Part shown: positions 1 to 64,000 of the stretch, piece by piece | Layout of the letters: every line of letters starts with the position of its first letter | Numbering within the stretch: the stretch's first letter is position 1 | Virus record (IMG/VR): IMGVR_UViG_3300032061_000001 | Location: 1 to 64,000 of that record | Length of the DNA: 64,000 bases | Source of the DNA: a virus | Reading direction: 5' to 3' (one strand) | Notes under the pieces: generated by a model | The model's database searches: none | Told to the model about the DNA's origin: nothing | Seen by the model: only the letters and a program-made list of their open reading frames with translations | Program-made: the position numbers and the translations under genes

Positions 1-190
1 CCCCATACTTTGTTAATAGTTTTGAAGCGGATAACGACAATATACGACTTCCAGTTCCAGTGTTTTTTGACCCGCTGCATCCATCTGAAACGATGACAAA
101 TGGATTTTCTTCATCTCCGATAACTGAAAAATCTTCATTCTCTTTATGAGTACTACCAATCTCAGAGAATTTATCAAAATACATTTTCAT
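1..190 (-). CDS. PP2C-like protein phosphatase (TerY-P type), N-terminal part; runs off the window
   Basis: Not in the ORF track. My translation from ATG 190 (ATGA overlap with the kinase stop) is MKMYFDKFSEIGSTHKENEDFSVIGDEENPFVIVSDGCSGSKNTGTGSRILS, carrying PP2C-family GxxH..NED and SDGCSGS motifs. Confidence 0.85.
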   Translation of the reverse strand, partial: MKMYFDKFSEIGSTHKENEDFSVIGDEENPFVIVSDGCSGSKNTGTGSRILSLSASKLLTKYG

Positions 191-1881
191 TTTTTCATCC
201 GTAGTTTATAGAGGTTATTATCTTTATGGAACATGACCTGTGACCCATTACTTGATAGAATACACAGGTTGTTAATGTGGTTATCAGTAATAACTTTTTC
301 TGTTTTTTCACCAACAGATGCGCTAAATATTTCTACCTCTGAGTTTTCGTTAATGAGTACTACAATCCCTTTATCAAGTACAGTGAAGTTTAATTCGCTT
401 TGTGAGCCAATGTTGTGAACAATTTTTATATCATATTTACCCTGATGATACCGAATAACAAAGCGTGTGTATTCTTGTCCTTTATAACCAATAACCATGG
501 CCACATTATGAATACATTTCGCTGAAATGATGCTATAACCGTCCAATTCCTGAACTTTTATAAATTCACCGCTGATTCTGTCTTTTGAAAGTTCTGGAAT
601 CCAAAGATAAGAGACACCTAAAACGTTTTGATACGCCATCCCCGAAAACAATTTGGTTGATAATGGCATCACAGACCAACTTTTATCTATGGCCATTATA
701 TGAGATGCAAATTTCCTAATTGGAGCTGTTGACAAATTTTCACCGGATTTAAAGAAAGGAATATTGTTCGTGATGGATATCTGTTCTATTTTGAATTGGA
801 TCTTGTTAATTTTCTTTTCATCAAGCGATCGAAAATAGTTTTTTGTAATTTCTACTGGAACTAACGTATCAGACGACATTGATATTTCAGAGTCAGGGTG
901 AGATAAATTGTATTGTCTATTACCGATATATAGGGTGTCACCCGCTCTTACAATATTTTCATTCATATATGAAAAATGATACCTGATTGAATCACTATAT
1001 GTTTTGAATAATTCAATATCAAAACAATCAGCATCATGTATGTGAGTATACATAGGTGTTGCTACCTGGAGCCTACCTCCTGCCAATGGAGGAAGAGTCC
1101 GTTTTCCTTTTTCAAAAGCATCCTCCATCCAGGATCTAAGATCATTAGGAATATGACTAAAATCTCTTGCCTGAGATGGTAGCTTAACGGACTTGTTAAA
1201 AACCGATTTCTTTGCCTTCATTCTTTCCACGACAGCCCCTTTCGTAAAGCCATCACAACTTCCCTTAAAAGGATGCATCCCAATAAATATTTGGAAGGCT
1301 ATAATCGCGAAACTAAACCAGTCGGATAATGGGGAGAATGTTTTTGATTCGTGGTCTTGGGCGTATGGCGTTATTGCTGTGGGAGGATAGTTCTTTGTTT
1401 TGTAACTATCAACATCGATAAAGATCGGCTGAGTTAAATTATTGTCATCAATCAGGAAATTGATATCGTTAAAATCAACAACCAAGCATTCCTTTGAGTG
1501 AATAAAATCTATAAGTTTCTGCATGTTTTCAACAAGCTTAACAGCATCTTCTGGAGTAAATCCTGTTTTATTTCTGAATCCCGTGGCAAATGTTTTACAA
1601 ATTGGATAATTATTTTTGAACCATTCCATGGTAAATCCAACAGGAACCCCTTTATTGTCACATAATATCTTTTGCGGATTGACGATATATCGTTCATCTA
1701 ACACTGATAGATCATCAAATTTTCCCTGTGGGATCATCTTCTTCGGGTCATGGTAAATCTTATAGATTGTATCGCCTAATCCATAAATTTCACCTTCTCC
1801 ACCTGAAGCAATAAAATCCTTTTGGGACAGGCTAATTTGGCCTGCCCCCGGAATGTGGACTTTTTTAGTCATACTTTCCAA
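187..1881 (-). CDS. Ser/Thr protein kinase (TerY-P-associated type) with a long C-terminal extension
   Basis: Gly loop ASGGEGEIY, YKIY lysine, catalytic DFNDIN, IDVDS, DWFSFA..GMHPFKG. Confidence 0.88.
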   Translation of the reverse strand: MESMTKKVHIPGAGQISLSQKDFIASGGEGEIYGLGDTIYKIYHDPKKMIPQGKFDDLSVLDERYIVNPQKILCDNKGVPVGFTMEWFKNNYPICKTFATGFRNKTGFTPEDAVKLVENMQKLIDFIHSKECLVVDFNDINFLIDDNNLTQPIFIDVDSYKTKNYPPTAITPYAQDHESKTFSPLSDWFSFAIIAFQIFIGMHPFKGSCDGFTKGAVVERMKAKKSVFNKSVKLPSQARDFSHIPNDLRSWMEDAFEKGKRTLPPLAGGRLQVATPMYTHIHDADCFDIELFKTYSDSIRYHFSYMNENIVRAGDTLYIGNRQYNLSHPDSEISMSSDTLVPVEITKNYFRSLDEKKINKIQFKIEQISITNNIPFFKSGENLSTAPIRKFASHIMAIDKSWSVMPLSTKLFSGMAYQNVLGVSYLWIPELSKDRISGEFIKVQELDGYSIISAKCIHNVAMVIGYKGQEYTRFVIRYHQGKYDIKIVHNIGSQSELNFTVLDKGIVVLINENSEVEIFSASVGEKTEKVITDNHINNLCILSSNGSQVMFHKDNNLYKLRMKK

Positions 1882-1891
1882 GGGCTATGGG

Positions 1892-2635
1892 TTAAAAGCT
1901 CAACGATTTTGAAGGACCACCGGTTCCAAGCGATTGACTTTGACTCGATATGGACTGAGAAACAAACTTTGCCAATTTAGCCAATGTTTTTGCATCGGCA
2001 TCTCCAGCATCAACGAATTGTTGTAGATTGGCGTCATTTTGAAAACGATTAAGATATGAACTAGACTGGCCAGCATTTATTCCTACCAGGATAGTCATAA
2101 TCGATTCGATGATTGTTTCTTGTTTCAATGCGTCTTCAATCTGCTTTTTGATCATTCCGGGAGTCATTTTTGAATCATTATCTTCACCATCGGTAATGAT
2201 AACACAAATCCCATTTACATCCATTTCCTGATCCTGAAGATCTTGTGAATATCTCAAAACAGAACCGACGCTTTCAAATGTGGCGTCAAACAAAGCCGTA
2301 CAACCATATGGTCTTAATGATTCATAAGCCGATAAATTGATATCGGCCAACGGCAAAAATCCATGAATCTCCTCCATTCCTTCATTGAAAAAAACAACAC
2401 GAACCAGAAGATTCTCCGCTCTTGGGGAATGTTTGCAAGATTCGATTACCGCTTTAATTGAATCTACTAATTCATTTCTGAATCCCTGCACACTTCCCGA
2501 TTTATCAACCACAATTGATACGAGCGTGTACTCCGTTGATTCAAGGTTTTCCGGGCGAACGCCGGAAAATTTAAAATTTGAATTGGCGACATTCATAATC
2601 GCCATATCATCTATTTCTTGTCCTATTTTTGGCAT
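1892..2635 (-). CDS. vWA domain protein (TerY-like)
   Basis: MIDAS DKSGS, GCTALFDA, IITDGEDN. Confidence 0.88.
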   Translation of the reverse strand: MPKIGQEIDDMAIMNVANSNFKFSGVRPENLESTEYTLVSIVVDKSGSVQGFRNELVDSIKAVIESCKHSPRAENLLVRVVFFNEGMEEIHGFLPLADINLSAYESLRPYGCTALFDATFESVGSVLRYSQDLQDQEMDVNGICVIITDGEDNDSKMTPGMIKKQIEDALKQETIIESIMTILVGINAGQSSSYLNRFQNDANLQQFVDAGDADAKTLAKLAKFVSQSISSQSQSLGTGGPSKSLSF

Positions 2636-2638
2636 TAT

Positions 2639-3436
2639 TTATACCATAAAATGAGTTGATTTTTCGAAACGAACGCCATGAGACTTGGCGTAATTGATAA
2701 AGTCATCGGCTGCTTTTTCAAAACCAGGAACCGGTGATGAGCAGTCTTCCAGAATAACCAGTTTCTTCGCATTTTCATCACCAAAATTATCGATGACTTG
2801 GGTTAATGTCGTCGCCAAACAATGCGAAAGCGCTTCACCGGCACAGACAATCATATCAGCTGATTGTAATGTCTGGATCAGGGCAGTATTCAACTGGGTC
2901 CCCGGATCGTTTTGATCTGGAACTTCAGCCATCAAACCTCCGTAATGCTCGGTCTTGTAATTGCTACCTTTAGTCACAATATCAAGAACAGCAACTTCTT
3001 CTACCGCCCACTTTCTCATGGATTCAAGCACGGCTGGAAAGATTCCAAAACCATTTGAACCAATAACACAATGGGTAGGCCAAACACAAAGAGGAAATTT
3101 ATTAGACTGCGCTTCCAATTTTTCGACATATTCCAAAGCCCAGGACTGTTCGCTTACTGATGAGGCCCGCCATTTTCCAGATTTCACATCGGTTGCTGTG
3201 ATAATGGTAAAAGGCTGTGGATTGTTTCCGGAACTGTCCTTCCAGTAAATAGGGTGGGCAATATCAAAGTCCTGATGGCTGTCCATCGTCACATGGATAT
3301 CATCAATTTTTGCGCTTACCCGGTTCATAAACTCAGCTAATATCTTCATATCCTGATCAGCTCCAGGGACAAATAATGCCCCCTTTGGATCACAGAAATC
3401 ATTCTGTGGATCGATAATCAATAGATGCAATTTCAT
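2639..3436 (-). CDS. Nicotinamidase / isochorismatase-family cysteine hydrolase
   Basis: IIDPQNDFC..GALFVPGA, DSH, WPTHCVIGS, KG, GEALSHC; RBS AAAAGGAGA. Confidence 0.9.
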   Translation of the reverse strand: MKLHLLIIDPQNDFCDPKGALFVPGADQDMKILAEFMNRVSAKIDDIHVTMDSHQDFDIAHPIYWKDSSGNNPQPFTIITATDVKSGKWRASSVSEQSWALEYVEKLEAQSNKFPLCVWPTHCVIGSNGFGIFPAVLESMRKWAVEEVAVLDIVTKGSNYKTEHYGGLMAEVPDQNDPGTQLNTALIQTLQSADMIVCAGEALSHCLATTLTQVIDNFGDENAKKLVILEDCSSPVPGFEKAADDFINYAKSHGVRFEKSTHFMV

Positions 3437-3503
3437 ATGCGTCTCCTTTTGACTTGAATTAAAAATTGGCCAGAAAACTCTGGCTAATGATACTACAACA
3501 TCT

Positions 3504-3758
3504 TCAAAACTTCATTTCTTCGAGTTTTTTGATCTGTTTTTTAAGCGATGCGATTTTCTTAATGCGCATTTCTTCTGCTTTTGCCTTTGCTTCCTCTTCA
3601 GTTCTATGCCATTCTCCCTTTCTCGCATAACCATGGAAATGTTGCTCATCTGGTAACGATATAGATCTATCTATATCAGTATGTTCAATATAAATTGTAA
3701 ATATTCCTTCCGTTAAGGCATATTTCGTGACCCAAATCTTTTCGAGTTTTTGTTCCAT
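3504..3758 (-). CDS. hypothetical phage protein
   Basis: ORF with RBS; WVTKYALT.GI and KKIASLKKQIKKLE motifs typical of small phage proteins. Confidence 0.6.
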   Translation of the reverse strand: MEQKLEKIWVTKYALTEGIFTIYIEHTDIDRSISLPDEQHFHGYARKGEWHRTEEEAKAKAEEMRIKKIASLKKQIKKLEEMKF

Positions 3759-3768
3759 TTTCTCACCT

Positions 3769-4011
3769 TTAAACGAATTGAGTATTCATTGCGATATTAT
3801 GTGCTCTGTCAACACGGATAGCGGAGTCCCCAGTGTCAGTTTCGCAATCATGATGAGCCATTATCAAGTTCTCGGCGATGGCATGCCGAGTTATTTTATC
3901 TTGACGCTTGGCAAATAAAACGAGTTCTTTCTCAATCTCATTTCTAAATGCTGCACATACCAATGGCATTTTATCAACAAATTCCTTCGCTCTTTCTTCG
4001 GCTGTTTTCAT
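3769..4011 (-). CDS. hypothetical protein
   Basis: ORF with AAAAGGAG RBS, in operon. Confidence 0.55.
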   Translation of the reverse strand: MKTAEERAKEFVDKMPLVCAAFRNEIEKELVLFAKRQDKITRHAIAENLIMAHHDCETDTGDSAIRVDRAHNIAMNTQFV

Positions 4012-4261
4012 TGTGCTCCTTTTTAATCTAATAATGGAATATATCTGACAGTTCTCGGAGGATTATCAAAATTGAATAATTCGATATGTCCAGTCTTCAA
4101 TGATCTTTTGGGCCTAGGTAATTTATCCCACTTAAAGCATTGTGATCTCTCCGAGATTGAAATGATCGGTTCTATTTTCCATGCCCAATATTTTATCTCT
4201 CCGCAATGGTCCCCGCGGAAAAGATAGTCGCCCGATTCAAGACTTATTATTCCTTGAATCT

Positions 4262-5251
4262 TTATTGATAAAGGGAAAGTATCCATTTGTCCCATTTTTT
4301 CGAATCAACCTTTTTAGGGAAATTGGATTTGGAACAAAGTTCTTCAACCTCATCCATTAAGTTTTCAAGTTTTGGAGCGACTTCTGTCATATAATCGCAT
4401 TCTCCATTTTTTACTCTCAAAAGCTCATCGGCTTCTTTCAAAGGGAAAATGATATCGCCTTCACGATAAAGGGATCTCATTTGATATGCGCATCTAAGAG
4501 CATGGCTGACTGCCTTCCAGTCAATTCCTTTGTTTTCTGCCGCTTTCTGCGCCCGTTCTCCATATGCCAGATAGAACTTTTCTATTACATCATAAGCATA
4601 TTGGATAGTCACAGTTGATTGCAACTTTCTATTACAAACGTCATACATTGGAAATTGAAAGCCATTTTCAGGATCAGCCGGTATCTTTTTTAAATGGTCC
4701 CCGATTGGCAATGAATACCAAATATCTTCTAATCTGATATTTTTTCCAGCATTAATATGGTATTTTAAATAGTCGATAACGACTTTTGAATCATTCAGAC
4801 GGCTTCCCTTAACCCCATATTTTGCAGCCTGCGTTCTGCAGTAACCGACAAACGCTTTTAAATTCGTCGTATAGAAATCTTTCCTATTATCATACAATTC
4901 AAGAAAAATTCCGCTATGCTGAATTATTGCTTCATCATTGCTCCATGCATGAAGTATATCCAATGCTCCGGTATCACCTTTCTTTAATAGCTCAAGATAA
5001 TAATGCAATGAATATAATTCAATATCAACATCGTCAGACGTATTTTTATTATCTGTTCCCGATTTTGAATTATACGTTATGGATTTTGGAATCCTGTTTA
5101 GAAAACATTGCTCTTTTGATGGAAGGAATATTCCCTTGATATCGGTATCCGAATTTTCTGTGGCCGTCCCATATAAATGGGACCCAAATTGGCATAGAAA
5201 AATGATATACAAATTAGGATATCCTTCCAGGAATTTTGTCATTATTGTCAT
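4262..5251 (-). CDS. Pol-beta superfamily nucleotidyltransferase (T4 NrdC.11 / RlaP-like)
   Basis: GSHLYGTATENSDTDIKGIFLP; IDWKAVSHALR..GDIIFPL C-terminal region. Confidence 0.85.
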   Translation of the reverse strand: MTIMTKFLEGYPNLYIIFLCQFGSHLYGTATENSDTDIKGIFLPSKEQCFLNRIPKSITYNSKSGTDNKNTSDDVDIELYSLHYYLELLKKGDTGALDILHAWSNDEAIIQHSGIFLELYDNRKDFYTTNLKAFVGYCRTQAAKYGVKGSRLNDSKVVIDYLKYHINAGKNIRLEDIWYSLPIGDHLKKIPADPENGFQFPMYDVCNRKLQSTVTIQYAYDVIEKFYLAYGERAQKAAENKGIDWKAVSHALRCAYQMRSLYREGDIIFPLKEADELLRVKNGECDYMTEVAPKLENLMDEVEELCSKSNFPKKVDSKKWDKWILSLYQ

Positions 5252-5263
5252 CGTTCTACCGTT

Positions 5264-6028
5264 TTAAAATGTATCTTCAGATACTAAACTAGATTGGATG
5301 AGATGAGCGAGTTCATGGCTGGTGATAGAAGAAGATATCTCTGCCGGCTTCCCCTTTCCTGACAAATCTCCCCATTGAACCATAAACCCCGACGGATGCT
5401 TAAACCATCCGTCAGGAAGTTTCAGTTTTGTGAGATCAATATCTTCCCTCATCCTTTTAGCCCCGATATTCATGCCAATACGAGTCACCAGAACATCGCA
5501 GGGTTTATCCAGGAATTCCATAACTCAAAAATATAGCTGCTCTCCTGCCGGTTGGGTTGTAATAGCCACTGATCCAACCCATTCAGCAGATTCGGCCAGT
5601 TCTTTGGCTCTCTGCCTTTTCAGTCCCATCGAAAGAAATCCATCGAATATTTTACTTGTAAACTCGATGACTTCCATATCAGTCATCGTTTCTTTGAGAG
5701 CATTAATTGTCTGGCTCAGGGAAATGAGTTCCGGGTTGGAAGGTAATTTCCCGGTATCTACTGAATTGACATAGTCAGCGATCTTAGACATCGCTTCCCG
5801 TTCTTTTTCCGGGAACCGTGAAACGATAAAAGCGCCTGCACATTCACCCGCGGGACCCTCTTTGATTCCGCATGTCATATCAACATACAGAATCCCTTCT
5901 TTGACTTCTTTGTTACCGGTAGCAGCAAATGCCACCGGGAGGTTGCCATACAATCTTTTTGCTGCCCATACGGATAGGCATGCATCAAGATCAGGTCTGT
6001 AATGTGTGATAATTCCTGAATATTTCAT
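5264..6028 (-). pseudogene. DHH/MYG1-like phosphoesterase interrupted by an in-frame TGA at 5525-5527 (pseudogene or readthrough)
   Basis: THYRPDLDA, YVD and VDTG motifs in the first ORF; WFKHPSGFM (MYG1-like C-terminal motif) in the second; junction TTT TGA GTT ATG is in frame. Confidence 0.6.
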
Positions 6029-6348
6029 TTTATCCTCCTGAGAGCTGCTTTCGCTATGGTTCTAGCATCAAACCTAGCCTCCACAGCAGCGTCCATATCG
6101 TCCCATCTCCAAGGTTGAGCATAAGCCAGTTCTCTGTACCATTCTTGTCCCCCGGTAATGTTAAGGTACCTGTGCGCATCAAGATATGCACAGTTTAATT
6201 TTTTGGCTAACTCACCAGCAAGGACATTAGCTGTTCCACCGGCGGCAGACACCCACAAACCGCCATTTTTAGAGGCCACTTCCAGAAATCTGTGAATTTT
6301 TCGGGCCGCTTCCAGCCCTCTGATATATCTTTTCAATTCTTTTGTCAT
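6025..6348 (-). CDS. hypothetical protein, first gene of a leftward operon
   Basis: RBS CAGGAGA, promoter directly upstream. Confidence 0.6.
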   Translation of the reverse strand: MTKELKRYIRGLEAARKIHRFLEVASKNGGLWVSAAGGTANVLAGELAKKLNCAYLDAHRYLNITGGQEWYRELAYAQPWRWDDMDAAVEARFDARTIAKAALRRIK

Positions 6349-6391
6349 GGTCTTCTCCTGTTTTGAGGTAATTTTTCGCTTTGTTGTATTA

Positions 6392-6421
6392 ATTATAGAT
6401 TAATACTTTATAACATGTCAA
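6392..6421 (-). promoter_or_regulatory. sigma70 promoter with shared operator-like spacer
   Basis: TTGACA-tgttataaagtattaatc-TATAAT (18 nt spacer). Confidence 0.8.
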
Positions 6422-6435
6422 TAGAAATAATCTTG

Positions 6436-6894
6436 CTAATATACTTTTTCTATCCTTTTCTTACCATCAAAAATAATCTCTCTGAATCTTAATCCCGGAT
6501 TCTGAGACAAAAAGAGCTTCCGCCTCATTGGATAGCTTTTTGAATTTGCTTTCAGAGTTCCGATCGATTTAACGTCTACAACTTCTTCAACACCTTTATT
6601 CAAAATTCTATAATCAAGAGTGAAGCCGATCGCTCGGTAAATCTTCCCGGTTCTTCTAATTTCTGGCAATAATTCAAAGTGAGGCTGGAGTTCCAGGATT
6701 TCGATTTCGGGATCATGCTTGAATTCCCAATAGATATTACCCTCAGTAGTCGAATCGAATTCAATTCCATCTATAATAACCTTCTTTGAATTAACGCGAG
6801 GATTATTTTTTTTTTGAGGAAGTGGTCGATCACCCCTGATCTTAGCATGACTTCCCTTCATGAGTTTTTTAAACTGATTTACTGATAGTCTCAT
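6436..6894 (-). CDS. DUF1064-family PD-(D/E)xK endonuclease
   Basis: NSKKVIIDGIEFDSxxE, LELQPHFEL, DVKS. Confidence 0.8.
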   Translation of the reverse strand: MRLSVNQFKKLMKGSHAKIRGDRPLPQKKNNPRVNSKKVIIDGIEFDSTTEGNIYWEFKHDPEIEILELQPHFELLPEIRRTGKIYRAIGFTLDYRILNKGVEEVVDVKSIGTLKANSKSYPMRRKLFLSQNPGLRFREIIFDGKKRIEKVY

Positions 6895-7340
6895 TGTTCA
6901 ATTTTTGCATATCGATAATTGCTTTTTATATAAGCCTTGAAATAAGATCCTGGACTTTCTGATTTGCTCATGCCAATTGATATGCTTTCAGGGACATCAA
7001 AATACCGATAAGCGGTACCATTTCGGAAATGGATAAATAGATTATTATTGTCCCACCTTATTTTGTCGATATTCGATGAGTTTAATATTTTTTCCCGGAT
7101 AATTGGTTCGGAATCCTTCTGGCTCTCATCTTCATCAAGAAACGTTCCGGATATTACTGTAAACCGATCTCTGACACTTTTCATGGCATCTACAATATGG
7201 AATCTCCTATCATCCAATATGATGGTTATCCCGGGAATGGCCTTTCTGATCTGGCTGTCAAGAATCATATAGGTAATAGATCCATCCGGCCTGGTTATTT
7301 TGCTAATTGATTTGTATTCTGGATAACTATTTTCTGCCAT
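6891..7340 (-). CDS. KTSC domain protein (C-terminal domain)
   Basis: SSNIDKIRWD..LFIHFRNGTAYRYFDVP..SESPGSYFKAYIK. Confidence 0.85.
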   Translation of the reverse strand: MAENSYPEYKSISKITRPDGSITYMILDSQIRKAIPGITIILDDRRFHIVDAMKSVRDRFTVISGTFLDEDESQKDSEPIIREKILNSSNIDKIRWDNNNLFIHFRNGTAYRYFDVPESISIGMSKSESPGSYFKAYIKSNYRYAKIEQ

Positions 7341-7656
7341 TGGCCCCTTCCCATATTTTGAAGTTCTGAAATCGGCATTCGAACAGTCCGAGTTGTTTTA
7401 TATTATATCTTACTCCTTCGATTCCATAACTAGCAATCATCCCATCGATTTTATCATGGTCTTTCGGTGAAATGAAGATATCTACATTCCGGCAATCATG
7501 TTTTACTATTTTGTATCTCTTGATCCCTTTGTTTTCCAGTGCCAGTTCAATTGCCCTGGAAGAATCAAATGGCAAATGACCTAGACTCATCATCTTTTTC
7601 CCGAGCATTATCCAATCAGGGGTTTCATCATATTCATATTCGTTCCAGTTCATCAT
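7327..7656 (-). CDS. hypothetical protein
   Basis: Tightly packed co-oriented ORF. Confidence 0.5.
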   Translation of the reverse strand: MMNWNEYEYDETPDWIMLGKKMMSLGHLPFDSSRAIELALENKGIKRYKIVKHDCRNVDIFISPKDHDKIDGMIASYGIEGVRYNIKQLGLFECRFQNFKIWEGANGRK

Positions 7657-7955
7657 GATCTGCTCTCAAATACAACGAATTTCCCGTAAATTTTCTGTAT
7701 CCCGCATGGATATTTCGTAATCGGGATAAAGGATTGGGTCGATTCGTTAAAATGCATATAATCGATTTCACAACCTGAAAAAAAACAAAGCGCAAATTTT
7801 TCATCTTCAGTCAGATCGTCGAGTTCTTTTTCGTGGCAGTCCCTTACCAATTTTAGCATCCGGTTCATATGCTGTTTGGCGCTTAATTGAGATTCGGATT
7901 CCGGGAATGCCTCCAAAAGACTGACAATCTTATTTTCACGCAATATTGTATTCAT
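7653..7955 (-). CDS. hypothetical protein
   Basis: Tightly packed co-oriented ORF with ATGA overlap. Confidence 0.5.
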   Translation of the reverse strand: MNTILRENKIVSLLEAFPESESQLSAKQHMNRMLKLVRDCHEKELDDLTEDEKFALCFFSGCEIDYMHFNESTQSFIPITKYPCGIQKIYGKFVVFESRS

Positions 7956-7976
7956 ATTGATCCTATATATTATTTT

Positions 7977-8228
7977 TTAAAAATGGACAGGACCGTCTGT
8001 ATATCCCGTTATCCCATAACCGCCAATAATGACAATATGGGTATTCCAATTAATTCTTTCATCATAGATATATGGTTTTATTTGCACCGATTCATTTGAG
8101 AATTCCACGCCAAATTTTTTAAGAGATCCCCGCAGATAATAAATTAGATCATTTTTTGTATCGAATTCTTGAACTGTTCCCATCGATTCAGTTAATGATC
8201 CCTTATGGTCTCTATATTTAAACATCAT
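7977..8228 (-). CDS. hypothetical phage protein
   Basis: YRDHKGSLTESM..YDERINWNTHIV..GYTDG pattern of a small phage protein family. Confidence 0.6.
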   Translation of the reverse strand: MMFKYRDHKGSLTESMGTVQEFDTKNDLIYYLRGSLKKFGVEFSNESVQIKPYIYDERINWNTHIVIIGGYGITGYTDGPVHF

Positions 8229-8694
8229 CCCCCTTATAAAGTTCTAATAATGGCGGCATATTGCCAGTTTCATATGCTTTTTCAATTTGTGGTTGAATAA
8301 AGTCACTTACTATTTGCCCATTGGGAAGAACGATATTCATTCCAAATTCATGTTCGAAAGAAGCCAATCCTATTTCGACCGCTTCCAGTTTCGCCTTGAT
8401 GTTCAGGGCAAGCGCTCTCCATTTTTGTTTTACAGATTGATCATAAGCATCTTGGCTTGATTTATCTGCCCTCTTTCTGCCAGTTTCCGTTTTTGTGAAT
8501 TCCGGAGACTTTCTATCGGGCATGGGTAGCAAGAACCTTATATGCTTATTTTTCATTTGAAATGCGATCATAGCGCTCTTTTCCTGCCAACCATATAAGA
8601 ATCCGGTGGCCCCATATTTTTGAAGAATAGATTCGATTTCCGAACGAGATCTATCGCTGGTAACATTCGTATTTACTGCATATTTTCCAGGCAT
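8218..8694 (-). CDS. conserved hypothetical phage protein
   Basis: YAxxTxV..SRxEIE..QKWRALALxIKAKLEAVExG pattern. Confidence 0.7.
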   Translation of the reverse strand: MPGKYAVNTNVTSDRSRSEIESILQKYGATGFLYGWQEKSAMIAFQMKNKHIRFLLPMPDRKSPEFTKTETGRKRADKSSQDAYDQSVKQKWRALALNIKAKLEAVEIGLASFEHEFGMNIVLPNGQIVSDFIQPQIEKAYETGNMPPLLELYKGDDV

Positions 8695-8942
8695 TATTCC
8701 CCTTTTGATACGGCTAATCCGGCAATGATAAATCCTACCATCACATTCAGAAAATACAACCCGGCAAAGATCATGGCCGCAATGAAACCAAGATGAAATT
8801 CAGGCGATGATTGTTCGAATAATGCCGATATCTGTTTGGAGTTCTGCCATGCCGAAATGATCATCATTCCGAAAACGACAGATATTGTCGCTAAAATGAA
8901 AAGGACAATTCCCTTTGCTGCTTGTTTTAATCCATTTGTCAT
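8694..8942 (-). CDS. small membrane protein (2 TM)
   Basis: Two hydrophobic stretches. Confidence 0.55.
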   Translation of the reverse strand: MTNGLKQAAKGIVLFILATISVVFGMMIISAWQNSKQISALFEQSSPEFHLGFIAAMIFAGLYFLNVMVGFIIAGLAVSKGE

Positions 8943-9727
8943 TTATCTTCTCCCGGTTTGGTTAATAGATCAATCCCTACAACTTTCTTGATAGATTCTT
9001 TCCATTTTATTAATGGATCATCTTTAAATCGTTCATAAAGAGCTTTTATATTGCTGTCAGTCTGGCAATCAAGGACGAATTCAAGTCGGTCCCAATCTTT
9101 GAAACCGGGATTATTTATCTTGATCCGCTGTGTCGGGAAATTCATCTTCCCGAGCCAGATTGAATCGGTAACCCAATTCCGGCAATCTTCAACGACCATA
9201 TCGATATGATCATCCAGCATAGGTTCGCATGAAATACTTGTTTCAAAACCTAACCCCGCAGCCAATTTTAGGCACCGAATCCGCTCAGAATAATTGGGCG
9301 CATTCGGTTCCCAAAAGCTTAAAACCTCATCGTTGGAAGATCCGATTGAAAATCTGAATAATATTTTGTCTTTATAGTGTCTAAAGGTATAACAAATCTC
9401 ATCAATAACTTCAATTTCCGGCTTCGAAACAATCAGAATTCTATTCCCGGGATAGATCAGTTTCCATAAGTGTTCAATTATTTCTGAAAGGAATTCTTTA
9501 TGGAGATCATGAGTTGTCGGGAACATGATTGTTCCCTTTCGTTTTCCGATCTTTTTTCCAAGGGCCTTATTATTTAAAAAGGGATGCCCCCAATTTTCAA
9601 TGTCTATTTTCTTATGTCTTATAGACATCGATTTTGCATAGCAATATAGACAGGAGTTGCGGCATCCTAACTGAATATTAGAATTGGATCCGGCCCATTC
9701 TTTGGTACCGAATATTTTATTTGCCAT
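8939..9727 (-). CDS. radical-SAM-like protein (DUF5131 / spore photoproduct lyase-like)
   Basis: GCRNSCLYCYA CxxxCxxC, WEPNAP, SCEPML. Confidence 0.75.
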   Translation of the reverse strand: MANKIFGTKEWAGSNSNIQLGCRNSCLYCYAKSMSIRHKKIDIENWGHPFLNNKALGKKIGKRKGTIMFPTTHDLHKEFLSEIIEHLWKLIYPGNRILIVSKPEIEVIDEICYTFRHYKDKILFRFSIGSSNDEVLSFWEPNAPNYSERIRCLKLAAGLGFETSISCEPMLDDHIDMVVEDCRNWVTDSIWLGKMNFPTQRIKINNPGFKDWDRLEFVLDCQTDSNIKALYERFKDDPLIKWKESIKKVVGIDLLTKPGEDK

Positions 9728-9977
9728 CTTTAATCCATCCTAAATAACCATTCACATTGATTGAAAGATCTCCATTTTTGAGATACTTCCTCGTAGCTTG
9801 ATTGTATATTCGATTGTGAACAATTTTACCAATGATCCTATTGCTTAATATACTACTTTTCGAATATAGACCGACACTGCAAAAGAAACCAAATTGAGAT
9901 TTATTATCTACCATATATTCAACTTGAATTGAATACCAGAATCTTCTTCCTGTTTTAAGGCATAGCCATCTGATCAT
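9717..9977 (-). CDS. hypothetical protein
   Basis: Co-oriented ORF. Confidence 0.45.
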   Translation of the reverse strand: MIRWLCLKTGRRFWYSIQVEYMVDNKSQFGFFCSVGLYSKSSILSNRIIGKIVHNRIYNQATRKYLKNGDLSINVNGYLGWIKDGK

Positions 9978-9979
9978 AT

Positions 9980-11065
9980 TTATCCTTTAATTTGTAGATA
10001 AGCCTGTTCCCTATCGCATTGGTAATTGACGTCTTCAATCAGCTGGGGAATCTTAAATTCCATCAACCGTTTTACACCCGGGATAATCACATCAACCAAA
10101 ACATCTACATTCTTCGTTATTTCTAGTGTTGTTTGGAAGTTTTTTGCCATGCGATCCGATAGTTCTTGTGCATTTTTCAGATCCTGGATCTCTTTTTCTT
10201 TCTTTGAGAGATACCCATTAGTACCGGTATACTCATCCAGCAATTTGTTTATATCGGACTTTTGCATGGATATTCTATGGAAGCTTTTATTAAGTTCAAT
10301 GATGGCATTTGTTATTTTTTCTTTAATTGCAGTCGTATCCCCGAATAAATGCTCATATTGTCTAAGCTTTTCCAGATCATCGTTGTGAAGTCTGATCTGT
10401 TTTTCGATGCGATCTTTGGTAGAATCGAGACGCGAATTGATCTTCTTGATGGTTTCGGTATATGCAGTTTTGAGGTAAAGGAGTTTGTCTGATTCGGTAA
10501 TCATCTTATTATTTTTTTTGTTGAAATGTTCTTTTATGGTCCGTATCGATATCCAAGTTACCCATCCTAAAAAAATGGACAAACTAATAGGGAATAATAA
10601 ATACGAAACGATACCTTCCATATATTTTAATGCAACAAACATGGCGACCGGAGAAATTGCTAATACGGATATATCATCATAGCTGATGTTTATTTGGAAT
10701 GACTTTGATTTCTTCAGCCATTTCTCATATGACTCTTTTATTTTTGATTCAATGCCGGCTGCATCTGAACATTCCATGATGAGTTCATCAAATGATTCGA
10801 TTTGATTTTCCATTTTTAATTTGGGTTGTTTATCGTCCAATGAATAATGTGTTCCATACGAAGAAAATCCTCTATATTTCCCATTAGATTTTACAATCGT
10901 TTCCTCCGAACTTTTTAGGCCATATGAATAATTACATAAGTTATTGTCATATGGACTACGCGTTTTACACCAACAATGCTCACAATCATAAATAGACCGC
11001 GAGCATGAATGACATGATGCATGGTAAATAACTTCTTGACGCGGATATCCATTATTATAAGCCAT
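9980..11065 (-). CDS. membrane protein with Cys-rich N-terminus, 2 TM and long coiled coil
   Basis: CHSC..CEHCWC, hydrophobic pair, heptad-rich C-terminus; RBS AAAAGGAG. Confidence 0.65.
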   Translation of the reverse strand: MAYNNGYPRQEVIYHASCHSCSRSIYDCEHCWCKTRSPYDNNLCNYSYGLKSSEETIVKSNGKYRGFSSYGTHYSLDDKQPKLKMENQIESFDELIMECSDAAGIESKIKESYEKWLKKSKSFQINISYDDISVLAISPVAMFVALKYMEGIVSYLLFPISLSIFLGWVTWISIRTIKEHFNKKNNKMITESDKLLYLKTAYTETIKKINSRLDSTKDRIEKQIRLHNDDLEKLRQYEHLFGDTTAIKEKITNAIIELNKSFHRISMQKSDINKLLDEYTGTNGYLSKKEKEIQDLKNAQELSDRMAKNFQTTLEITKNVDVLVDVIIPGVKRLMEFKIPQLIEDVNYQCDREQAYLQIKG

Positions 11066-11094
11066 TTATTTACTCCTTTTAATCGTTTCTCTTT

Positions 11095-11123
11095 TTTATA
11101 CTTTATTAACTTATAGCTGTCAA
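11095..11123 (-). promoter_or_regulatory. sigma70 promoter with shared operator-like spacer
   Basis: TTGACA-gctataagttaataaag-TATAAA (17 nt spacer). Confidence 0.7.
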
Positions 11124-11212
11124 TCTTTTTCTTCTCTTAAAAATATAAATTAAAAATGGCATCAATTAAGACTGCAAGATAACTATTTATAGCTTCCTAT
11201 GGGTTTATTGAT

Positions 11213-11260
11213 GAAATCTAATTATTAGCTAATAGTTAGCCAATAATAAACTAATTATTA
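11213..11260. repeat. 11-bp period repeat array (TATTAGCTAAT-like)
   Basis: tattagctaat/agttagccaat/aataaactaat; related to the array at 21323-21380. Confidence 0.65.
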
Positions 11261-11379
11261 AAATATGATCTTGACTATCTTAGCCGCGCCGTCATTAGCA
11301 TTGCGTCGTTAGATCAATTTACTTTTCTTCTACTTCGAACCTATAAAAGCTTTTAATATAACTAGATTTCCTTTTCCGC

Positions 11380-11408
11380 TTGATATTCTTTTGCAATATC
11401 TTTACGAT
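11380..11408 (+). promoter_or_regulatory. sigma70 promoter overlapped by palindrome GATATT-N7-AATATC
   Basis: TTGATA-17nt-TACGAT upstream of an AGGAG RBS and ATG 11439. Confidence 0.6.
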
Positions 11409-11438
11409 AATATCTAAACAACCTAAATAGGAGACAAA

Positions 11439-12182
11439 ATGAGCATATTTAAACGATTTATGGCATGGTTTAGAAATGAAACTAAGGTTGCGCAGCTTGA
11501 AACTAAACTAATCAATTTGCAAACGAAAACAAATGAGGATTATGCGGTATTTCATAAAAAAGTTAATTCTTTGGAAATGGATCTGGAAGAAAAAATCAAG
11601 GCTACCAAAAAGGCTGGAGAAAATACGGATCATGGAATTGACATTTGGACAAAAGAATTCAGGAAAGAATTCGAAAAACTAAGAGAGCGGATTGGTAAAA
11701 ATGAACTTATGCATGTCGAAGTCAATAAGAGCGCCCAAGATACATATGCTCGTTCGATGGCATCAATAACGGCTCAAGTATCTTCTTTTTCTCAATATGC
11801 GCTGGAATTAATAGAGCGAATAGTTAGCGCTAAATATTCACCGGTTTCCGAACAACAGGCAAATCTTGAATTTGGGAAGGAAGACGATAAAGCGGATTAT
11901 GGGGAAGTTGATGCATTTTTAGATGAATTAGCCAACGCAGAAGATGATGATACTCCCCCTATGTTTAGAATTAAAATAAACGGTGAACAGAACACTTGGA
12001 TCGGTAAAAAGATATTCTACGATGACATCGTTCAAAATGTTTTCGGACCTTCCTGGGAACAAAACAACGTTAAATACTCAGTATTCTGGAAGGATGCAAA
12101 GAAAGCACATAGTAGCGAGATCTTTAAGGGAGAATCAGTAAGCGTGAAAGATGGTCTTGAATTTTTCGTGTTGCTGAGATAG
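11439..12182 (+). CDS. coiled-coil protein with C-terminal multi-ubiquitin (beta-grasp, Multi_ubiq-like) domain
   Basis: aa 175-247 FRIKINGEQ..IFYDDIVQNVF..VKYSVFWK..EIFKGESVSVKDGLEFFV match the bacterial multiubiquitin pattern. Confidence 0.75.
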   Translation: MSIFKRFMAWFRNETKVAQLETKLINLQTKTNEDYAVFHKKVNSLEMDLEEKIKATKKAGENTDHGIDIWTKEFRKEFEKLRERIGKNELMHVEVNKSAQDTYARSMASITAQVSSFSQYALELIERIVSAKYSPVSEQQANLEFGKEDDKADYGEVDAFLDELANAEDDDTPPMFRIKINGEQNTWIGKKIFYDDIVQNVFGPSWEQNNVKYSVFWKDAKKAHSSEIFKGESVSVKDGLEFFVLLR

Positions 12183-12222
12183 TAACTGGCGGCTAAGATG
12201 TTTAATATCTTGTGGAGGGAAT

Positions 12223-12579
12223 ATGGCAGACGTTAAAAGCATCGCTCTGGTGATCTTGAGAAAAAGAAGAATGGACGTTAATACTGATACCATTGATGAG
12301 ATGATTACCGAACTTGAATCATGCATGAAAGGAAGGAAGGTGCAGATCCTTTTGATCCTGGAGAAAGAAATCAGGTTGACAGCTCAAGAGTTGGCCAATG
12401 CAATGAAGATTCTTGATACTAACCTGGCTGTTTTAACCAACCGTCTAAAAAGGAATCTATTGATCGATAAATATGATGAATCGGATTTCAAATCAGGGGA
12501 TGACCCGATTAATTTGAAACCGATTTATCATTCAATTACCGATCTCGGAAGGCAGCTGATCACCGATTTAGGGAAATAG
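12223..12579 (+). CDS. winged-helix (MarR-like) DNA-binding protein
   Basis: LTAQELANAM..LAVLTNRLKRNLLIDK..SITDLGRQL. Confidence 0.7.
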   Translation: MADVKSIALVILRKRRMDVNTDTIDEMITELESCMKGRKVQILLILEKEIRLTAQELANAMKILDTNLAVLTNRLKRNLLIDKYDESDFKSGDDPINLKPIYHSITDLGRQLITDLGK

Positions 12580-12584
12580 ACGCC

Positions 12585-12893
12585 TTATTTTACGATAACC
12601 TTCTTTATCTCTTCTTTGGAGAATTTCCTTATTTCATCCGGGGTTGGTAGATGAATATAGAATGACTGTTTTGGGGCTATTTTTTCAACCTTCTCGGAAA
12701 GCATATCAATTTGGGATTGGAGATCCGCTTTGGATTTAATTTCTTCAAGCTCCGGTTTCGTCCCAAAATGAAATGCTTTTACCTCATTACCCAATACTTC
12801 CTGAGTGTTCATCACATTCTCAATTTGTTTCAGATAGTCCGCCATTGGTGTGAATTCACCGAATGTACCATTTCTAAACTCTGTCATTCCCAT
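12585..12893 (-). CDS. hypothetical protein
   Basis: ORF with AGGAGG RBS. Confidence 0.55.
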   Translation of the reverse strand: MGMTEFRNGTFGEFTPMADYLKQIENVMNTQEVLGNEVKAFHFGTKPELEEIKSKADLQSQIDMLSEKVEKIAPKQSFYIHLPTPDEIRKFSKEEIKKVIVK

Positions 12894-12903
12894 CTTTTCC
12901 TCC

Positions 12904-13218
12904 TTATTGGAATTTTGAACGGACGAGCGCTATTGTTTTTTCCAGTTCTCTTATGATTACTTCTTTTGAAGTTGTTGTGAATCCACCTTTTGTTATTCTA
13001 ATACCAGATTTTTGATGTTTTATTTCTATTTCTGAAATATAAATATCATCCGAATGATCCCGGCAATTATGACATAACCAGTTATCGTTTTGATGGGTCG
13101 ATTTTACTACCGTCCTACAGTTTTTACATTGTATTTCATAGCTCAATTCTTTGCTATTCATTTCCGTCTCCTTTTTAGTATCCAAATGGACCTCCTTTTT
13201 TACCTCTGCCCCGGCCAT
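12904..13218 (-). CDS. Zn-ribbon hypothetical protein (true start probably MNSKEL)
   Basis: CKNC..CHNC. Confidence 0.5.
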   Translation of the reverse strand: MAGAEVKKEVHLDTKKETEMNSKELSYEIQCKNCRTVVKSTHQNDNWLCHNCRDHSDDIYISEIEIKHQKSGIRITKGGFTTTSKEVIIRELEKTIALVRSKFQ

Positions 13219-13912
13219 TTAAAAAATCTTTCATAAGGTCATTAAAGGAAGAGGCATTACCCCTTCCAAATGGATCATATCTATTCAGACCGCCAAGATT
13301 TGGCCATGAATCATCTTTGGGTTTTTCTTTTTCTGCGGGATAATCTTTCTTGATAACGTCAAATGCTTTCTTATGAACCAGCAATTCTAATTCGAGCTGC
13401 TGAAGAGATGTGCTTGATAGTTTTGTTTTAAGCTCTTTTATTTCATCATCGATCGCAAGTTCGAGGTGAACCATTCCCTTTCTTACCTTTTTCTGTTTTA
13501 TCGAATACAATTCTTTGATTCTGGAATTGATATTCTTTATTCGATTCTGCTCTTTTTCTTTCTCGAATTCCAGCTTCTCGATAACATCTCCTAAAGCATC
13601 TTTGGCAATGCAAAACATTTCGTCTACATTACACCTTGTCTTCAGAATTCCTCTGAAAACCTCATTCACTTTGGCATGTGCTCGTTGATCAATATTGACA
13701 TTCGAAGCGATCCCGGTTTCGTCATAAAATGCTCTTTTCTTAGCATCTCCAAGAATCGAATAGGCTTCATTGATAGCTGCCTGTCTTTGTTCGGAATCCT
13801 TTTCCAGGGATTTATCCGGATGGTTTTCTTTGGAAAGAATTCGATAAGCCTTTTTGATCTCTTCTTGGCTTGCCGTTTCTTCTACCCCTAAAGTTTGGTA
13901 ATATGGTTTCAT
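13175..13912 (-). CDS. J-domain (DnaJ-like) co-chaperone
   Basis: YYQTLGV..EIKKAYRILSKENHPDK..INEAYSILGD..RAFYD. Confidence 0.9.
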   Translation of the reverse strand: MKPYYQTLGVEETASQEEIKKAYRILSKENHPDKSLEKDSEQRQAAINEAYSILGDAKKRAFYDETGIASNVNIDQRAHAKVNEVFRGILKTRCNVDEMFCIAKDALGDVIEKLEFEKEKEQNRIKNINSRIKELYSIKQKKVRKGMVHLELAIDDEIKELKTKLSSTSLQQLELELLVHKKAFDVIKKDYPAEKEKPKDDSWPNLGGLNRYDPFGRGNASSFNDLMKDFLNGRGRGKKGGPFGY

Positions 13913-14262
13913 TGAAGCTCTCTCCTCTTACCCACTATTTCTTTTGCCATCTGTCTTGCCCCGCTTAAAACGATTATATGAAAAAGATACGCTCCTCCAA
14001 GCCAAAAATAGCTATTATAAATGAACGAAAAAACAACCCCGATATCAAATGAGATATCAAACCAATTTGGCACAGTAGGATTAATTAACTTATCCGCTAT
14101 CGATTCAATAAAAGATTTTCTGAGAAAAAAAATTGATGTGGCCGCCGTAAACCATCCTATGAACAATGCTACATTCAGATATCCATCTATCTTTTCCCAT
14201 AAGCCATAATAAATCGAAACGGCAAATATGCCATTAAGTAAAAAATATCTAAGCGTTTTCAT
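13909..14262 (-). CDS. membrane protein
   Basis: Several hydrophobic helices. Confidence 0.55.
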   Translation of the reverse strand: MKTLRYFLLNGIFAVSIYYGLWEKIDGYLNVALFIGWFTAATSIFFLRKSFIESIADKLINPTVPNWFDISFDIGVVFSFIYNSYFWLGGAYLFHIIVLSGARQMAKEIVGKRRELQ

Positions 14263-14478
14263 TCGTCCCCTTTTTAACTGTTAAATTGGTACCACTTTAT
14301 AACGTATGAAGGTTGCCGTTATCAGATAACCAAAGGCAATGGAATAGATTATCTCATTATCATCCGGCATTCTCATGATTTTGCCCTTTCTTGTTATAAC
14401 GATGGTCAAGATAAAGAAAGTGAAAGTGACCCAATAGAAATATATTAAGAATAAAGTTCTCAATCGGATCCTCTTTAG

Positions 14479-14949
14479 CTAATAGCCCTTTGAAGATTGA
14501 ATGGATGGGAATGTTGATCCCCAAAGTTGGTCCGATACTTCCGCAACCGGTTTCCAAAGTTTGGTATGATAGGCGAACGTCTCCGGTCCTAGAACATCGT
14601 TTTCATATTCGGCAACGAAACAATCCACCAGATAATTCCATCTCGCGAAGAAAAATCCTTTGCCATTATGCAGCCCGACGACAATTTCCATTAAAATGGA
14701 TACTTCTTTATTGTCTGGATCCTGGAATTCTTTCCCGGGCTGTTCGTCTTTCAATAATTTCCATGGGCCTTGGATCTTTAGTTTTGATGCTGCGCATTGA
14801 CATTGATTCCATCCGCCATAAAGGATTTCATCGGCTGCTCGTTTGCACATGAAATCAGCTGCATTTGCTTTTTTCATTCTTTCTTCTTCTCGTTTTGCGG
14901 CTTCTTCAACACCTTTGCAGGTACATTTCAGTTTTGGTTCTTTTGCCAT
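14479..14949 (-). CDS. hypothetical protein
   Basis: Co-oriented ORF. Confidence 0.5.
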   Translation of the reverse strand: MAKEPKLKCTCKGVEEAAKREEERMKKANAADFMCKRAADEILYGGWNQCQCAASKLKIQGPWKLLKDEQPGKEFQDPDNKEVSILMEIVVGLHNGKGFFFARWNYLVDCFVAEYENDVLGPETFAYHTKLWKPVAEVSDQLWGSTFPSIQSSKGY

Positions 14950-14952
14950 TGT

Positions 14953-15267
14953 TTATCCTTGGATTGAGAGTTCGATTCGTGCTTGTTCATTAGCCTCAGC
15001 CAGTTCAGATTTCTTATTAGCAATATGAGCTTTGATCACCGATTCAGCCAAGGAAGGATTCACTTTGAATAATCTATGCCCATTATCGCCCATTGGAATT
15101 CCAAATTCAAAGTCCTTCCTTCTCCCGAATGCATCCGACAATGATGGAGCGTTTTTATCAATGCCGTTCTTCTTCTTTATCTCTTGAAGTTCATTCAAAA
15201 GATTTTCTGCTGTTTCGATTTCTCGATATGCATTCCAAATCTTTGCGGCCGTGTCTCTTGTAATCAT
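14953..15267 (-). CDS. conserved hypothetical phage protein
   Basis: IWNAYREIE..DAFGRRK..HRLFKV..LAESVIKAHIA. Confidence 0.6.
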   Translation of the reverse strand: MITRDTAAKIWNAYREIETAENLLNELQEIKKKNGIDKNAPSLSDAFGRRKDFEFGIPMGDNGHRLFKVNPSLAESVIKAHIANKKSELAEANEQARIELSIQG

Positions 15268-15938
15268 TCCATCTCCTTTAATGTGTTTTTAAAATTTTCA
15301 ATCTCTTCATCGAGCAAAAGAGCGATCGTGTAGTCGGGAAAATATGCACAATTCCCACTATTGGTATCAACAAAGTTATCCAAAGCTTCTTGCAGTTTAT
15401 CAATTCCGTCAACCTTCCAATCATGCTCAGTACCCAATCTATCTATATCATTTTCATAGATTGCCCATGCATCCTTTGGTTTGATGTATGGCTCAAATTT
15501 GGTAGCCCACACATATTTTGGATATGAATCAAAATCATTTCCGAATTCTTCAAATTGTTCATCGAGATAATCCGATATCTCCGCTTGATAATTGTCTCCA
15601 TCGAAGAATTGGTCTCCTTCCCAATCTGAGAATTTTATCTTCTTGGCTTTCTCAAATCTGGATTTATTATGCCCTAATTCTATCCAATTCCAGACCCGCC
15701 TTTGTTCATCCTCTGTAAAATAAGCATGGTGGCCAGTGACATAAAATCCAGATAGCCCACAGAATAAATTCCCGGTTTTCTTACATCTCAACAACTGTTT
15801 TGACTCGTTTCCGATATTCCTAACTATTACCGGACTCCCATCCTCAAAGAATAGAAAATCATATTGATCTGCCATCCTCTGTTTTAATGTTTCCTGAAGA
15901 TCTTCCGGGATACCGGGTATTTTGAATTCTTTATCCAT
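15264..15938 (-). CDS. hypothetical protein
   Basis: ORF with AAGGAGACG RBS. Confidence 0.55.
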   Translation of the reverse strand: MDKEFKIPGIPEDLQETLKQRMADQYDFLFFEDGSPVIVRNIGNESKQLLRCKKTGNLFCGLSGFYVTGHHAYFTEDEQRRVWNWIELGHNKSRFEKAKKIKFSDWEGDQFFDGDNYQAEISDYLDEQFEEFGNDFDSYPKYVWATKFEPYIKPKDAWAIYENDIDRLGTEHDWKVDGIDKLQEALDNFVDTNSGNCAYFPDYTIALLLDEEIENFKNTLKEME

Positions 15939-15950
15939 TTATCGTCTCCT

Positions 15951-16136
15951 TTATTTGTAGAATGTTTTAAAACCGGATCCTTTCCAAGTTTTTTGATTAT
16001 GCCTCATAGGGCCGATGAGTTTTATTTCTGCTTTTTCGAGATCTTCCTTATCAATCTTCGTTACTTTACCTCCTGCTTTAAAATATTCTTCTTTTGCTTT
16101 TTGGATTTCTTCGTTAGTCAAGGTTAACCTCATCAA
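15951..16136 (-). CDS. small SutA-like putative RNA-polymerase-binding protein (start possibly TTG 16121)
   Basis: AKEEYFKAGGKVTKI resembles the SutA EEFLxRGGKV motif. Confidence 0.5.
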   Translation of the reverse strand: MMRLTLTNEEIQKAKEEYFKAGGKVTKIDKEDLEKAEIKLIGPMRHNQKTWKGSGFKTFYK

Positions 16137-17331
16137 ATATTGTCACTTGGTTTAGCGTATGCTCTACCCGGTTGATTGTCATATCCAAATATTTTGGATT
16201 GATATCAATACCAATATAATTTCTCCCCAATTCCCGGGCGACAAGTCCGGTTGTTCCGGATCCGTTAAATGGATCCAAAACAATATCCCTTTCCCGGGTA
16301 CTCGCTTTGATGCAAATTTTTGGTAATTCCGGTGGAAAAGTTGCAAAATGCGCTTCTTTAAATGGTTTGGATGATATTCCCCATACATCCGGTATTGTCT
16401 TCAGATATTCATCAAGCAGATCCGGATATGCAGTCGATAACCATTGAATTAGGGAATTATGATCTTCGACTGTCCAAACCGATCGCTTGTTTCTGGTACC
16501 TGAATATTTGATATCTTCCCTGTCTTCTCTATGTTGTTTTGGTGATCCTGGTTTTCCTTCCTCGGCCGTCTTTCTACTAAAAGAATAAGCTGAATTATTA
16601 TATCTTCCTTCTTTTTTATCGTGTCCCCCAGGTCCCGAATCCCACCCGGCCGGTATTTTTTTTATGCGGGGCCTATTTCTTTCATCGGCATCAGAGCCAT
16701 ATCCAAAACCGACGCCGGTGCCTCTATTTTGATTATCAATCATCCATTGGGCTTGCTCTTTGATCGCTTCACTATCGAAATAATATTTTGCTTTTTTTGT
16801 CAGAAGAAAAATATACTCGTGTGACTTCGTGCAACGATCCTTTACTGATTCAGGCATTGGCGATGGTTTTGACCAAATGATATCTTGCCTTAGATAATAA
16901 CCTGATTCTTGGAGGGCGAACGCAATTCTCCACGGGATCCCGAGAAGTTCTTTTCTTTTCATTCCTAGTTTACCTGGTGTTCGATATGAATTTCCGGCGC
17001 ATCCTTTGTTCGTTTTGTTTTTACCGGAAAGTTTATCACCACCATTATTACTGGAATACGTATCTCCGAGATTCATCCAAACCACTCCGTCATCTCTTAA
17101 TACCCGGGAAACTTCATTGAAAATATCAACCATTTTCAGGACATAATCATGAAAATGCTTTTCTAGACCGATTTGACCTTTCACTCCATAATCTCTCAAT
17201 CCCCAATAAGGTGGAGAAGTAACGACGCACTGGACAGATCCGGAATCAAGCGTCTTTAATCCTTCGAGTGCATCAGCCAAAATTAATCTGAATCCATTGT
17301 TTGAATAATAATCAGTCAAAATTGACCTCAT
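16114..17331 (-). CDS. orphan DNA methyltransferase (N4-C/N6-A, beta class)
   Basis: TSPPYW before DPFNGSGTT; start revised to ATG 17331 or TTG 17319. Confidence 0.9.
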   Translation of the reverse strand: MRSILTDYYSNNGFRLILADALEGLKTLDSGSVQCVVTSPPYWGLRDYGVKGQIGLEKHFHDYVLKMVDIFNEVSRVLRDDGVVWMNLGDTYSSNNGGDKLSGKNKTNKGCAGNSYRTPGKLGMKRKELLGIPWRIAFALQESGYYLRQDIIWSKPSPMPESVKDRCTKSHEYIFLLTKKAKYYFDSEAIKEQAQWMIDNQNRGTGVGFGYGSDADERNRPRIKKIPAGWDSGPGGHDKKEGRYNNSAYSFSRKTAEEGKPGSPKQHREDREDIKYSGTRNKRSVWTVEDHNSLIQWLSTAYPDLLDEYLKTIPDVWGISSKPFKEAHFATFPPELPKICIKASTRERDIVLDPFNGSGTTGLVARELGRNYIGIDINPKYLDMTINRVEHTLNQVTIFDEVNLD

Positions 17332-17515
17332 CTTCAAGATTATAATCAAAATCACCATCAATATCTTCACGATACCCTTGTTCACAATATTTACAATCAC
17401 AATCCTTCTCATGATAATCCTCAATATCATTACTACCACAATAGGGGCAAAGATCCGATCTGAAGCTCCAGATTGAGGAACAATCGCTGCAAACTTTTTT
17501 ATGGGTATAGGGCAT
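17312..17515 (-). CDS. small Cys-rich Zn-ribbon protein
   Basis: CSDC..CPYC..CDCKYC; strong RBS. Confidence 0.6.
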   Translation of the reverse strand: MPYTHKKVCSDCSSIWSFRSDLCPYCGSNDIEDYHEKDCDCKYCEQGYREDIDGDFDYNLEDEVNFD

Positions 17516-17529
17516 GGTTCGTCTCCTTT

Positions 17530-18894
17530 TTAAGGTCTTTGTGGTGGTTCCAGTTTTGAAAGACTGGCGAATTTTGTATATTTCCCGGAAAATGCAAGTT
17601 CAATCATTCCAAGAGGTCCATTACGATGTTTACCGATGATGATTTCAGCTGTACCTTTTTTGTCGGTATCCGGATTGTAAATCTCATCTCGATAGATAAA
17701 TAGAATAAGGTCCGCATCTTGTTCGATCGACCCAGATTCTCTTAAATCAGAAAGCCTTGGGCGTTTGTCAGTCCTATTTTCAAGTTGCCGGTTCAGTTGA
17801 GAAAGAGCAATTACAGGAACTTTTAATTCCTTCGCCAACTGCTTTGCTCCTCTTGATATTTCACTTATTTCTTGTTCCCTATTTCCAGCCTTTGATCCAC
17901 CTTTCATTAATTGTAAATAATCGATGACGATAATAGAAACGCCATGTTGGAATTCCCGATTCAATTTTTTTGATATAGCTCTTACTTCGGCAATGGATAA
18001 GGGGTCATCGTTTATATAGATAGGTGCTACTGACAATCTGTCCGTTGCCCCTGCAAGTCCATCCCAATCATCGTGATCAAAATTACCAGATCTGAATTTT
18101 TTTGAATCTACTCTTGATTCAGATGTTAACATGCGAACGGTAACTTGTTCTGTTGACATTTCCATACTGAAAATTAAAACGGCTCCTCTGAAATCAGATC
18201 GTGTTGCCACATAAGTGCCAATATTGAGTGACAAAGCTGTTTTCCCCATAGATGGCCTAGCAGCAATTATGATCAAATCTGAAGGTTGAAGTCCGGACGT
18301 AATTCTGTCCAGATCCATATATCCAGTAGGGATCCCGGTAATCTCACTTTTGTTTTTTGATATCTCTTCCAGCCTGTCGAATGTTCTAATGCAAGCATCC
18401 TTCATTACGACATAATCTTTTTTGACAGCCTTATTTCTTATCTGGAACAGTTTTTCATCGGCCTCATTTAGTAATTCTGCGATGCTCTGTTCTGGATCCC
18501 TTCCTTTTCTGCTAATGTCAGCTGCAGTTGTAATTAAATCCCTTAAAAGTCCGTCCTCCTGGATTATTCTTGCATAAAAAACAATATTGCCTGCAACCGG
18601 AGAACAATCGGTTAATTCTGCAAGATATGCATACCCACCAATCTCCTCTAACTTTCCATATTCATTCAATTTATCACCGAGCAATATCTCGTCTATCGGA
18701 CTTGATATTGCTTCCAGTTCAAGCACTGCCCGATAAATATGCTTATGACCTTCAGTATGAAAGTCTGAAATATTGAGAATTCCGATTATATCATTTAGTA
18801 AACTATTTTCCGTTATTATGGCACCTAACACGGCTTGTTCTGCCTCGAAGTCGTGAGGTATTGTCATTACAGACTTATTTTCTTTAATCGTCAT
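17530..18894 (-). CDS. dnaB: replicative DNA helicase
   Basis: PHDFEAEQAVLG, AARPSMGKT, IDYLQL, LSQLNR, DLRESGSIEQDAD, KHRNGP. Confidence 0.97.
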   Translation of the reverse strand: MTIKENKSVMTIPHDFEAEQAVLGAIITENSLLNDIIGILNISDFHTEGHKHIYRAVLELEAISSPIDEILLGDKLNEYGKLEEIGGYAYLAELTDCSPVAGNIVFYARIIQEDGLLRDLITTAADISRKGRDPEQSIAELLNEADEKLFQIRNKAVKKDYVVMKDACIRTFDRLEEISKNKSEITGIPTGYMDLDRITSGLQPSDLIIIAARPSMGKTALSLNIGTYVATRSDFRGAVLIFSMEMSTEQVTVRMLTSESRVDSKKFRSGNFDHDDWDGLAGATDRLSVAPIYINDDPLSIAEVRAISKKLNREFQHGVSIIVIDYLQLMKGGSKAGNREQEISEISRGAKQLAKELKVPVIALSQLNRQLENRTDKRPRLSDLRESGSIEQDADLILFIYRDEIYNPDTDKKGTAEIIIGKHRNGPLGMIELAFSGKYTKFASLSKLEPPQRP

Positions 18895-18898
18895 ATTG

Positions 18899-19591
18899 TC
18901 AAAAGGATAACTGATTTTGAGCTTGTTTCAATCTTTTCCCTGAAAATTCAAAAAATTGATTTTCTTTTTCAATTCCTGTAAATTTTCTATTAAATCGAAT
19001 GGCGGCTTCACCTGTTGTTCCGGAACCCATAAAAGGGTCAAGTATTGATTCTCCTTCTTTGGTATAGTTTGCTATTATCAATTCCATGAGAGGCAGAGGC
19101 TTTTGATTCGGATGAACTCGTTTTTCTTTAAACCTCATATTCCCCTGTAACATACCATTCCATCGATATTTAAATATTCTTACAGCAGTTTTAAAAGAGG
19201 TCCATGCTAGTTCACAATCTGCAAAATCAGAGTCTCCATTTTCTTTATCCCAGACAATCCAACAACTGGAAGCATATAAAAGATCAGCAAAATAATTGCC
19301 ACCGAATATTATTTGATTTTTGGAAACCCTTAACATTTCATCAAAATAAATTGGTTCTGGTCTTTTATCGTCCCATGTCATATTTCCAAAATCCGTTGAT
19401 GGTACACCTACTCCTGTCGTATTTCTTGTTTCTTTCCATTTGTTAGAATCGGCAGTGCTTCCTCTTGTTTTATTTTTACCCGCGGCTTCTCCTATCCCGT
19501 AAGGAGGGTCAGTCACGACATAATCAAATTGATTATCTTTGAATTGTTTTAGATAATCCAAGCAGTCACCTTGATATATTTCTATTGACAT
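18899..19591 (-). CDS. orphan DNA adenine methyltransferase (beta class)
   Basis: TDPPYG, HPNQKP, DPFMGSGTT. Confidence 0.92.
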   Translation of the reverse strand: MSIEIYQGDCLDYLKQFKDNQFDYVVTDPPYGIGEAAGKNKTRGSTADSNKWKETRNTTGVGVPSTDFGNMTWDDKRPEPIYFDEMLRVSKNQIIFGGNYFADLLYASSCWIVWDKENGDSDFADCELAWTSFKTAVRIFKYRWNGMLQGNMRFKEKRVHPNQKPLPLMELIIANYTKEGESILDPFMGSGTTGEAAIRFNRKFTGIEKENQFFEFSGKRLKQAQNQLSF

Positions 19592-19593
19592 AA

Positions 19594-19992
19594 CTAATCC
19601 TTCCTTGTCGGATCGTCAGACTGGAAATTTTTCTTCAGTCGCTCAATGATTGTTTTTAATTTTTCTGGCATTTCTGCCGTTTCTGTTCCTTCTTCTTCTC
19701 GGTTGGACTTTAGTTTTTCTGTTCTCTTTCTGCTTGCTTTGGCGTCTTTGCATGCCGTTTTTATTTCGTTGAACTTCAGTGGATACGTTGTATCCCTGTC
19801 TTCAAGTGATTTTAGACAAGATCTTAGATCTTCGTTGGAATATGCGCTTAAATCTTCCAGGAAATTAAACAGAATGTAGTCTGTCAGAGGAAAGGCATAA
19901 TAAGCATTTAGCTTCACGATAAAATCGTGCATTTCTTGACATCTGTCTTTCCCGTATAGTTTGGCAGCTGTTTTTTTATCCGTGGTCGTCAC
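19594..19992 (-). CDS. putative helicase loader / replication accessory protein
   Basis: Position directly after the initiator; helical; weak motif evidence. Confidence 0.4.
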   Translation of the reverse strand: MTTTDKKTAAKLYGKDRCQEMHDFIVKLNAYYAFPLTDYILFNFLEDLSAYSNEDLRSCLKSLEDRDTTYPLKFNEIKTACKDAKASRKRTEKLKSNREEEGTETAEMPEKLKTIIERLKKNFQSDDPTRKD

Positions 19993-20984
19993 TTGAATTC
20001 CTCTGGCATTTCATAAAGCGGATTGCTGTACATTGTCGAATTTTTGATATCGCTCTCTTCGAGTTGCAATAGTTTACTCTTATGATCAGGGTTTAGGAGA
20101 TATTTTACATTCAAAAGCTCTTTTTCGAAATCTTTTTTGACTGCCCCTTGAATCATTTTCAATAAGTCATCTTTCGTCAGAAAATATCGATTATCTGGGA
20201 ATAGCCAATGCTCAATCAGTAGATCTATTTCACGTCTTTCCGGGGGGAGTTTTGAGTTCGGATTTTTTGCTTTTCTCATGCACCCGATCACTTCAACTGC
20301 ATCTTTTTCAAGATCCGGTTCTGGATATTCCAAGAGATATTGGTCGATTCTTATCATTCCATCTCTTAGTTTTTCTAATAAAAGTATTTTCCTATCCGGG
20401 ACTTCGATACCCGAATCTTCATTGGGATCATTTTCAGATTCATCTGTTACTTTACTTTCCTTTACTTTACTTTCCTTTACTTTACTTTGTGTACCAGCGT
20501 TAACATTTTCTTCATTATTGTTAACATTTTCTTCTTCAATGTGCACATTTAACAATGAAATGGTTACTGTTGTATATTTCTTATTGTATTTTGGTAATAC
20601 ATCAATCAAAATGTATTCCTTTATAAAATTCACCTTTTTTCTTCTTTCTGTCCCTGAACAATAGTTGTTTTGCGATCTTATGGATGTTAAGATCGAAAAT
20701 TTATCAAATAGTTCTTTATCGAACAGACCATACTTAATGCAATCATTTAAGATTGAGATGTATACATTTAAATCTAAATTGTTATCATGACAAAATAAAA
20801 GATTGAAGTCTTCGTCAATCCTCAAAAAATAACCATCTTCGCGGTAAAGCTCCTCTAAAAGCATATTAAATACCGCATACCCTACTACGCCATGCTTTGC
20901 CATCAATAGCTTTGTTTTTTTATCAGATCTCATATCGACATCATGGCTATAGTAATCAATTCCAGGCTTTGTTTCCCGAGACAT
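19989..20984 (-). CDS. DUF4373-family replication initiator
   Basis: GIDYYSHDVDM.SDKK..G..GYAVF..LLEELYREDGYF; ILTS..Q; QSKVKESKVKESK linker. Confidence 0.8.
   Translation of the reverse strand: MSRETKPGIDYYSHDVDMRSDKKTKLLMAKHGVVGYAVFNMLLEELYREDGYFLRIDEDFNLLFCHDNNLDLNVYISILNDCIKYGLFDKELFDKFSILTSIRSQNNYCSGTERRKKVNFIKEYILIDVLPKYNKKYTTVTISLLNVHIEEENVNNNEENVNAGTQSKVKESKVKESKVTDESENDPNEDSGIEVPDRKILLLEKLRDGMIRIDQYLLEYPEPDLEKDAVEVIGCMRKAKNPNSKLPPERREIDLLIEHWLFPDNRYFLTKDDLLKMIQGAVKKDFEKELLNVKYLLNPDHKSKLLQLEESDIKNSTMYSNPLYEMPEEFK
20445..20550. repeat. intragenic repeats in the initiator (candidate origin iterons)
   Basis: ttaacattttcttc twice (20500, 20521) plus tttactttcctttac repeats. Confidence 0.5.
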
Positions 20985-21009
20985 AGCAATTCATCTTCTG
21001 AAAAGATTA

Positions 21010-21207
21010 TCAATCAGCCAAATAGTTGTTAATGGCTTCTCTTAATTCGTGAGACATAACAGTTAATTCCTGACCTTTAGCCTGTTTGTAAAGGGTGTTA
21101 TAGCTAAGCTTGCATCCAGACAGATAGTTCCTATGAAACCATGCAAAACTTCTATCTTTCTCTTTTATTTTGGACCAGAATTCTTCTCTCTTCTTTGCAT
21201 CATTCAT
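21010..21207 (-). CDS. small putative HTH protein
   Basis: Cro-like size and helical pattern; low certainty. Confidence 0.4.
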   Translation of the reverse strand: MNDAKKREEFWSKIKEKDRSFAWFHRNYLSGCKLSYNTLYKQAKGQELTVMSHELREAINNYLAD

Positions 21208-21322
21208 AATATATTTTATTATTATACTGTTAACAAAAAGTCAAATGTCTATAAAAAATAAATAGCACAATCACTGCCATCTATTATATCGTAGATGATT
21301 ACAGACAGTTTTCCATTTTAAA

Positions 21323-21380
21323 TATTAGCTAATTATTAGCTAATTATTAGCTAACTATTAACCAATAATTGCCTAATATT
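21323..21380. repeat. five tandem 11-bp units, the best ones containing palindrome ATTAGCTAAT
   Basis: tattagctaat tattagctaat tattagctaac tattaaccaat aattgcctaat. Confidence 0.8.
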
Positions 21381-21851
21381 TAAACTCAGTTCAACGAGCC
21401 GATCAGGCAATATTACTCGATACATAGAAATATCCCTTTTTAAGTTTTCTGATTTTTCGATTAATTGTTCGATGGCGGGTTGATTGTATTCCCAATACTG
21501 ATCCCAGAAATGAGATCTTTTCATAGCATGGTAATCGTTCAAAATGGACCGGATTACGACTTTTGGGTTCCCGATCTTGTTGTACCTCAATCTATTTTTC
21601 ATCCAAATTAGGTGGTATTTTGAATCGAATTCAACGTTCTTTTTCAATTCTTCTTGAATCATTCGTTTGACTTCCGCTCTTTCGATCCCGGTACCATCTT
21701 CGATTGATTTGTAGGTATAGGGATAAATACCGCTTTCGGTTACCGCTTTGTTTGTGAGCAAATGAATAAAAATCAGCTTACCTTCCGGGGTGAATTCTTG
21801 AAAATCTGGGTCATCCCATATACAGACATGGATAGGTCTTTGTTTCGCCAT
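21351..21851 (-). CDS. replisome-organiser-like N-terminal wHTH protein
   Basis: RPIHVCIWDDPDFQEFTPEGKLIFIHLLTN..SGIY. Confidence 0.7.
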   Translation of the reverse strand: MAKQRPIHVCIWDDPDFQEFTPEGKLIFIHLLTNKAVTESGIYPYTYKSIEDGTGIERAEVKRMIQEELKKNVEFDSKYHLIWMKNRLRYNKIGNPKVVIRSILNDYHAMKRSHFWDQYWEYNQPAIEQLIEKSENLKRDISMYRVILPDRLVELSLNIRQLLVNS

Positions 21852-22577
21852 CTAAATGACCTTTTCATTGAAATAATCGCGCAGTCTTTTCTCAATATAA
21901 ATCTGCCCCTTCCCTGTTACCAAAACTTTGGTGGCTACTCTATCTTTTCCCTTGCTATCGGTATAAGAATATTCTTCGATTTCAAACCATTTATTATCGA
22001 GAGCATATTGATAAGGTTTTTGTGTATTGATCAGGAGATTTAATCCGTTTTTATCTTTAAGGATTTTGAATAACCTATTTCTCCCAATCTCAATTCCTTT
22101 TTTGCATAATACATTTGATAGCGTACCGACTTCTATCGTATCGTCCGATCGCTCAATATTCTCTGCGAATTCTACTTTTGGTTTCTGTTGTTCGATTATT
22201 TTTGCTTGATCAGCGGCAAGTTGAAGCGCCTCCGCGTAGGTTTGAGGAATTTTTGGCTGGTTTTTTGTCTTATAAAAAAAATATGAATCTGTTAACTTTT
22301 GTTTGAGATCGACTGCTTTCTCACTATTTCTGGATAATGTTACCAAGAATGTGGCTTGTTGTTCATTTAAAAAACAAACAGTCATGTTCTGGCAACTTTC
22401 TGTATTTAAAGAAGGTGCCGTTTTAAACGCTACCTTTCCATATCGTAAAAACCGTTCTTCATATTTCCTAATAACCTCAAGAGTATTCTTGTGTTCAACA
22501 TTAAGTTCTTGAGAAATTAAACGAGAATCAACTCTAAATTCTCCGTCTATATTCACTAAATTTAATAGTTCACCCAT
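21852..22577 (-). CDS. Rha-family regulator fused to antirepressor KilAC (ANT) domain
   Basis: VDSRLISQELNVEHKN..LNEQQATFLVT; IPQTYAEALQLAAD..PKVEF..IGRNRLF..VTGKGQIYI. Confidence 0.9.
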   Translation of the reverse strand: MGELLNLVNIDGEFRVDSRLISQELNVEHKNTLEVIRKYEERFLRYGKVAFKTAPSLNTESCQNMTVCFLNEQQATFLVTLSRNSEKAVDLKQKLTDSYFFYKTKNQPKIPQTYAEALQLAADQAKIIEQQKPKVEFAENIERSDDTIEVGTLSNVLCKKGIEIGRNRLFKILKDKNGLNLLINTQKPYQYALDNKWFEIEEYSYTDSKGKDRVATKVLVTGKGQIYIEKRLRDYFNEKVI

Positions 22578-22584
22578 ATTAACT

Positions 22585-22794
22585 TTATTTTTCTAGGTTT
22601 GCGGAGATACCTTCCGGATTAATTTGTTTTGTTTTTGGAATGACAATAGATTCACTCTTTGCAATTGATTCTTCTAGTTCAAAACAAATAAGCATGTGCT
22701 CAGAGACACTTCTATCAAGACTTTGCGCTCGTTTTTGGATACGTTCTTTCCGTAGTGTTGATAATCTGATATGGATTTGATCGTCTTTTGGCAT
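22585..22794 (-). CDS. ribbon-helix-helix DNA-binding protein
   Basis: MPKDDQIHIRLS..KERIQKRAQSLDRSVSEHM; imperfect palindrome ATGTGTAC-N4-GTTCACAT just upstream. Confidence 0.65.
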   Translation of the reverse strand: MPKDDQIHIRLSTLRKERIQKRAQSLDRSVSEHMLICFELEESIAKSESIVIPKTKQINPEGISANLEK

Positions 22795-22828
22795 GGGTAG
22801 TGTATAATATGTGTACTTGTGTTCACAT

Positions 22829-22907
22829 AAAAAAACAGCACTAAGGCTGTCGGTAGCCAACCAGTTGGAAAAGGAGAAAAGAACCAGTCGGCTACCAGGG
22901 AACGAAT
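22829..22907 (-). ncRNA. candidate small RNA: 15-bp hairpin with CU-rich anti-SD loop plus intrinsic terminator
   Basis: GGTAGCCGACTGGTT/AACTGGTTGGCTACC stem (G-U pairs only on the minus strand), loop CTTTTCTCCTTTTCC, terminator ACAGC-N6-GCTGT-T6. Confidence 0.6.
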
Positions 22908-22913
22908 GTTACT

Positions 22914-22955
22914 AGACTATCAAATCGGAAATTTATGTCAACTGTTTTAACAGTT
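22914..22955 (-). promoter_or_regulatory. sigma70 promoter with adjacent inverted repeat AACTGTT-TT-AACAGTT
   Basis: TTGACA (22941-22936)-16nt-TAGTCT; inverted repeat 22940-22955. Confidence 0.55.
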
Positions 22956-22979
22956 ATATACAATATGTTTTTTAATCCT

Positions 22980-23183
22980 TTACAATCCTTCAGTAAAGAA
23001 ATCGTTGGCGGCATATTCTGGAGACTGGATAAATTGCTTGAACATATCTTCAGTCAAAACAACTTTTGTGATTTTACCGCCTGATTTCAGAAAATCTTCA
23101 ACCGCTTCCGCGATGAAAGAATGATCCGGTTTAAATTTCGATCTGTCTTTCTTTCTTCTTTTTGCGAACATATTCTTATTCAT
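22980..23183 (-). CDS. small SutA-like putative RNA-polymerase-binding protein
   Basis: IAEAVEDFLKSGGKITKV; start revised to the ATG after AAAAGGAGA. Confidence 0.55.
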   Translation of the reverse strand: MNKNMFAKRRKKDRSKFKPDHSFIAEAVEDFLKSGGKITKVVLTEDMFKQFIQSPEYAANDFFTEGL

Positions 23184-23204
23184 TTTCGTCTCCTTTTGAT
23201 TATT

Positions 23205-23234
23205 AAAAAGTGGCGACAACTGGTGCCGCCACTT
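23205..23234 (-). terminator. intrinsic terminator
   Basis: GTGGCGGCA-N5-TGTCGCCAC-TTTTT. Confidence 0.65.
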
Positions 23235-23426
23235 ACCTCAAATCTATTCTGTTTATCCAAATGACCATAAAAGGCTGCAGGCCCATATATTGGCCACAAC
23301 AATACGGTTCCCGCTGATCGGCATTTTTATGGTTTCGATATATTTTGTCCCGTCTCTTGCGGGAGGTAAACCTATCCAATCAAGCAGCCTTGTTGATGGA
23401 TAGGGGAAATAGGATAAATCCATTTT

Positions 23427-24347
23427 TTAAATATGACAGTCAAAAATAGTCAATAACGTTTCTTCTGGAAGCGGTTTTATTACATTATCATAAAATCCAA
23501 GCTCCCATAATACGGCTTCTTCATCCGACTCTCCAGATAACCCAAACCAACCCATCTCGCCCTTTTCGAACCATTTACCATTTTTCACATATGCCCACAC
23601 GGTAAAATTCGATTCGCATTCTGCAAATATTTTCGCGGTTTTATATCGATCCAAATAGAATTCTTTTTTATACCAGTCCCATTTTAGTTCTTCTACTTCC
23701 TCCTTATTAACGGGATGATCCCCATTAACTTTCATTTCCCAAAATCGTATCTCTTTGGAATATTTTTCTTTGGTTTGATGGCATTTAGACCAGTCAATTG
23801 AGAACTTAGTTGCTTGGTCAACTCGTGGCTGTGAGCATATATTTATAATTTCTTTCACTCCCCACCCCCACGAAAAATTTGGTGGTGATAATTTCGCAAC
23901 ATATTTGTATTTATCTTTCAATACTAGCCGCCCTGGATAACGACCCCCCAATTCATACCAATCCCATTTGGCGTTGGGATTAGCATGATATCCATATCGG
24001 CCGTTCTCGTTTCTTGTTTCACCATGATATGATTCAACAAATTCATCGAGCGACGCAAATCTGTTTTTATGATAAACATCGATTTTTGGGAGAAGTTCTT
24101 TCGGAATCTCGGTTTGATTTCTAAAAATACCTTCTTCTCCAGTTTTGGATTTAAACATTTCATCCCATGGATAAACCAATGACCCATCAGGGAGCCTAAT
24201 CATTTTACTAGACTCCCATTCATATTGACGCTCATATTCGTCGGTAATATCTATGAATTCTAGATATTTTTCTTGGCAATCTTCTTCAAAAGGTTCTAAT
24301 TGTTTCCGTGGATTTTCACCAATTACCAACACGCAGAAATGCGACAT
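23427..24347 (-). CDS. conserved hypothetical phage protein
   Basis: MSHFCVLVIG..NPNAKWDWY.LGGR..GKWFEKGEMGWFG..DCHI. Confidence 0.75.
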   Translation of the reverse strand: MSHFCVLVIGENPRKQLEPFEEDCQEKYLEFIDITDEYERQYEWESSKMIRLPDGSLVYPWDEMFKSKTGEEGIFRNQTEIPKELLPKIDVYHKNRFASLDEFVESYHGETRNENGRYGYHANPNAKWDWYELGGRYPGRLVLKDKYKYVAKLSPPNFSWGWGVKEIINICSQPRVDQATKFSIDWSKCHQTKEKYSKEIRFWEMKVNGDHPVNKEEVEELKWDWYKKEFYLDRYKTAKIFAECESNFTVWAYVKNGKWFEKGEMGWFGLSGESDEEAVLWELGFYDNVIKPLPEETLLTIFDCHI

Positions 24348-24359
24348 TTCGTCTCCTTT

Positions 24360-25952
24360 TTAAAATTCGTAATTAAGTATCTTGGAGGCAACTCCCGCCT
24401 CGTCAACAAAAATTCTCTTAGGATTTATCATCTTTGATCGGAATCCACCACCGAAGAAATTAAGGATATCGAAAGGAAGATCTTCCCCCAAGTGCATTTT
24501 TAGCCAGCCTATTCCTTCAGTATCAAACAGGATTTCCTTTGTAAACTTTTTTGTTCCGCAATAGTAATGAGCTACAATCGCTGATTTATTTTTTGATGGC
24601 GCGCAATGCAATCTTGTTACGTTAAACCACTGCGGTTCTGAAATAACGGATGCTTTCGCGGCATACGGATTGGTGTTTTCTTCCGCCTCTGAAATATAAC
24701 TTGGGAATGGCCAGCCGCAATATGGACAGATTTTCATTCTGGCATGGCAGGGCATTCCGCATCGTTCGCATTGTTTATGTGGTTTTTTGGATGCTTCTTT
24801 TTCGCCTTCTCCATCATCGTCCGGCTCAACTTGATCAACCGGGCCGTGCAACCCGATATTCCCAGCGAAGTCTAACACCAGGAACGTTGTTTTACCGATG
24901 GCAGGACAAAGGCGGAAACCACGTCCATACATCTGAACATAGCGTCCTTTTGAAAGTGTCGGCTTTATGTCAACGAGAGCCTTAATATTGGGACAATCGA
25001 AACCTTCCACAAACATATTCACGCTGATCAAAAACCGGATCTCCTGCTTCTCGAAAGCAGCAATCAACGTATCGTCATCCTCTTCTGATTTTGAGTGAAT
25101 GACGGCAACCGATTCTCCCCTGGATCTCAATTCTGAAGCGATATTCTCAGCGTGATTAATACTGACAGCAAACACAGCGATTGATTTCAATCCCTGGCAT
25201 TTGTCCAGTGTCTCCGTCATTTGGGTCTTGATCAGACTGCTGACATTGACCTTTTTATCCAGATCAGCATCGACATATTCTTTGTTCTTGATCCGAACAC
25301 CGGTTTTATCGATCCTGTTTTCTTTATCGATTCCTGGAGTGATTGGTCTGGCCAGATAACCCTGGGCCATCAATTCTTTGGTATTGGCCTTATAAACTAG
25401 GTCATCGAAGAGAAGATCACTTGACGGTCCGTAAATCAAACCAGAATTCATCCGGAAGGGAGTAGCTGTTAGACCACATACCCGCATGTTCGGATTGAGA
25501 TCCAGCATATCTTTTATAAATCGTTTATACTGCACAGAGGTCTTGAGGTTCACCCGCTGTGCTTCATCGATGATAAGGAAATTTACTGGGCCAATCTCTT
25601 TGGCGCTTTTGAAAATGCTCTGAATCCCGGCGAAAATAACTTGCTGTTTGGTATCCCGTCTCCCTAATCCTTCCGAGTTTATCCCGAATAGTGCTTTCCC
25701 TTCAGGCCACAACCTGCATGTCGAATCGTAATCTTGCTGGACAAGTTTTTTAGAATGGGTTACCAGCATTACCCTGGCTTTTAATTCCCCGGCATATCGT
25801 TTAATCTGATCCGCCATGACATACGATTTCCCGGAAGCAGTAGGCATGACGATAACACCGTTCCCCTTTTTGTTTTTCTTGAGATATTTATCATATGCCT
25901 TAACTGCTTCATTTTGAAAATATCTCAAGGTGATTAATGATTCAGCTCCCAT
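24360..25952 (-). CDS. SF2 DEAD/H helicase (RadD/YejH-like) with Zn finger
   Basis: LRYFQNEA, PTASGKS, DEAQ, GLTATP, EGFDCP, QMYGRGFR, CERC..CPYC. Confidence 0.92.
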   Translation of the reverse strand: MGAESLITLRYFQNEAVKAYDKYLKKNKKGNGVIVMPTASGKSYVMADQIKRYAGELKARVMLVTHSKKLVQQDYDSTCRLWPEGKALFGINSEGLGRRDTKQQVIFAGIQSIFKSAKEIGPVNFLIIDEAQRVNLKTSVQYKRFIKDMLDLNPNMRVCGLTATPFRMNSGLIYGPSSDLLFDDLVYKANTKELMAQGYLARPITPGIDKENRIDKTGVRIKNKEYVDADLDKKVNVSSLIKTQMTETLDKCQGLKSIAVFAVSINHAENIASELRSRGESVAVIHSKSEEDDDTLIAAFEKQEIRFLISVNMFVEGFDCPNIKALVDIKPTLSKGRYVQMYGRGFRLCPAIGKTTFLVLDFAGNIGLHGPVDQVEPDDDGEGEKEASKKPHKQCERCGMPCHARMKICPYCGWPFPSYISEAEENTNPYAAKASVISEPQWFNVTRLHCAPSKNKSAIVAHYYCGTKKFTKEILFDTEGIGWLKMHLGEDLPFDILNFFGGGFRSKMINPKRIFVDEAGVASKILNYEF

Positions 25953-25961
25953 AGCTCCTTT

Positions 25962-27725
25962 CTACCAGGTTATTTCTGATTTTTTGATAACTGGTTCTTT
26001 GACAGTTTCTACTGGTTTTTCTTCCGTTAGTCTTTTCGGAATGACACTTTTTACATTCCCAGCTTCAATCAACACGGCTCCAGGTTCTTCTGTCGTGATC
26101 GTTTCAAGTATTACAGTATAGCCATGTTCTTCTGCAACTTCAAAAATAACATGCTGACTTTTCATGCTCAACGCATGTCCCTGACGGACAACGATAACAT
26201 TTAATGGACCGGTATTACCAGCTATTAGGATATTCGTACAGATCCGCATTTGCTCACCCTCTGATCTGTCCAATATCGTCTGCTTTCCTCTCCCATCCCC
26301 GGAATCATACCAGACCGTATTTTCATCAATCGTCAGTCCTTCCATTGGGAATTTTACACCAGACCCGGCTTTAGATTTTGCCTTCTGATTGGTATCTCGT
26401 TTTGCATCAATGTTTTTTATGGACTGCCTAACTAGCGCAATCCCTTTTTCTGATGCTATGTATTTCTCGCGGTTTTTTACCTGCTCATTGTCGCGTTCAA
26501 TGTTTGTCATCCGCTCTTGAACTGAGGCGAGTTGTCTTTTCAGATACTCAGAAAGATTTTCATCTGGTTCTTGAATCGGTAATTGATACTTGAAGAAGAC
26601 TTCACTTGCTTTCCCCATATTTGTTTTATGAGAATGTTCGGCAAATGTTTTCTCGGATGTTTTCTTTGTAATCAACTCATTTTTTATTATCAGCTCATTT
26701 TGAGCATTCGCGAGACGTTCGGTATCTCGTTCTATTTCTCTTTCCTTTGCCTGAATAGACTCTTTCTTTTCCTGTTCTCTCTTCTCATGAACTCGGAATA
26801 GAGAAAGCTCTTCGGTGAGCTTCCGGATCTTGTCTTCAATATCAGTAGTTCCTGTCCAGATAACCGGTTTGTTTATTTCTCTGAAAGTTTCGAGATTGGA
26901 TTTTTCTTCATCTAAAAGTTCTTGACGGTTTGAAATGGACTCTGCAAGGGCATCACGATCTTGAATCGACTCGTTGATTGCGGATTCAATTTGTATAAGT
27001 TCCTTCTTTGATTGAATCAACTCTGATTGTACTGCCGTTAAGTCCTGCAATTGTTTTGAGATTGCCGCAGGATCGACAAATTCTTTTGCCCAATCATCTT
27101 GCGGAACATCAAGAGACGCGAACTCCCCTAATTGGCGTTTCAGTTCGATGTTCTCGGCTTGTTTTTGCGCGAAGAGTTCTTGTTCAAGCAGGATGTACGG
27201 TTTGAAATCTACGCCGACCATTGCCGCTACTTTTTCTGCCAGATTTCTGTCTCCATGCGGGTCTTCGAGTGTTTTCGCGAGATCAACCGGGTCAATGAAA
27301 AGACCCAATAGATTTTTGATCTTTTCTCTTGAAGGAGTTTTATCGACTTCCCCGGTAATGGCATCCGTGAGGGTCATATTGACGGTTCCTTTTTCGGTCT
27401 CACTGAAGTTTACATAGAATTTATCAATTGTTTTTCCGTTTAGTTCAATCACTCCTTTATCACATTCGATACCGAGTTGAACTTTTGCTTTTTTAATGGC
27501 TTCTGTCGAATAAGGGCCGACCAGATTATTGTATTTGATCGGTATCTTTTTCTTATCCAAGGCGGCATAGATGGCAAGAATAACGGCGGTTTTACCGGCT
27601 CCATTTTCACCATAGACGGTGAGCGGTTTTCCTTTCTCGAATTTGTACGCGAATACTTCTATCCCTTTAAGATTGTGGATTACCATCTCAAAGATTGTTG
27701 CATTTAATTTATTCTGTGTTTGCAT
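25962..27725 (-). CDS. SMC/Rad50-like coiled-coil ATPase
   Basis: Walker A GENGAGKT, long coiled coil, signature-like RSEGEQ. Confidence 0.8.
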   Translation of the reverse strand: MQTQNKLNATIFEMVIHNLKGIEVFAYKFEKGKPLTVYGENGAGKTAVILAIYAALDKKKIPIKYNNLVGPYSTEAIKKAKVQLGIECDKGVIELNGKTIDKFYVNFSETEKGTVNMTLTDAITGEVDKTPSREKIKNLLGLFIDPVDLAKTLEDPHGDRNLAEKVAAMVGVDFKPYILLEQELFAQKQAENIELKRQLGEFASLDVPQDDWAKEFVDPAAISKQLQDLTAVQSELIQSKKELIQIESAINESIQDRDALAESISNRQELLDEEKSNLETFREINKPVIWTGTTDIEDKIRKLTEELSLFRVHEKREQEKKESIQAKEREIERDTERLANAQNELIIKNELITKKTSEKTFAEHSHKTNMGKASEVFFKYQLPIQEPDENLSEYLKRQLASVQERMTNIERDNEQVKNREKYIASEKGIALVRQSIKNIDAKRDTNQKAKSKAGSGVKFPMEGLTIDENTVWYDSGDGRGKQTILDRSEGEQMRICTNILIAGNTGPLNVIVVRQGHALSMKSQHVIFEVAEEHGYTVILETITTEEPGAVLIEAGNVKSVIPKRLTEEKPVETVKEPVIKKSEITW

Positions 27726-27753
27726 CTTTCTCCTTTTGCTTATGTTTTAATTG

Positions 27754-27840
27754 GTCCCCACGAGATCATTTTCATGATTCTTTCCTTTCGGTTTTGTATC
27801 TCTAACTATAGAGTCATGGATATTTTGATGGGTAGTGGAC
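27754..27840 (-). ncRNA. candidate structured RNA upstream of the SMC-like gene
   Basis: Nested stems GTCC-A-CTAC/GTGGGGAC, CATGA/TCATG, CTCTA/TAGAG, CC-GAAA-GG. Confidence 0.3.
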
Positions 27841-27848
27841 AGGATTTT

Positions 27849-28067
27849 TTACCAATCACCGCCATCATTTGAAATATCAATGGTAGTAATGACATAATTT
27901 GGATCAACCCCACCACTATTCGTATTCATTTGTTCTTGATTATGTCCATGTTTCATGACACATAGAGTACCGCTTGCAGAATAAAGCCATAAGCTTTTGG
28001 GCCATATCTTAGCCACCCTTTTTAACGCTTTGATGGCTTTTTCTTCTTCCCTGGATAATTCAATCAT
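27849..28067 (-). CDS. conserved small phage protein
   Basis: AIKALKRVAKIWPKSLWL..GG.DP..NDGGDW. Confidence 0.6.
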   Translation of the reverse strand: MIELSREEEKAIKALKRVAKIWPKSLWLYSASGTLCVMKHGHNQEQMNTNSGGVDPNYVITTIDISNDGGDW

Positions 28068-28086
28068 AACTTTTCTATTAAATGAT

Positions 28087-28187
28087 GAGAGCGGGCAGGA
28101 TTCTTACCTGCAACAGCTATACGCTGATTTATGACACTGTAACGATTGAGTACGTACTTGGTGTATGTCTTTTCCACCACCGCTCCC
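28087..28187 (-). ncRNA. tRNA-like element (degenerate tRNA, no canonical anticodon arm)
   Basis: Acceptor GGGAGCGG/CCGCTCTC, Leu-type D arm TGGTGGAA..ATACAC, T arm GCAGG-TAAGAAT-CCTGC. Confidence 0.55.
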
Positions 28188-28190
28188 ATG

Positions 28191-29189
28191 TTACTTTTTC
28201 TTTTCTGAATCAAGAAACCCTTTGTACTGCTCAATCAGCTCATAAGTCAATTGAGCTTCTTTTTCGTTCCTTGTCCGGAGAGCATTCTGTTTTTCATCCG
28301 GTTTTGGGATCTTTTTCTCCGAGATAAGTGTTTTGATTGCTTCCTGATATTCCGGATCGTCAATAACTGTCCCAAGCTTTTCAACAAAAGATATCTTTGG
28401 TTTAGAGGTGTCCGCCATGATGTTTTTACCACCGGTGACCACTTCTCCTTCAACTGGTTTTTCATCCGGTACAGGGATATCTCCTTCAATGACTAGCTTA
28501 CCTGATATTCTGGTTAATACCCGGGAAAAGAGTTTGCTTTCTGCCAGACCAACCAGCTTGTCGATGCCAGAATATTGGTCAAACTCGACATGAATGACGC
28601 AAACATCATCACCATATCCAATCGATTGTTCAACCCCGTTATTAAACCACTTTGCCTGACATCTCATCATCGCCACGGTGCCGTCTTTTTTTGGTCCCCC
28701 GACTGTATGAGTAAACTTCTTTACGAGATCATTAATCTTCCGGTGTTTACCATTCTTGACCGGCATCCCTTTTCCATTAATAATGTTGATCTCATTACCG
28801 GTGAATCGGTATCCTTCCAGCATAGGAGGGATCAAAGCCTCCACAATGTCTTCATAGGTATAAGGATGCTTTTGCCATTGCGGGGATGATTGTTTGGCAT
28901 TGTATTTTGCCAATGATTCAGGCGATCGGTCCGTCAAAAAACCCAACGTCGAATCCTGCATTGTCTCAACGAGTTTTTTGACGTCTGGATTTTGAAAGAA
29001 TTGTCTCAGCGAATTAAGCCCATTGGCGATTATCAAGGAGTCCTGAAGCGTTTGAACTGCTTTTGCGGTTGCTGGTACACAAGAATCTATTGTCGCCTGC
29101 ATGGCATTTAATGTTTCTTCCGGAATGGTTATCGGCCCGGGTATTTCTCTTTGTTGCGTTTTTTGAATTGATTTGTTTACCATATTCAT
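28191..29189 (-). CDS. putative single-strand annealing / recombination partner of the RecE-like nuclease
   Basis: Position after the exonuclease; GNEINIING motif; start revised to MNMVNK. Confidence 0.45.
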   Translation of the reverse strand: MNMVNKSIQKTQQREIPGPITIPEETLNAMQATIDSCVPATAKAVQTLQDSLIIANGLNSLRQFFQNPDVKKLVETMQDSTLGFLTDRSPESLAKYNAKQSSPQWQKHPYTYEDIVEALIPPMLEGYRFTGNEINIINGKGMPVKNGKHRKINDLVKKFTHTVGGPKKDGTVAMMRCQAKWFNNGVEQSIGYGDDVCVIHVEFDQYSGIDKLVGLAESKLFSRVLTRISGKLVIEGDIPVPDEKPVEGEVVTGGKNIMADTSKPKISFVEKLGTVIDDPEYQEAIKTLISEKKIPKPDEKQNALRTRNEKEAQLTYELIEQYKGFLDSEKKK

Positions 29190-29199
29190 TTGATTATCC

Positions 29200-30225
29200 T
29201 CAATAGGTTTCCGGTTTCCGCATTGCAATGGTGTCAATGCCTGTTTCGGGGATCTCATAACCAGTCCAGATTGAATTATCTCTCATCCATCTCGCTTTGT
29301 TCTCTAAAGCTTTGCGGTAATCATACCAACCAGCTTCCATATCCCAATCAGGGAGTTGAATCACCCTAACCTTTTCTTTCGCAGGTTTTATCGTTTCCGC
29401 GAATATCAGCCTAAAATAAACAGGCTTAAGAGTGAACCTAGACACAACAGACTGATACATAGCGGCCTGGATGTCATAGCGCCACTTCCAGCAAGCTTTT
29501 TTAATGTTGCTATCGGTTGCCACATCTCCGATTGATTTCCAATCGTTTATCCAGATTTCATCCTCGAATTCAATTAATTCATCCGGACGGACTCTTACTT
29601 TGACGGGGACGGTAACTCCATCAATATCGACATCAACGGTCGAAAAGAATGAAAGTTCTGCATGTCCCTTATAGCCAAGCAATCGACTTGTCACCGGATT
29701 TCCACGTATGGCTTCAACCATTGCTTGTGAATTGTTATAATTCTCAGTCGTCACTTTTTGCTTTCCATCCAGAAATATTTCTTCAAGTTGGTTGGCAAGC
29801 TCATGAAGCTCATCACGCGAGGTTGCTTTTGCCGTCATTAATGCCATATCCTTTTCGTATTCTTTTCCATATACAATAGGATAATACTTAAGAATAAAAC
29901 TGGCTGCATCTGACTTATCTCGTTTTCCCCAATTATCAACTACGCGGGAAAACTCTGAGAGATCTTTTCCTGTTCGCAAGGCTTCCATAGAATCATGAAA
30001 AAGCGTACCGAATGCCATAGCATCCGTTGACTTCTTTTCCATATCAAGCCAATGTTTGATCGTAATGAGAAGCAGTTTGACTGTTGTGCTGCTCTCAGAT
30101 TCTGAAAATGAATGATATTGCTCATTCGGCAATCCGGAATAGATCTTCCCATATTCCGGTTTGAATGTAGCAAGATCGGAAGGTTGTAAATGAATTACCT
30201 GATCACTGATTGATTTCAAATCCAA
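29200..30225 (-). CDS. RecE / exonuclease VIII-like PD-(D/E)xK nuclease (DUF3799)
   Basis: LPNEQYH..S.T..K, AMAFGTLFH, RVRPD..INDWKS, YDIQAAMY. Confidence 0.85.
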   Translation of the reverse strand: MDLKSISDQVIHLQPSDLATFKPEYGKIYSGLPNEQYHSFSESESSTTVKLLLITIKHWLDMEKKSTDAMAFGTLFHDSMEALRTGKDLSEFSRVVDNWGKRDKSDAASFILKYYPIVYGKEYEKDMALMTAKATSRDELHELANQLEEIFLDGKQKVTTENYNNSQAMVEAIRGNPVTSRLLGYKGHAELSFFSTVDVDIDGVTVPVKVRVRPDELIEFEDEIWINDWKSIGDVATDSNIKKACWKWRYDIQAAMYQSVVSRFTLKPVYFRLIFAETIKPAKEKVRVIQLPDWDMEAGWYDYRKALENKARWMRDNSIWTGYEIPETGIDTIAMRKPETY

Positions 30226-30250
30226 ATTTAACTCCTATATTAAAGTTTTG

Positions 30251-30282
30251 TTTATAATCTATTACTTTATTAAGAACGTCAA
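30251..30282 (-). promoter_or_regulatory. promoter with shared operator
   Basis: TTGACG followed by ATAAAGTAATAGATTATAA, 19 bp identical to 32185-32203; -10 spacing ambiguous. Confidence 0.6.
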
Positions 30283-30290
30283 CAAAAAAG

Positions 30291-30902
30291 TTAAGCCATA
30301 AGATATTTATTCTCTATGATTAATCGCGACCATGCCACTTCATAGCGCAGATGAACTATTTCTTCATCATCTTTTTTAGGTTGTACCGATAATTCAGTCC
30401 CGCATTTGTGGTGTGCCCAAACTGTTAATCGATCATCAATCTTTATTGCCGTCCCGGAACCATATTTCATCTTATAATATGGAACTTCACAATGATGAAA
30501 ATAACAAGTTCCATCATCAGGAAGGGCACATATCCAACATTTTTTTTCATCGGGTATTTGAAGGTCGTGTAAGCGAGGTCTTGAATTATGTATTTTGGAC
30601 GTTTTTGGTTTATCGCCAGGCTTTCCTGTTTTTCTTGGGGATAAGATATCAATAGATCTGGGCCATGTAGGTTTACGGAGATAATTTGCATCGGGACCCG
30701 GATCATTCCCCACAATCGACAACATTTCATCTGGATCTATTTTCAATGACCGTGACAGGATAACTATTTCGTAATTTGTAGGAAACATATCGTTGCAAAG
30801 TGAATCTATTCTATTTTTTGGTAGTTTAGATTCTTTGGAAATGTCTCTTCTAGTTTTACCAGAATCACGGATCTTCTCTTGGAACCATTCATGAAACTGC
30901 AT
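30291..30902 (-). CDS. XRE-type HTH fused to a Cys/His HNH-like domain
   Basis: N-terminal KTRRDISKESKLPKNRID..P..EIVILSRSL; C-terminal CWIC..HH..HHKC. Confidence 0.55.
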   Translation of the reverse strand: MQFHEWFQEKIRDSGKTRRDISKESKLPKNRIDSLCNDMFPTNYEIVILSRSLKIDPDEMLSIVGNDPGPDANYLRKPTWPRSIDILSPRKTGKPGDKPKTSKIHNSRPRLHDLQIPDEKKCWICALPDDGTCYFHHCEVPYYKMKYGSGTAIKIDDRLTVWAHHKCGTELSVQPKKDDEEIVHLRYEVAWSRLIIENKYLMA

Positions 30903-31215
30903 TTAATTTCTCCTTTTCGGATTCCATGAAAAAAACGAGAGCACTTTCAAAATCAAGTTTAATATCTTCCCCTGGTTCTTCGATTTCATATTCTTTATTC
31001 GGTGACCATAGGAACCATTCATAATCCAGCACCTTCTTAAACAAGATTTCGCCTGAGTCATCAGATGCAACCATACAATCTTCTTTTTCATAGACAGAGA
31101 GATTATGTTTCTTGACCAACGTTTTAAATTTCCGATCGAGAAAAGATCTTTGTTTGTGACGTTTTGCTGTCCAAATTTCATGACTTTCGGGACCAAACAA
31201 TGTTATCAATTTCAT
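30889..31215 (-). CDS. hypothetical protein
   Basis: Co-oriented overlapping ORF. Confidence 0.5.
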   Translation of the reverse strand: MKLITLFGPESHEIWTAKRHKQRSFLDRKFKTLVKKHNLSVYEKEDCMVASDDSGEILFKKVLDYEWFLWSPNKEYEIEEPGEDIKLDFESALVFFMESEKEKLNAVS

Positions 31216-31655
31216 TAAACAAACTGTAATATACGTTCTACCTGGATATTGAATTCAGCCTCAGACATTCCAGGCAACAAAATATCAAGATGAGCAAGCA
31301 TATGATCTACCGTTCTTGAGAATAGTTTTGTGAATTTAGGTTCTGACATTGATCTGAATGATATCGATTCCGGAAATTCTCTGATCTTCCCCTCATAATC
31401 CCTTCCAATTTCAACACTCCCGATATCCATTTGGATCAGTTTGATTAAATAATGAGCTGATTTCCAATTGCGATTTCGATACACAACTAAATTGATAAGA
31501 GCGAAATATTTTTTTAAGAACCCATAATTACGCTCTTTCCAGGGAATGACTTCGAACTTCTGCCCAATCTTAAATGAATCAAAAATTCTCTTTGCGTCAT
31601 CATCTATTGGTTGAGCGTATCCTGGTGTTTTCTCAAGAAATATTACATCTGACAA
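31215..31655 (-). CDS. DUF1367 / NinB-like protein
   Basis: RN..FLKKYFAL, PESISFRSMSEPKF.KLF. Confidence 0.75.
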   Translation of the reverse strand: MSDVIFLEKTPGYAQPIDDDAKRIFDSFKIGQKFEVIPWKERNYGFLKKYFALINLVVYRNRNWKSAHYLIKLIQMDIGSVEIGRDYEGKIREFPESISFRSMSEPKFTKLFSRTVDHMLAHLDILLPGMSEAEFNIQVERILQFV

Positions 31656-31906
31656 GCTGTTTCCTTCTTTTTAAACCGTTTTGAGATTTCCCAAATTGCC
31701 ATTATAGCAATCAATCCAATGACCGTCAGAGCGTTTTTCATACACTTATACCAATCTTTTCCAAATACCTTTTATTTTAGCTTTTAGAATTCCCCTGGTA
31801 AGCTTTTCTTTGGAAAGTGTCGGCTTACCATCTTTCCCAGATTGTACTTTTACTTGTAATGCCTCTTTGAGAAAAGGGGATGATGGTTTTAACTTTTTAT
31901 CATCCA

Positions 31907-32149
31907 TTATTCTTTTCCCCATACTTCTTTCATAGACTTTCCAATTATTTCGCAGATCCGTTGTTGAATCCTGCGTGACGTTTGACGTCTATGAATTACT
32001 TGGTTTACAGCCGATTGTCGAACTGGCGGATCAAGATTATCCGCGATATCCGTCTGGGTTACTTTTGCGAGTTCGAGAAGTTCCTTAATTTTATCCGCTG
32101 ACATTCCCGGAATTAAAGTTGATTTATAAGTTTCTGTTTCTGTATGCAT
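31907..32149 (-). CDS. Cro/Ner-like HTH regulator
   Basis: VTQTDIADNL..VRQSAVNQVIH..SRRIQQRICEIIGK..EVW. Confidence 0.8.
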   Translation of the reverse strand: MHTETETYKSTLIPGMSADKIKELLELAKVTQTDIADNLDPPVRQSAVNQVIHRRQTSRRIQQRICEIIGKSMKEVWGKE

Positions 32150-32183
32150 GGCTCCTCTTATTATTTTAATAGTGTTTTCTATA

Positions 32184-32213
32184 CTTATAATCTATTACTT
32201 TATAGACTGTCAA
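32184..32213 (-). promoter_or_regulatory. sigma70 promoter with shared operator
   Basis: TTGACA-gtctataaagtaatagat-TATAAG. Confidence 0.75.
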
Positions 32214-32230
32214 CAATAAAAATTGAATGA

Positions 32231-32617
32231 TCACTTCATTTTGTAAAATTCAAGATCTGTCATATTAGGGAAATTCTGATCAATGTATGCTTGATAGCTT
32301 GCTTCTCCGATGTATCCATATCCGCGATCGATCTTTTTAAGATCTCTTATTTTGTAAATTTTTTCTTCGACTTGGTCGATAATACCGACCTGGACAATAT
32401 CATCCTTCGTTAATTGATAAATATAATAAATACTTCTTCCATTTTGATCGATGGAAACCCAAAGCCGCTTATGAATTATTTTAGGGGATTCGGGGACATT
32501 CTGCTCTTTTGTCTCTTCGATGGCTGGCTTATCTTTTGTGAATGGAATCCAACCAGCCATACAAAATCCGGGGATAATTAATAAAATAACTAGTATGATT
32601 GATTTCCTCATTATCAA
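32231..32617 (-). CDS. secreted hypothetical protein
   Basis: Signal peptide RKSIILVILLIIPGFCMA. Confidence 0.6.
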   Translation of the reverse strand: MIMRKSIILVILLIIPGFCMAGWIPFTKDKPAIEETKEQNVPESPKIIHKRLWVSIDQNGRSIYYIYQLTKDDIVQVGIIDQVEEKIYKIRDLKKIDRGYGYIGEASYQAYIDQNFPNMTDLEFYKMK

Positions 32618-33285
32618 TCACCCCAATTCAAAGGAACCGAGAATGAAATTGAAACAACAGAAAAAGATCCGTCTCCCTGTATTTTTGAGATGTCTTTACT
32701 GTCTTGCCCTTTCAATTTAGCGTCAATAAACCGATATCCCAAGACGATCTTATTTTTACCGATGGGGACATCGACCGATATTCCCCTCTCAACCGCAACA
32801 TCCAAATCCGGTTCTTCACCATTTTCGTTTTTGAGGAATATCTTCCCTCCCCCTGCAAAAACAGCAACCGTTGGCATCACATAAACACCAATCCCTCCAA
32901 AAATCATCTGCGAAGACCATTTCGGGTCATAAGCTGATCCATAAACTTTTGCCTTATCAGCGGCTCGGACCCCATACCAAATATATGCATATAATGTGGA
33001 TGACAGATTATGTTTTAATTCCAAATCATAATTATCCGTCCTTACCGCATAGCTTCCTCCAGATGGAGAATCGAGTATTCCCATCCTGAAATCAATCTCG
33101 AAATCGGGACGCTGGATTAATTCCCTTGGAGTATCTGCATATACCGGGCATACGTCTTTCTTTGGATTGATAATCTTTGTAACTTTTGTTTCGACTGTAT
33201 TATATGCGTTCCCAACAGCACTCATTTGAGCAAATGCTGGAAATGATAAGAACAATGCTATTAACAAAATAATGAATTGCTTCAT
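32614..33285 (-). CDS. outer-membrane beta-barrel-like protein
   Basis: Signal peptide AFA, alternating amphipathic strands, C-terminal SISFSVPL. Confidence 0.6.
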   Translation of the reverse strand: MKQFIILLIALFLSFPAFAQMSAVGNAYNTVETKVTKIINPKKDVCPVYADTPRELIQRPDFEIDFRMGILDSPSGGSYAVRTDNYDLELKHNLSSTLYAYIWYGVRAADKAKVYGSAYDPKWSSQMIFGGIGVYVMPTVAVFAGGGKIFLKNENGEEPDLDVAVERGISVDVPIGKNKIVLGYRFIDAKLKGQDSKDISKIQGDGSFSVVSISFSVPLNWGD

Positions 33286-33349
33286 TGGTCTCCTTTTTTG
33301 AGTTTAAAAAGTTACGAGATTATCACATGTTGATTCTAATTGTTATTTC

Positions 33350-34540
33350 TTAATGGAGAGGGGTTAGTGAATTGCAAGCCGATTCTACCTCTGTCGTGTC
33401 TGGTGTGGCATCAGCATTGTCAATCTGAACTATCACAGGGGTGCTGTCGGAATAACGGGTTCCGCAAAAAATTACCACATCGCTTGTTGAATCGGTATAG
33501 GCTGCAAGATGTGTAATATTATTACCAGAATTTATTTGTGTCGCTGTAGGGCCAATTATATCAATTCTCCATAAACCTTTTGGATATAAAGATGCTGTAC
33601 TAGATGACGCATATAATTTTGAATCTGAATTTGACAGTCTAAAATTAGTTGCGCTCATCGGAACCGGGAAAACAAATTTTTCAGCATCTGTTGATTCGTC
33701 CCCCGTTGAATAAATATTTTTTTCATTGCAGACAAAATACCCATTCGATGACAATTCCATACTGCGACAGCTTGACGCATTGCTTAGTTCTCCAAGATAT
33801 ATATCATATGCGCTACCAGAATGGGTACAATACCACGCTATATATGCATTTAATTTAGCAGGAATCCCGTGGATATTCCCGTCTTTCATATACCATTTTT
33901 GAAAATCGCCCCAAGACGATTGGGGAGTTCCGACCATAAATCCGCTCTCCCATTCAAAAACAAATTTTCTTACACTAGCATCAGCATTGATATACGTATC
34001 TGTACAATAAGGATTATAATCAGAAGAATTAAAATCATAATTATCATTAAGTGAATGCAACGTTCCGTTTGTTTCTCGATAATTAACAGAATTTCCATAA
34101 ATGATGACCATTTCACCGTTTTGGTTAATGGCAAATTGATCGGCATTGGTGAAAAAGTTATCTGAATATGTATCATTTGGGTTGATAACCAGCGCCCGCA
34201 TTTCATTCGATTGATTTCGGTAATAAATCGTTGAACCGATCTGTCGAAAATAGGGAGAATCAATCATTGAAGATGATGGATAAGCCCTCAATGGCAATTC
34301 AACCGCTGAGTCATCAGGACGTACAAATGCTGTTGTTGTATCTCCACTTGCATCGATAAATTCAACAGCTGCAACAAAATCGGATGAATATTGAATCCTG
34401 TAACCTGCTACTGCTGTTTTTCCTTCTCCACCTGTAATAGGAACTTCGGAAAGCTCCCAGCCAGTCAACGTAAATAAACCCTGCGAATATGCTGGAATTG
34501 AAAGCAGCAATGCTACTAAAAAAATAAATAACTTTTTCAT
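33350..34540 (-). CDS. secreted beta-rich protein
   Basis: Signal peptide MKKLFIFLVALLLSIPAYS; Ser/Thr/Asn-rich with several Cys. Confidence 0.6.
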   Translation of the reverse strand: MKKLFIFLVALLLSIPAYSQGLFTLTGWELSEVPITGGEGKTAVAGYRIQYSSDFVAAVEFIDASGDTTTAFVRPDDSAVELPLRAYPSSSMIDSPYFRQIGSTIYYRNQSNEMRALVINPNDTYSDNFFTNADQFAINQNGEMVIIYGNSVNYRETNGTLHSLNDNYDFNSSDYNPYCTDTYINADASVRKFVFEWESGFMVGTPQSSWGDFQKWYMKDGNIHGIPAKLNAYIAWYCTHSGSAYDIYLGELSNASSCRSMELSSNGYFVCNEKNIYSTGDESTDAEKFVFPVPMSATNFRLSNSDSKLYASSSTASLYPKGLWRIDIIGPTATQINSGNNITHLAAYTDSTSDVVIFCGTRYSDSTPVIVQIDNADATPDTTEVESACNSLTPLH

Positions 34541-34548
34541 AGTCCCCT

Positions 34549-34728
34549 CTATTTGAAAACCAGATTATTTTTCCCCGATAATTCAATTCTTGTGATCGGG
34601 TTTTTAACAGTTGTGTATTGAGCTTCTGTTGTCCCGTTCTCGTTATTCCCGCTATCAGAATTTGAATCAGCGCAAGAATACAGAAACAAAAAGGCCATTA
34701 TTGCCAAGGCAATCAATAGTTTTTTCAT
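34549..34728 (-). CDS. small lipoprotein
   Basis: Not in the track (59 aa): MKKLLIALAIMAFLFLYSC-ADSNSDSG; RBS AGGAGG. Confidence 0.65.
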   Translation of the reverse strand: MKKLLIALAIMAFLFLYSCADSNSDSGNNENGTTEAQYTTVKNPITRIELSGKNNLVFK

Positions 34729-34757
34729 GCTTCCTCCTATGTTTTAATTTATTTGTA

Positions 34758-35243
34758 TTATGGGGTAGCATTTGATATTTTGTCAATTATTTCCTGCAAT
34801 TTTGCTAATCTGCCATTATTGAAAGCAATGAATTCGTCCGGTGTTATCTCTTCTAAATCACGCCTTGAAAGCTGGAAGGCCAGTTCTGATTTTGGGTATC
34901 CATTATCAGTCATGTAATTGTCTTTCAATTGCTTTGCAAGGTTTTTGTTTGTTTTTGCTGCAAACAGCTTTTGATTATACTCGGCTTCTTTTGCTTTCTT
35001 TCGTTCTTCGGCTTCTTCGGAGTCGATTTGTTCTTTAGTTCGTTCGTCAAATTCAAATCCTTCTCTGATTGCCTGCTCTAACCAAGGATATTTGATTGTC
35101 ATTTTTGATGATTTTAGAGCGGCTCCATTGACTCTATTTGCATGCTGATTGATCAGATCTTTGTATTGATCTATTACCGACTGAATTTGTTCTGCTGTAT
35201 CGAATCCTTGGTATTGTCCTGAGTATATTTTCATTGTTTCCAT
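34758..35243 (-). CDS. putative tail fibre assembly/chaperone protein
   Basis: Overlaps the end of the fibre gene; positional call. Confidence 0.45.
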   Translation of the reverse strand: METMKIYSGQYQGFDTAEQIQSVIDQYKDLINQHANRVNGAALKSSKMTIKYPWLEQAIREGFEFDERTKEQIDSEEAEERKKAKEAEYNQKLFAAKTNKNLAKQLKDNYMTDNGYPKSELAFQLSRRDLEEITPDEFIAFNNGRLAKLQEIIDKISNATP

Positions 35244-37417
35244 GCTCCAAAACGGTTAACACTTATTGGCTGTGTTTGTGATCCTGCTCTTGGGGTTCCA
35301 TTTGTGCCATCATCAAATGGATATAATCCACTTGAAGATCCTTGTGACCCCGTACTGAGTTTTGAGATTGCATAACCACTCTGAGTATTACCTGAATTTA
35401 CGTTTCCAGGATCAGCCCCCACCCCATAATATACCGTTGACGCCACATTAGCTCCAATCTGAAATTGCTGAAATGCATCAACAGCATAACTAATACCAGT
35501 ATTCCCACCCCAATCAATCGTAAGATCACCGCTTGAAGTTACAGAAACAGGATCACGGCTTTCTGAATCAATCAGGAAAATACTATTGTCGTCTGTATCA
35601 TTGTGAACTATTTTTGAGATGACGGTTGTTTTCGGGGTTCCACTTCCATATTGTGGTATATTTTCGCCAGCATCGTATACTCTGCACCCAACTTTAACTT
35701 TTAAAATATCTGCATCTGATATTCCTGAAATTTCAGCACTTGCAGATGACGTATAAGTTGATATAGTTGTTGCAGATCCTAGTGTTAATGGATGTGTCCT
35801 TGTATGAGGATTAGGGTCTACGGTTCCGTCTCCAAGAGAAACGGGTCTGATAAAACGACCACCGTCCGCCGCTGTTGTAAGATATTTCCAGTTTGATGGT
35901 GAATCTAATGGGTTCCAGCAAGGGCCTATCTGTAAAGTTTGGCTACCTCCAAGATATTTCCACATGTCACAAAAACAGTTCTCGCCATCGTTAGAACCTA
36001 AATCCGGAATCCCATTATTCCAGTTTCCATTCTCATAAAGAATGTAAGGATCTCTTAGTTCAACCGGAGTAAAAAAGAAAGTTGGGACATCCCCGGAAAA
36101 GATAAGCTTTCTATTTAGCCAGATTCTATTTTTGAAACCTCTGTTTTTGATGTAACGCCATTGCTCAAGTGTTGCGTCATCAAGGGTTGATGGGAGAGGC
36201 ATTGATGAAAAATCTTGATCCGTTATTAGATCAATTTCACCATTATTCCCATGAATGATTATTGGATATGGGACTCCGCCACCCTGATCGCCAAGTGGTA
36301 TTACAAAATGGCGATCCACATCGATTTTTGGTCTAAGGTAAGTATCTGGAAATTCCAGATTTGCGGTTAGTTCTTCGATTGATTTTATCTTGGTCCAATC
36401 CCCCGTTATTGGCGTTCTGATAACGTCCCCTTTAGTTTTAAAAAGCTTTGTCGCCGGATCATAACTGACATATTTTTCAGATTCGCTATAATTAGCAAGC
36501 TCTGATGTCGTCATGACCACCATATCTGGCTGATCCAAATATTGGATGTCTTGCCCCTTTAAATGCAAGTTTCCATTATCAAAATAGGATCCGGAAAAGC
36601 TCGCTCCCTCTTCAATTATAAAACCAGTTCCCTTAATCACAAGCGCATGGCAGACACCATTCAGAATTAGGCTACCAGTACCGGTCAGATATAAATCGCC
36701 GGAAGATTCTCCTGATAATGTCAGATCATATGCTCCAATGTCTATTTCCGTATCTGGATTATCCATATAGAATTTGACATCGGTTGTGATTTCTCTGCTT
36801 GCCGTTAATCCAACTCCATCAATGAATAATAATTTGTCACCATCGGCAAGAGCAGCAATAAATGTTGTTTCAAGATTTGTTACCCTTTGATTCGTTAATG
36901 AGGGTCCGACAACAATATCGGGATGGATATGTTCTGTTTTTCCGAAAAGAGACGATTCCGTTTCTGAAATAGTATTGTAGAAACTGATTATATAGAGCAC
37001 ACCATTTCCCAGTAGACTATAGCCAATAATGATAGCATCTTCAGGAGTTACTGCCCCCTGTACCGTTGAATTTGATAGGTATCCATGTACTATTGCGCCA
37101 CCGCTGGTTATATATGACACATACCATCCATCATCCGATAAGGCATATGGGCCTGCTGCCGAAATAGTAACTTTTGTTCCATTGACATATACAACACCCG
37201 AAGATGTATTAATGGCATTATTCCCCCCATCTTGGGAAATGACACATCCGGATATAACACCATTATTTTCGGCATGATTCTTTTCCAGAAAATCATCAAT
37301 ATATTCTTCGAACCATTGATGATTAAAATAATTTGGCAATAAGGGGAGATGCCTAGCACGACCCCTAAAAGTGGTTCTAGTTGTTCCTGTCGGATTATAA
37401 TAAGAATAGTCTACCAT
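35231..37417 (-). CDS. tail fibre protein
   Basis: Baseplate-anchor N-terminus (GVISGC..GVVYVNG), collar-like GRFIR..DP, C-terminal DAFQ..DGTNGTPR..TQP. Confidence 0.75.
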   Translation of the reverse strand: MVDYSYYNPTGTTRTTFRGRARHLPLLPNYFNHQWFEEYIDDFLEKNHAENNGVISGCVISQDGGNNAINTSSGVVYVNGTKVTISAAGPYALSDDGWYVSYITSGGAIVHGYLSNSTVQGAVTPEDAIIIGYSLLGNGVLYIISFYNTISETESSLFGKTEHIHPDIVVGPSLTNQRVTNLETTFIAALADGDKLLFIDGVGLTASREITTDVKFYMDNPDTEIDIGAYDLTLSGESSGDLYLTGTGSLILNGVCHALVIKGTGFIIEEGASFSGSYFDNGNLHLKGQDIQYLDQPDMVVMTTSELANYSESEKYVSYDPATKLFKTKGDVIRTPITGDWTKIKSIEELTANLEFPDTYLRPKIDVDRHFVIPLGDQGGGVPYPIIIHGNNGEIDLITDQDFSSMPLPSTLDDATLEQWRYIKNRGFKNRIWLNRKLIFSGDVPTFFFTPVELRDPYILYENGNWNNGIPDLGSNDGENCFCDMWKYLGGSQTLQIGPCWNPLDSPSNWKYLTTAADGGRFIRPVSLGDGTVDPNPHTRTHPLTLGSATTISTYTSSASAEISGISDADILKVKVGCRVYDAGENIPQYGSGTPKTTVISKIVHNDTDDNSIFLIDSESRDPVSVTSSGDLTIDWGGNTGISYAVDAFQQFQIGANVASTVYYGVGADPGNVNSGNTQSGYAISKLSTGSQGSSSGLYPFDDGTNGTPRAGSQTQPISVNRFGAWKQ

Positions 37418-37420
37418 TGT

Positions 37421-38308
37421 TTATCCACCATAAAATGCGCCATAAGAAGCACCATATCCAGCACCCTCTGTTCCATATCCTGGAATAAATGGAGGGGGGA
37501 TGACATAATCAGTATTCGTTTCAGAAGAATTTCCAAAGTTTAAGCAATATTCATCATGATTTGGAGCCGGACAAAAAATAAATAATCGTTTCCCGGCCAA
37601 CGCGATATTGAAGAATATTTGATTGATGAACGATATTTTTTCGTAGTCTTTTGCTTCCAGATATAGATTAATGGAATCAGATTCTGATTTGGTATTCCAT
37701 TTGAAGGTGTCTTTCCTGGAATCTTCGAGAGTGAAATTGGTTAATCCATATTTGGCGAGTGTTTTTCGTAATGCGATTAAAGATGAACTTTGCCCAAACA
37801 ATCCAGTAATGGCCCTCGCCATATACTCCGAATCCGTTTCGGGAATGCCATTAATAATCAATCGTTGGCTTTGAAATATAGCCTCCCAGAAATATAATAG
37901 ACCGTCAACTGTTGCCAACCATGGATTTGTCTCAGTTAAAAATTGGTTTCTCCTCCTATCCAATTTCTGTAGAATGGCAGCAATTGCATCCAGCATGATA
38001 ATATTTGGATTGGTATAGATTAAAACATTATCTTCATCATCGATTTGTTCTATCATGTCGATGGTACAAGCATCATAGTTACCTGTCCCGACAATTCCCA
38101 ACTCGGATTTTAATTCTGCAAAAGTCCATTCATCTTTCTGATATTCGATATCATCAATGACAATAGATTCCAATTTATCAAGATAACTGTACCCGGCCAA
38201 TGAAAAATAGGATAATAGATCAAGCTCTTTTGTGATCATCCACGGCGGCATTTGATCGATTAATATTTTTCGATATTCTTTGATTGATAAATTGATTCCG
38301 TCTGCCAT
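37421..38308 (-). CDS. baseplate wedge protein (gpI-like)
   Basis: ATVDGLLYFWEAIF..ETDSEYMAR; follows the J-like gene. Confidence 0.6.
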   Translation of the reverse strand: MADGINLSIKEYRKILIDQMPPWMITKELDLLSYFSLAGYSYLDKLESIVIDDIEYQKDEWTFAELKSELGIVGTGNYDACTIDMIEQIDDEDNVLIYTNPNIIMLDAIAAILQKLDRRRNQFLTETNPWLATVDGLLYFWEAIFQSQRLIINGIPETDSEYMARAITGLFGQSSSLIALRKTLAKYGLTNFTLEDSRKDTFKWNTKSESDSINLYLEAKDYEKISFINQIFFNIALAGKRLFIFCPAPNHDEYCLNFGNSSETNTDYVIPPPFIPGYGTEGAGYGASYGAFYGG

Positions 38309-38309
38309 T

Positions 38310-39461
38310 TTATGGTATCGCCAATTTTGTGACTACGATATTTGTTATATTCCAAATACTCGTTGATGCAATCGTTTGCACCGTTGAGGGTGACAATGTT
38401 TCTTCATCATAATAATCCACATTATCTGGTTGATTATCGCCAGAAATCGCAGCTTGCCATTCAGTAGGTATGATTGATTCCCCTTGAACCAAATTATAAA
38501 CATAAGTCGTTATTTTCGATTGAATCTCTAATTCGACGGCTGCTTCCTCTTCAACTGACAATATTTTGGTTGGAACATAATCAACCGAAAACGCTATATC
38601 TTCTGTTGTTACCGCTTGAATTACTACATTTTGACCGGCCCCCTGCTTTCCATCCAGCTCATCGTTTCCGGTTAATTCTAATTGTATGGCATCAATAAGT
38701 TCTATAGATGGAACTCCCAGACTCGACTGGATAGACATAATGATTTCGCCATAGCGATCCGGGTCTAATAATTCGGGGTCAGTATGTTTCCATGGGAATG
38801 ACATCAGGACATCTTTGACACTTTCAATGATTGCCCCATTAATATCAGTAAGAGTCACATTCTCTGCTGCTGTTTTTAATGCAGGCGCTGTCCCATGTGC
38901 TTTAGCTTTTAATGCCCCTTCAATTCTTAATGTTCTGGCATAATCAGTCTCTTCATCCGTACCATTATTGATTATTAATGGATTACTCCCGGATTGATAA
39001 CTGGCCGTTAGAAATAAAGTATCGACAGAAAAAGATATATCCGCTCCAGAGTTATCCGCCAAGATTTGCACATTTTTTGTCTCGATATTTGTAAAGGTTA
39101 CTTCTGCAACAACTTCTGCTACTTTATTACCCGTCTCACTGGAATATACAGGTTCTCCGATGGGGATTACAATTGATTGTGTTGAGGTAATATTCAAATT
39201 ACCAGAAGCTCTACTGGCTGGAATTGGTTCCACGCCAGCCAGTAAAAACATCGTCTCTCGTGCTTGTTTTTTTACTTCTGCTTCAAGAGTATCTTGAGAA
39301 ATTGCGGCAACATCGCATAATCCCTCTCCTAGACTTCTTAATGGTGCTGCAATGGTGAAATCAAATCCCTCTTCATTCTGAATATCTGACGGGGTCCTGG
39401 CGGTAAGAGCCTCTATAAACTTCTGCAGGAAATCATCTTTTGTTTTTAGATTTGTCGCCAT
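38310..39461 (-). CDS. baseplate J-like wedge protein
   Basis: ASRASG..IPIG..NGTDEETD..R..GT..AL. Confidence 0.85.
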   Translation of the reverse strand: MATNLKTKDDFLQKFIEALTARTPSDIQNEEGFDFTIAAPLRSLGEGLCDVAAISQDTLEAEVKKQARETMFLLAGVEPIPASRASGNLNITSTQSIVIPIGEPVYSSETGNKVAEVVAEVTFTNIETKNVQILADNSGADISFSVDTLFLTASYQSGSNPLIINNGTDEETDYARTLRIEGALKAKAHGTAPALKTAAENVTLTDINGAIIESVKDVLMSFPWKHTDPELLDPDRYGEIIMSIQSSLGVPSIELIDAIQLELTGNDELDGKQGAGQNVVIQAVTTEDIAFSVDYVPTKILSVEEEAAVELEIQSKITTYVYNLVQGESIIPTEWQAAISGDNQPDNVDYYDEETLSPSTVQTIASTSIWNITNIVVTKLAIP

Positions 39462-39823
39462 TAGCTCGTAAATGTTTCTGTGATTGAACCACCGTCTGCT
39501 TTAATAAGAGAATAGTTGAACGTCAAAATCCCTTTTTCGACAACGATTGATGCCTGATCTACAATGCAATCTATAAATCTTCCATCTTGCAATGTGCATT
39601 GTTTCATATCTGCCTGGATCCTCATATTACGTTCCGTTTCGCTGATTTCGGCGGTTAACGTATCTACAAATGGATTCCCATATTCTGGATATAAGCGATA
39701 TGTTACCTGCATGGAATGTGCTCTCGCTTCATGATCCTGAGCCAATAGAGCATCCCCATATATTAATGGCTTCCACCATTGAATTCGCCCATCGATAATC
39801 TCGAAATTTGCTCCCGTTGCCAT
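39461..39823 (-). CDS. baseplate gp25/W-like protein
   Basis: YPEYGN..LQDGRF; precedes the J-like gene. Confidence 0.65.
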   Translation of the reverse strand: MATGANFEIIDGRIQWWKPLIYGDALLAQDHEARAHSMQVTYRLYPEYGNPFVDTLTAEISETERNMRIQADMKQCTLQDGRFIDCIVDQASIVVEKGILTFNYSLIKADGGSITETFTS

Positions 39824-40209
39824 TATTTGAACTGTTTTGTCGAATGCTTTAAATCATTACAACTTGATCCGGGGAAGGTTAGTTTATCGAAATTGACGAC
39901 ATAATAGGTTTCACCATTGATGTTAATATTTCCTATCCTGAACTGCCGTTCTAATTTAATTCCCTCGCGTTTTTCGTAAGTATATTTTACAATCAAAGGA
40001 TCCGGATCATTGCCATTTTTGAAATAATTGATAAGATCTGCCTTGTTTTGAATGTCATAATTGATGGATTTTGAATCGCATGCGATAATATCTTTGACGT
40101 ATTCCGCCTGGTCAGAAGTTAATCGTTCTTCGGAAAACATTGAAAACGGAGAACAAGAAACTAGCAAAGAACTAATAAATAAAGCGAAACAAATAAAGAA
40201 GTATTTCAT
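39823..40209 (-). CDS. lipoprotein inserted in the baseplate operon
   Basis: Lipobox LLVSC. Confidence 0.6.
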   Translation of the reverse strand: MKYFFICFALFISSLLVSCSPFSMFSEERLTSDQAEYVKDIIACDSKSINYDIQNKADLINYFKNGNDPDPLIVKYTYEKREGIKLERQFRIGNININGETYYVVNFDKLTFPGSSCNDLKHSTKQFK

Positions 40210-40216
40210 ATTTTTC

Positions 40217-41113
40217 CTATTTCGGTATTTTTATAAATTCCCCGGGGGATAATACATAACCATCTATATATTGATAAATTTGTACCACATGATTAGGCGA
40301 GATATCAAATAGCAGTGCATCTTTAAGTTGTATAGTTTTTAAATCCTCGGATATCCAAAGTATTTCCGTCTTTTGCTGCTCCAAATTATTTAAATCTCTG
40401 GCGTTATTTGTTATTAAGATTTTTCCACCGGCCTTCACCCCTGTGGCTCCGACTTGTTTTGTAATACCGGTATATATTATAGATGATTCCCCCGCCAATG
40501 AAGAGCTTCCAATAACTGTGGCTTGCAATATGCTCGGAATATGAAATCTTTCAGTAATATAGGGATAGAGCAATTTATTAATAGCGATAATAGTTAATTT
40601 CCCAACCCCTACTCTTGCAATGAAATTATCAAGGCTCGTGTCTGTTGAAACAAGTCTGATTTCGCGAGTGTTAGCTGAGAACGAAACATCTTCTATGGAA
40701 GCTGCGGATACAAATTTAGTAAAATTATTTATGAATGCAAGCAATTCATCGGTTGTAGGAATAGTAATGTCATTGATAATGTCTTTTATATCAGATTGTA
40801 ATTTTGCTAAATCAGTATCGGACATTGTTAAAGGATCCGCAGATGCAAGGAAATTATCAATTCTTGTTATGGTTTCATCCGGAATATCAATGGGGGGCTT
40901 CAATCCAGCTGCAGAAATTCCGGCATCCGAAGCAATGGTTTTAACAGCATCCGATTGCAAAAAATCATCAATTGCGTTTGGATATTTTTCTTCAAAATTT
41001 GTTGATCTTGCCAATTGATAAAACCCGGATCCCATTTGAATCGTTTGCTGGTTTAGCTTATTGACGGTGTCTACAAATTCAGACCCGAGAAGTAATTCTT
41101 CGGTATCGGCCAT
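40217..41113 (-). CDS. baseplate protein
   Basis: IIAINKLLYPYI and VLSPGEFIKIP (degenerate LysM-like ends); position. Confidence 0.55.
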   Translation of the reverse strand: MADTEELLLGSEFVDTVNKLNQQTIQMGSGFYQLARSTNFEEKYPNAIDDFLQSDAVKTIASDAGISAAGLKPPIDIPDETITRIDNFLASADPLTMSDTDLAKLQSDIKDIINDITIPTTDELLAFINNFTKFVSAASIEDVSFSANTREIRLVSTDTSLDNFIARVGVGKLTIIAINKLLYPYITERFHIPSILQATVIGSSSLAGESSIIYTGITKQVGATGVKAGGKILITNNARDLNNLEQQKTEILWISEDLKTIQLKDALLFDISPNHVVQIYQYIDGYVLSPGEFIKIPK

Positions 41114-42105
41114 TAGAATTGAGCGATTCTTTGTATTTTATTGAGAGTATTATTGTTTGAAGCGACAAAAGCATTCAAATCCTGTACAACCGAATTTGGA
41201 AACGTTTTGTAAGTCAAAACTGTGTTCATCATTTGGTTTATACTATTTGAAATATTGACCAGTTTATTTGTGAAAGTGGAAAGCGGTCCTACTACCGGTA
41301 ATTCATCGAGGGTTGGTAACCTAAAAGAAGCTGCAAGCTGCAAAATATCATCAGGGATCTCTTTGAAATTCGCATCGAGTTTATCTTCTATTACAGTTGC
41401 ATTTATGCGCCATCCATAAGTGTAAGGAGCTTCTTTACTTATAAATAGTTGGAGATCTTTTGGCTGAATAGATAGAATAGATTTTGCCAATTCATCGACG
41501 ACTATAAATTCATATCCTGCTTTATTGGGGATGCCACCATATCCTATTTTTGGTTTTGATCCGTCCCCTCCTCCTATCAACAAACTTATTAACCCATTTA
41601 TGTTTAGCTTCGTCTCTTGATAATATCCCTTGGTTACCCAGATTTGAGAATATGGATCTTTTAAATCAAAATATAATTTAAAAAATCTCTCTAAATTGTC
41701 TGCCCAATCTTTCGGAGAGTATTTCGTCAGGGAGCTTTCTAGATCTAATGCGGTAGATAAAATGACATTGCGATCGGCTGCGGTCGGGAAGATTCCAGTC
41801 ATTGAAATATCTTTCAATCCAACGCCATAGGCTTCGGAAGAGATACCCGCGATAGCATTAACAGTTGATTGTCGCCCTGTAATCGTAGAACTATATTGTT
41901 GATAATAGAACGTTCTTCCCTCGAAATTAATAGGAAATTTGAATTCAGCGACTTGGGTTTGTTCTGCTACTGTCTTTTTCTGAGTATCAAAACGATCTGA
42001 TAACTTTGGGACAGACCCCTGATCCTTATTGGTAGAAGATCTTCCAAGGTCTTTTTTTTCGAGGATACGTAAAATTAGGTTGGGATATCCGAATTCGATG
42101 GCCAT
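41113..42105 (-). CDS. tail tube initiator / baseplate protein
   Basis: FKFPIN..YGVGLKDISMTG; position. Confidence 0.5.
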   Translation of the reverse strand: MAIEFGYPNLILRILEKKDLGRSSTNKDQGSVPKLSDRFDTQKKTVAEQTQVAEFKFPINFEGRTFYYQQYSSTITGRQSTVNAIAGISSEAYGVGLKDISMTGIFPTAADRNVILSTALDLESSLTKYSPKDWADNLERFFKLYFDLKDPYSQIWVTKGYYQETKLNINGLISLLIGGGDGSKPKIGYGGIPNKAGYEFIVVDELAKSILSIQPKDLQLFISKEAPYTYGWRINATVIEDKLDANFKEIPDDILQLAASFRLPTLDELPVVGPLSTFTNKLVNISNSINQMMNTVLTYKTFPNSVVQDLNAFVASNNNTLNKIQRIAQF

Positions 42106-42181
42106 TGCAAAACCGATTGATGTTTGTAATATCTATCATTATTCGGTTTTGCTGAGGGAGAGTCAAAGGGAAGCTTTTAGA

Positions 42182-42493
42182 TTAATAGAATGGATGCTCT
42201 TTTAACCAGTCCTCATATCTCCAATTTTTGCTGAAGTCTTCCTGATATCTCTTTTCATAAAACTTCAGATCAATTTCCAGAATTCTGACATTTCTGGAAA
42301 TAGCGTCAGAATATGGATTCTCTCTTCTCGGATCTCCCCGATAATTTCTGGATGCCCTTCTAAGATCATTAACATATTCCATCTGGAGGAATATTTCATC
42401 GACCAATTTAAGTTTATCCCAGTCAGTTGTTTGAGACAAAACAGAAGTTGCCGAAAGCAATAAAACAATAAGGAGTATAATCAACTTTTTCAT
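42182..42493 (-). CDS. secreted hypothetical protein
   Basis: Signal peptide MKKLIILLIVLLLSATSVLS. Confidence 0.6.
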   Translation of the reverse strand: MKKLIILLIVLLLSATSVLSQTTDWDKLKLVDEIFLQMEYVNDLRRASRNYRGDPRRENPYSDAISRNVRILEIDLKFYEKRYQEDFSKNWRYEDWLKEHPFY

Positions 42494-42507
42494 ATTTACC
42501 TTTGGTT

Positions 42508-42900
42508 TTAATTCGGGGGGTCAATCCAAGAAATATAGGGCCCCACCTTTATTCCATATACTAAAATTTCACGATTAGGGGAAAAAACGGTCACCCTATA
42601 ATGATCCTGCTTGAATATCTCTTCACAAATATTAACAAATTCTTTTCCATAAACTATTGCTTTATGTAACCTGGTTGATCTCGGCATAATGATAACGAGA
42701 GATAATTCTTTTTCATGCTCAAAAACAGCGATTTCGAATAACCCAGTATATGCTGTCATTCTTGCAAGCGCCAGCATTTTTTCGGGGGTCCTTGGTTCCT
42801 CAATATGGTTGATAATGACCTTTCTATATTGTGGATCTCGGCCGCATGCTGACAATAATAAAATTAAAAGAATTAACTTTTTCATCTTATTCCTCCTCAT
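42508..42900 (-). CDS. lipoprotein
   Basis: MKKLILLILLLSAC-G lipobox. Confidence 0.65.
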   Translation of the reverse strand: MRRNKMKKLILLILLLSACGRDPQYRKVIINHIEEPRTPEKMLALARMTAYTGLFEIAVFEHEKELSLVIIMPRSTRLHKAIVYGKEFVNICEEIFKQDHYRVTVFSPNREILVYGIKVGPYISWIDPPN

Positions 42901-43208
42901 CTGAATAGTTCTATTTGTTTTCGGATTGTAGTTTCTTCTTCATCGGTTTCGATAATGAACGCGTTAATCGATTCCCCGAATTTTGGATCGATTTCGCGTG
43001 CTCTGACAGCCGACCAATATTCGAAATAACCATTGATTAGAATATAAGATTCGAATCCTGATCTCCTGACAATCAGCGGATTGATGACACATTGTGCAAC
43101 CAATATCAAACGGGCTGCATGGTCCAATTTTAACTCAGAAAAAGTTGTTCTGGATATATGGCATTGGACGTTCTCGACTAGGATTATCGATGGTAGTATT
43201 CGTCTCAT
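42897..43208 (-). CDS. stand-alone ParB/Srx N-terminal domain protein
   Basis: ARLIL..VINPLIVRRSGFESYILINGYFEYWSAVRAREID. Confidence 0.7.
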   Translation of the reverse strand: MRRILPSIILVENVQCHISRTTFSELKLDHAARLILVAQCVINPLIVRRSGFESYILINGYFEYWSAVRAREIDPKFGESINAFIIETDEEETTIRKQIELFR

Positions 43209-43311
43209 ATTATTTCCTTTTTGTAACATACTGGCAGCACTTTGAATTCACAGGACCGATTACTCTGGTTTATATCGGCTTTGCCAGTTTGTGCCACCGA
43301 TATGCAGGGAG

Positions 43312-43539
43312 TTACTTTTTATTCAATATCTCAATAACATCATCACAGCTAATAATTGAAACTGTTTCAGAGCATTCCATACAACCGAGATAAAAAAATG
43401 TTTGTACATCATTTGTGTTCAACCTTCCCTGGACAACTCCATTTGAAATCGTATTTCCATAACCCCATTCTGATTTATTACTTCCACAGTTAGGGCATTT
43501 TATTTTTTCCATCTCGCATCCTGTTAGTTTTATTCCCAA
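43312..43539 (-). CDS. Zn-ribbon protein
   Basis: CPNCGS..GRL..LGCMECSET. Confidence 0.6.
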   Translation of the reverse strand: MGIKLTGCEMEKIKCPNCGSNKSEWGYGNTISNGVVQGRLNTNDVQTFFYLGCMECSETVSIISCDDVIEILNKK

Positions 43540-43763
43540 TTCATCAAAGAAATTAGGAATTCGTTAGCAGTGCTCATCAATTCGCGTTCTGAATTGATCT
43601 GTTCGAGAACGCGCCTATAATCGGATGAACCAACCACATTGATGAAATCTGTGTTGGTTTCCATCGAATCCATGATTATTTTTAGAAAAGAAAGCCTTGA
43701 TCGTGCCTGATCAATAGCCTTCTTCATATTGTCGTAGAGCTGTTGCTTGCTTGGTTTAGACAT
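43530..43763 (-). CDS. hypothetical protein (start revised to MSKPSK)
   Basis: RBS AAAGGA before ATG 43763. Confidence 0.5.
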   Translation of the reverse strand: MSKPSKQQLYDNMKKAIDQARSRLSFLKIIMDSMETNTDFINVVGSSDYRRVLEQINSERELMSTANEFLISLMNWE

Positions 43764-43780
43764 TGTTTTCCTTTTTTGAA

Positions 43781-43993
43781 ACACACCGGCAACCATGCGG
43801 GGAATCGAACCCATGCCGACTCGAACGGCTTTGGTTGCTACCAGCACCCCACGATGCCTTGGTTTTACCCAAGCTGCGCCTACAGATGCATAGCTGCCGG
43901 TGTGTATTGTTATTGAATATCATCAGAGCACACAGATTTTACATTGCTGTCTGGCTATGTGCTTAGATGATAGCCGGATTGCTCCGGGTGGCT
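43781..43993 (-). ncRNA. candidate structured ncRNA with two tandem T-loop hairpins
   Basis: 18-bp closing stem enclosing CTTGG/CCAAG, TGCT-GGT-AGCA, GCCG-TTCGAGT-CGGC, GGG-TTCGATT-CCC; upstream CCGGA-GCAA-TCCGG and a long hairpin. Confidence 0.65.
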
Positions 43994-43994
43994 G

Positions 43995-44222
43995 TTAGTG
44001 TCCCACAGGAATTGCTTTCAATTCCTGTGCGGTAAAAATTACCTGCTTCATCAGAGTCTCACCTACGGGAAGGTAAGCCCCATATATCAATTCTGCTCCA
44101 AACTCTTTGCTGACGGATCTCAGAGTCCTGTTATATTCGGATTCTGATATTTTCCCTGACTTCAACAGTTTGGCTGCATCCATCAGGGTTTGTTCCATAT
44201 GCATTGTTTTCGTGTATTCCAT
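43995..44222 (-). CDS. hypothetical protein (start revised to MEYTKT)
   Basis: The track start is the TTG of the -35 box; ATG 44222 lies downstream of the promoter. Confidence 0.55.
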   Translation of the reverse strand: MEYTKTMHMEQTLMDAAKLLKSGKISESEYNRTLRSVSKEFGAELIYGAYLPVGETLMKQVIFTAQELKAIPVGH

Positions 44223-44253
44223 CTTTTTTCTCTCTGTTGAGACTTGTTTGACT

Positions 44254-44306
44254 AATGTAATTATAGAATACTTTAATACTTTATAATATGTCAATAAAAT
44301 AATGCA
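44254..44306 (-). promoter_or_regulatory. sigma70 promoter; near-identical inverted copy of 60623-60675
   Basis: TTGACA-tattataaagtattaaag-TATTCT; 46/53 identity by manual alignment. Confidence 0.8.
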
Positions 44307-44322
44307 CTCATTATAAAAAATT

Positions 44323-45084
44323 TTATACTAATATGGGATGATTGAATATCTGATAGATCTTATCAATCACTTCGGCTTTAGCTGCTCTTTCTATCCCTTC
44401 TTTAATATAGGGTTCCGCATAGTTTACTGTCGCACCGATCACATCATTCGCCTGAACTCCGGGATGCCACCATGATGATGGGTCTGAATTTTCTGAGATA
44501 ACTCTGAATGTTCTGAATTGGGAATGTCTTCCTTTTTCATCCCTTGCGTTCGTCATTCCAGCATAGGGTCCATTCTGCCATTCATATCCTCGAGAATTCA
44601 CTAATCCAAAATCGCTCGGATCTTCTTTTGTTCCCATCTGATCGGTGAACTTTACTCCACTTTTCGCCATCGCTGCTTTATGAACAGAAGGCGACATGAC
44701 TTTACCGATGTTTCCTGAAGTACCAGGAATTGTATGGCGGAAGGGGATAATAAAATATTTTTTGCCGCTTTTTCCGGTCCTGGCTTTATCATTTTTCAAA
44801 AATCCAGGTTTCATATCGAAAGGTCCATAGCCATTTTGGATTCTTAACGCTTCTTCAATTCCCTGAGATCCCATAGAAATAATTGCTTGTAATGGAATCC
44901 CTGAAAACAGGCTTCCACCGATCATTTCTATTACATCACCCTGCAATCCAAGAAAGGATTGTAATCCAGTATTGTTTATCTGTCTGGACATTCCGGAAAG
45001 CATACCGCCATTATAACAAGAAGCCCAAACGTTTCTTACTGCATTGGCTAATCTTTCGAGTTCATCATAGGTATAATTTTGCAT
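44323..45084 (-). CDS. neck / head-tail completion protein (Twort/SPO1-like)
   Basis: GPFDMKPGFL..KYFIIPFRH..TFRVISENSDPSSWWHPG. Confidence 0.75.
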   Translation of the reverse strand: MQNYTYDELERLANAVRNVWASCYNGGMLSGMSRQINNTGLQSFLGLQGDVIEMIGGSLFSGIPLQAIISMGSQGIEEALRIQNGYGPFDMKPGFLKNDKARTGKSGKKYFIIPFRHTIPGTSGNIGKVMSPSVHKAAMAKSGVKFTDQMGTKEDPSDFGLVNSRGYEWQNGPYAGMTNARDEKGRHSQFRTFRVISENSDPSSWWHPGVQANDVIGATVNYAEPYIKEGIERAAKAEVIDKIYQIFNHPILV

Positions 45085-45086
45085 AA

Positions 45087-46265
45087 TTAATTTGGACCTA
45101 ATGTAGTACCAGATTCCCCTTCTGCCGGTGCCGTAAAATTATGAGTATGATCAGATACCGGCTCTGACATTGCCCCAACATTTTTAAGATCCATACCATG
45201 CAAATCCGCTATATTTGTTCCGGAATCATAGGATGGGGAAGATCCGGGACCTGGTGTTCCTGCTGATGCTCCTGGTAATGGTTTGCTTGTATTGTATCCA
45301 AGATCTCCAAGCGTGAGATGATTAATTAATGAAATAGCTGTGGTCATCCAATCCGCGATAATATCTCCTACAGCTTCGATCATCCCACCTATCGTCAAGT
45401 TACCTGTCATTTCCGATTCCGGGGAATCAACATAGAAAAAAGATGATGCATTTTCTTCTATATCAGGGGAAGTATCTTTTATTTTGGTTGTTGCATCTGA
45501 ATTTATATTATTGGCTTCAAGATTAATATTTCCTATTGCTGATAAATTTATGTCTTCAGCACTTACAATGTTAATGGTACCCGCCGCGGTATATTCTGAA
45601 TAAGAGCCTGAAGGATGCTCAAGTCTAGCAACGATTTCACCGCCATAATCAATTGAATTCTTTTCATGCGTTGGAAAAGGAATATCCAGGTCCATATCAT
45701 TAAGAGTTTTTCCTGCTCTCAATTTTAATCCGGATGGATGCCTGAACTGAATGTTTCCATCAGCATCATGGATATAATATGAGCCGTCATCATGGCGAAC
45801 TATTTTTCTACCAGGTTTCGAATTGTTTAAAAGAACTGAGCTTGGATTCAAAAATCTAAAGGAGCTTGCTGCAAATCCATATCCATTTCCAACCGATATT
45901 TTATAAACCAGGGCCTCGATATGATTGTCCAAAACATAATTATCGGAGGTTGGGTCGGCATTGCTTGAATTCGGGTTTCTTATTGTTGTGATATCCTGAA
46001 TCTTCTTTTCGGTTGCTATTTTTGGCGTCTGAATGGTACCGGTTTCTTCGAAAAAGTTTCCATAAACAACAACCCCCTGATATTCAATTAATCCATTTGA
46101 TATTGGTCTGGAGACATCCATCGTCTGTGATTTTGGATACCATGCGGTTACAAGAGCTGGAAAAGGGTGATCTTCATCTATTCTTCCAAGGTATCCTTCT
46201 TCCATCCGTGATCTTGATTTAAAATTCCCTTTCTCATCAGTTCGTGCTCTATGAAATATTTGCAT
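45087..46265 (-). CDS. baseplate central spike (gp5/gpV-like)
   Basis: HPSG beta-helix repeats, C-terminal HTH metal-binding apex motif (SDHTHN). Confidence 0.75.
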   Translation of the reverse strand: MQIFHRARTDEKGNFKSRSRMEEGYLGRIDEDHPFPALVTAWYPKSQTMDVSRPISNGLIEYQGVVVYGNFFEETGTIQTPKIATEKKIQDITTIRNPNSSNADPTSDNYVLDNHIEALVYKISVGNGYGFAASSFRFLNPSSVLLNNSKPGRKIVRHDDGSYYIHDADGNIQFRHPSGLKLRAGKTLNDMDLDIPFPTHEKNSIDYGGEIVARLEHPSGSYSEYTAAGTINIVSAEDINLSAIGNINLEANNINSDATTKIKDTSPDIEENASSFFYVDSPESEMTGNLTIGGMIEAVGDIIADWMTTAISLINHLTLGDLGYNTSKPLPGASAGTPGPGSSPSYDSGTNIADLHGMDLKNVGAMSEPVSDHTHNFTAPAEGESGTTLGPN

Positions 46266-47824
46266 TAAATATTCCTGTCTTTAGCGCTAATCATATATCG
46301 TTTGCGTTCAAATCCGCGATCCCATTCAATGACAGTCGTAGGATTTTCAGGATCAAGATACCAGGTAATTTGATTGACGTTGATCCAGAAACTATCTTCC
46401 TCTTGATTCCTGACAATCCGGTAATCATCCGCAATAGTCACATGTAAGTTTGTTTGGAAAGTGTCCTGTCCATTGCTTGCATTCTGAATATTGCGATACA
46501 TTGAAGCGGCATATTCAGAATATTCAGAAAGGAATTTACCGATATTGGTATAATTTGCATCTTCGGTATCGAACCGATTATCCTTTATTGTTTTACTGAA
46601 TGCTTCCTGATCCATATATTGGGGGATAAAAGGAAGCTTGAGAGTAATTGGTTTATAGCCATGCCGAATAATTGAATTAAGATCAAGAATATTCTTTGCA
46701 CTATTTTCGTCATATCGCGTTTGAGCTATGACCATTGCCGGGACATTATCTTTGATATCCATTGTGGCCGGATATAGATAGATAGCGTTTACAACATCAT
46801 CATTCGTGCGATTGATGTTTTCGCTAATCGGACCCTTATAAAACTTTTCAAACGCATAATCACTCCCCTGCGCTGCCGGACTCTTTTTTGTTGATGAAAA
46901 TATTTGTGCCGGATTGGTATAAATTGAAACTAAATTCTGTGGATACCCGGCATATTCTCTCATACATAATTCGCCTGTATAGTCTCTCCATCTACTATTT
47001 CTCCATCTAAATATAGATCCATAAGATGTTTCGGTGAGAAACATCTCACAAAAAGGGCTTCCCTGATATTGTTTCAATATATCGAGAATACTTCCTTCCA
47101 TCTCTGAAAGCTTGTCCGGGATAAAGATGTCATTCTTTTCAACTTGCGATTCCGTAATATAAGAGATCGGTTTTATTGCTTTTGAGTTGTCATACCAGTC
47201 TTTCTTTAATAGATTTATTCTGACGTTTCCTATCTTATTGATAAGTGTTTCCAGCAATTCGGATGGTTTTTTAATTCGTTCAATTTGTAGGTCATCCCAT
47301 TTATTTGTTAGATTGCCACCCTGAAGCCAACCATAACGTGTTTTAATTGGGTCAAAAAAATTAGTTGGGGCTTGCCCTCTTGCAATGATTAGTGGATGCA
47401 AATAATAGATTGCATTATCTCCTAATACCCATCCGCAAGCATTTTCAAGCATTAATGTGACTCGTTTTTGATTACCCTGCTCACTTAAGGAAACGTGGTT
47501 TAGCACTCCCCTGAAGAAGCACCATTCATCATTACTATCCGCCGTATCCCAGATTTCAAAATAGTCATTCGTCTGAAAAACATATTTAGTTAATTCTCCA
47601 AAACAATGCCATTTAAAAATTAGGGATGCCGTACTGGCTATTGTCGCTTTTGTAGTGACACATTGCCCATTAATTAGACTAGGATCCTCAATCGATATTT
47701 TATAAGTTCCACGAAATTGTTCATCAGTCCCTTTCGTAGTTTCGAATTTTATATCATTGATAGGGATCCTCCCTATTTCTCTTACATCTGGTGTAAAATA
47801 TACAACTATTTTTGATGCTGGCAT
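46265..47824 (-). CDS. baseplate hub protein
   Basis: Between tape measure and spike; PFCEMFL motif. Confidence 0.6.
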   Translation of the reverse strand: MPASKIVVYFTPDVREIGRIPINDIKFETTKGTDEQFRGTYKISIEDPSLINGQCVTTKATIASTASLIFKWHCFGELTKYVFQTNDYFEIWDTADSNDEWCFFRGVLNHVSLSEQGNQKRVTLMLENACGWVLGDNAIYYLHPLIIARGQAPTNFFDPIKTRYGWLQGGNLTNKWDDLQIERIKKPSELLETLINKIGNVRINLLKKDWYDNSKAIKPISYITESQVEKNDIFIPDKLSEMEGSILDILKQYQGSPFCEMFLTETSYGSIFRWRNSRWRDYTGELCMREYAGYPQNLVSIYTNPAQIFSSTKKSPAAQGSDYAFEKFYKGPISENINRTNDDVVNAIYLYPATMDIKDNVPAMVIAQTRYDENSAKNILDLNSIIRHGYKPITLKLPFIPQYMDQEAFSKTIKDNRFDTEDANYTNIGKFLSEYSEYAASMYRNIQNASNGQDTFQTNLHVTIADDYRIVRNQEEDSFWINVNQITWYLDPENPTTVIEWDRGFERKRYMISAKDRNI

Positions 47825-47832
47825 AGATATGA

Positions 47833-49977
47833 TTAATGTGGTTTTAACGCGATCGTTCCGGATTCAGGGGGGAAATTGAACTGTATATCTTCAAATCCTT
47901 TCTTGATTGCTTCTACGATTGGAGCCAACAAACCAAATTTTGGATCTAGCCCTGGAATAGTTGGAATTTTCCTATCATCAGGGAAATCAGAGGCAGTTCT
48001 ATTAGCGTCATAATATTTGGATGAATATGGTGAAATTCCAGAAATTTCTTCATGGAATTTCATTTTCCCCATTGGGAGTATAAAATCCAGTAATTTATTG
48101 CCGGTTGTCCATTTATTAAAAGATTTTGATGATCCCGCCATTTCATAATCTTTCGCCGATAATCCCATTCCCAAATCCTTGAGGCTCGAAATTGCGATAT
48201 TCTTCTTTTGTTCTGGGGACCCCCAATTTGATAATACTACTTTTGCCATTTCAGGCAACCACTCCTTTAGCATTTCCGCTGCAGGACCAATAATATCGGT
48301 AATAACGGGCTTTATTTTATCAATTGCGTCACGAATTCCTTGCGCAATGGAAATCATGGATTCCTGATTTTTTGATCTGGCTTCAAAAAATTGGTCCAGC
48401 CCCTTTTGCCCTCCCGATTTATATGATTCATATGCACTGGCATATTCACCTGCACCAAGTTTTCCGCTTTTTGCTCTTGCCATGAAGTTCCTATCCTTAA
48501 TTGCTTCTCCGATTACACCAATATCAGTTGGAGAAACCCCCATGGACCGTGCCATTTGCATTTGCATGAAAAATTTCCTGCCACTATTTTCGCCAGCTCC
48601 GAAACTTCCGGAATATACATCAAATAGCCTTTCAATGTTCATTTTGTTCATACCGCCATTACCGCCATACATCTTATTAATATAAGCTTCAGAGCCCTTA
48701 TCGGACACGCCCATTCCTTTCATGGCTTTCATTAAATCTTGGGGGGTCGCGAATGCTCCCAATTCTTTCATCATATCGGCCATCAGTTGATCATAAGCAC
48801 CCGATCCCCAATTGGTTTTACCTCCCTTTCCACCAATTCCTGCTAATCTAGCATTTCTGGATTGAAAAGCAGGATTAAGAGCTAGTGTCTGCATATATTG
48901 AAAGCTCTCATCCCCCCCGCTTCTAAATGCCTGATCGATTCTTAATGCAGCATTTGACCCACCGGACCCCCAATAAGTTCTATTTTTAGATGAATTCAGA
49001 GTATCCAAGAGATTAAAAATACCAAAGGCACCGACCCCTTGGGTGCCGTGTGTTGCTCCTGATAAAACTTGAGACATGGCCTGTAAAGATTCTGAAGATC
49101 GATACATTATGTTTTGATTAAACATCAGCATTTTAATCATATCGGAATTGCCACCGCCTAAACCTTTTATATTTCCATGCTGGATAGCTCCTGATAATAG
49201 TTCGTCAATAATGCCGGTATCAACTCCAAGACTTTTGCCGATATTTGCAATACTGACAAGACCCTTGGCTCCTCCTTTGGAAAAATCTGCCAAGTCTTTG
49301 GCCGTATTTAAAAGAGGGAGCATGTCTTTTGACGTCATGTATGCCGTTTGTCCCAATTCTTCTATGATCTTTTGGACCTCAAAAAATGGTTTCTTCGTCG
49401 AGTAATCCATCCCTTGTCTATTACGGGTAGAAGATAAAGCAGTTGCATAGGAAAGATTTCGTTCGTCAACCCCTCCAAGCTCACTTCCGACATTGGAAAA
49501 AATTGAATAAACGCCAGCAAGACCTAAAACCGCCCCCCCATATCTAGCAGCCTTCCTGCCAACAAATCTTCCTGTCCTGCCAAGCCTGGAACTAATATCT
49601 CCCATTAAATCCTGCCGTTCTCTTCTCGCATCCAACGCATCTCTATTTTCGCGTTGTAAAACATCTCGTTGTAAATTTGTTATTTCGAGATCCTTTTGCA
49701 TCTTCTTAAAACTTTCATTCGGCTGATTCCCGGTAATCGCCATGTCTAATTTAGAGGATGCTATTTTGCGTTCTAAATCTCTTCCTTTTTGATCAAGATC
49801 CGCCATTTTACGATCAAAAGCCTGCCTATCAGCTGCCATCTGCATAGGGGAATGTCTTTGCATCGCCTGATATGCCTGCTTCGATTTTTGGATAAGATTT
49901 TGATACCCATTCTCAATAGTCTTTAATCCAGTTACATCACCTGTTTGAGCATTTAACTTAATATTTACATCTGTCAT
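47833..49977 (-). CDS. tape measure protein
   Basis: Long helical Gly/Ala/Met-rich ORF after the chaperones. Confidence 0.75.
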   Translation of the reverse strand: MTDVNIKLNAQTGDVTGLKTIENGYQNLIQKSKQAYQAMQRHSPMQMAADRQAFDRKMADLDQKGRDLERKIASSKLDMAITGNQPNESFKKMQKDLEITNLQRDVLQRENRDALDARRERQDLMGDISSRLGRTGRFVGRKAARYGGAVLGLAGVYSIFSNVGSELGGVDERNLSYATALSSTRNRQGMDYSTKKPFFEVQKIIEELGQTAYMTSKDMLPLLNTAKDLADFSKGGAKGLVSIANIGKSLGVDTGIIDELLSGAIQHGNIKGLGGGNSDMIKMLMFNQNIMYRSSESLQAMSQVLSGATHGTQGVGAFGIFNLLDTLNSSKNRTYWGSGGSNAALRIDQAFRSGGDESFQYMQTLALNPAFQSRNARLAGIGGKGGKTNWGSGAYDQLMADMMKELGAFATPQDLMKAMKGMGVSDKGSEAYINKMYGGNGGMNKMNIERLFDVYSGSFGAGENSGRKFFMQMQMARSMGVSPTDIGVIGEAIKDRNFMARAKSGKLGAGEYASAYESYKSGGQKGLDQFFEARSKNQESMISIAQGIRDAIDKIKPVITDIIGPAAEMLKEWLPEMAKVVLSNWGSPEQKKNIAISSLKDLGMGLSAKDYEMAGSSKSFNKWTTGNKLLDFILPMGKMKFHEEISGISPYSSKYYDANRTASDFPDDRKIPTIPGLDPKFGLLAPIVEAIKKGFEDIQFNFPPESGTIALKPH

Positions 49978-49991
49978 ATTTGGTCCGAAAT

Positions 49992-50030
49992 AAAAAAAGC
50001 CTAAATATCAGCATAACTAATATCTAGGCT
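49992..50030 (-). terminator. intrinsic terminator before the tape measure gene
   Basis: AGCCTAGATATTAG-TTATG-CTGATATTTAGGCT-T6. Confidence 0.7.
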
Positions 50031-50089
50031 CAAATCTGTTATGTGATGTCAACAGATTATCAATCCAATCCAATAAAGTAAAAGGCATA

Positions 50090-50742
50090 TTATTTCTTCT
50101 GCCATTTTTCGGGATTATCAAAGTCAGGAATGCCGGTAGCCTGTTTGTTATCCGGAAAAGGAGACGAATCCGAAACCGGATCAACTACCGGCATTCCCTT
50201 TAGTTCTTTTAGACATTCATCATGATAATCAACCAATGCATTGTGATATTTTTTCTTTTCATCAATTGGTAATTTGGTAAATTTTTCATATGGTATCGTT
50301 AGCTTTATCCATTCATCATATTTACCGATTCCCCGCAAAACATTAAGATAATGGGAAACGCGAATAATAATGAAATTTGTAACTGCTTGTTCGCTAATCT
50401 CCCTAGCCTTATCGCTCATTTTCCCGGTGACGGCCGAGAATAGTAACTCTTTTTGCTCTTGTATATTTAGAGAATTGAACTTTTTTGACTTCTCAAAAAG
50501 AACTTCTCCCGGGTATTTATCAGCCAATTCTTTAGGACTTATAGATTCATCTCCGGGATCTAATCCCTCCGATAAATTATGCAATTTTGTATTTGCTATC
50601 CTGGTATGATGCCATAATTCGATATCATAATCCGTGGCCGCTAAATATTCAGGGCTGTGAACTGTCAATCCAAAATGGTCGCAATATTGCCATCTGATCG
50701 AAAAGACATTATCAATCGATTGTTCTATGATACTTTTTTTTT
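50090..50742 (-). CDS. tail assembly chaperone frameshift extension (gpT-like)
   Basis: Lies in the -1 frame relative to 50725..51222, entered at the A9 run. Confidence 0.65.
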
Positions 50743-51222
50743 CCGGTCCATGAATTCGACCTCGCACCATTGGATTTGATATCCGAGGTTGAATTGTTCG
50801 ACATCGTTTAGATTTTCGATATTGAAATCCTTGGGGGCCTCATCTAACAAAACAGCTGTATGTGTCAGAACTTTCGCCGTCACAATCAAATCAAGGTCCT
50901 TACTGTCCATGATCTCATCCGTCGAAAATCGTAACCCCGTCTTTGGAATAGTTGTGACCCTTGAAAGAAGCAATTTTATTTTTACTTTGTCTTCGATATT
51001 CGGAATTCTGAAGATAAACCGATCGCCATTAAAGACGAATGAATATCGTCTCTCGTCCTCTTCTCTGAAATCCCATTCTTTGTATTTTTCCTGCAGAAAT
51101 TCTTTGAACTTTTTCTCGGCCTCTGCTTTCTCTTTTTCTTCTTGCTCAACCTTTTGTTTTTCTATTTCTGCCGGGGATAGTTCCTTTGTTTCTTGGGTAG
51201 GTTCGGTTGGTGCGGTTTCCAT
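50725..51222 (-). CDS. tail assembly chaperone (gpG-like)
   Basis: Between tube and tape measure; ends CGG AAA AAA AAA GTA TCA TAG. Confidence 0.7.
   Translation of the reverse strand: METAPTEPTQETKELSPAEIEKQKVEQEEKEKAEAEKKFKEFLQEKYKEWDFREEDERRYSFVFNGDRFIFRIPNIEDKVKIKLLLSRVTTIPKTGLRFSTDEIMDSKDLDLIVTAKVLTHTAVLLDEAPKDFNIENLNDVEQFNLGYQIQWCEVEFMDRKKKVS
50734..50742 (-). other. programmed -1 frameshift slippery site A AAA AAA
   Basis: A9 run joins the two chaperone frames. Confidence 0.7.
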
Positions 51223-51264
51223 GCTTTTCGTCTCCTTATTTTTTGTGTAAATCTTGTGTAAATA

Positions 51265-51819
51265 TTATACGGCAAGCTTATTAAAGTCTTTCAATACATC
51301 CCAATCCCGTTCCATGATTGTTCCTACAGCCGTGAAGGCATCTTTTAACATGGCATTGGGGTTTACGGTAATGCTTGATCCGGTATTAACGCAATTGCGA
51401 ACAGTAATGAATGGTTCGGTCTGGATGTCAGCCGGATCAGATTTTGTCCGATCAATCATGATGATATCAATGTCGAATACCCGATTGATATTAGCAATAA
51501 TATCAGCTTCATTTTTGGGATAAAATCCACTGTCCTTCAGGGACATTGCCACATTTAATGTGATCTGTCCACTGATATTGACGGTGACCCCGTTGACATC
51601 AAATCCGACCGGGGCAATTGATCCGACCATATAGATTGGTGAGCGGTTAACAGATTGGCTGATTGTCAGGTTTTCGAGAAGAAAGATTGGGACGCTTCCT
51701 AATTTTATAACAGCCGCACTAGCATGTAAGTATCGCAAGTCCCCGGCTTCGTCTGCCCCCTGAAAAGCATCTTGAATATTTTGTGGGGGAGAATAAAGTT
51801 TTTGTGTATAATCTGCCAT
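51265..51819 (-). CDS. tail tube protein
   Basis: PIYMVGSIAP..FDIDI; follows the sheath. Confidence 0.8.
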   Translation of the reverse strand: MADYTQKLYSPPQNIQDAFQGADEAGDLRYLHASAAVIKLGSVPIFLLENLTISQSVNRSPIYMVGSIAPVGFDVNGVTVNISGQITLNVAMSLKDSGFYPKNEADIIANINRVFDIDIIMIDRTKSDPADIQTEPFITVRNCVNTGSSITVNPNAMLKDAFTAVGTIMERDWDVLKDFNKLAV

Positions 51820-51835
51820 TTTTACCTGCTAGATT

Positions 51836-53572
51836 TTAGGTGTTTAGAAATTCAGTGGTACCAAACCCGAATTCAGGAATTGCAGGAACGACCAAATTGT
51901 GAACAGTATAATCGAATGTGATCCCCGAGGTAGAAAATTCAATATCACCCCAATCAGTGACCCAATAAACTGATTTATTAGCCTGCGATTCCAGCACTCT
52001 TCTAATATAAGTCTTTCCTTCAGCATTAAAAGGAGCCACACCACTTTGCTGAAATCCAGACATCCAGCTCTCAAGCTTTCTGGCGATATCATTATCAGAA
52101 AGCATCGCACAACGAACGCGAGAAGGAACTGTCATCATTGGTTCAATAGATGACTTTTTGGTCGTAAAAAATTGCCGTATTCGGGTAGTGGTATCTGTAA
52201 TTGCGAAGATAACGGATGCCTGATGCAGTTTTTTACGGTCAGCTTCACTATAAGAAGTGGATGCCTTAATTGCCGTTACTGTTTGGTTAGTCAATACACG
52301 ACTTGCCAGGCCACCCAAGAACATGGATGCAGCTCTTACCGCAAAATAACATGGCAATTGAGAACGCTCTATTCCCTGTTGATTAATGGCATCCAGACCA
52401 TCACCAAAGAATTGAGAATATTCCGAATCATGAGTATTTGAGATCGTCACAATTGCATCGGCATCTGACGGTTTGGCAATAAACCCTCCATTCCATCCAT
52501 AACCACCATGGGCTGAAATAAATGATTGCCTCCTCTTGCCACGCTTATCCGGTTGATTCATTTTGACAGCATGTTGCTCATCCAGAACCATAATAGCGGC
52601 TGTTAAAGTAGCATCATAGGGAGCGGGGATACCATCTGCGATTGGACAGGTGACTGCAAGAAACTGTTTTTCGAGTTCGTCATAAACCTTACCCCATTGG
52701 GTCGCATCAGGATCAACTCCGGAAGTTCCGCCAGCGAGATAAAATTCGAAATCCTCCACCATGACTGTCGCGGTCGCGGCCAATGTTGCATCGACGTCAA
52801 CGATTTCTTTATCCAGAAAATCATAAAGTTGTTTCAGGTCCGCTTTGAGTATAAGTCCGGCTGTAATAGCATTCTCGCCAACCAAATGGTCGAATAATCC
52901 TAACGTCGATTGGTTATCAGAAGTGGTTACATCTTTTACAATGGTGATCGTGTCATCACCATTTTCAATAGCGTTGATTAGGTCTATCAGCTTCGGATAA
53001 TCACTGAATTTATAGTCAACCAATGCTCCGGTTAAACCGACCGATATTGTCGTCGCGGTAATTGTGACGAATCCAGAAGCCATCGTAATGGTCATAATCG
53101 GGTTATCAATCGTTTTTGTATATGTATCGGGGGACCATGGGAATGTTACAGTTGCGAGTTTCGATGCTAGACTTACTTTAATGCCGTTACCAGCCGGGCC
53201 ATAGATTTTACTACCTAATGTTATTGCTGATACTCCTCCGAGCGCTGTTGTTTTAATGATTCCAGTTGCCTGAACTAATGCGCGGGGATTAAAAAACCTG
53301 ACATCTTGGGCAGGAGAAAGAGATGGGGATGGATTAAATGCCCCATATGCTGCCTCAACCACTGGCCCCTGGTCACCAAATACTTTCTGGACTTCGGAAA
53401 CATTTGTCGCCGCGACATATTCTCCAAATGCAGGTCCGTTAATGCCCTCAGCAATAATCATTAGCGCATTGACGCCAGATGGATTCGGGTTTGCATTTCC
53501 TACCGTTACGACTTTGGAATATACGCCAGGATCGAAAATGTCTTTTCCATAAAAACTATAAATCTGAGCCAT
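51836..53572 (-). CDS. tail sheath protein (Twort/SPO1-like)
   Basis: FxGK..PGVYS, IIAEG..G, SKIYG..GNGIKV, YLAGGTSG; start revised to MAQIY. Confidence 0.88.
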   Translation of the reverse strand: MAQIYSFYGKDIFDPGVYSKVVTVGNANPNPSGVNALMIIAEGINGPAFGEYVAATNVSEVQKVFGDQGPVVEAAYGAFNPSPSLSPAQDVRFFNPRALVQATGIIKTTALGGVSAITLGSKIYGPAGNGIKVSLASKLATVTFPWSPDTYTKTIDNPIMTITMASGFVTITATTISVGLTGALVDYKFSDYPKLIDLINAIENGDDTITIVKDVTTSDNQSTLGLFDHLVGENAITAGLILKADLKQLYDFLDKEIVDVDATLAATATVMVEDFEFYLAGGTSGVDPDATQWGKVYDELEKQFLAVTCPIADGIPAPYDATLTAAIMVLDEQHAVKMNQPDKRGKRRQSFISAHGGYGWNGGFIAKPSDADAIVTISNTHDSEYSQFFGDGLDAINQQGIERSQLPCYFAVRAASMFLGGLASRVLTNQTVTAIKASTSYSEADRKKLHQASVIFAITDTTTRIRQFFTTKKSSIEPMMTVPSRVRCAMLSDNDIARKLESWMSGFQQSGVAPFNAEGKTYIRRVLESQANKSVYWVTDWGDIEFSTSGITFDYTVHNLVVPAIPEFGFGTTEFLNT

Positions 53573-53832
53573 TATTTTCTCCTGAAGGTTGTATCCCAAA
53601 CTTTACGATAATTTTCTTCGGTGTCAACGGGAGGAACAACTTTTGGGAAAGCGGTAAATACCCCCGCATGTATATCAATTCCCCTCAATTCCTCTTTTAT
53701 TTTTTTGATAAAGATTCTGGATGAAATCTTTGGGGGCTCTTGTTTGGATACTTTTTTTTCCTCACCTGTCCCAAAGAATTCTTTTACATCTCCAATTACT
53801 TCATCAACTTTTGTAGTCGTTTGTTTTGCCAT
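53572..53832 (-). CDS. small virion-associated protein
   Basis: Directly precedes the sheath gene, as in Herelleviridae-like layouts. Confidence 0.5.
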   Translation of the reverse strand: MAKQTTTKVDEVIGDVKEFFGTGEEKKVSKQEPPKISSRIFIKKIKEELRGIDIHAGVFTAFPKVVPPVDTEENYRKVWDTTFRRK

Positions 53833-53839
53833 TTTTTTC

Positions 53840-54427
53840 TCAACGTGGTGTTACAATTCCACTTCGATAAGATTCATAATTGATAGTCGTCGTTCTGATT
53901 GCTATTCCGTTCTGTCTTGATAATTGTTCATCAGCGGTATATGGTGTTTCTGCAACGGTTGGGCTATCGAGAAAATTCATGATAAAAAATTGTCTCCCCG
54001 CTAATAATAAAGAGGTGACTAAAGTCTGAAAGATGCTCACTTCTGCCATATTTTGAGTGTGCCCTTTTGTCAGACCTGTAATTGCCAATTGCGTTGCTGA
54101 TTTCCCATTGTATATGTTGTCACCGATTGTAGATGTAGTCTGTTGCCAGCCACCTTCAATAAAATATATAGTCCCCGGCTGTATGGTTTCTTTGTCATTA
54201 ATCGGGTACCCAGTACCAAATTTAACAGGATGTAGAATTACTCTTTTAAGAACCTCTACTTCATCATCTGAATATTCCGGTCGTCCCTGAAGATCAACAA
54301 ATTGGCTAATGAACATGGGGAAATTATCTTCGGTTAATGGCGGTCTCTTAGTAATGCCAAGGGACTCAACCTTTTCAGGTTTTAACCACGCCATTAACCA
54401 ATTTTTGATGATAACTTCCGCTTTCAT
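53840..54427 (-). CDS. putative tail terminator / completion protein
   Basis: Position between capsid and sheath; GYP motif. Confidence 0.5.
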   Translation of the reverse strand: MKAEVIIKNWLMAWLKPEKVESLGITKRPPLTEDNFPMFISQFVDLQGRPEYSDDEVEVLKRVILHPVKFGTGYPINDKETIQPGTIYFIEGGWQQTTSTIGDNIYNGKSATQLAITGLTKGHTQNMAEVSIFQTLVTSLLLAGRQFFIMNFLDSPTVAETPYTADEQLSRQNGIAIRTTTINYESYRSGIVTPR

Positions 54428-54441
54428 TAGTCAATTATCAA

Positions 54442-56367
54442 TTAAAGACTGAATCCGGGAACGTTACGAACAATAAAATTACGTTGTGGTGCCCAGACTG
54501 CCAGACCTGCTATATCTACAATTGCCCATTGGCGAGTCGTCCCATAATTGATGTCATACAGCGGGACTTCAAATGCCGGTGTCAATGAGATGTGCGCAAT
54601 ATCCAGCGGGTTGTTTGAAATGAAAAACATATCCGAAGTTCCAGGAATTTTCTGGTTGTAGTCGGTATATACAGTATCATCGGTTCCATTGATCGGAACT
54701 TTGGCAATACATTTTAATGCTGAATCAGCGGTTTCCCCGGCATTTCCACGATAGATCAGAAAATATCTGGCGGGAGAGACAGTATAACCACCGACCGTGC
54801 CACCAGCGAATGCAGCATCATAGGGGATGGTAATATCGACTACTTCAGTCGCGCCGACTGGATCTGGGGTAGTACCTTCAGATGTTGTCACAAGAGAATC
54901 TGAAACATCACTCTCACCGTGATCGTTTACAACTGATACTCGATATGTATAAGATCCTACCGGAGTATTCTTTGCTTCATCCACAGTTGCCCTAGCAATT
55001 GCTGTCACATCGGTGGCGGCAAGAGGCCAGGTTATCGCATTTTTGGAAACATCTGCGGCCGGTGTCCATGTGTCATTGGCGGTCAAATTGATTGTTTTTG
55101 AACGCTTGAACATGAACGTTCCAAGATCAGTCACGAACCCGGAAAAGTTCTGACCATAATAGAGGGCCGCTTGTTCATATTTTTCGATCATAACCCGTTG
55201 TTTACCATCAACAACAGTGCTGATATTGTTGGCAACGCCGTAATCCATCAACACGGAATATTTACCGGTGATGACACCCCCGGGAATATGACCGTTGACA
55301 ATCAGTTTCTCGGCTACTTCACGGAAGATGTTCAGAGGATCAGCTGAATCGCTGAACGCTACCCCATTCCAATCAATAACATGATCCGGATAACCAGTTG
55401 TGGCATCCAGCATTTGGTTTAACATGCCCTGGACTTCAAGAACAGTTGTGCCGTCTTTATTAATCAGGGAATCTCCATAAAGAAGATTGTGGTTCTTCCC
55501 TAGGTTGAATTCCAGAATGCGAAGTTCTCGTTCCAATGCCAGCGGGTTAAGATTGATCAATTTCTGCTTATTGGCCAGCAACATTTCAGTTACAGCGCAT
55601 CGAATACCACGCTGTACCAATGTATTTGTCAACCGGTCCATCAATTGACCACCACCATATACCGGAGTTTTACCTTCCCCGAATCCCATGGTATGCTTTC
55701 CATAACCGACACCATAAGTTTTTAACCGGGGGACTTCAGGTACGATATTTGGCGTTATCGCCGTGGGTATCGATTGTAGTGCGGTTGCGTCATCATTCGA
55801 CAACATGATACGCTGAATTTTTTGGGATAGGTTTTCCTCTAAGAAATTGTAAAATGCTCCGGGATCTCCGGGAGCTGCAGATGTTCCCAAAATGGATTTT
55901 GCCATATCGGCATATTGCTGATATTCACCATCCGTCCAGGATTTCATTAATTTCTTATACTTCGGGTCTTCCGGGTTCTTCTGTTGTTGCATTTGCTCTG
56001 CGGATAGCAGAGATTTCATCATGCTGCCAATTGCTGGCTGCAGGGACCCGGGTCCATATTTGGCATTGTAAAGGCTTTCGCTCGCTAAACCGAGATGAAT
56101 TCTCAAAGCTTCATCGAGAGATTTCCCGGGATAACTTTCTTCAAGAAGATCGTCAAATGATTTCACAAATGGTTCTACCGGCCCCAAAAAGTTAGGGGGA
56201 AGTTCCGCTTTTCGCTGATTAGCTTCCAGAACGCTAATTTTATTTTCCATTCGGGCTGTCTTTAGTCTAACAGCCTCGTCAATCGACTTTTTCAGCAAGG
56301 TCATGTTCTTTTCTAATTGAACATCCATGCTTTCTGTAGTCGGTTTTCCATCTAATTTATCAGCCAT
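54442..56367 (-). CDS. major capsid protein (Herelleviridae-like) with a long propeptide
   Basis: ENLS, LLYGDS..GML, inserted domain YTYRVSVVNDHGES..YFLIYRG..DYNQKIPGT, C-terminal LAVWAP..VRNV. Confidence 0.88.
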   Translation of the reverse strand: MADKLDGKPTTESMDVQLEKNMTLLKKSIDEAVRLKTARMENKISVLEANQRKAELPPNFLGPVEPFVKSFDDLLEESYPGKSLDEALRIHLGLASESLYNAKYGPGSLQPAIGSMMKSLLSAEQMQQQKNPEDPKYKKLMKSWTDGEYQQYADMAKSILGTSAAPGDPGAFYNFLEENLSQKIQRIMLSNDDATALQSIPTAITPNIVPEVPRLKTYGVGYGKHTMGFGEGKTPVYGGGQLMDRLTNTLVQRGIRCAVTEMLLANKQKLINLNPLALERELRILEFNLGKNHNLLYGDSLINKDGTTVLEVQGMLNQMLDATTGYPDHVIDWNGVAFSDSADPLNIFREVAEKLIVNGHIPGGVITGKYSVLMDYGVANNISTVVDGKQRVMIEKYEQAALYYGQNFSGFVTDLGTFMFKRSKTINLTANDTWTPAADVSKNAITWPLAATDVTAIARATVDEAKNTPVGSYTYRVSVVNDHGESDVSDSLVTTSEGTTPDPVGATEVVDITIPYDAAFAGGTVGGYTVSPARYFLIYRGNAGETADSALKCIAKVPINGTDDTVYTDYNQKIPGTSDMFFISNNPLDIAHISLTPAFEVPLYDINYGTTRQWAIVDIAGLAVWAPQRNFIVRNVPGFSL

Positions 56368-56411
56368 TTTTTTCCTGTGCTGTGAGAGTTAAAGAAAGCC
56401 CCGAAATGGTG

Positions 56412-57254
56412 CTAACTAAGAATATGGTTCCGAATCAGTTCCCCATCTTCTTCGTTCATCCGAGTAATTTGAGCCAACGCATCTTCGGGATCAAATTTAT
56501 TGATGATCTCGGAATATTCGTAATATTTTTTCAGCTGAGCCGCATCATTTCTGGACTTACTGAAAAAATTGCTTTTGATTGATTTTTGCAAGTCGCCGCG
56601 GACAAATCCTTTTGAAAGATTTGATTGCGTGTCCAGTTCGGATAATGGATCACTGGCGTCAAGAGTTGGAAGCTTTAATTCATCATCTCCTTTGGGAGGA
56701 TCGGCCTTATCCTTTTCCGTATCGCCTTCTTTTCCGTTTTCCTTGGTCATGGATTTTTGTAATTCGGCATGCATATCCGAAACTGATTTGGCGAGAGTTG
56801 CGATTGTCTGAAGGATGACAGCATCTTTTACGGCATTGCGCTCATTAGTTTCCTGGATTGAATACACAATCCCGGCCAGATATTTTTCACTCTGAGTTTC
56901 AGCTTCTTGGAGTGATTTCAGCATTTCGTCACTGATAAATCGATCACCATCCGGGGAAAACATTTCTTGAGGATTAACGCCGCATGCTTCCGTCAATTCT
57001 TTGATGAAGTCTTTCGCTTTTTCCAGATCTGCTCCGAATGATTTTGCCATTTCTGCAGCATCCACTTTGGAAAAATCGATTGGTTCTGTTTCCGGTTCTT
57101 GCTCCTCAACTTTCTTTTCGACATGTGATTTCAAAAGCTCGGTAACACCGGTCAATTGATCCCCAATTTTATCCAAACTTGATTTTTCTTTCCCGGCTTC
57201 CTCTGCGAGTTTTGCCGCTTTATCTTTTTCTTCTTGTGTCAGCTCTGCGCCCAT
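56412..57254 (-). CDS. capsid scaffolding protein
   Basis: Acidic helical ORF between protease and capsid with repeated hydrophobic-x-KS motifs. Confidence 0.7.
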   Translation of the reverse strand: MGAELTQEEKDKAAKLAEEAGKEKSSLDKIGDQLTGVTELLKSHVEKKVEEQEPETEPIDFSKVDAAEMAKSFGADLEKAKDFIKELTEACGVNPQEMFSPDGDRFISDEMLKSLQEAETQSEKYLAGIVYSIQETNERNAVKDAVILQTIATLAKSVSDMHAELQKSMTKENGKEGDTEKDKADPPKGDDELKLPTLDASDPLSELDTQSNLSKGFVRGDLQKSIKSNFFSKSRNDAAQLKKYYEYSEIINKFDPEDALAQITRMNEEDGELIRNHILS

Positions 57255-57955
57255 TATAAACCTCGTATTTTTTGGCATAGATTAACGGTTAGATCGACTG
57301 GTATGCCGATGCTTTTGCAAAATGAAAACAATCCCTCAAAGTCTTTGACTTGATTTAAATTATGCATAATTTCTTCGCTAGACAAACCGCTATTGATAGC
57401 CATTGTTTGAGAAATTTCTGTTTTGGTTAATTCTCGCAAAGATTTTGCCAATGCTCTCACGGTGCATTCATTCGGATTAACGGCTTTATCAGTAAGAGCA
57501 ACATCAGTCACAATTGATTTGACAATCATATTGCCTTGATTCATCTTTTTGCCCTGAACTGACCAGGCAAGTGGAGGAACACCTTCCGGATCAGCCATAT
57601 GCCTTAATGAATGATCCCACGCCCAATCCGCTATATCCATTGCCTGGATTGTATCCGGATGAGAACCAACAAACTCGGATCTGTCCGCTAGCATTCCCTT
57701 GACATATAATCCTTTTTCTAGCAGTGCGACCTGAAGTGGTTTCCCAATAATTAGTCGATCATTATGATCCCAATTTATTTTCCCCTGACGGCTTGATAGA
57801 TAAGCGAAATCCATCCCCTTCATTAAAAATTGCTCATCCTGGAAATCTTTGCTTGGCCCTGCGGCATAACCGCCAAGTATTCTCCTCTGCTTTCCGCCAA
57901 TCGATTTTTCCAACGCTTCAGCAACGTCAATATGTAATGTCAGAAAATCATTCAT
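57254..57955 (-). CDS. prohead protease
   Basis: GYA..DFQDE..GMD..GKINWDH..IGKP..GLYVKG..WSVQG..VALT. Confidence 0.85.
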   Translation of the reverse strand: MNDFLTLHIDVAEALEKSIGGKQRRILGGYAAGPSKDFQDEQFLMKGMDFAYLSSRQGKINWDHNDRLIIGKPLQVALLEKGLYVKGMLADRSEFVGSHPDTIQAMDIADWAWDHSLRHMADPEGVPPLAWSVQGKKMNQGNMIVKSIVTDVALTDKAVNPNECTVRALAKSLRELTKTEISQTMAINSGLSSEEIMHNLNQVKDFEGLFSFCKSIGIPVDLTVNLCQKIRGL

Positions 57956-58655
57956 ATTTCATCCCTATGATTGCAGTACTCGATTTTTCATAGGACCGTT
58001 CTTTGACATCACCCCCAATGGTGATTTTTCTAAGCGGTAATTCTTGAATCAATAATTGGCCTTGGCTTAATCTTGCAGGAGGAATTTCATCAACAACAAA
58101 ATCGGGGTAATAACCATATCTGGCTGAGAATTTTTCTTGATCTGCCGGAGGATCCACCAACCATTTTATCTGTTTTGAGAAGAGCGGGACCTTACCATAT
58201 AGTTCACGGTCTATTGTAAAATCTCCTGGATATCGATAATTTATTACACCATCAAATCCGATAAATGAAATTGCCACCCTTCTCGGATCAGTCGGAATAA
58301 ATGTCAATTGGGAATCGGAAACCAGGGCTATCTCGTCAATCATTTCAAATTCTCTAATCCCGAATGGAATAACCCGGTCACCTTCTGATATCCGATATCT
58401 TGCCTCGACCAATAATTTATAGGTCCCCATTCTTATAGTTGGCAGATTCGCATCCTTTTTCTTGCTATTCATTCCGGTTGTTAAAATTCCTCTGATCGGT
58501 ACCGGGTCATCAAAATACTTCATCGCCCCATTGCAATTTGGGCAATTGACACCATCACAAGGACAAACCCTAACAGCGTAATGAAGCAGTTTGATTGCTT
58601 CATCTCTTACAAAATCCTGTTGTTCTCGTCTCGTAACCTTTGGTTGTCTGTTCAT
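57948..58655 (-). CDS. head completion protein
   Basis: CPC..CPNCNG motif of Twort-like head-closure proteins. Confidence 0.65.
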   Translation of the reverse strand: MNRQPKVTRREQQDFVRDEAIKLLHYAVRVCPCDGVNCPNCNGAMKYFDDPVPIRGILTTGMNSKKKDANLPTIRMGTYKLLVEARYRISEGDRVIPFGIREFEMIDEIALVSDSQLTFIPTDPRRVAISFIGFDGVINYRYPGDFTIDRELYGKVPLFSKQIKWLVDPPADQEKFSARYGYYPDFVVDEIPPARLSQGQLLIQELPLRKITIGGDVKERSYEKSSTAIIGMKYE

Positions 58656-58757
58656 GTGTTAATTATATCTCTATTTGCCGTTTGATATTCAAACAGAACA
58701 ATGGATAGAATTGGTTATATATAATTTAAAATTTAAATTACTTTTAGAGGAATACCG

Positions 58758-58976
58758 ATGAAAGAAAGGACAGAGGCACAAAGAATGGCGTTTAGCGCAG
58801 CAGCGGATAAGAATAGATCACTAGAGGGTTTGACTAATGAAGCAATTTCAAGTGGAATATTTATGAAAGCTGGCAAGAATAATGGAAGTTATTCATTGGC
58901 TTGGATATTAGGAAGATTACGTTTAAACGATGATAGGGTTTCCAAAAAACTAATAGAATTTGCAAACACTCTTTAA
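58758..58976 (+). CDS. hypothetical protein
   Basis: RBS GAGGA; divergent from the head genes. Confidence 0.5.
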   Translation: MKERTEAQRMAFSAAADKNRSLEGLTNEAISSGIFMKAGKNNGSYSLAWILGRLRLNDDRVSKKLIEFANTL

Positions 58977-58989
58977 TTAATAAAACATC

Positions 58990-59682
58990 ATGAGATATAC
59001 TCTATCCGAATTGGAGACACTCCCAATTGCAGGACAATTCGGGATTGGTGATTCGGTGACAATCAAAATTTATAATGCTGAGACACAGATTGAATTGCCA
59101 ACTGATGATGCTGTTTGTTTAGATACCAATGGAAATGGATTTTTTTATTGGAACTTTTCAAACCTAACGGCACAACCAACTGCTTTCATGAGATTGCATT
59201 GGATTATGACAAATGTTGCCCTTGATATCCAGTCTGGATTCATAGATGTTGGAGGCTGGGTGGAATTGATAGCAGCTCAAAAGACATTTTTGATGATTCC
59301 TTTTTCCATTGATATTTCTAAACAAGGAGTGAATAAGGGAGATTCATGGGAACCCGAATTCAGGATCGATACTAACGTTTCGGGGTTAAAAGTTTCTGCA
59401 GAACTGACTGACCTGGCAACGGTAGATTATGATCAAACTATTGTTAGTAAAGCAACATCCAATATAACAGGGGGTGGAGATGATCAGCTTTTGTTAGTCG
59501 CCGAGGCTGACACCTTTAAGATATATAGAATTTATGTCACAGGAGACGAAACGGCTTCTTTTGGGTCAAGATTTTTTGATCTCACTATTACAGTTAAAAC
59601 AGCTGATGACCAAACATTGACTACCATTATCAGGAAAATACAGTTTACTGAAACGCCCGCGATCAAATTTGACACAGCTTAA
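58990..59682 (+). CDS. beta-rich putative virion protein (BppU-like C-terminal half)
   Basis: KGDSW..F.I..SGL..KAT..IY.T.DET..FDL pattern. Confidence 0.45.
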   Translation: MRYTLSELETLPIAGQFGIGDSVTIKIYNAETQIELPTDDAVCLDTNGNGFFYWNFSNLTAQPTAFMRLHWIMTNVALDIQSGFIDVGGWVELIAAQKTFLMIPFSIDISKQGVNKGDSWEPEFRIDTNVSGLKVSAELTDLATVDYDQTIVSKATSNITGGGDDQLLLVAEADTFKIYRIYVTGDETASFGSRFFDLTITVKTADDQTLTTIIRKIQFTETPAIKFDTA

Positions 59683-59691
59683 AAATAAATG

Positions 59692-59790
59692 TTGACAATG
59701 TATATTAATCTATACGATACTTAGTTTTCGTAGTGAGCAAATGAAGGACTACCATTCCCCCGCTTTTGGTTAATTCTGAGAGCGGGGTTC
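59692..59790 (+). ncRNA. promoter plus candidate small RNA overlapping the 3' end of the transglycosylase gene in antisense
   Basis: TTGACA-18nt-GATACT, hairpins GTAGT/ACTAC and CCCCGCTTTTGG-TTAATT-CTGAGAGCGGGG. Confidence 0.4.
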
Positions 59791-60585
59791 AAGTAATCCA
59801 AATTCCTGCAATAATTTAACATCCCATTCCTTCAAGACATAAATTCTCGTAATTTCTCCTGGCTGTGTATATTCAACGTCGAAACCTGGATTGATATTTA
59901 GAAATTCATCATAATCTATCATAAGTATAGATGAAATCCTTCGAAGGCTGTGCGATCCCCTTTTCAATTCGACAACCTCCAAACTTTCGTTCTCTTCTTT
60001 AATTTCATATCTTTTTGGATTTGAGACTATCTTTAAGATTGCATAGAATTTAGGAATGTAATCCATCGTTTCTTTTGATAGTACCAGATCCCAATAATTA
60101 TTTGACTTAGATTTTATTATCGCTGAATTTATGCTCGTTGGTCCGGCATTATAGGCCGCTATTGCCAAATTCCAATCCCCGAACAATTTATAAAGCGATA
60201 AAAGATAGTTCGAAGCCGCGATTGTTGATTTATGAAAATCATAGCGAGAATCTTTCCATGACCCCCTATTTAAACCATATGCATTCCCAGTAGATTTTAT
60301 AAATTGCCAACAACCGGCTGCATTTTTATTGCTATTTGAGGCACAATTGAATCCCGATTCAACTATCGGTAACCAAGAAATCTCTTCGGGTACCCCTTTT
60401 TCTCTGAAGATTTTGACAATCTCTTTGCGATATAGCCTGGATCTTAACAGGGATGCTTTTAAATGAGGTTTGAGTCTCCCAGTATATTCAGATACCCAAT
60501 GATCAATTCTCTTATTTGATGGTATTTCCATAGCATAAGAGGTACTGATAATTAGTATCTGGATTAGTATGAGTATTAGTTTCAT
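59770..60585 (-). CDS. MltD-like lytic transglycosylase with signal peptide
   Basis: LPIVESGF, AAGCWQFI..TG..YGL, WNLAIAAYNAG, ETMDYIPK. Confidence 0.9.
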   Translation of the reverse strand: MKLILILIQILIISTSYAMEIPSNKRIDHWVSEYTGRLKPHLKASLLRSRLYRKEIVKIFREKGVPEEISWLPIVESGFNCASNSNKNAAGCWQFIKSTGNAYGLNRGSWKDSRYDFHKSTIAASNYLLSLYKLFGDWNLAIAAYNAGPTSINSAIIKSKSNNYWDLVLSKETMDYIPKFYAILKIVSNPKRYEIKEENESLEVVELKRGSHSLRRISSILMIDYDEFLNINPGFDVEYTQPGEITRIYVLKEWDVKLLQEFGLLEPRSQN

Positions 60586-60591
60586 GGTTTG

Positions 60592-60620
60592 AGAATAGAC
60601 TTTGATTTATTTTTGGTCAA
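60592..60620 (-). promoter_or_regulatory. sigma70 promoter giving a probably leaderless transcript
   Basis: TTGACC-17nt-TATTCT, 6 nt before ATG 60585. Confidence 0.6.
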
Positions 60621-60622
60621 TA

Positions 60623-60675
60623 TGCATTATTTTGTTGACACATTATAAAGTATTAAAGTATATTTAATTTACATT
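60623..60675 (+). promoter_or_regulatory. sigma70 promoter; inverted copy of 44254-44306
   Basis: TTGACA-cattataaagtattaaag-TATATT. Confidence 0.8.
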
Positions 60676-60704
60676 GATTAAATAACACTCAAACAGGGAC
60701 CAAA

Positions 60705-60890
60705 ATGAAAGAATTCAGTCTTAATCAAATAGTAAAGGGAAAATTTGCAGGAACTTTTGTGATTTTGGGGTTCAGAAAAATAGATGGGGTTGAATATGTT
60801 CAGTTAAAACCGGTTAATCCGGATAATCATAGGCAACATGGAATTGGAGAAATAGCACTTCCGATAATTTCGATAGAAGAAATCGATTAA
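60705..60890 (+). CDS. small hypothetical protein
   Basis: First gene after the promoter. Confidence 0.55.
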   Translation: MKEFSLNQIVKGKFAGTFVILGFRKIDGVEYVQLKPVNPDNHRQHGIGEIALPIISIEEID

Positions 60891-60942
60891 AATAATGCCG
60901 GGCCAACCAGGCTTACCATCTAACCTTAAATAGAGCTTAAAT

Positions 60943-61260
60943 ATGAAACAAAAACAAAAAGACATTGTACTTAATATTCTGATCCATTCCGCCGAAACTT
61001 ATCTACAGCGCAATTACCAAACGCTGGCTAAACCACAGTTGGATTCGTATAAATATGATTGCCAGAGTCTAATCGATAGAGAACCAGGAACGGCAATCCG
61101 TTTATATTTTGGTTATATTGAATTGACCTTCAAAGAGGGCCAATTGTTTGTTGATCAGAGGATCCTGGATAAAATCCCGCATGAGGTATACGATGATTTT
61201 CACTCTGATCATGTTCAGGCATGTCTGCTTGCCATAGAGGTTCTGCTTCTTTCTAATTGA
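60943..61260 (+). CDS. hypothetical protein
   Basis: ORF in the plus-strand cassette. Confidence 0.5.
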   Translation: MKQKQKDIVLNILIHSAETYLQRNYQTLAKPQLDSYKYDCQSLIDREPGTAIRLYFGYIELTFKEGQLFVDQRILDKIPHEVYDDFHSDHVQACLLAIEVLLLSN

Positions 61261-61577
61261 TTAAATATCTCTGGAACAATACTGCGACCTGCGTTTTAGT
61301 TATCAATATCTCTTTGGTCTGGCTTCCAAAAACTGGAGTGATTGAATTTAGCGATGGAACAAATATGCTCCTTTTGTTTTTGCTCCCGTTCTTGCTTTTA
61401 CTGGTAAGGATTGATTTCCTAGATAAAAAAATTGATAAGATCCCGGTAATTCATGTTTTTAAAGCCCCAGAAGATGGAGGGGCGGAAATTAAAGGATTTT
61501 TTGATGACTGGGAAAAACGAAAAGTTCATATTAGACCGGAACCGGAAGATGGACCTCCAACTTCAAGGACAAAATAG
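61257..61577 (+). CDS. 2-TM membrane protein
   Basis: Two hydrophobic segments and a charged tail. Confidence 0.5.
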   Translation: MIKYLWNNTATCVLVINISLVWLPKTGVIEFSDGTNMLLLFLLPFLLLLVRIDFLDKKIDKIPVIHVFKAPEDGGAEIKGFFDDWEKRKVHIRPEPEDGPPTSRTK

Positions 61578-61579
61578 CA

Positions 61580-63055
61580 TTAATATTTAAAAATCATGGA
61601 TCCGCCCATAATCTTTTCAATTAGTCTGCTTATCAAACCTATTCGTTGCTGATCTTTAGTGGCTGTACCGCTGCCTAGTATTCTATGCAACTCAATTATC
61701 GATGAACTCAGAAGGGAATTCTCAGCGGACTCGACTGTATTATAACTGCTGGATATTCCTCCAACGCTGAAACTTCTGCTTGCGATACCACCAGATCTTC
61801 CCAATCCGCTTTGGACATAAATATCAATTGCTGCTATTTTAGAGATTACATCCAAAGCCATGGATTGTATTTCTGGATCGGTTATCCCAGCTATCACAGT
61901 TCCATTCCAGAAGTTTTTGACCTTATTTCTGTCCCCATAATTGTTCTTTGAGTAGATTGTTCGATTCCAAATACCAGGTAACCCGAGAGTAACTGTATTT
62001 CCAGCAACTATCATCCCGAAGGGGAATCCCCGAACGACAACTTGACCGTCAGTACTAAATTCAACTCTTTGCATATCGATAGCTATCTTAGAATCTCCTT
62101 GTCCGGTACCCTTATATTTTCCCCATAGTTCTATGATGCCCTGAAGCATATTTACCGGGAACTCAAAGGACATATCTGAAGTTTCTGAATACGGCTTGGG
62201 GATATCCATCACCGGGTTAAGATATTTGTAACCAAGCTTTACCAAATCTTTATCGCTGCTATAAAGTCTCGGTTCGATATCAGTCATTATTAATGTCTCT
62301 GCGACAATTCTGAAGGCATTATTAATCCAATATTGATATTCGCTATTCTGATATTTTTTAATATCCACCAAGACAACTTCGACTTCGTTTTGAGCCGGTA
62401 GTAAATCCATATCTTCAATTGTGACCCTAATATAATCACCGCCTTCAACCGAAGGAGTTGTCATGTAATCGGTCAGAATATAATCTGTATAATCATCACT
62501 GATAACAACTGGCTCCCCGTTATTCCATTGCAGAGTTTTGTTGGTGAAATTCCAGACAATTTCCATCGCCCCTACTGTAGTTTCTTTGCTAATTTCCGTA
62601 ATCTCAACACCAGTTATTTTTCTAAGCTCTTGTTGGATTTGTAAAGTTGTGTTAGATACAAGATCAACTCCAAGTAAATATTGAGCTGTAATATTGGCAA
62701 CAGAAATCGGCACTACACTAAATTCGGCGGAGGCAGTTACCCCATTGATAGATACTTGCAATGTGTGTTTTCCAATATTAAGAGGTAGATCAATATCAAC
62801 ATTAGCTCCGAGGTCAAAGACAACATTATTCAGATCGTATTCTTTAGTCAGTTTTGTGGTTGAATCTGTAATCGTTTCTGTCCAGGTAGTGAGATCATAT
62901 TCCATACCAAGAAAGGTAATTATCTTGGCAGTGAAGATATTGTCCTGTAATACATCATAAATATCTATGATCTTAATTCTTACTTTGAGATCTTTATACG
63001 CAGTCTCAAACCGGCAAAATTCTGGTTTTAGGAACTTAATAGATAGTTCTGCCAT
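61580..63055 (-). CDS. head-tail adaptor / neck protein (Twort-like C-terminus)
   Basis: GGIASRSFSVGGISSSYNTVESAENS motif. Confidence 0.7.
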   Translation of the reverse strand: MAELSIKFLKPEFCRFETAYKDLKVRIKIIDIYDVLQDNIFTAKIITFLGMEYDLTTWTETITDSTTKLTKEYDLNNVVFDLGANVDIDLPLNIGKHTLQVSINGVTASAEFSVVPISVANITAQYLLGVDLVSNTTLQIQQELRKITGVEITEISKETTVGAMEIVWNFTNKTLQWNNGEPVVISDDYTDYILTDYMTTPSVEGGDYIRVTIEDMDLLPAQNEVEVVLVDIKKYQNSEYQYWINNAFRIVAETLIMTDIEPRLYSSDKDLVKLGYKYLNPVMDIPKPYSETSDMSFEFPVNMLQGIIELWGKYKGTGQGDSKIAIDMQRVEFSTDGQVVVRGFPFGMIVAGNTVTLGLPGIWNRTIYSKNNYGDRNKVKNFWNGTVIAGITDPEIQSMALDVISKIAAIDIYVQSGLGRSGGIASRSFSVGGISSSYNTVESAENSLLSSSIIELHRILGSGTATKDQQRIGLISRLIEKIMGGSMIFKY

Positions 63056-63058
63056 TGG

Positions 63059-64000
63059 TTATCCTTTTTTACTTCTATGCTTTAGCTTTTGTTTTTTGGA
63101 TATTTTTTTCTTATTCAATTGGATCAGTTTTTCTTTAGCCTGATTGATATAATTGCCATCCGGATAGAATCTGATATAAGCTTCATAATCTTCTATTTTT
63201 CCATTTCTGTTTGCCCTGTCGAATGCCAGCTGGTCTTTTGCTTGGCTTATTAAATTCGATTTTATATCAGGCGATATGAATGCCTTATTCATATTGTCTG
63301 AATTAGAATCAAATGTGCCTTGATTATTTACTGATTTTATTTGGTTAGAGTTAAAAACTGCTATTTCGCTCCCATATTTTACTCCATCATATCCAAGTCG
63401 TTGAGCTATGTTATTATCATATTCCTGAGCAAGAGCTAGAAGATTCTCATTGCTTGCCTTTTTTAGGCTTGCATTATCTACATAGGTTATATAATATCCA
63501 TTGTCTGCCATTTCTATATCTGGTTTTGATCGATCATGGTAATAATTTTTAGCTTCTTTTAATTTTTTCTCAAAAAAAGAACTCGCTTTATCTTTATCTG
63601 ATTCACTGAAGAATTTCTTTTCCCTGCCACTAAATCCAGCTAATCTTTCCTTTGGTACTATCTTTTCGAGTTCCGATGAAATATGTCCTCGCTGTTTTTC
63701 CGTCAAATTACCCCAATCAAGAAGTTTTTCCGACTTTAAATAAACACTGTGTATATTTTTACCATATTGCTTGGCTTTATCTATATTTGGAGTAAAATAA
63801 TACCCATAACCGAGAGCTGTTAGTTTTTCCCCTTTTTGATTAAATTCCGTAAATTTACCATTGGTACCATGATAGACAACCAATGGTTTCCCAGAACTAT
63901 CGACAACTTTAGAATCGCCAAACCAATCTTTGAAGGCTTTGCTTTCGGTGCCGTTTTTCTTCCAGTCTTCGATTTTTGCTTGGTCTGTTTGTTTTTTCTC
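63059..64000 (-). CDS. ART-PolyVal ADP-ribosyltransferase-like domain protein, 5' end outside the window
   Basis: Frame is open to the window edge: AFKDWFGDSKVVDSSGKPLVVYHGT..GYYFT..GYDGV..EIAVF.SNQIKSVNNQGTFD. Confidence 0.8.
   Translation of the reverse strand, partial: EKKQTDQAKIEDWKKNGTESKAFKDWFGDSKVVDSSGKPLVVYHGTNGKFTEFNQKGEKLTALGYGYYFTPNIDKAKQYGKNIHSVYLKSEKLLDWGNLTEKQRGHISSELEKIVPKERLAGFSGREKKFFSESDKDKASSFFEKKLKEAKNYYHDRSKPDIEMADNGYYITYVDNASLKKASNENLLALAQEYDNNIAQRLGYDGVKYGSEIAVFNSNQIKSVNNQGTFDSNSDNMNKAFISPDIKSNLISQAKDQLAFDRANRNGKIEDYEAYIRFYPDGNYINQAKEKLIQLNKKKISKKQKLKHRSKKG

Follow-up and report, generated by a model that had tools for sequence, protein, structure and literature searches.

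The carrier of the four-gene unit described here, which encodes a nicotinamidase, a vWA protein, a Ser/Thr kinase and a PP2C phosphatase (Table 1), is a salt-marsh tailed phage, and the unit lies at the extreme end of its 73.9-kb viral contig. The carrier is a genuine phage, since the contig also encodes a major head protein, a tail sheath and a DnaB-like helicase. CheckV puts its completeness at 64%, and provided that this estimate holds, the full genome would be ~115 kb, that of a mid-sized, myovirus-like phage, with 36% missing. A DNA search of GenBank phages gave no match to the contig. The window, by which we mean the whole 64,000-nt stretch that was analysed, begins at base 1 of the contig, and thus the PP2C gene is present only as its first 63 residues; the remainder is absent from the contig, its opposite end included, and the record has no left flank of the kind that the original prediction proposed to inspect. 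The Logan assembly of the probable source run stops at the same base, without a loose end.

Table 1. Genes, domains and upstream signals at the left end of the window
Feature	Position	Strand	Basis
Nicotinamidase, PncA-type, 265 aa	2639..3436	-	Profile, fold, invariant active-site residues
vWA protein, 247 aa	1892..2635	-	Pfam VWA, phrog_7371, MIDAS residues
Ser/Thr kinase domain (whole ORF 1881-187, 564 aa)	1093..1881	-	Pfam Pkinase, invariant residues, fold
Kinase C-terminal 7-bladed β-propeller	187..1023	-	AF2 model, Foldseek
PP2C N-terminus, 63 codons, cut by contig end	2..190	-	Pfam, NCBIfam, L037 alignment
Terminator-like hairpin, GCCAGAG-TTTT-CTGGC then T run	3469..3484	-	In the 67 nt that precede the nicotinamidase gene
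Shine-Dalgarno, AAAGGAGA	3442..3449	-	Sequence reading; 5 nt ahead of the nicotinamidase ATG

The four ORFs are co-directional on the minus strand, and direct reading confirms the tight coupling described in the original prediction: the nicotinamidase and vWA genes are separated by 3 nt (TAA-ata-ATG), and the stop codon of the kinase gene shares an ATGA at 190-187 with the PP2C start. The 10-nt gap given there between the vWA stop and the kinase is correct when counted to the TTG at 1881; however, 12 of 12 close homologues begin with MTKKV, so the kinase probably starts at the ATG at 1872, which widens the gap to 19 nt. The junctions within the cassette are translationally coupled. The stretch from the upstream hairpin to the start of the nicotinamidase gene contains no convincing sigma-70 promoter. 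Elsewhere in the window, the gene starting at 23183 is preceded by a similar hairpin, a T run and AAAAGGAGA.

Sequence and fold of the four proteins

The first protein matches the NCBIfam nicotinamidase/pyrazinamidase model (2.2e-9), and a profile search of the PDB found yeast Pnc1 at 5.7e-20, with nine of the ten best matches named nicotinamidase or pyrazinamidase/nicotinamidase. Its AF2 model (pLDDT 95) agrees, as the top 11 Foldseek matches in the PDB are all nicotinamidases (E 6e-15 to 1e-10). D9, K156 and C206 and the metal ligands D52, H54 and H122 do not vary across 55 homologues, and they align with D8/K122/C167 and D51/H53/H94 of Pnc1, respectively; the Asp-His-His metal site (DxH ... 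WPxHC), which distinguishes nicotinamidases from other isochorismatase-like amidases, is therefore intact. The protein has its fold, D-K-C triad, D-H-H site and WPxHC and KG motifs in common with the solved PncA/Pnc1 enzymes (2h0r from yeast, 2wta from A. baumannii and 3pl1 from M. tuberculosis), but at 265 aa, compared with 180-216 aa, it is 50-80 residues longer owing to inserts and a C-terminal extension. In addition, it scores under the curated cut-offs of both Pfam PF00857 (15.8 vs 27 bits) and NCBIfam NF008623 (37.4 vs 174 bits), which sets it apart as a family of its own, possibly with another substrate. Judged by sequence, the enzyme represents a divergent sister family with longer inserts rather than an equivalog. 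In PncA structures nicotinamide is coordinated to the metal through its free pyridine nitrogen, a contact that argues against NMN or NR as the substrate.

The vWA protein matches Pfam VWA (1.5e-5; 25.7 bits, cut-off 23.8) and phrog_7371 (2e-16). Its MIDAS is intact, with D44-x-S-x-S48, T113 and D149 invariant among homologues, and it ends in a highly conserved Ser-rich tail (FVSQSISSQSQSLGTGGPSKSLSF) in which S228, S233, G239 and S242 are invariant. No match to the TerY subfamily was obtained in NCBIfam, PADLOC or PDB profile searches, and the PDB profile search matched no solved structure.

The kinase domain matches Pfam Pkinase (2e-5), its fold resembles IRAK4, Lyn and BRAF by Foldseek, and 120 homologues show little or no variation at G24, K38, D133, N135/N138 and D153. 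The ~290 additional C-terminal residues remarked on in the original prediction are real and folded: in the AF2 model (pLDDT 91), a disordered linker at residues 270-280 is followed by 29 strands (284-559), and the C-terminal ~280-290 residues form a 7-bladed β-propeller, with Foldseek matches to LRRK2 (kinase plus WD40), Nup159 and Nup133. The propeller is kept full-length in the 120 homologues, and the kinase sequence has no CxxC pairs. LRRK2, with the same kinase-WD40 domain order, is the best whole-chain fold match, but identity is only ~11%, and this likeness is an analogy of layout rather than a family relationship; the low TM-score reflects a different orientation of the two domains. The nearest relatives (P0002-P0010) are 60-80% identical.

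The PP2C fragment matches Pfam PP2C_2 weakly (0.056) and the NCBIfam Stp1 PP2C model at 0.0018. In the closest full locus, L037, a 260-aa PP2C occupies the same position; its N-terminus shares 61% identity with the fragment, and at full length it matches PF13672 at 3.4e-11. Thus, the intact catalytic motifs originally predicted are borne out for the nicotinamidase, vWA protein and kinase, whereas for the PP2C, with 63 residues, only the N-terminal motifs (ED..., DGCSG) are visible.

Conservation of the cassette and its NAD neighbours

The linkage of the four genes is not chance. Among viral loci anchored on the nicotinamidase, the vWA gene follows directly in 28 of 30, about 25 of which also have the PP2C and kinase genes; when loci with enough flank are anchored on the kinase, all three partners are present in 31 of 32. 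Conservation of the nicotinamidase next to the triad, on which the original prediction had staked itself, is thus found in both search directions. The altered gene order that it pointed out is also real: 53 loci have the order nicotinamidase-vWA-PP2C-kinase, whereas the window has kinase and PP2C swapped, and so do the two loci most closely related to it, L041 and L037, which have the same ATGA-type overlap. Of the junctions in the cassette, that between nicotinamidase and vWA is the tightest (median ~64 nt from tblastn ends; 3 nt in the window). The four proteins have matrices of pairwise identity that correlate with one another (r 0.72-0.85), as expected for any linked genes.

There are exceptions. 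Three huge-phage loci (L005, L023 and L027) carry the nicotinamidase either by itself or accompanied by just the vWA gene, so the enzyme does not strictly require the kinase. A Zixibacteria chromosome has the kinase, the PP2C and a vWA remnant, with the nicotinamidase absent genome-wide, and this locus looks like a decayed remnant. Apart from the few huge phages, this nicotinamidase family travels with the signalling triad, whereas housekeeping pncA occurs solo or with pncB. A search for proteins that join the nicotinamidase to the vWA protein, the kinase or PP2C, which would attest physical coupling, found none. The 511-533-aa nicotinamidase forms of Patescibacteria were rejected as vWA fusions, as their uncharacterized N-terminal domain is not vWA; the kinase part of the protist transcript P0142 is unrelated to the window kinase.

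The cassette is distributed over many phyla and phages, with cellular copies being sporadic (2 of 301 Chloroflexota sampled). GenBank holds no cultured phage with this nicotinamidase family or kinase, and only 2-4 uncultured records. An alignment-based scan of viral contigs recovered distant relatives only, and the kinase as a single-protein query against viral contigs returned zero matches. A literature search found no paper describing the four-gene module.

The neighbourhood of the relatives points to NAD metabolism: in 11 of 19 loci pncB is no more than 10 kb away, genes for NAPRTase, NadE and NUDIX proteins adjoin the cassette in some, and a protist transcript encodes NadE fused to the same nicotinamidase family (38% identity, 5e-59). 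The relatives thus support the predicted link to NAD, but the phage contig itself has no such genes. Searches of its 73.9 kb with PF04095 (NAPRTase/Nampt family), PF01467 (NMNAT), PF02540 and PF00293 showed pncB, nadE, NMNAT and NUDIX genes to be absent. Salvage in this phage would depend on the host, and 36% of the genome is missing.

Relation to TerY-P triads and phage NAD+ pathways

TerY-P is used here as defined in PMC10542128. There, the triad consists of a TerY-like vWA protein, a PP2C and a Ser/Thr kinase (Anantharaman, Iyer and Aravind 2012, cited therein), and TerY-P-like triads are described as stand-alone anti-phage systems (Gao et al. 2020, cited therein); the kinase C-terminus is a zinc ribbon in the classical form and an OB fold in the anti-phage variant (PMC10542128). 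The cassette resembles TerY-P in having a vWA protein with an intact MIDAS and a Ser/Thr kinase in a tightly linked operon, together with a probable PP2C that the window shows as 63 N-terminal residues, and like TerY-P it is predicted to work as a switch that depends on metal and phosphorylation. The E. coli genes yegI-pphC-yegL are an example of the TerY-P type. The order vWA-PP2C-kinase of TerY-P is kept in most relatives of the cassette, in contrast to vWA-kinase-PP2C in the window. Moreover, the kinase of the cassette has a propeller, neither a zinc ribbon nor an OB fold, a fourth gene, that of the nicotinamidase, is a constant component, and the neighbours of the relatives are NAD genes rather than the tellurite-resistance or restriction genes of TerY-P. 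A PADLOC-DB search with the window proteins and full-length relatives gave zero TerY-P matches and only weak generic kinase/PP2C matches. Because of the propeller tail and the lack of a PADLOC match, we regard the set as TerY-P-like in layout, as originally predicted, but not as a member of TerY-P.

Phages are known to rebuild NAD+ by the reconstitution pathways NARP1 and NARP2 (bioRxiv 10.1101/2024.02.11.579819) and NARP3 (PMC13464706), and NARP1 and NARP2 use nicotinamide. Like the cassette, NARPs consist of phage-encoded enzymes that act on NAD+ breakdown products, and the pncB and nadE carried by relatives of the cassette are further steps that would rebuild NAD+ from nicotinamide. However, the predicted chemistry of the cassette is deamidation followed by the Preiss-Handler route, whereas NARPs rely on Adps/Namat, Nampt/NMNAT or PnuC/NadR, and every NARP lacks the kinase/phosphatase/vWA set; PncA is mentioned neither in the preprint nor in PMC13464706. 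Large phages with pncA-like genes have already been reported, in work on jumbo-phage NAD+ synthesis genes (PMC11662467) and on the PncA-like gp275 of phage G (PMC12484599). Neither report mentions a linked kinase, phosphatase or vWA gene, and the carrier of the window, at an estimated ~115 kb, is mid-sized in comparison.

A proposed role in NAD+ recycling

The explanation that we favour as a whole, with moderate confidence, is that the four genes form a widespread and horizontally mobile module, the window holding a phage-borne copy, in which a nicotinamidase is combined with a phospho-switch for NAD+ recycling. From its invariant residues and neighbours we infer that the enzyme is a metal-dependent PncA-type nicotinamidase converting free nicotinamide to nicotinate, the entry step of the Preiss-Handler route to NAD+. 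The kinase, PP2C and vWA protein would be a TerY-P-like phospho-switch inherited with it: a cytoplasmic Ser/Thr kinase whose propeller may serve as a sensing or docking domain, a phosphatase that would reset the switch, and a MIDAS-bearing vWA protein acting as a putative phosphorylation-dependent adaptor, its Ser-rich tail being the most probable site of phosphorylation or ligand of the MIDAS. The switch is envisaged to gate the activity or assembly of the nicotinamidase, and hence the unit probably places NAD+ recycling under phosphorylation control. In the infected cell, the module would return to NAD+ the nicotinamide released by NAD+-cleaving defence enzymes and ADP-ribosyl transfer, with PncB, NadD and NadE presumably supplied by the host of the window phage.

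One may argue that the triad is instead a general switch for other host or phage proteins, and that the nicotinamidase is merely co-expressed and not phospho-regulated, for example relieving nicotinamide inhibition of NAD+-consuming enzymes. The propeller could indeed dock many proteins, some phages retain the nicotinamidase without the kinase, and Zixibacteria keeps kinase and PP2C without the nicotinamidase; but the last locus looks decayed, the nicotinamidase is kept in all but one of the 32 kinase loci, and its junction with vWA is the closest of all. We consider this alternative rather unlikely. Similarly tentative is a bolder version of the favoured explanation, in which the module acts as a phospho-relay that responds to nicotinamide: its nicotinamidase would both report and remove the product of NAD+ cleavage, which the propeller kinase, PP2C and vWA protein would convert into a switch. 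In phages this would amount to a regulated Preiss-Handler pathway, a fourth NAD+ route against TIR/SIR2 immunity, and cellular copies may deny nicotinamide to NARP phages.

It is also conceivable, but doubtful, that the cassette is a conflict module for superinfection exclusion, with the kinase sensing an invader and activating the nicotinamidase, so that removal of nicotinamide blocks NARP1 or NARP2 of a competitor. The anti-phage activity of TerY-P-like triads and the use of nicotinamide by these two pathways speak for it, as does the sporadic occurrence across phyla and phages, a pattern expected of mobile conflict genes. Nevertheless, PADLOC defence models match no component, even with full-length relatives, and the commonest neighbours, pncB and nadE, return nicotinate to NAD+, which fits recycling rather than draining. 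A search for an integrase found none on the incomplete contig and gave no support to a prophage-borne defence module.

That the enzyme acts in vivo on another pyridine or pyrazine carboxamide, or on another small amide, making the NAD link indirect, we hold to be improbable. The scores under curated cut-offs, the extra inserts and the presence of further isochorismatase-like amidases lower in the fold list would allow it, but all six defining active-site and metal-site residues are invariant, nicotinamidases account for all of the best matches in sequence and fold, and both the pncB/nadE neighbours and the NadE fusion point to NAD metabolism. Finally, a random juxtaposition of unrelated genes or an artefact of the assembly, in favour of which count the truncated PP2C at the contig end and the second assembly ending at the same base, is effectively refuted by conserved synteny, as the same four genes occur together in >50 independent loci and L041 and L037 reproduce the local order and overlap.

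NAD+ depletion is a major anti-phage strategy of bacteria. Since 2024, three pathways by which phages restore NAD+ have been reported, none with a nicotinamidase or a dedicated kinase/phosphatase switch. If the module gates nicotinamide recycling, as we favour, it adds a regulated route to the NAD+ arms race, and one that is not limited to huge phages and tiny-genome bacteria but is present in an ordinary-sized tailed phage without the remaining pathway. It would also give TerY-P-like triads their first defined metabolic partner, and four small soluble proteins together with an easily assayed enzyme would offer a tractable system in which to learn how the triad acts.

A nicotinamidase linked to a vWA, kinase and PP2C triad

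The nicotinamidase is found beside the vWA, kinase and PP2C genes whichever end of the cassette a search starts from. A search from the nicotinamidase gave 30 viral loci, in 28 of which a vWA gene directly follows it and in about 25 of which a PP2C and a long kinase are also present. Starting from an alignment of close homologues of the kinase, the search reached 3 viral, 4 genomic and 55 metagenomic loci; all three partners are present in 31 of the 32 kinase-anchored loci in which the kinase is full-length and the upstream sequence extends for 4 kb or more. Because both searches show this linkage, the pairing of a nicotinamidase with a triad put forward in the original prediction holds, and chance adjacency of the four genes is excluded by its recurrence. 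In addition, divergence is correlated among the four proteins (47 loci, Mantel r 0.72-0.85), which fits inheritance as a unit, some such correlation being expected for any linked genes.

The one exception is L037 (9823-12465), a locus on the Zixibacteria chromosome CP070742 that has the kinase and the PP2C but a vWA reduced to a 58-codon remnant, flanked by ordinary cellular genes for an M16 peptidase and a ZIP transporter. This genome, searched whole, contains no nicotinamidase of the cassette family, and the locus looks like a decayed copy of the cassette. Among complete relatives it is also the nearest to the window's kinase (57% identity), which may be a weak hint at the host lineage of the phage.

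The order nicotinamidase-vWA-PP2C-kinase occurs in 53 loci. The differing order noticed earlier, with the kinase before PP2C, is confined to the window, L041 (a relative with a 74% identical kinase) and the Zixibacteria locus, all within the closest clade of kinase homologues, and the simplest reading would be a single swap at the base of this clade. One locus, L035 (9164-13262), is circularly shifted to PP2C-kinase-nicotinamidase-vWA. The nicotinamidase-vWA junction is the tightest, and extra genes go mostly between vWA and PP2C. In L087 (9998-11682), long inserts separate the cassette genes and the kinase match falls in two pieces, which may reflect a frameshift or an interrupted gene. At loci L028, L039, L093 and L094 the match is confined to the kinase domain (residues 12-273) and tblastn found no PP2C; these kinases may have a different C-terminal domain.

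The four proteins and their arrangement

General models barely detect the nicotinamidase (Pfam Isochorismatase, E 0.016), and the NCBIfam nicotinamidase/pyrazinamidase model gives 2e-9. A phmmer search of the PDB leads to yeast Pnc1 and M. tuberculosis PncA, and a profile of 55 homologues reaches Pnc1 (5.7e-20). Of the ten best profile matches, nine are named nicotinamidase or pyrazinamidase/nicotinamidase; the sixth, 3r2j, is listed just as alpha/beta-hydrolase-like. The best eleven Foldseek matches of the AlphaFold model (pLDDT 95) are all nicotinamidases. None of the 55 homologues departs from the catalytic Asp-Lys-Cys (D9, K156, C206) or from the metal-binding D52, H54 and H122. The metal of structurally solved PncA enzymes binds nicotinamide through its free ring nitrogen, and the kept metal site makes nicotinamide a more probable substrate than NMN or NR. 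With 50-80 residues more than the solved enzymes and scores under the curated cut-offs, the protein is best classed in a divergent PncA-type family rather than as an equivalog. The rival reading to be weighed here, between these low scores and the invariant sites, is that the enzyme acts on a different amide substrate. Long nicotinamidase forms of 511-533 aa, in which some 250 N-terminal residues make up an unannotated domain, occur in Patescibacteria and metagenomes (proteins P0124-P0136); a vWA identity for this domain was considered and rejected.

The vWA protein lies above the Pfam VWA threshold and keeps its MIDAS (D44-x-S-x-S48, T113, D149); its best-conserved stretch is a Ser-rich C-terminal tail, LAKLAxFVSxSISSQSQALGTGGPSQxLxF. 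The kinase retains the glycine loop, K38, D133, N135/N138 and D153 (120 homologues). Its AlphaFold model (pLDDT 91) has a kinase domain followed, after a disordered linker (270-280), by 29 beta strands (284-559), predicted to form a beta-propeller of seven four-stranded blades plus a closing strand, and Foldseek matches include LRRK2 (kinase and WD40), ordinary kinase domains and the propellers of Nup159 and Nup133. This modelled propeller explains the roughly 290 additional residues that had been attributed to the kinase. Taken alone, the PP2C fragment shows weak PP2C likeness in profile matches; it shares 61% identity with the N-terminal part of the 260-aa PP2C in L037, the closest complete locus, which follows the kinase there with a 4-nt overlap as in the window.

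The four ORFs are co-directional, and their junctions are as tight as claimed: a 3-nt gap between nicotinamidase and vWA, a 10-nt one between vWA and the kinase TTG, and an ATGA overlap of kinase stop and PP2C start. The more likely kinase start is the ATG at 1872, which leaves a 19-nt gap after vWA, because close homologues all begin at MTKKV. The 67-nt spacer 5' of the nicotinamidase gene contains a terminator-like hairpin followed by a strong RBS, AAAGGAGA. A comparable hairpin, T run and RBS stand before the gene that starts at 23183, and inserted gene blocks may share this arrangement as a terminator/RBS unit at their borders.

Features of the cassette and its carrier (window coordinates)
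Feature	Position	Strand	Remarks
PP2C ORF fragment	190-2	-	63 aa, open at contig end
Kinase ORF	1881-187	-	564 aa, TTG start
vWA ORF	2635-1892	-	247 aa
Nicotinamidase ORF	3436-2639	-	265 aa
GC-rich hairpin, T run, TCAAAAGGAGACG, ATG	3425-3500 and 23172-23250	-	before nicotinamidase gene and gene starting at 23183
RlaP-family nucleotidyltransferase	4262-5251	-	329 aa; PF10127, 7e-13
ChrB_C-like protein	5525-6028	-	weak match, 2e-4
DUF1064 protein	6436-6894	-	8e-20
DnaB-like helicase	17530-18894		
Tail sheath	51836-53599		
Major head protein	54442-56367		

The carrier phage and the NAD context

The carrier is a linear IMG/VR viral contig of 73,894 bp (CheckV completeness 64%; the window is its first 64 kb), with the cassette at its extreme end and nearly all long ORFs on the minus strand. 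It is a real tailed phage, mid-sized and myovirus-like, since it encodes a major head protein, a tail sheath and a DnaB-like helicase; a DNA methyltransferase and additional helicases are also encoded, and no integrase match was found on the 73,894-bp contig. The sole public run containing the stretch is a salt-marsh metagenome, which is probably the source of the contig. A separately made Logan assembly of this run stops at the identical base (window position 1), inside PP2C and with no loose end, a pattern that points to a repeat, or to a break between strains in the sample, and not to the true end of the genome.

Upstream of the cassette lie an RlaP-family gene, 0.8 kb away, and genes for ChrB_C-like and DUF1064 proteins, the latter two surrounded by small genes of unknown function. 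Seven viral loci (L010, L011, L012, L019, L028, L031 and the window) have an RlaP-like gene no more than 8 kb from the cassette, and none of the 19 kinase-anchored loci that extend 8 kb to either side, mostly metagenome contigs, does.

In relatives, genes for NAPRTase (pncB), glutamine-dependent NAD synthase (nadE) and NUDIX proteins adjoin the cassette, and pncB lies within 10 kb of it in 11 of 19 loci, with 8 kb available on each side. Moreover, in the protist transcript P0142, NadE is fused to a nicotinamidase of the cassette family (38% identity, 5e-59). In this MMETSP transcript (1358 aa), CN_hydrolase, NAD synthase and nicotinamidase are joined to the first part of a protein kinase of eukaryote type, which is unrelated to the phage kinase and was rejected as its counterpart. 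On the window's 73,894-bp contig, there is no match to NAPRTase/Nampt, NAD synthase, NMNAT or NUDIX, and this absence of adjacent salvage genes marks the window against relatives with pncB or nadE neighbours.

Relation to known systems and possible role

By the definition given in PMC10542128, TerY-P combines a TerY-like vWA with a PP2C and with a kinase that bears a zinc ribbon; in the anti-phage variants of Gao et al. an OB fold takes the place of the ribbon (PMC10542128). The cassette kinase instead has a propeller, and PADLOC models match no cassette component, full-length relatives included. Thus, the cassette is TerY-P-like in layout, as the original prediction had it, but not a member. 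It also differs in its enzymes from the phage NAD+ reconstitution pathways NARP1, NARP2 (bioRxiv 10.1101/2024.02.11.579819) and NARP3 (PMC13464706), and PncA is unmentioned in both the original preprint and the NARP3 paper. Genes resembling pncA are mentioned for jumbo phages (PMC11662467) and phage G (PMC12484599), and these papers mention no linked kinase, phosphatase or vWA. A full-text literature search found no description of a nicotinamidase with a vWA/kinase/PP2C cassette. GenBank phages yield these proteins in no more than two to four records, all uncultured and three from huge phages. The kinase family comprises at least 824 clusters at 90% identity, in many bacterial phyla and an archaeal MAG; in a Chloroflexota sample, it was present in 2 of 301 genomes.

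Given the parts, intact sites, co-inheritance and NAD neighbours of the cassette, we infer its substrate, direction of control and benefit to the phage as follows. The nicotinamidase would convert nicotinamide to nicotinate, feeding NAD+ resynthesis, and the propeller kinase, PP2C and MIDAS vWA would act as a switch on it, the Ser-rich vWA tail being a likely phospho-site or MIDAS ligand. With the triad so arranged, a rival is a general switch with targets other than the nicotinamidase, to be set beside the constancy with which that gene accompanies the triad. Another rival is a defence or exclusion module draining nicotinamide, to be set beside both the TerY-P-like layout and the salvage genes adjoining relatives. 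Overall, we regard nicotinamide recycling under a phospho-switch as about an even call. If the module recycles nicotinamide in this phage, the remaining steps must be supplied by the host or by genes in the missing third of the genome.

Follow-up and report, generated by a model that had tools for sequence, protein, structure and literature searches.

A Tail-Less, BubA-Like Ubiquitin-Like Domain Fused to a Long Predicted Helix in an Uncultured Salt Marsh Phage: A Candidate Decoy of Bacterial Ubiquitin-Like Tagging

The window analyzed here is a stretch of 64,000 nt that covers positions 1 to 64,000 of the IMG/VR record IMGVR_UViG_3300032061_000001, which originates from an uncultured, myovirus-like phage of a salt marsh. 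The full record has a length of 73.9 kb and a completeness of ~64%, which leaves roughly one third of the phage genome uncovered. Across the 73.9 kb, the plus strand holds eight of the 105 chosen open reading frames (ORFs). A preliminary description, made from the sequence alone, had proposed a counter-oriented two-gene cassette, and this arrangement is real: gene 1 (11439..12182, 247 aa; family member P0001) and gene 2 (12223..12579, 118 aa) are both located on the plus strand, while all neighboring genes lie on the minus strand. Gene 1 encodes a helical stalk fused to a BubA-like ubiquitin-like (Ubl) domain. It is followed, at a distance of 40 bp from its 3' end, by gene 2, which codes for a winged helix-turn-helix protein of MarR/ArsR/HTH_34-like type. 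Each gene has its own Shine-Dalgarno sequence (AGGAG at 11429-11433 for gene 1, GGAGGG ahead of 12223 for gene 2), and the composition of gene 1 is the same as that of the phage. Besides the winged-helix gene, gene 1 is accompanied by a gene for a DnaJ-domain protein and by unrelated small genes.

A comparison of the cassette region with isolated phages by blastn returned no match. Synteny was sought via the neighboring DnaJ-domain gene, and the 80 loci obtained mostly had the J domain alone in common, exhibiting neither synteny nor a member of the gene 1 family. Matches of the major capsid protein and of DnaB of this phage are remote and mixed and point to no particular host. No integrase was found in the 73.9-kb record. 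The sequencing runs listed with this stretch comprise the likely source DNA run and no RNA run.

The cassette is separated from a leftward gene (9980-11065) by a divergent, AT-rich intergenic region of 373 bp (11066..11438, 27% GC). This region contains an array of 11-bp palindromes (CTAATTATTAG, CTAATAGTTAG, and CTAATTATTAA; 11218..11261), a candidate operator array that recurs at 21318-21383, adjoining Rha/ANT antirepressor and replication genes. The two arrays align to each other, and exact CTAATNNTTAG is present seven times, against 0.46 expected matches, with all seven situated within the two arrays; none of 100 shuffles reached this number. A scan with the 15-mer of the array yielded single, chance-like matches only. 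A candidate sigma-70-like promoter, TTGATA-17-TACGAT (11380..11408, plus strand), matches at nine of 12 positions and carries the inverted repeat GATATT..AATATC. However, six sites of this quality occur here where 6.7 are expected from shuffles. Of the promoter and palindrome ascribed to the cassette, the palindrome is thus upheld by the upstream arrays and the promoter is weak. The assignment of gene 2 as a winged helix is confirmed by a MarR match (E 0.02) and by TM scores of 0.62-0.66 to ArsR/HTH_34/MarR clusters; no close relatives of gene 2 were found in IMG/VR.

Gene 1 has the four-part build that had been read from it: its N-terminus is amphipathic and belongs to a predicted helix of ~140 residues, which an acidic linker joins to a C-terminal beta-grasp domain. 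The N-terminal basic/aromatic helix (MSIFKRFMAWFRNET; 11439..11483, plus strand) has a hydrophobic moment of 0.71 over residues 3-13, and its residues F4 and K5 hardly vary within the gene 1 family. In the AF2 monomer model based on a 42-sequence alignment (mean pLDDT 89), which replaced a single-sequence model of pLDDT 52, residues 2-141 form one predicted helix. Its heptad regularity is best at residues 100-135 and only moderate elsewhere. Located within this helix is a module that the family has conserved, ERIGKNELMHVEV.KSAQDTYARSM... (11667..11843, plus strand), which shows the best heptad pattern and carries the invariant residues R84, E89, and M107. The linker (11862..11960, plus strand; aa 142-174) has a net charge of -11 and is predicted to be disordered, with low pLDDT. 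It is followed by the beta-grasp domain of Multi_ubiq/BubA type (11961..12179, plus strand; aa 175-247), for which a pLDDT of ~95 is predicted at residues 175-246. The protein ends, as described before, with FFVLLR, followed by the two stop codons TAG and TAA. A resemblance of the N-terminus to the capsid-cargo polyproteins of this phage was considered and rejected, as the alignment scores did not exceed those of shuffled controls. Searches of genes 1 and 2 against PHROGs, PADLOC, and NCBIfam returned coiled-coil noise only (ZorA, SMC-like), and no effector domain was detected in gene 1 in Pfam-type and PADLOC/PHROGs/NCBIfam profile searches.

The identity of the C-terminal domain was assessed by profile and structure comparisons. 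The Pfam profile PF14452 scored 22.3 bits with the whole protein and 24.6 bits in a six-frame search, which, at a cut-off of 24.5 bits, is borderline on its own. The same profile matched eight of the 11 gene 1 family members, three of them above the cut-off (P0006, P0008, and P0009). An HMM built from BubA proteins alone scored 48 bits on gene 1, covering HMM positions 6-85 of 91, and the best match of the family profile was PDB 9cd2 (E 7.6e-11). This entry was also the best match of the gene 1 model in Foldseek (E 5.6e-6) and in VIA (Z 11.1, rmsd 2.6 Å over 74 residues), where it was followed by the Bub/Bil Ubls 9d5b, 8u38, 9d5a, 9d59, and 9ea8 (Z 7.7-9.4), while generic ubiquitin-like domains reached Z values of at most 7.6. 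Profile, Foldseek and VIA comparisons all pointing to 9cd2, the proposed assignment to the beta-grasps of bacterial multiubiquitin (Bub/Bil) proteins is confirmed; the “multi-ubiquitin” array, on the other hand, is not found, as gene 1 carries one Ubl domain. In BFVD, no viral match was significant; those ranking first, to ubiquitin-like proteins of giant viruses and to a tail assembly protein of lambda type, had E values no lower than 0.007. On these grounds, and with gene 1 lying outside the virion module, a reading as a tail-assembly Ubl was rejected. LPD39 was likewise left aside, since it matched one member only (E 0.0012).

Type II Bub operons, formerly 6E.2/DUF6527, encode BubA as their ubiquitin-like protein (Ye et al., 10.1101/2024.11.21.623953; Gong et al., 10.1101/2024.11.21.623966). 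The last 73 residues of gene 1 are a homologue of the third, C-terminal beta-grasp of BubA, the E1-binding one (9cd2 chain 143-217), with the same fold and the shared pattern I.IN....W....I.Y..IV...FG....N..Y.V......G..V.V..G..F.V. Unlike BubA, the gene 1 protein has one beta-grasp instead of three, is preceded by the 140-residue helix and the acidic linker, and is encoded by a phage without adjacent BubBD or BubE.

The most telling difference concerns the C-terminus. The preliminary description had assumed that conjugation needs an exposed C-terminal glycine, which does not fit the closest clade: all 117 nearest Multi_ubiq proteins end in a TQT[N/D]KS-like tail. The tail is also present in four operon-linked BubAs and in the BubA of E. 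coli ZDHYS365 (PDB 9cd2), which is conjugated by BubBD (Ye et al., 10.1101/2024.11.21.623953). In a conjugatable BubA, this tail would extend, with a small residue at its end, into the adenylation site of the E1. The reactive end of this clade is the conserved ...T[N/D]KS tail and not Gly-Gly; therefore, the lack of a C-terminal glycine cannot be used to call these Ubls non-conjugatable. Gene 1 aligns up to position 85 of the 91 HMM positions and then ends with LLR and a stop codon, so that the whole six-residue tail, present in all close cellular relatives, is absent and three unrelated residues follow the last strand, none of them in common with the invariant T..KS. The tell-tale feature of gene 1 is the loss of this entire tail rather than an absent glycine, and the view that its C-terminus is unsuited to conjugation, as known for the Bub family, holds on this different ground. 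The family members P0002 and P0003, which have diverged from gene 1 to 25-27% identity, share its short tail and cluster with it at 92/90 support. Because the short tail recurs in these two proteins, it is no sequencing accident.

The gene 1 family comprises ~11 members, all of them metagenomic singletons and some of them tail-bearing. P0006, P0008, and P0009 retain a BubA-like tail (..T.N[A/S]) and, judging by this tail, may be conjugatable. Since these members keep the tail, the ancestral role of the family may not be inhibition. P0010 combines the same helical module with another C-terminal domain. Searches of viral, metagenome, and genome contigs with the family alignments, and with P0008 and P0006 singly, revealed no further members of the helical family. 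No counterpart was obtained by tblastn in isolated phages, whether gene 1, P0009, P0003, or a typical BubA served as the query. None of the representative bacterial genomes had a match to the conserved GKNELM module of gene 1.

In Type II Bub operons, exemplified by the reference operon L002, the Ubl gene is located next to genes for an E2-E1 fusion (DUF6791+ThiF) and a DUF6527 peptidase, and in all operons examined it directly adjoins the E1 fusion gene. Three viral or proviral contigs of IMG/VR (L003, L005, and L006) carry complete operons of this kind as well. Gene 1 does not belong to a Bub or Bil operon, as it adjoins the winged-helix gene and unrelated phage genes. The reported lack of E1, E2, and JAB genes in the window extends to the whole 73.9-kb record, in which ThiF, Prok-JAB, Prok-E2_E, DUF6791, and DUF6527 were without match; as the record is ~64% complete, such enzymes of the phage could be encoded in the missing part of the genome.

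The closest architectural counterpart of gene 1 is CC-Ubl1, a protein with a coiled coil and one beta-grasp that is found in Type II Bil and Bub operons and of which one of two tested representatives was homodimeric (Gong et al., 10.1101/2024.11.21.623966). Gene 1 exhibits this architecture (helix 2-141 with moderate to strong heptads, linker, one beta-grasp), the likeness being one of overall build. However, CC-Ubl1 genes sit inside E1/E2 operons, and conjugation of their products is presumed, whereas gene 1 lies outside any such operon. Two IMG/VR loci (L007 and L008) resemble gene 1 in coding for virus-borne Ubls of Multi_ubiq type with no conjugation enzymes nearby. These are stand-alone proteins of ~80-90 aa with the full-length tail ..FSLAITGSA, in contrast to the 247-aa fusion with its truncated tail and winged-helix partner. 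A more general parallel is offered by the Ubl domains of USP4, USP11, USP15, and tubulin cofactor E, which are built into larger proteins, bind non-covalently, and are not conjugated. Their VIA Z values against gene 1 (6.7-7.6) are below those of the Bub/Bil Ubls, and the analogy is one of principle, with no specific sequence relation.

Taken at face value, a copy of an E1-binding domain that lacks the conjugation tail makes a role as decoy or pseudo-substrate plausible, and a jamming of Bub/Bil-type tagging of the host by the tail-less gene 1 protein is assigned a rough probability of 0.4. The E1 of the Bub system is a homodimer and adenylates the Ubl C-terminus (Ye et al., 10.1101/2024.11.21.623953). 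The gene 1 protein would be neither adenylated nor conjugated and would act non-covalently, as a pseudo-substrate. Its helices may pair two Ubl heads, and the paired heads would then fill the Ubl-binding sites of a dimeric Bub/Bil-type E1 of the host (BubBD or BubCD); alternatively, they might target the BubE peptidase or Ubl assemblies of the host. Tagging would thereby be blocked while the phage infects. Gene 2, presumably co-transcribed with gene 1, probably controls the cassette via the upstream palindrome arrays. The more detailed proposal that gene 1 is a dimeric, tail-less BubA mimic, a viral inhibitor plugging the Ubl sites of the host E1 (or of a peptidase or Ubl assembly) and derived from a conjugatable coiled-coil Ubl by tail loss, is tentative and somewhat doubtful as a whole. 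The statement that no such example had been described needs to be narrowed: the combination of a coiled coil with one beta-grasp is known from bacterial Bil and Bub operons, while no phage anti-defence protein directed against Bub or Bil was found in the literature.

It is also possible, if rather unlikely, that the Ubl domain serves as the non-conjugated adaptor head of a protein in a phage regulatory or lysogeny-type module (e.g., a membrane-associated exclusion or scaffolding protein), with gene 2 as a repressor-like protein on the palindromes and no link to Bub or Bil. This would agree with the counter-oriented cassette and its divergent 373-bp intergenic region, with the winged helix of gene 2, and with the confinement of CTAATTATTAG arrays to the region upstream of gene 1 and the vicinity of the Rha/ANT antirepressor and replication genes (21318-21383). 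The amphipathic N-terminus of gene 1 and the exchange of the C-terminal domain in P0010 fit as well, and integral, non-conjugated Ubl domains are common as interaction modules, those of USP4/USP15 and TBCE reaching Z values of ~7.3-7.6. However, the head is closest to BubA specifically (Z 11.1 versus ≤7.6 for generic Ubls, profile E 7.6e-11), the record carries no integrase, and it is conjectural that gene 2 binds these palindromes. A use of gene 1 as bait encoded by a phage or prophage, its BubA-like head sensing an anti-Ubl factor or peptidase of an incoming phage in the course of defence or superinfection exclusion, is improbable. Such a protein would suit the moron-like arrangement with its own regulator, the temperate lifestyle suggested by the antirepressor gene, and the amphipathic N-terminus with its long predicted helix, but no effector domain was detected, the PADLOC matches are coiled-coil noise, lysogeny would have to proceed without an integrase in the record, and there is no precedent.

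The incompleteness of the record, the Type II Bub operons on viral or proviral contigs, and the BubA-like tails of P0006, P0008, and P0009 leave some room for conjugation, either by a phage-borne system with its E1/E2 and peptidase in the missing third or by hijacked host enzymes, via an unusual C-terminus or after processing. We consider this unlikely, as operon Ubl genes adjoin the E1 fusion gene, whereas gene 1 has the winged-helix gene and unrelated small genes as neighbors; moreover, its tail is three residues short with no residue in common with T..KS, and a cleavage context of Gly, Ser, or Ala is lacking near its end. Finally, the absent tail and the occurrence of all family members as singletons might indicate a decaying or truncated gene without function. 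This is highly improbable in view of the 247-codon frame, which is intact, has a good Shine-Dalgarno sequence ahead of it and resembles the phage in composition, of the confidently folded beta-grasp of the AF2 model, and of the same short end in the diverged P0002 and P0003.

Bub has been linked to anti-phage immunity on the basis of its genomic context (Ye et al., 10.1101/2024.11.21.623953; Gong et al., 10.1101/2024.11.21.623966). A copy of the E1-binding Ubl minus its conjugation tail is the kind of counter-measure to be anticipated if phages are the target of Bub or of its relative Bil. If the decoy reading of gene 1 is true, its mimicry of BubA would be direct evidence of Bub systems acting against phages, and the protein would provide a ready-made probe or inhibitor of Bub/Bil enzymes.

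The product of gene 1 (11439-12182, + strand), an ORF of 247 aa with a good Shine-Dalgarno sequence, was modeled by AF2 with a pLDDT of 52 from the single sequence and of 89 with a 42-row alignment (A4). In the latter model, residues 2-141 form one helix, residues 142-173 a low-confidence linker with a net charge of -11 and residues 175-246 a beta-beta-beta-alpha-beta-beta-beta-beta domain (pLDDT ~95). Residues 3-13 constitute a strongly amphipathic basic/aromatic helix (hydrophobic moment 0.71), and the protein ends in ...GLEFFVLLR, followed by TAG and TAA. The layout given in the preliminary description, i.e., amphipathic N-terminus, acidic linker and terminal FFVLLR, was therefore borne out. 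For its coiled coil, the long helix is predicted, and heptads are perfect at about residues 100-135 and moderate along most of the remaining helix.

The proposed match of the C-terminal domain to the bacterial multiubiquitin pattern was recovered at the Pfam cut-off, as PF14452 (Multi_ubiq) scored 22.3 bits against residues 176-244 in a whole-protein search and 24.6 bits in a six-frame search (cut-off 24.5). A profile of the gene 1 family yielded one significant match among solved structures, the C-terminal beta-grasp of PDB 9cd2 (E 7.6e-11), deposited as “E. coli ZDHYS365 multi-ubiquitin domain protein,” which is the Type II Bub ubiquitin-like protein (Ubl) studied by Gong et al. (10.1101/2024.11.21.623966) and Ye et al. 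(10.1101/2024.11.21.623953). Foldseek with the gene 1 model also placed 9cd2 on top (E 5.6e-6), and VIA superimposed model residues 174-247 on 9cd2 chain residues 143-217 with a Z of 11.1 and an rmsd of 2.6 A over 74 residues. Other Bil/Bub Ubls, among them the BubA fragment from its complex with the BubCD E1 (9ea8), gave a Z of 7.7-9.4 and generic ubiquitin-like domains a Z of at most 7.6. Because the Pfam, family-profile, Foldseek and VIA matches agree, the gene 1 head is a beta-grasp of the BubA type that corresponds to the E1-binding C-terminal domain.

A non-conjugatable decoy had been proposed from the missing C-terminal glycine, a criterion that does not hold in this clade. Serine is the last residue of all 117 close Multi_ubiq proteins, whose C-terminus reads almost invariably ...GMIFNVTQT[N/D]KS; the E. 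coli BubA chain stops at residue 222 with ...GMIFYVTQTDKS, and its ATP-dependent conjugation by BubBD has been described (Ye et al., 10.1101/2024.11.21.623953). Glycine is therefore neither the rule nor the reactive end in the Ubl clade nearest to gene 1. In Type I BubA, a Gly exposed by cleavage is used (Ye et al., 10.1101/2024.11.21.623953). The six-residue tail is also present in operon-linked Ubls, namely at a Pyrinomonadaceae MAG locus (L002) and at viral/proviral loci (L003-L006). A BubA-only HMM matched gene 1 with 48 bits over HMM positions 6-85 of 91, followed by three unrelated residues; gene 1 lacks the entire BubA tail and not just a glycine.

When 1.84 billion representatives were scanned in full with HMMER, 12 relatives of gene 1 were identified. 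They are metagenomic singletons (Logan, ENA, JGI), two of which come from 119.6- and 84.8-kb contigs. The N-terminal architecture is common to ten of the 12, and Multi_ubiq is matched by eight of 11 family members, three over the cut-off. Family members begin with M.WFK, continue into a helix whose length varies and a conserved module (ER.GKNELM...VFKKAQDTYSR.M, with invariant R84, E89 and M107) and usually end in a Multi_ubiq head. This helical module was absent from the representative bacterial genomes, IMG/VR contigs and isolated phages searched. In P0010 (metagenomic, NCBI source), M.WLK and the GKNELM helical module precede an unrelated C-terminal domain of ~130 aa without family assignment; the module may be a carrier of interchangeable heads. 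In relatives P0006, P0008 and P0009, the tail is BubA-like and equally long (SLTDNA, SDTSNA and YKTLNS, respectively). P0002 and P0003, like gene 1, reach their stop three residues past the last strand, and the three cluster in the tree with 92/90 support and long branches.

The IMG/VR virus record is linear (73,894 bp, of which the window covers the initial 64 kb) with an estimated completeness of ~64% (CheckV), and the sole sequencing run containing the stretch is labeled salt marsh metagenome. Encoded are a tail sheath, a major head protein, a DnaB-type helicase, DNA methyltransferases, a superfamily-2 helicase, a Rha/ANT antirepressor and an SLT lytic transglycosylase; from this gene content, the phage is contractile-tailed and carries some regulatory genes of temperate type. 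A tyrosine integrase is absent from the record. Gene 1 has the base composition of the phage and no paralogue in the record. The - strand holds nearly all genes, and only eight of 105 non-overlapping ORFs lie on the + strand. Gene 1 and gene 2 (12223-12579, + strand, 118 aa, good Shine-Dalgarno sequence) are flanked by - strand genes and hence form the counter-oriented cassette described. Its neighbors encode a radical-SAM protein, a DnaJ-domain protein, DUF1064, KTSC and small products without family, and the region is accessory, outside the virion module. The radical-SAM gene (8939-9727, - strand; Pfam E 6.6e-8) shows weak PADLOC matches to the candidate defense components PDC-M41B and PDC-M30B (E ~1e-5 to 1e-4). 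The divergent neighbor (9980-11065, - strand; 361 aa) has an N-terminus rich in Cys, hydrophobic segments and a C-terminal half that forms a long coiled coil, with no family match.

Between this neighbor and gene 1 lie 373 bp of AT-rich DNA (27% GC). The promoter assigned to the cassette exists as TTGATA-17-TACGAT at 11380-11408, but such sites are equally frequent in shuffled sequence. A genuine repeated element was found further upstream, where an array at 11218-11261 contains the 11-bp palindromes CTAATTATTAG, CTAATAGTTAG and CTAATTATTAA. The exact pattern CTAATNNTTAG has seven matches in the window versus 0.46 expected (at least seven in 0/100 shuffles), all confined to this array and to another at 21318-21383, which separates the Rha/ANT antirepressor block from the replication genes. 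Both arrays space the CTAATTATTAG palindromes at 11 bp and can be aligned over ~46 bp; they are candidates for operators or iterons to which one DNA-binding protein, possibly the gene 2 product, would bind. The gene 2 product was rightly called a winged helix, given a weak MarR profile match and ESM Atlas TM scores of 0.62-0.66 against ArsR/HTH_34/MarR clusters. The gene 2 stop codon and the convergent gene 12585-12893 are 5 bp apart, with no predicted terminator. Palindromes common to the cassette and the antirepressor/replication region suggest that the cassette belongs to a circuit of the phage itself. The main rival explanation, which we regard as somewhat less probable than the favored mechanism given below, is a regulatory or lysogeny-type cassette, in which gene 2 would bind the arrays and gene 1 would use its Ubl head in some phage-internal or membrane-associated role.

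As previously noted for the window, E1, E2 and JAB genes are lacking: ThiF, Prok-JAB, Prok-E2_E, DUF6791 and DUF6527 had no match in the record, which covers ~64% of the genome. A phage-borne conjugation system with its enzymes in the missing third is less likely, as are a defense or exclusion protein and a decaying gene. The viral/proviral IMG/VR loci L003, L005 and L006 contain complete Type II Bub operons (Multi_ubiq, ThiF fusion and DUF6527); Bub systems therefore travel on mobile elements. Inverted terminal repeats are present on one of these records. The L002 operon (5713-9820; Multi_ubiq, DUF6791-ThiF fusion and DUF6527) encodes a BubA of 83 aa ending SDTGQS; upstream and divergent are genes for an M78/IrrE-like peptidase, a small protein and an ECF-type sigma factor. 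On GC-rich viral contig sequence from IMG/VR (L007 and L008, both 7989-8243), an orphan 84-aa Multi_ubiq protein with a full-length tail (...FSLAITGSA) lies directly behind a capsid-like gene and a LAGLIDADG-like ORF, with no adjoining E1 gene.

The earlier statement that no example has been described holds insofar as a literature search found no phage-encoded BubA/BilA mimic or anti-Bub/anti-Bil protein. However, CC-Ubl1, a coiled coil with one beta-grasp, occurs in five Type II Bil and three Bub operons (Gong et al., 10.1101/2024.11.21.623966) and shares its overall architecture with gene 1, which is therefore not new in architecture alone. New are the fusion of a Ubl head to a conserved helical module, the winged-helix partner and a clean tail loss in one family branch with the tail kept in other members.

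Homology to BubA, tail loss, carriage by a phage and the lack of enzyme genes in the 64% of the genome that the record covers are shown by computation. The mechanism that we favor, tentatively and with a probability of about 0.4, is that the gene 1 protein would compete with a host Bub/Bil system or serve it as a pseudo-substrate. Its tail-less C-terminus would not reach the E1 adenylation site, and its helices might pair two Ubl heads, matching the Bub E1s, which are homodimers (Ye et al., 10.1101/2024.11.21.623953). Competition with a host Bub/Bil system and a regulatory role of the cassette are compatible, and both could apply at once.
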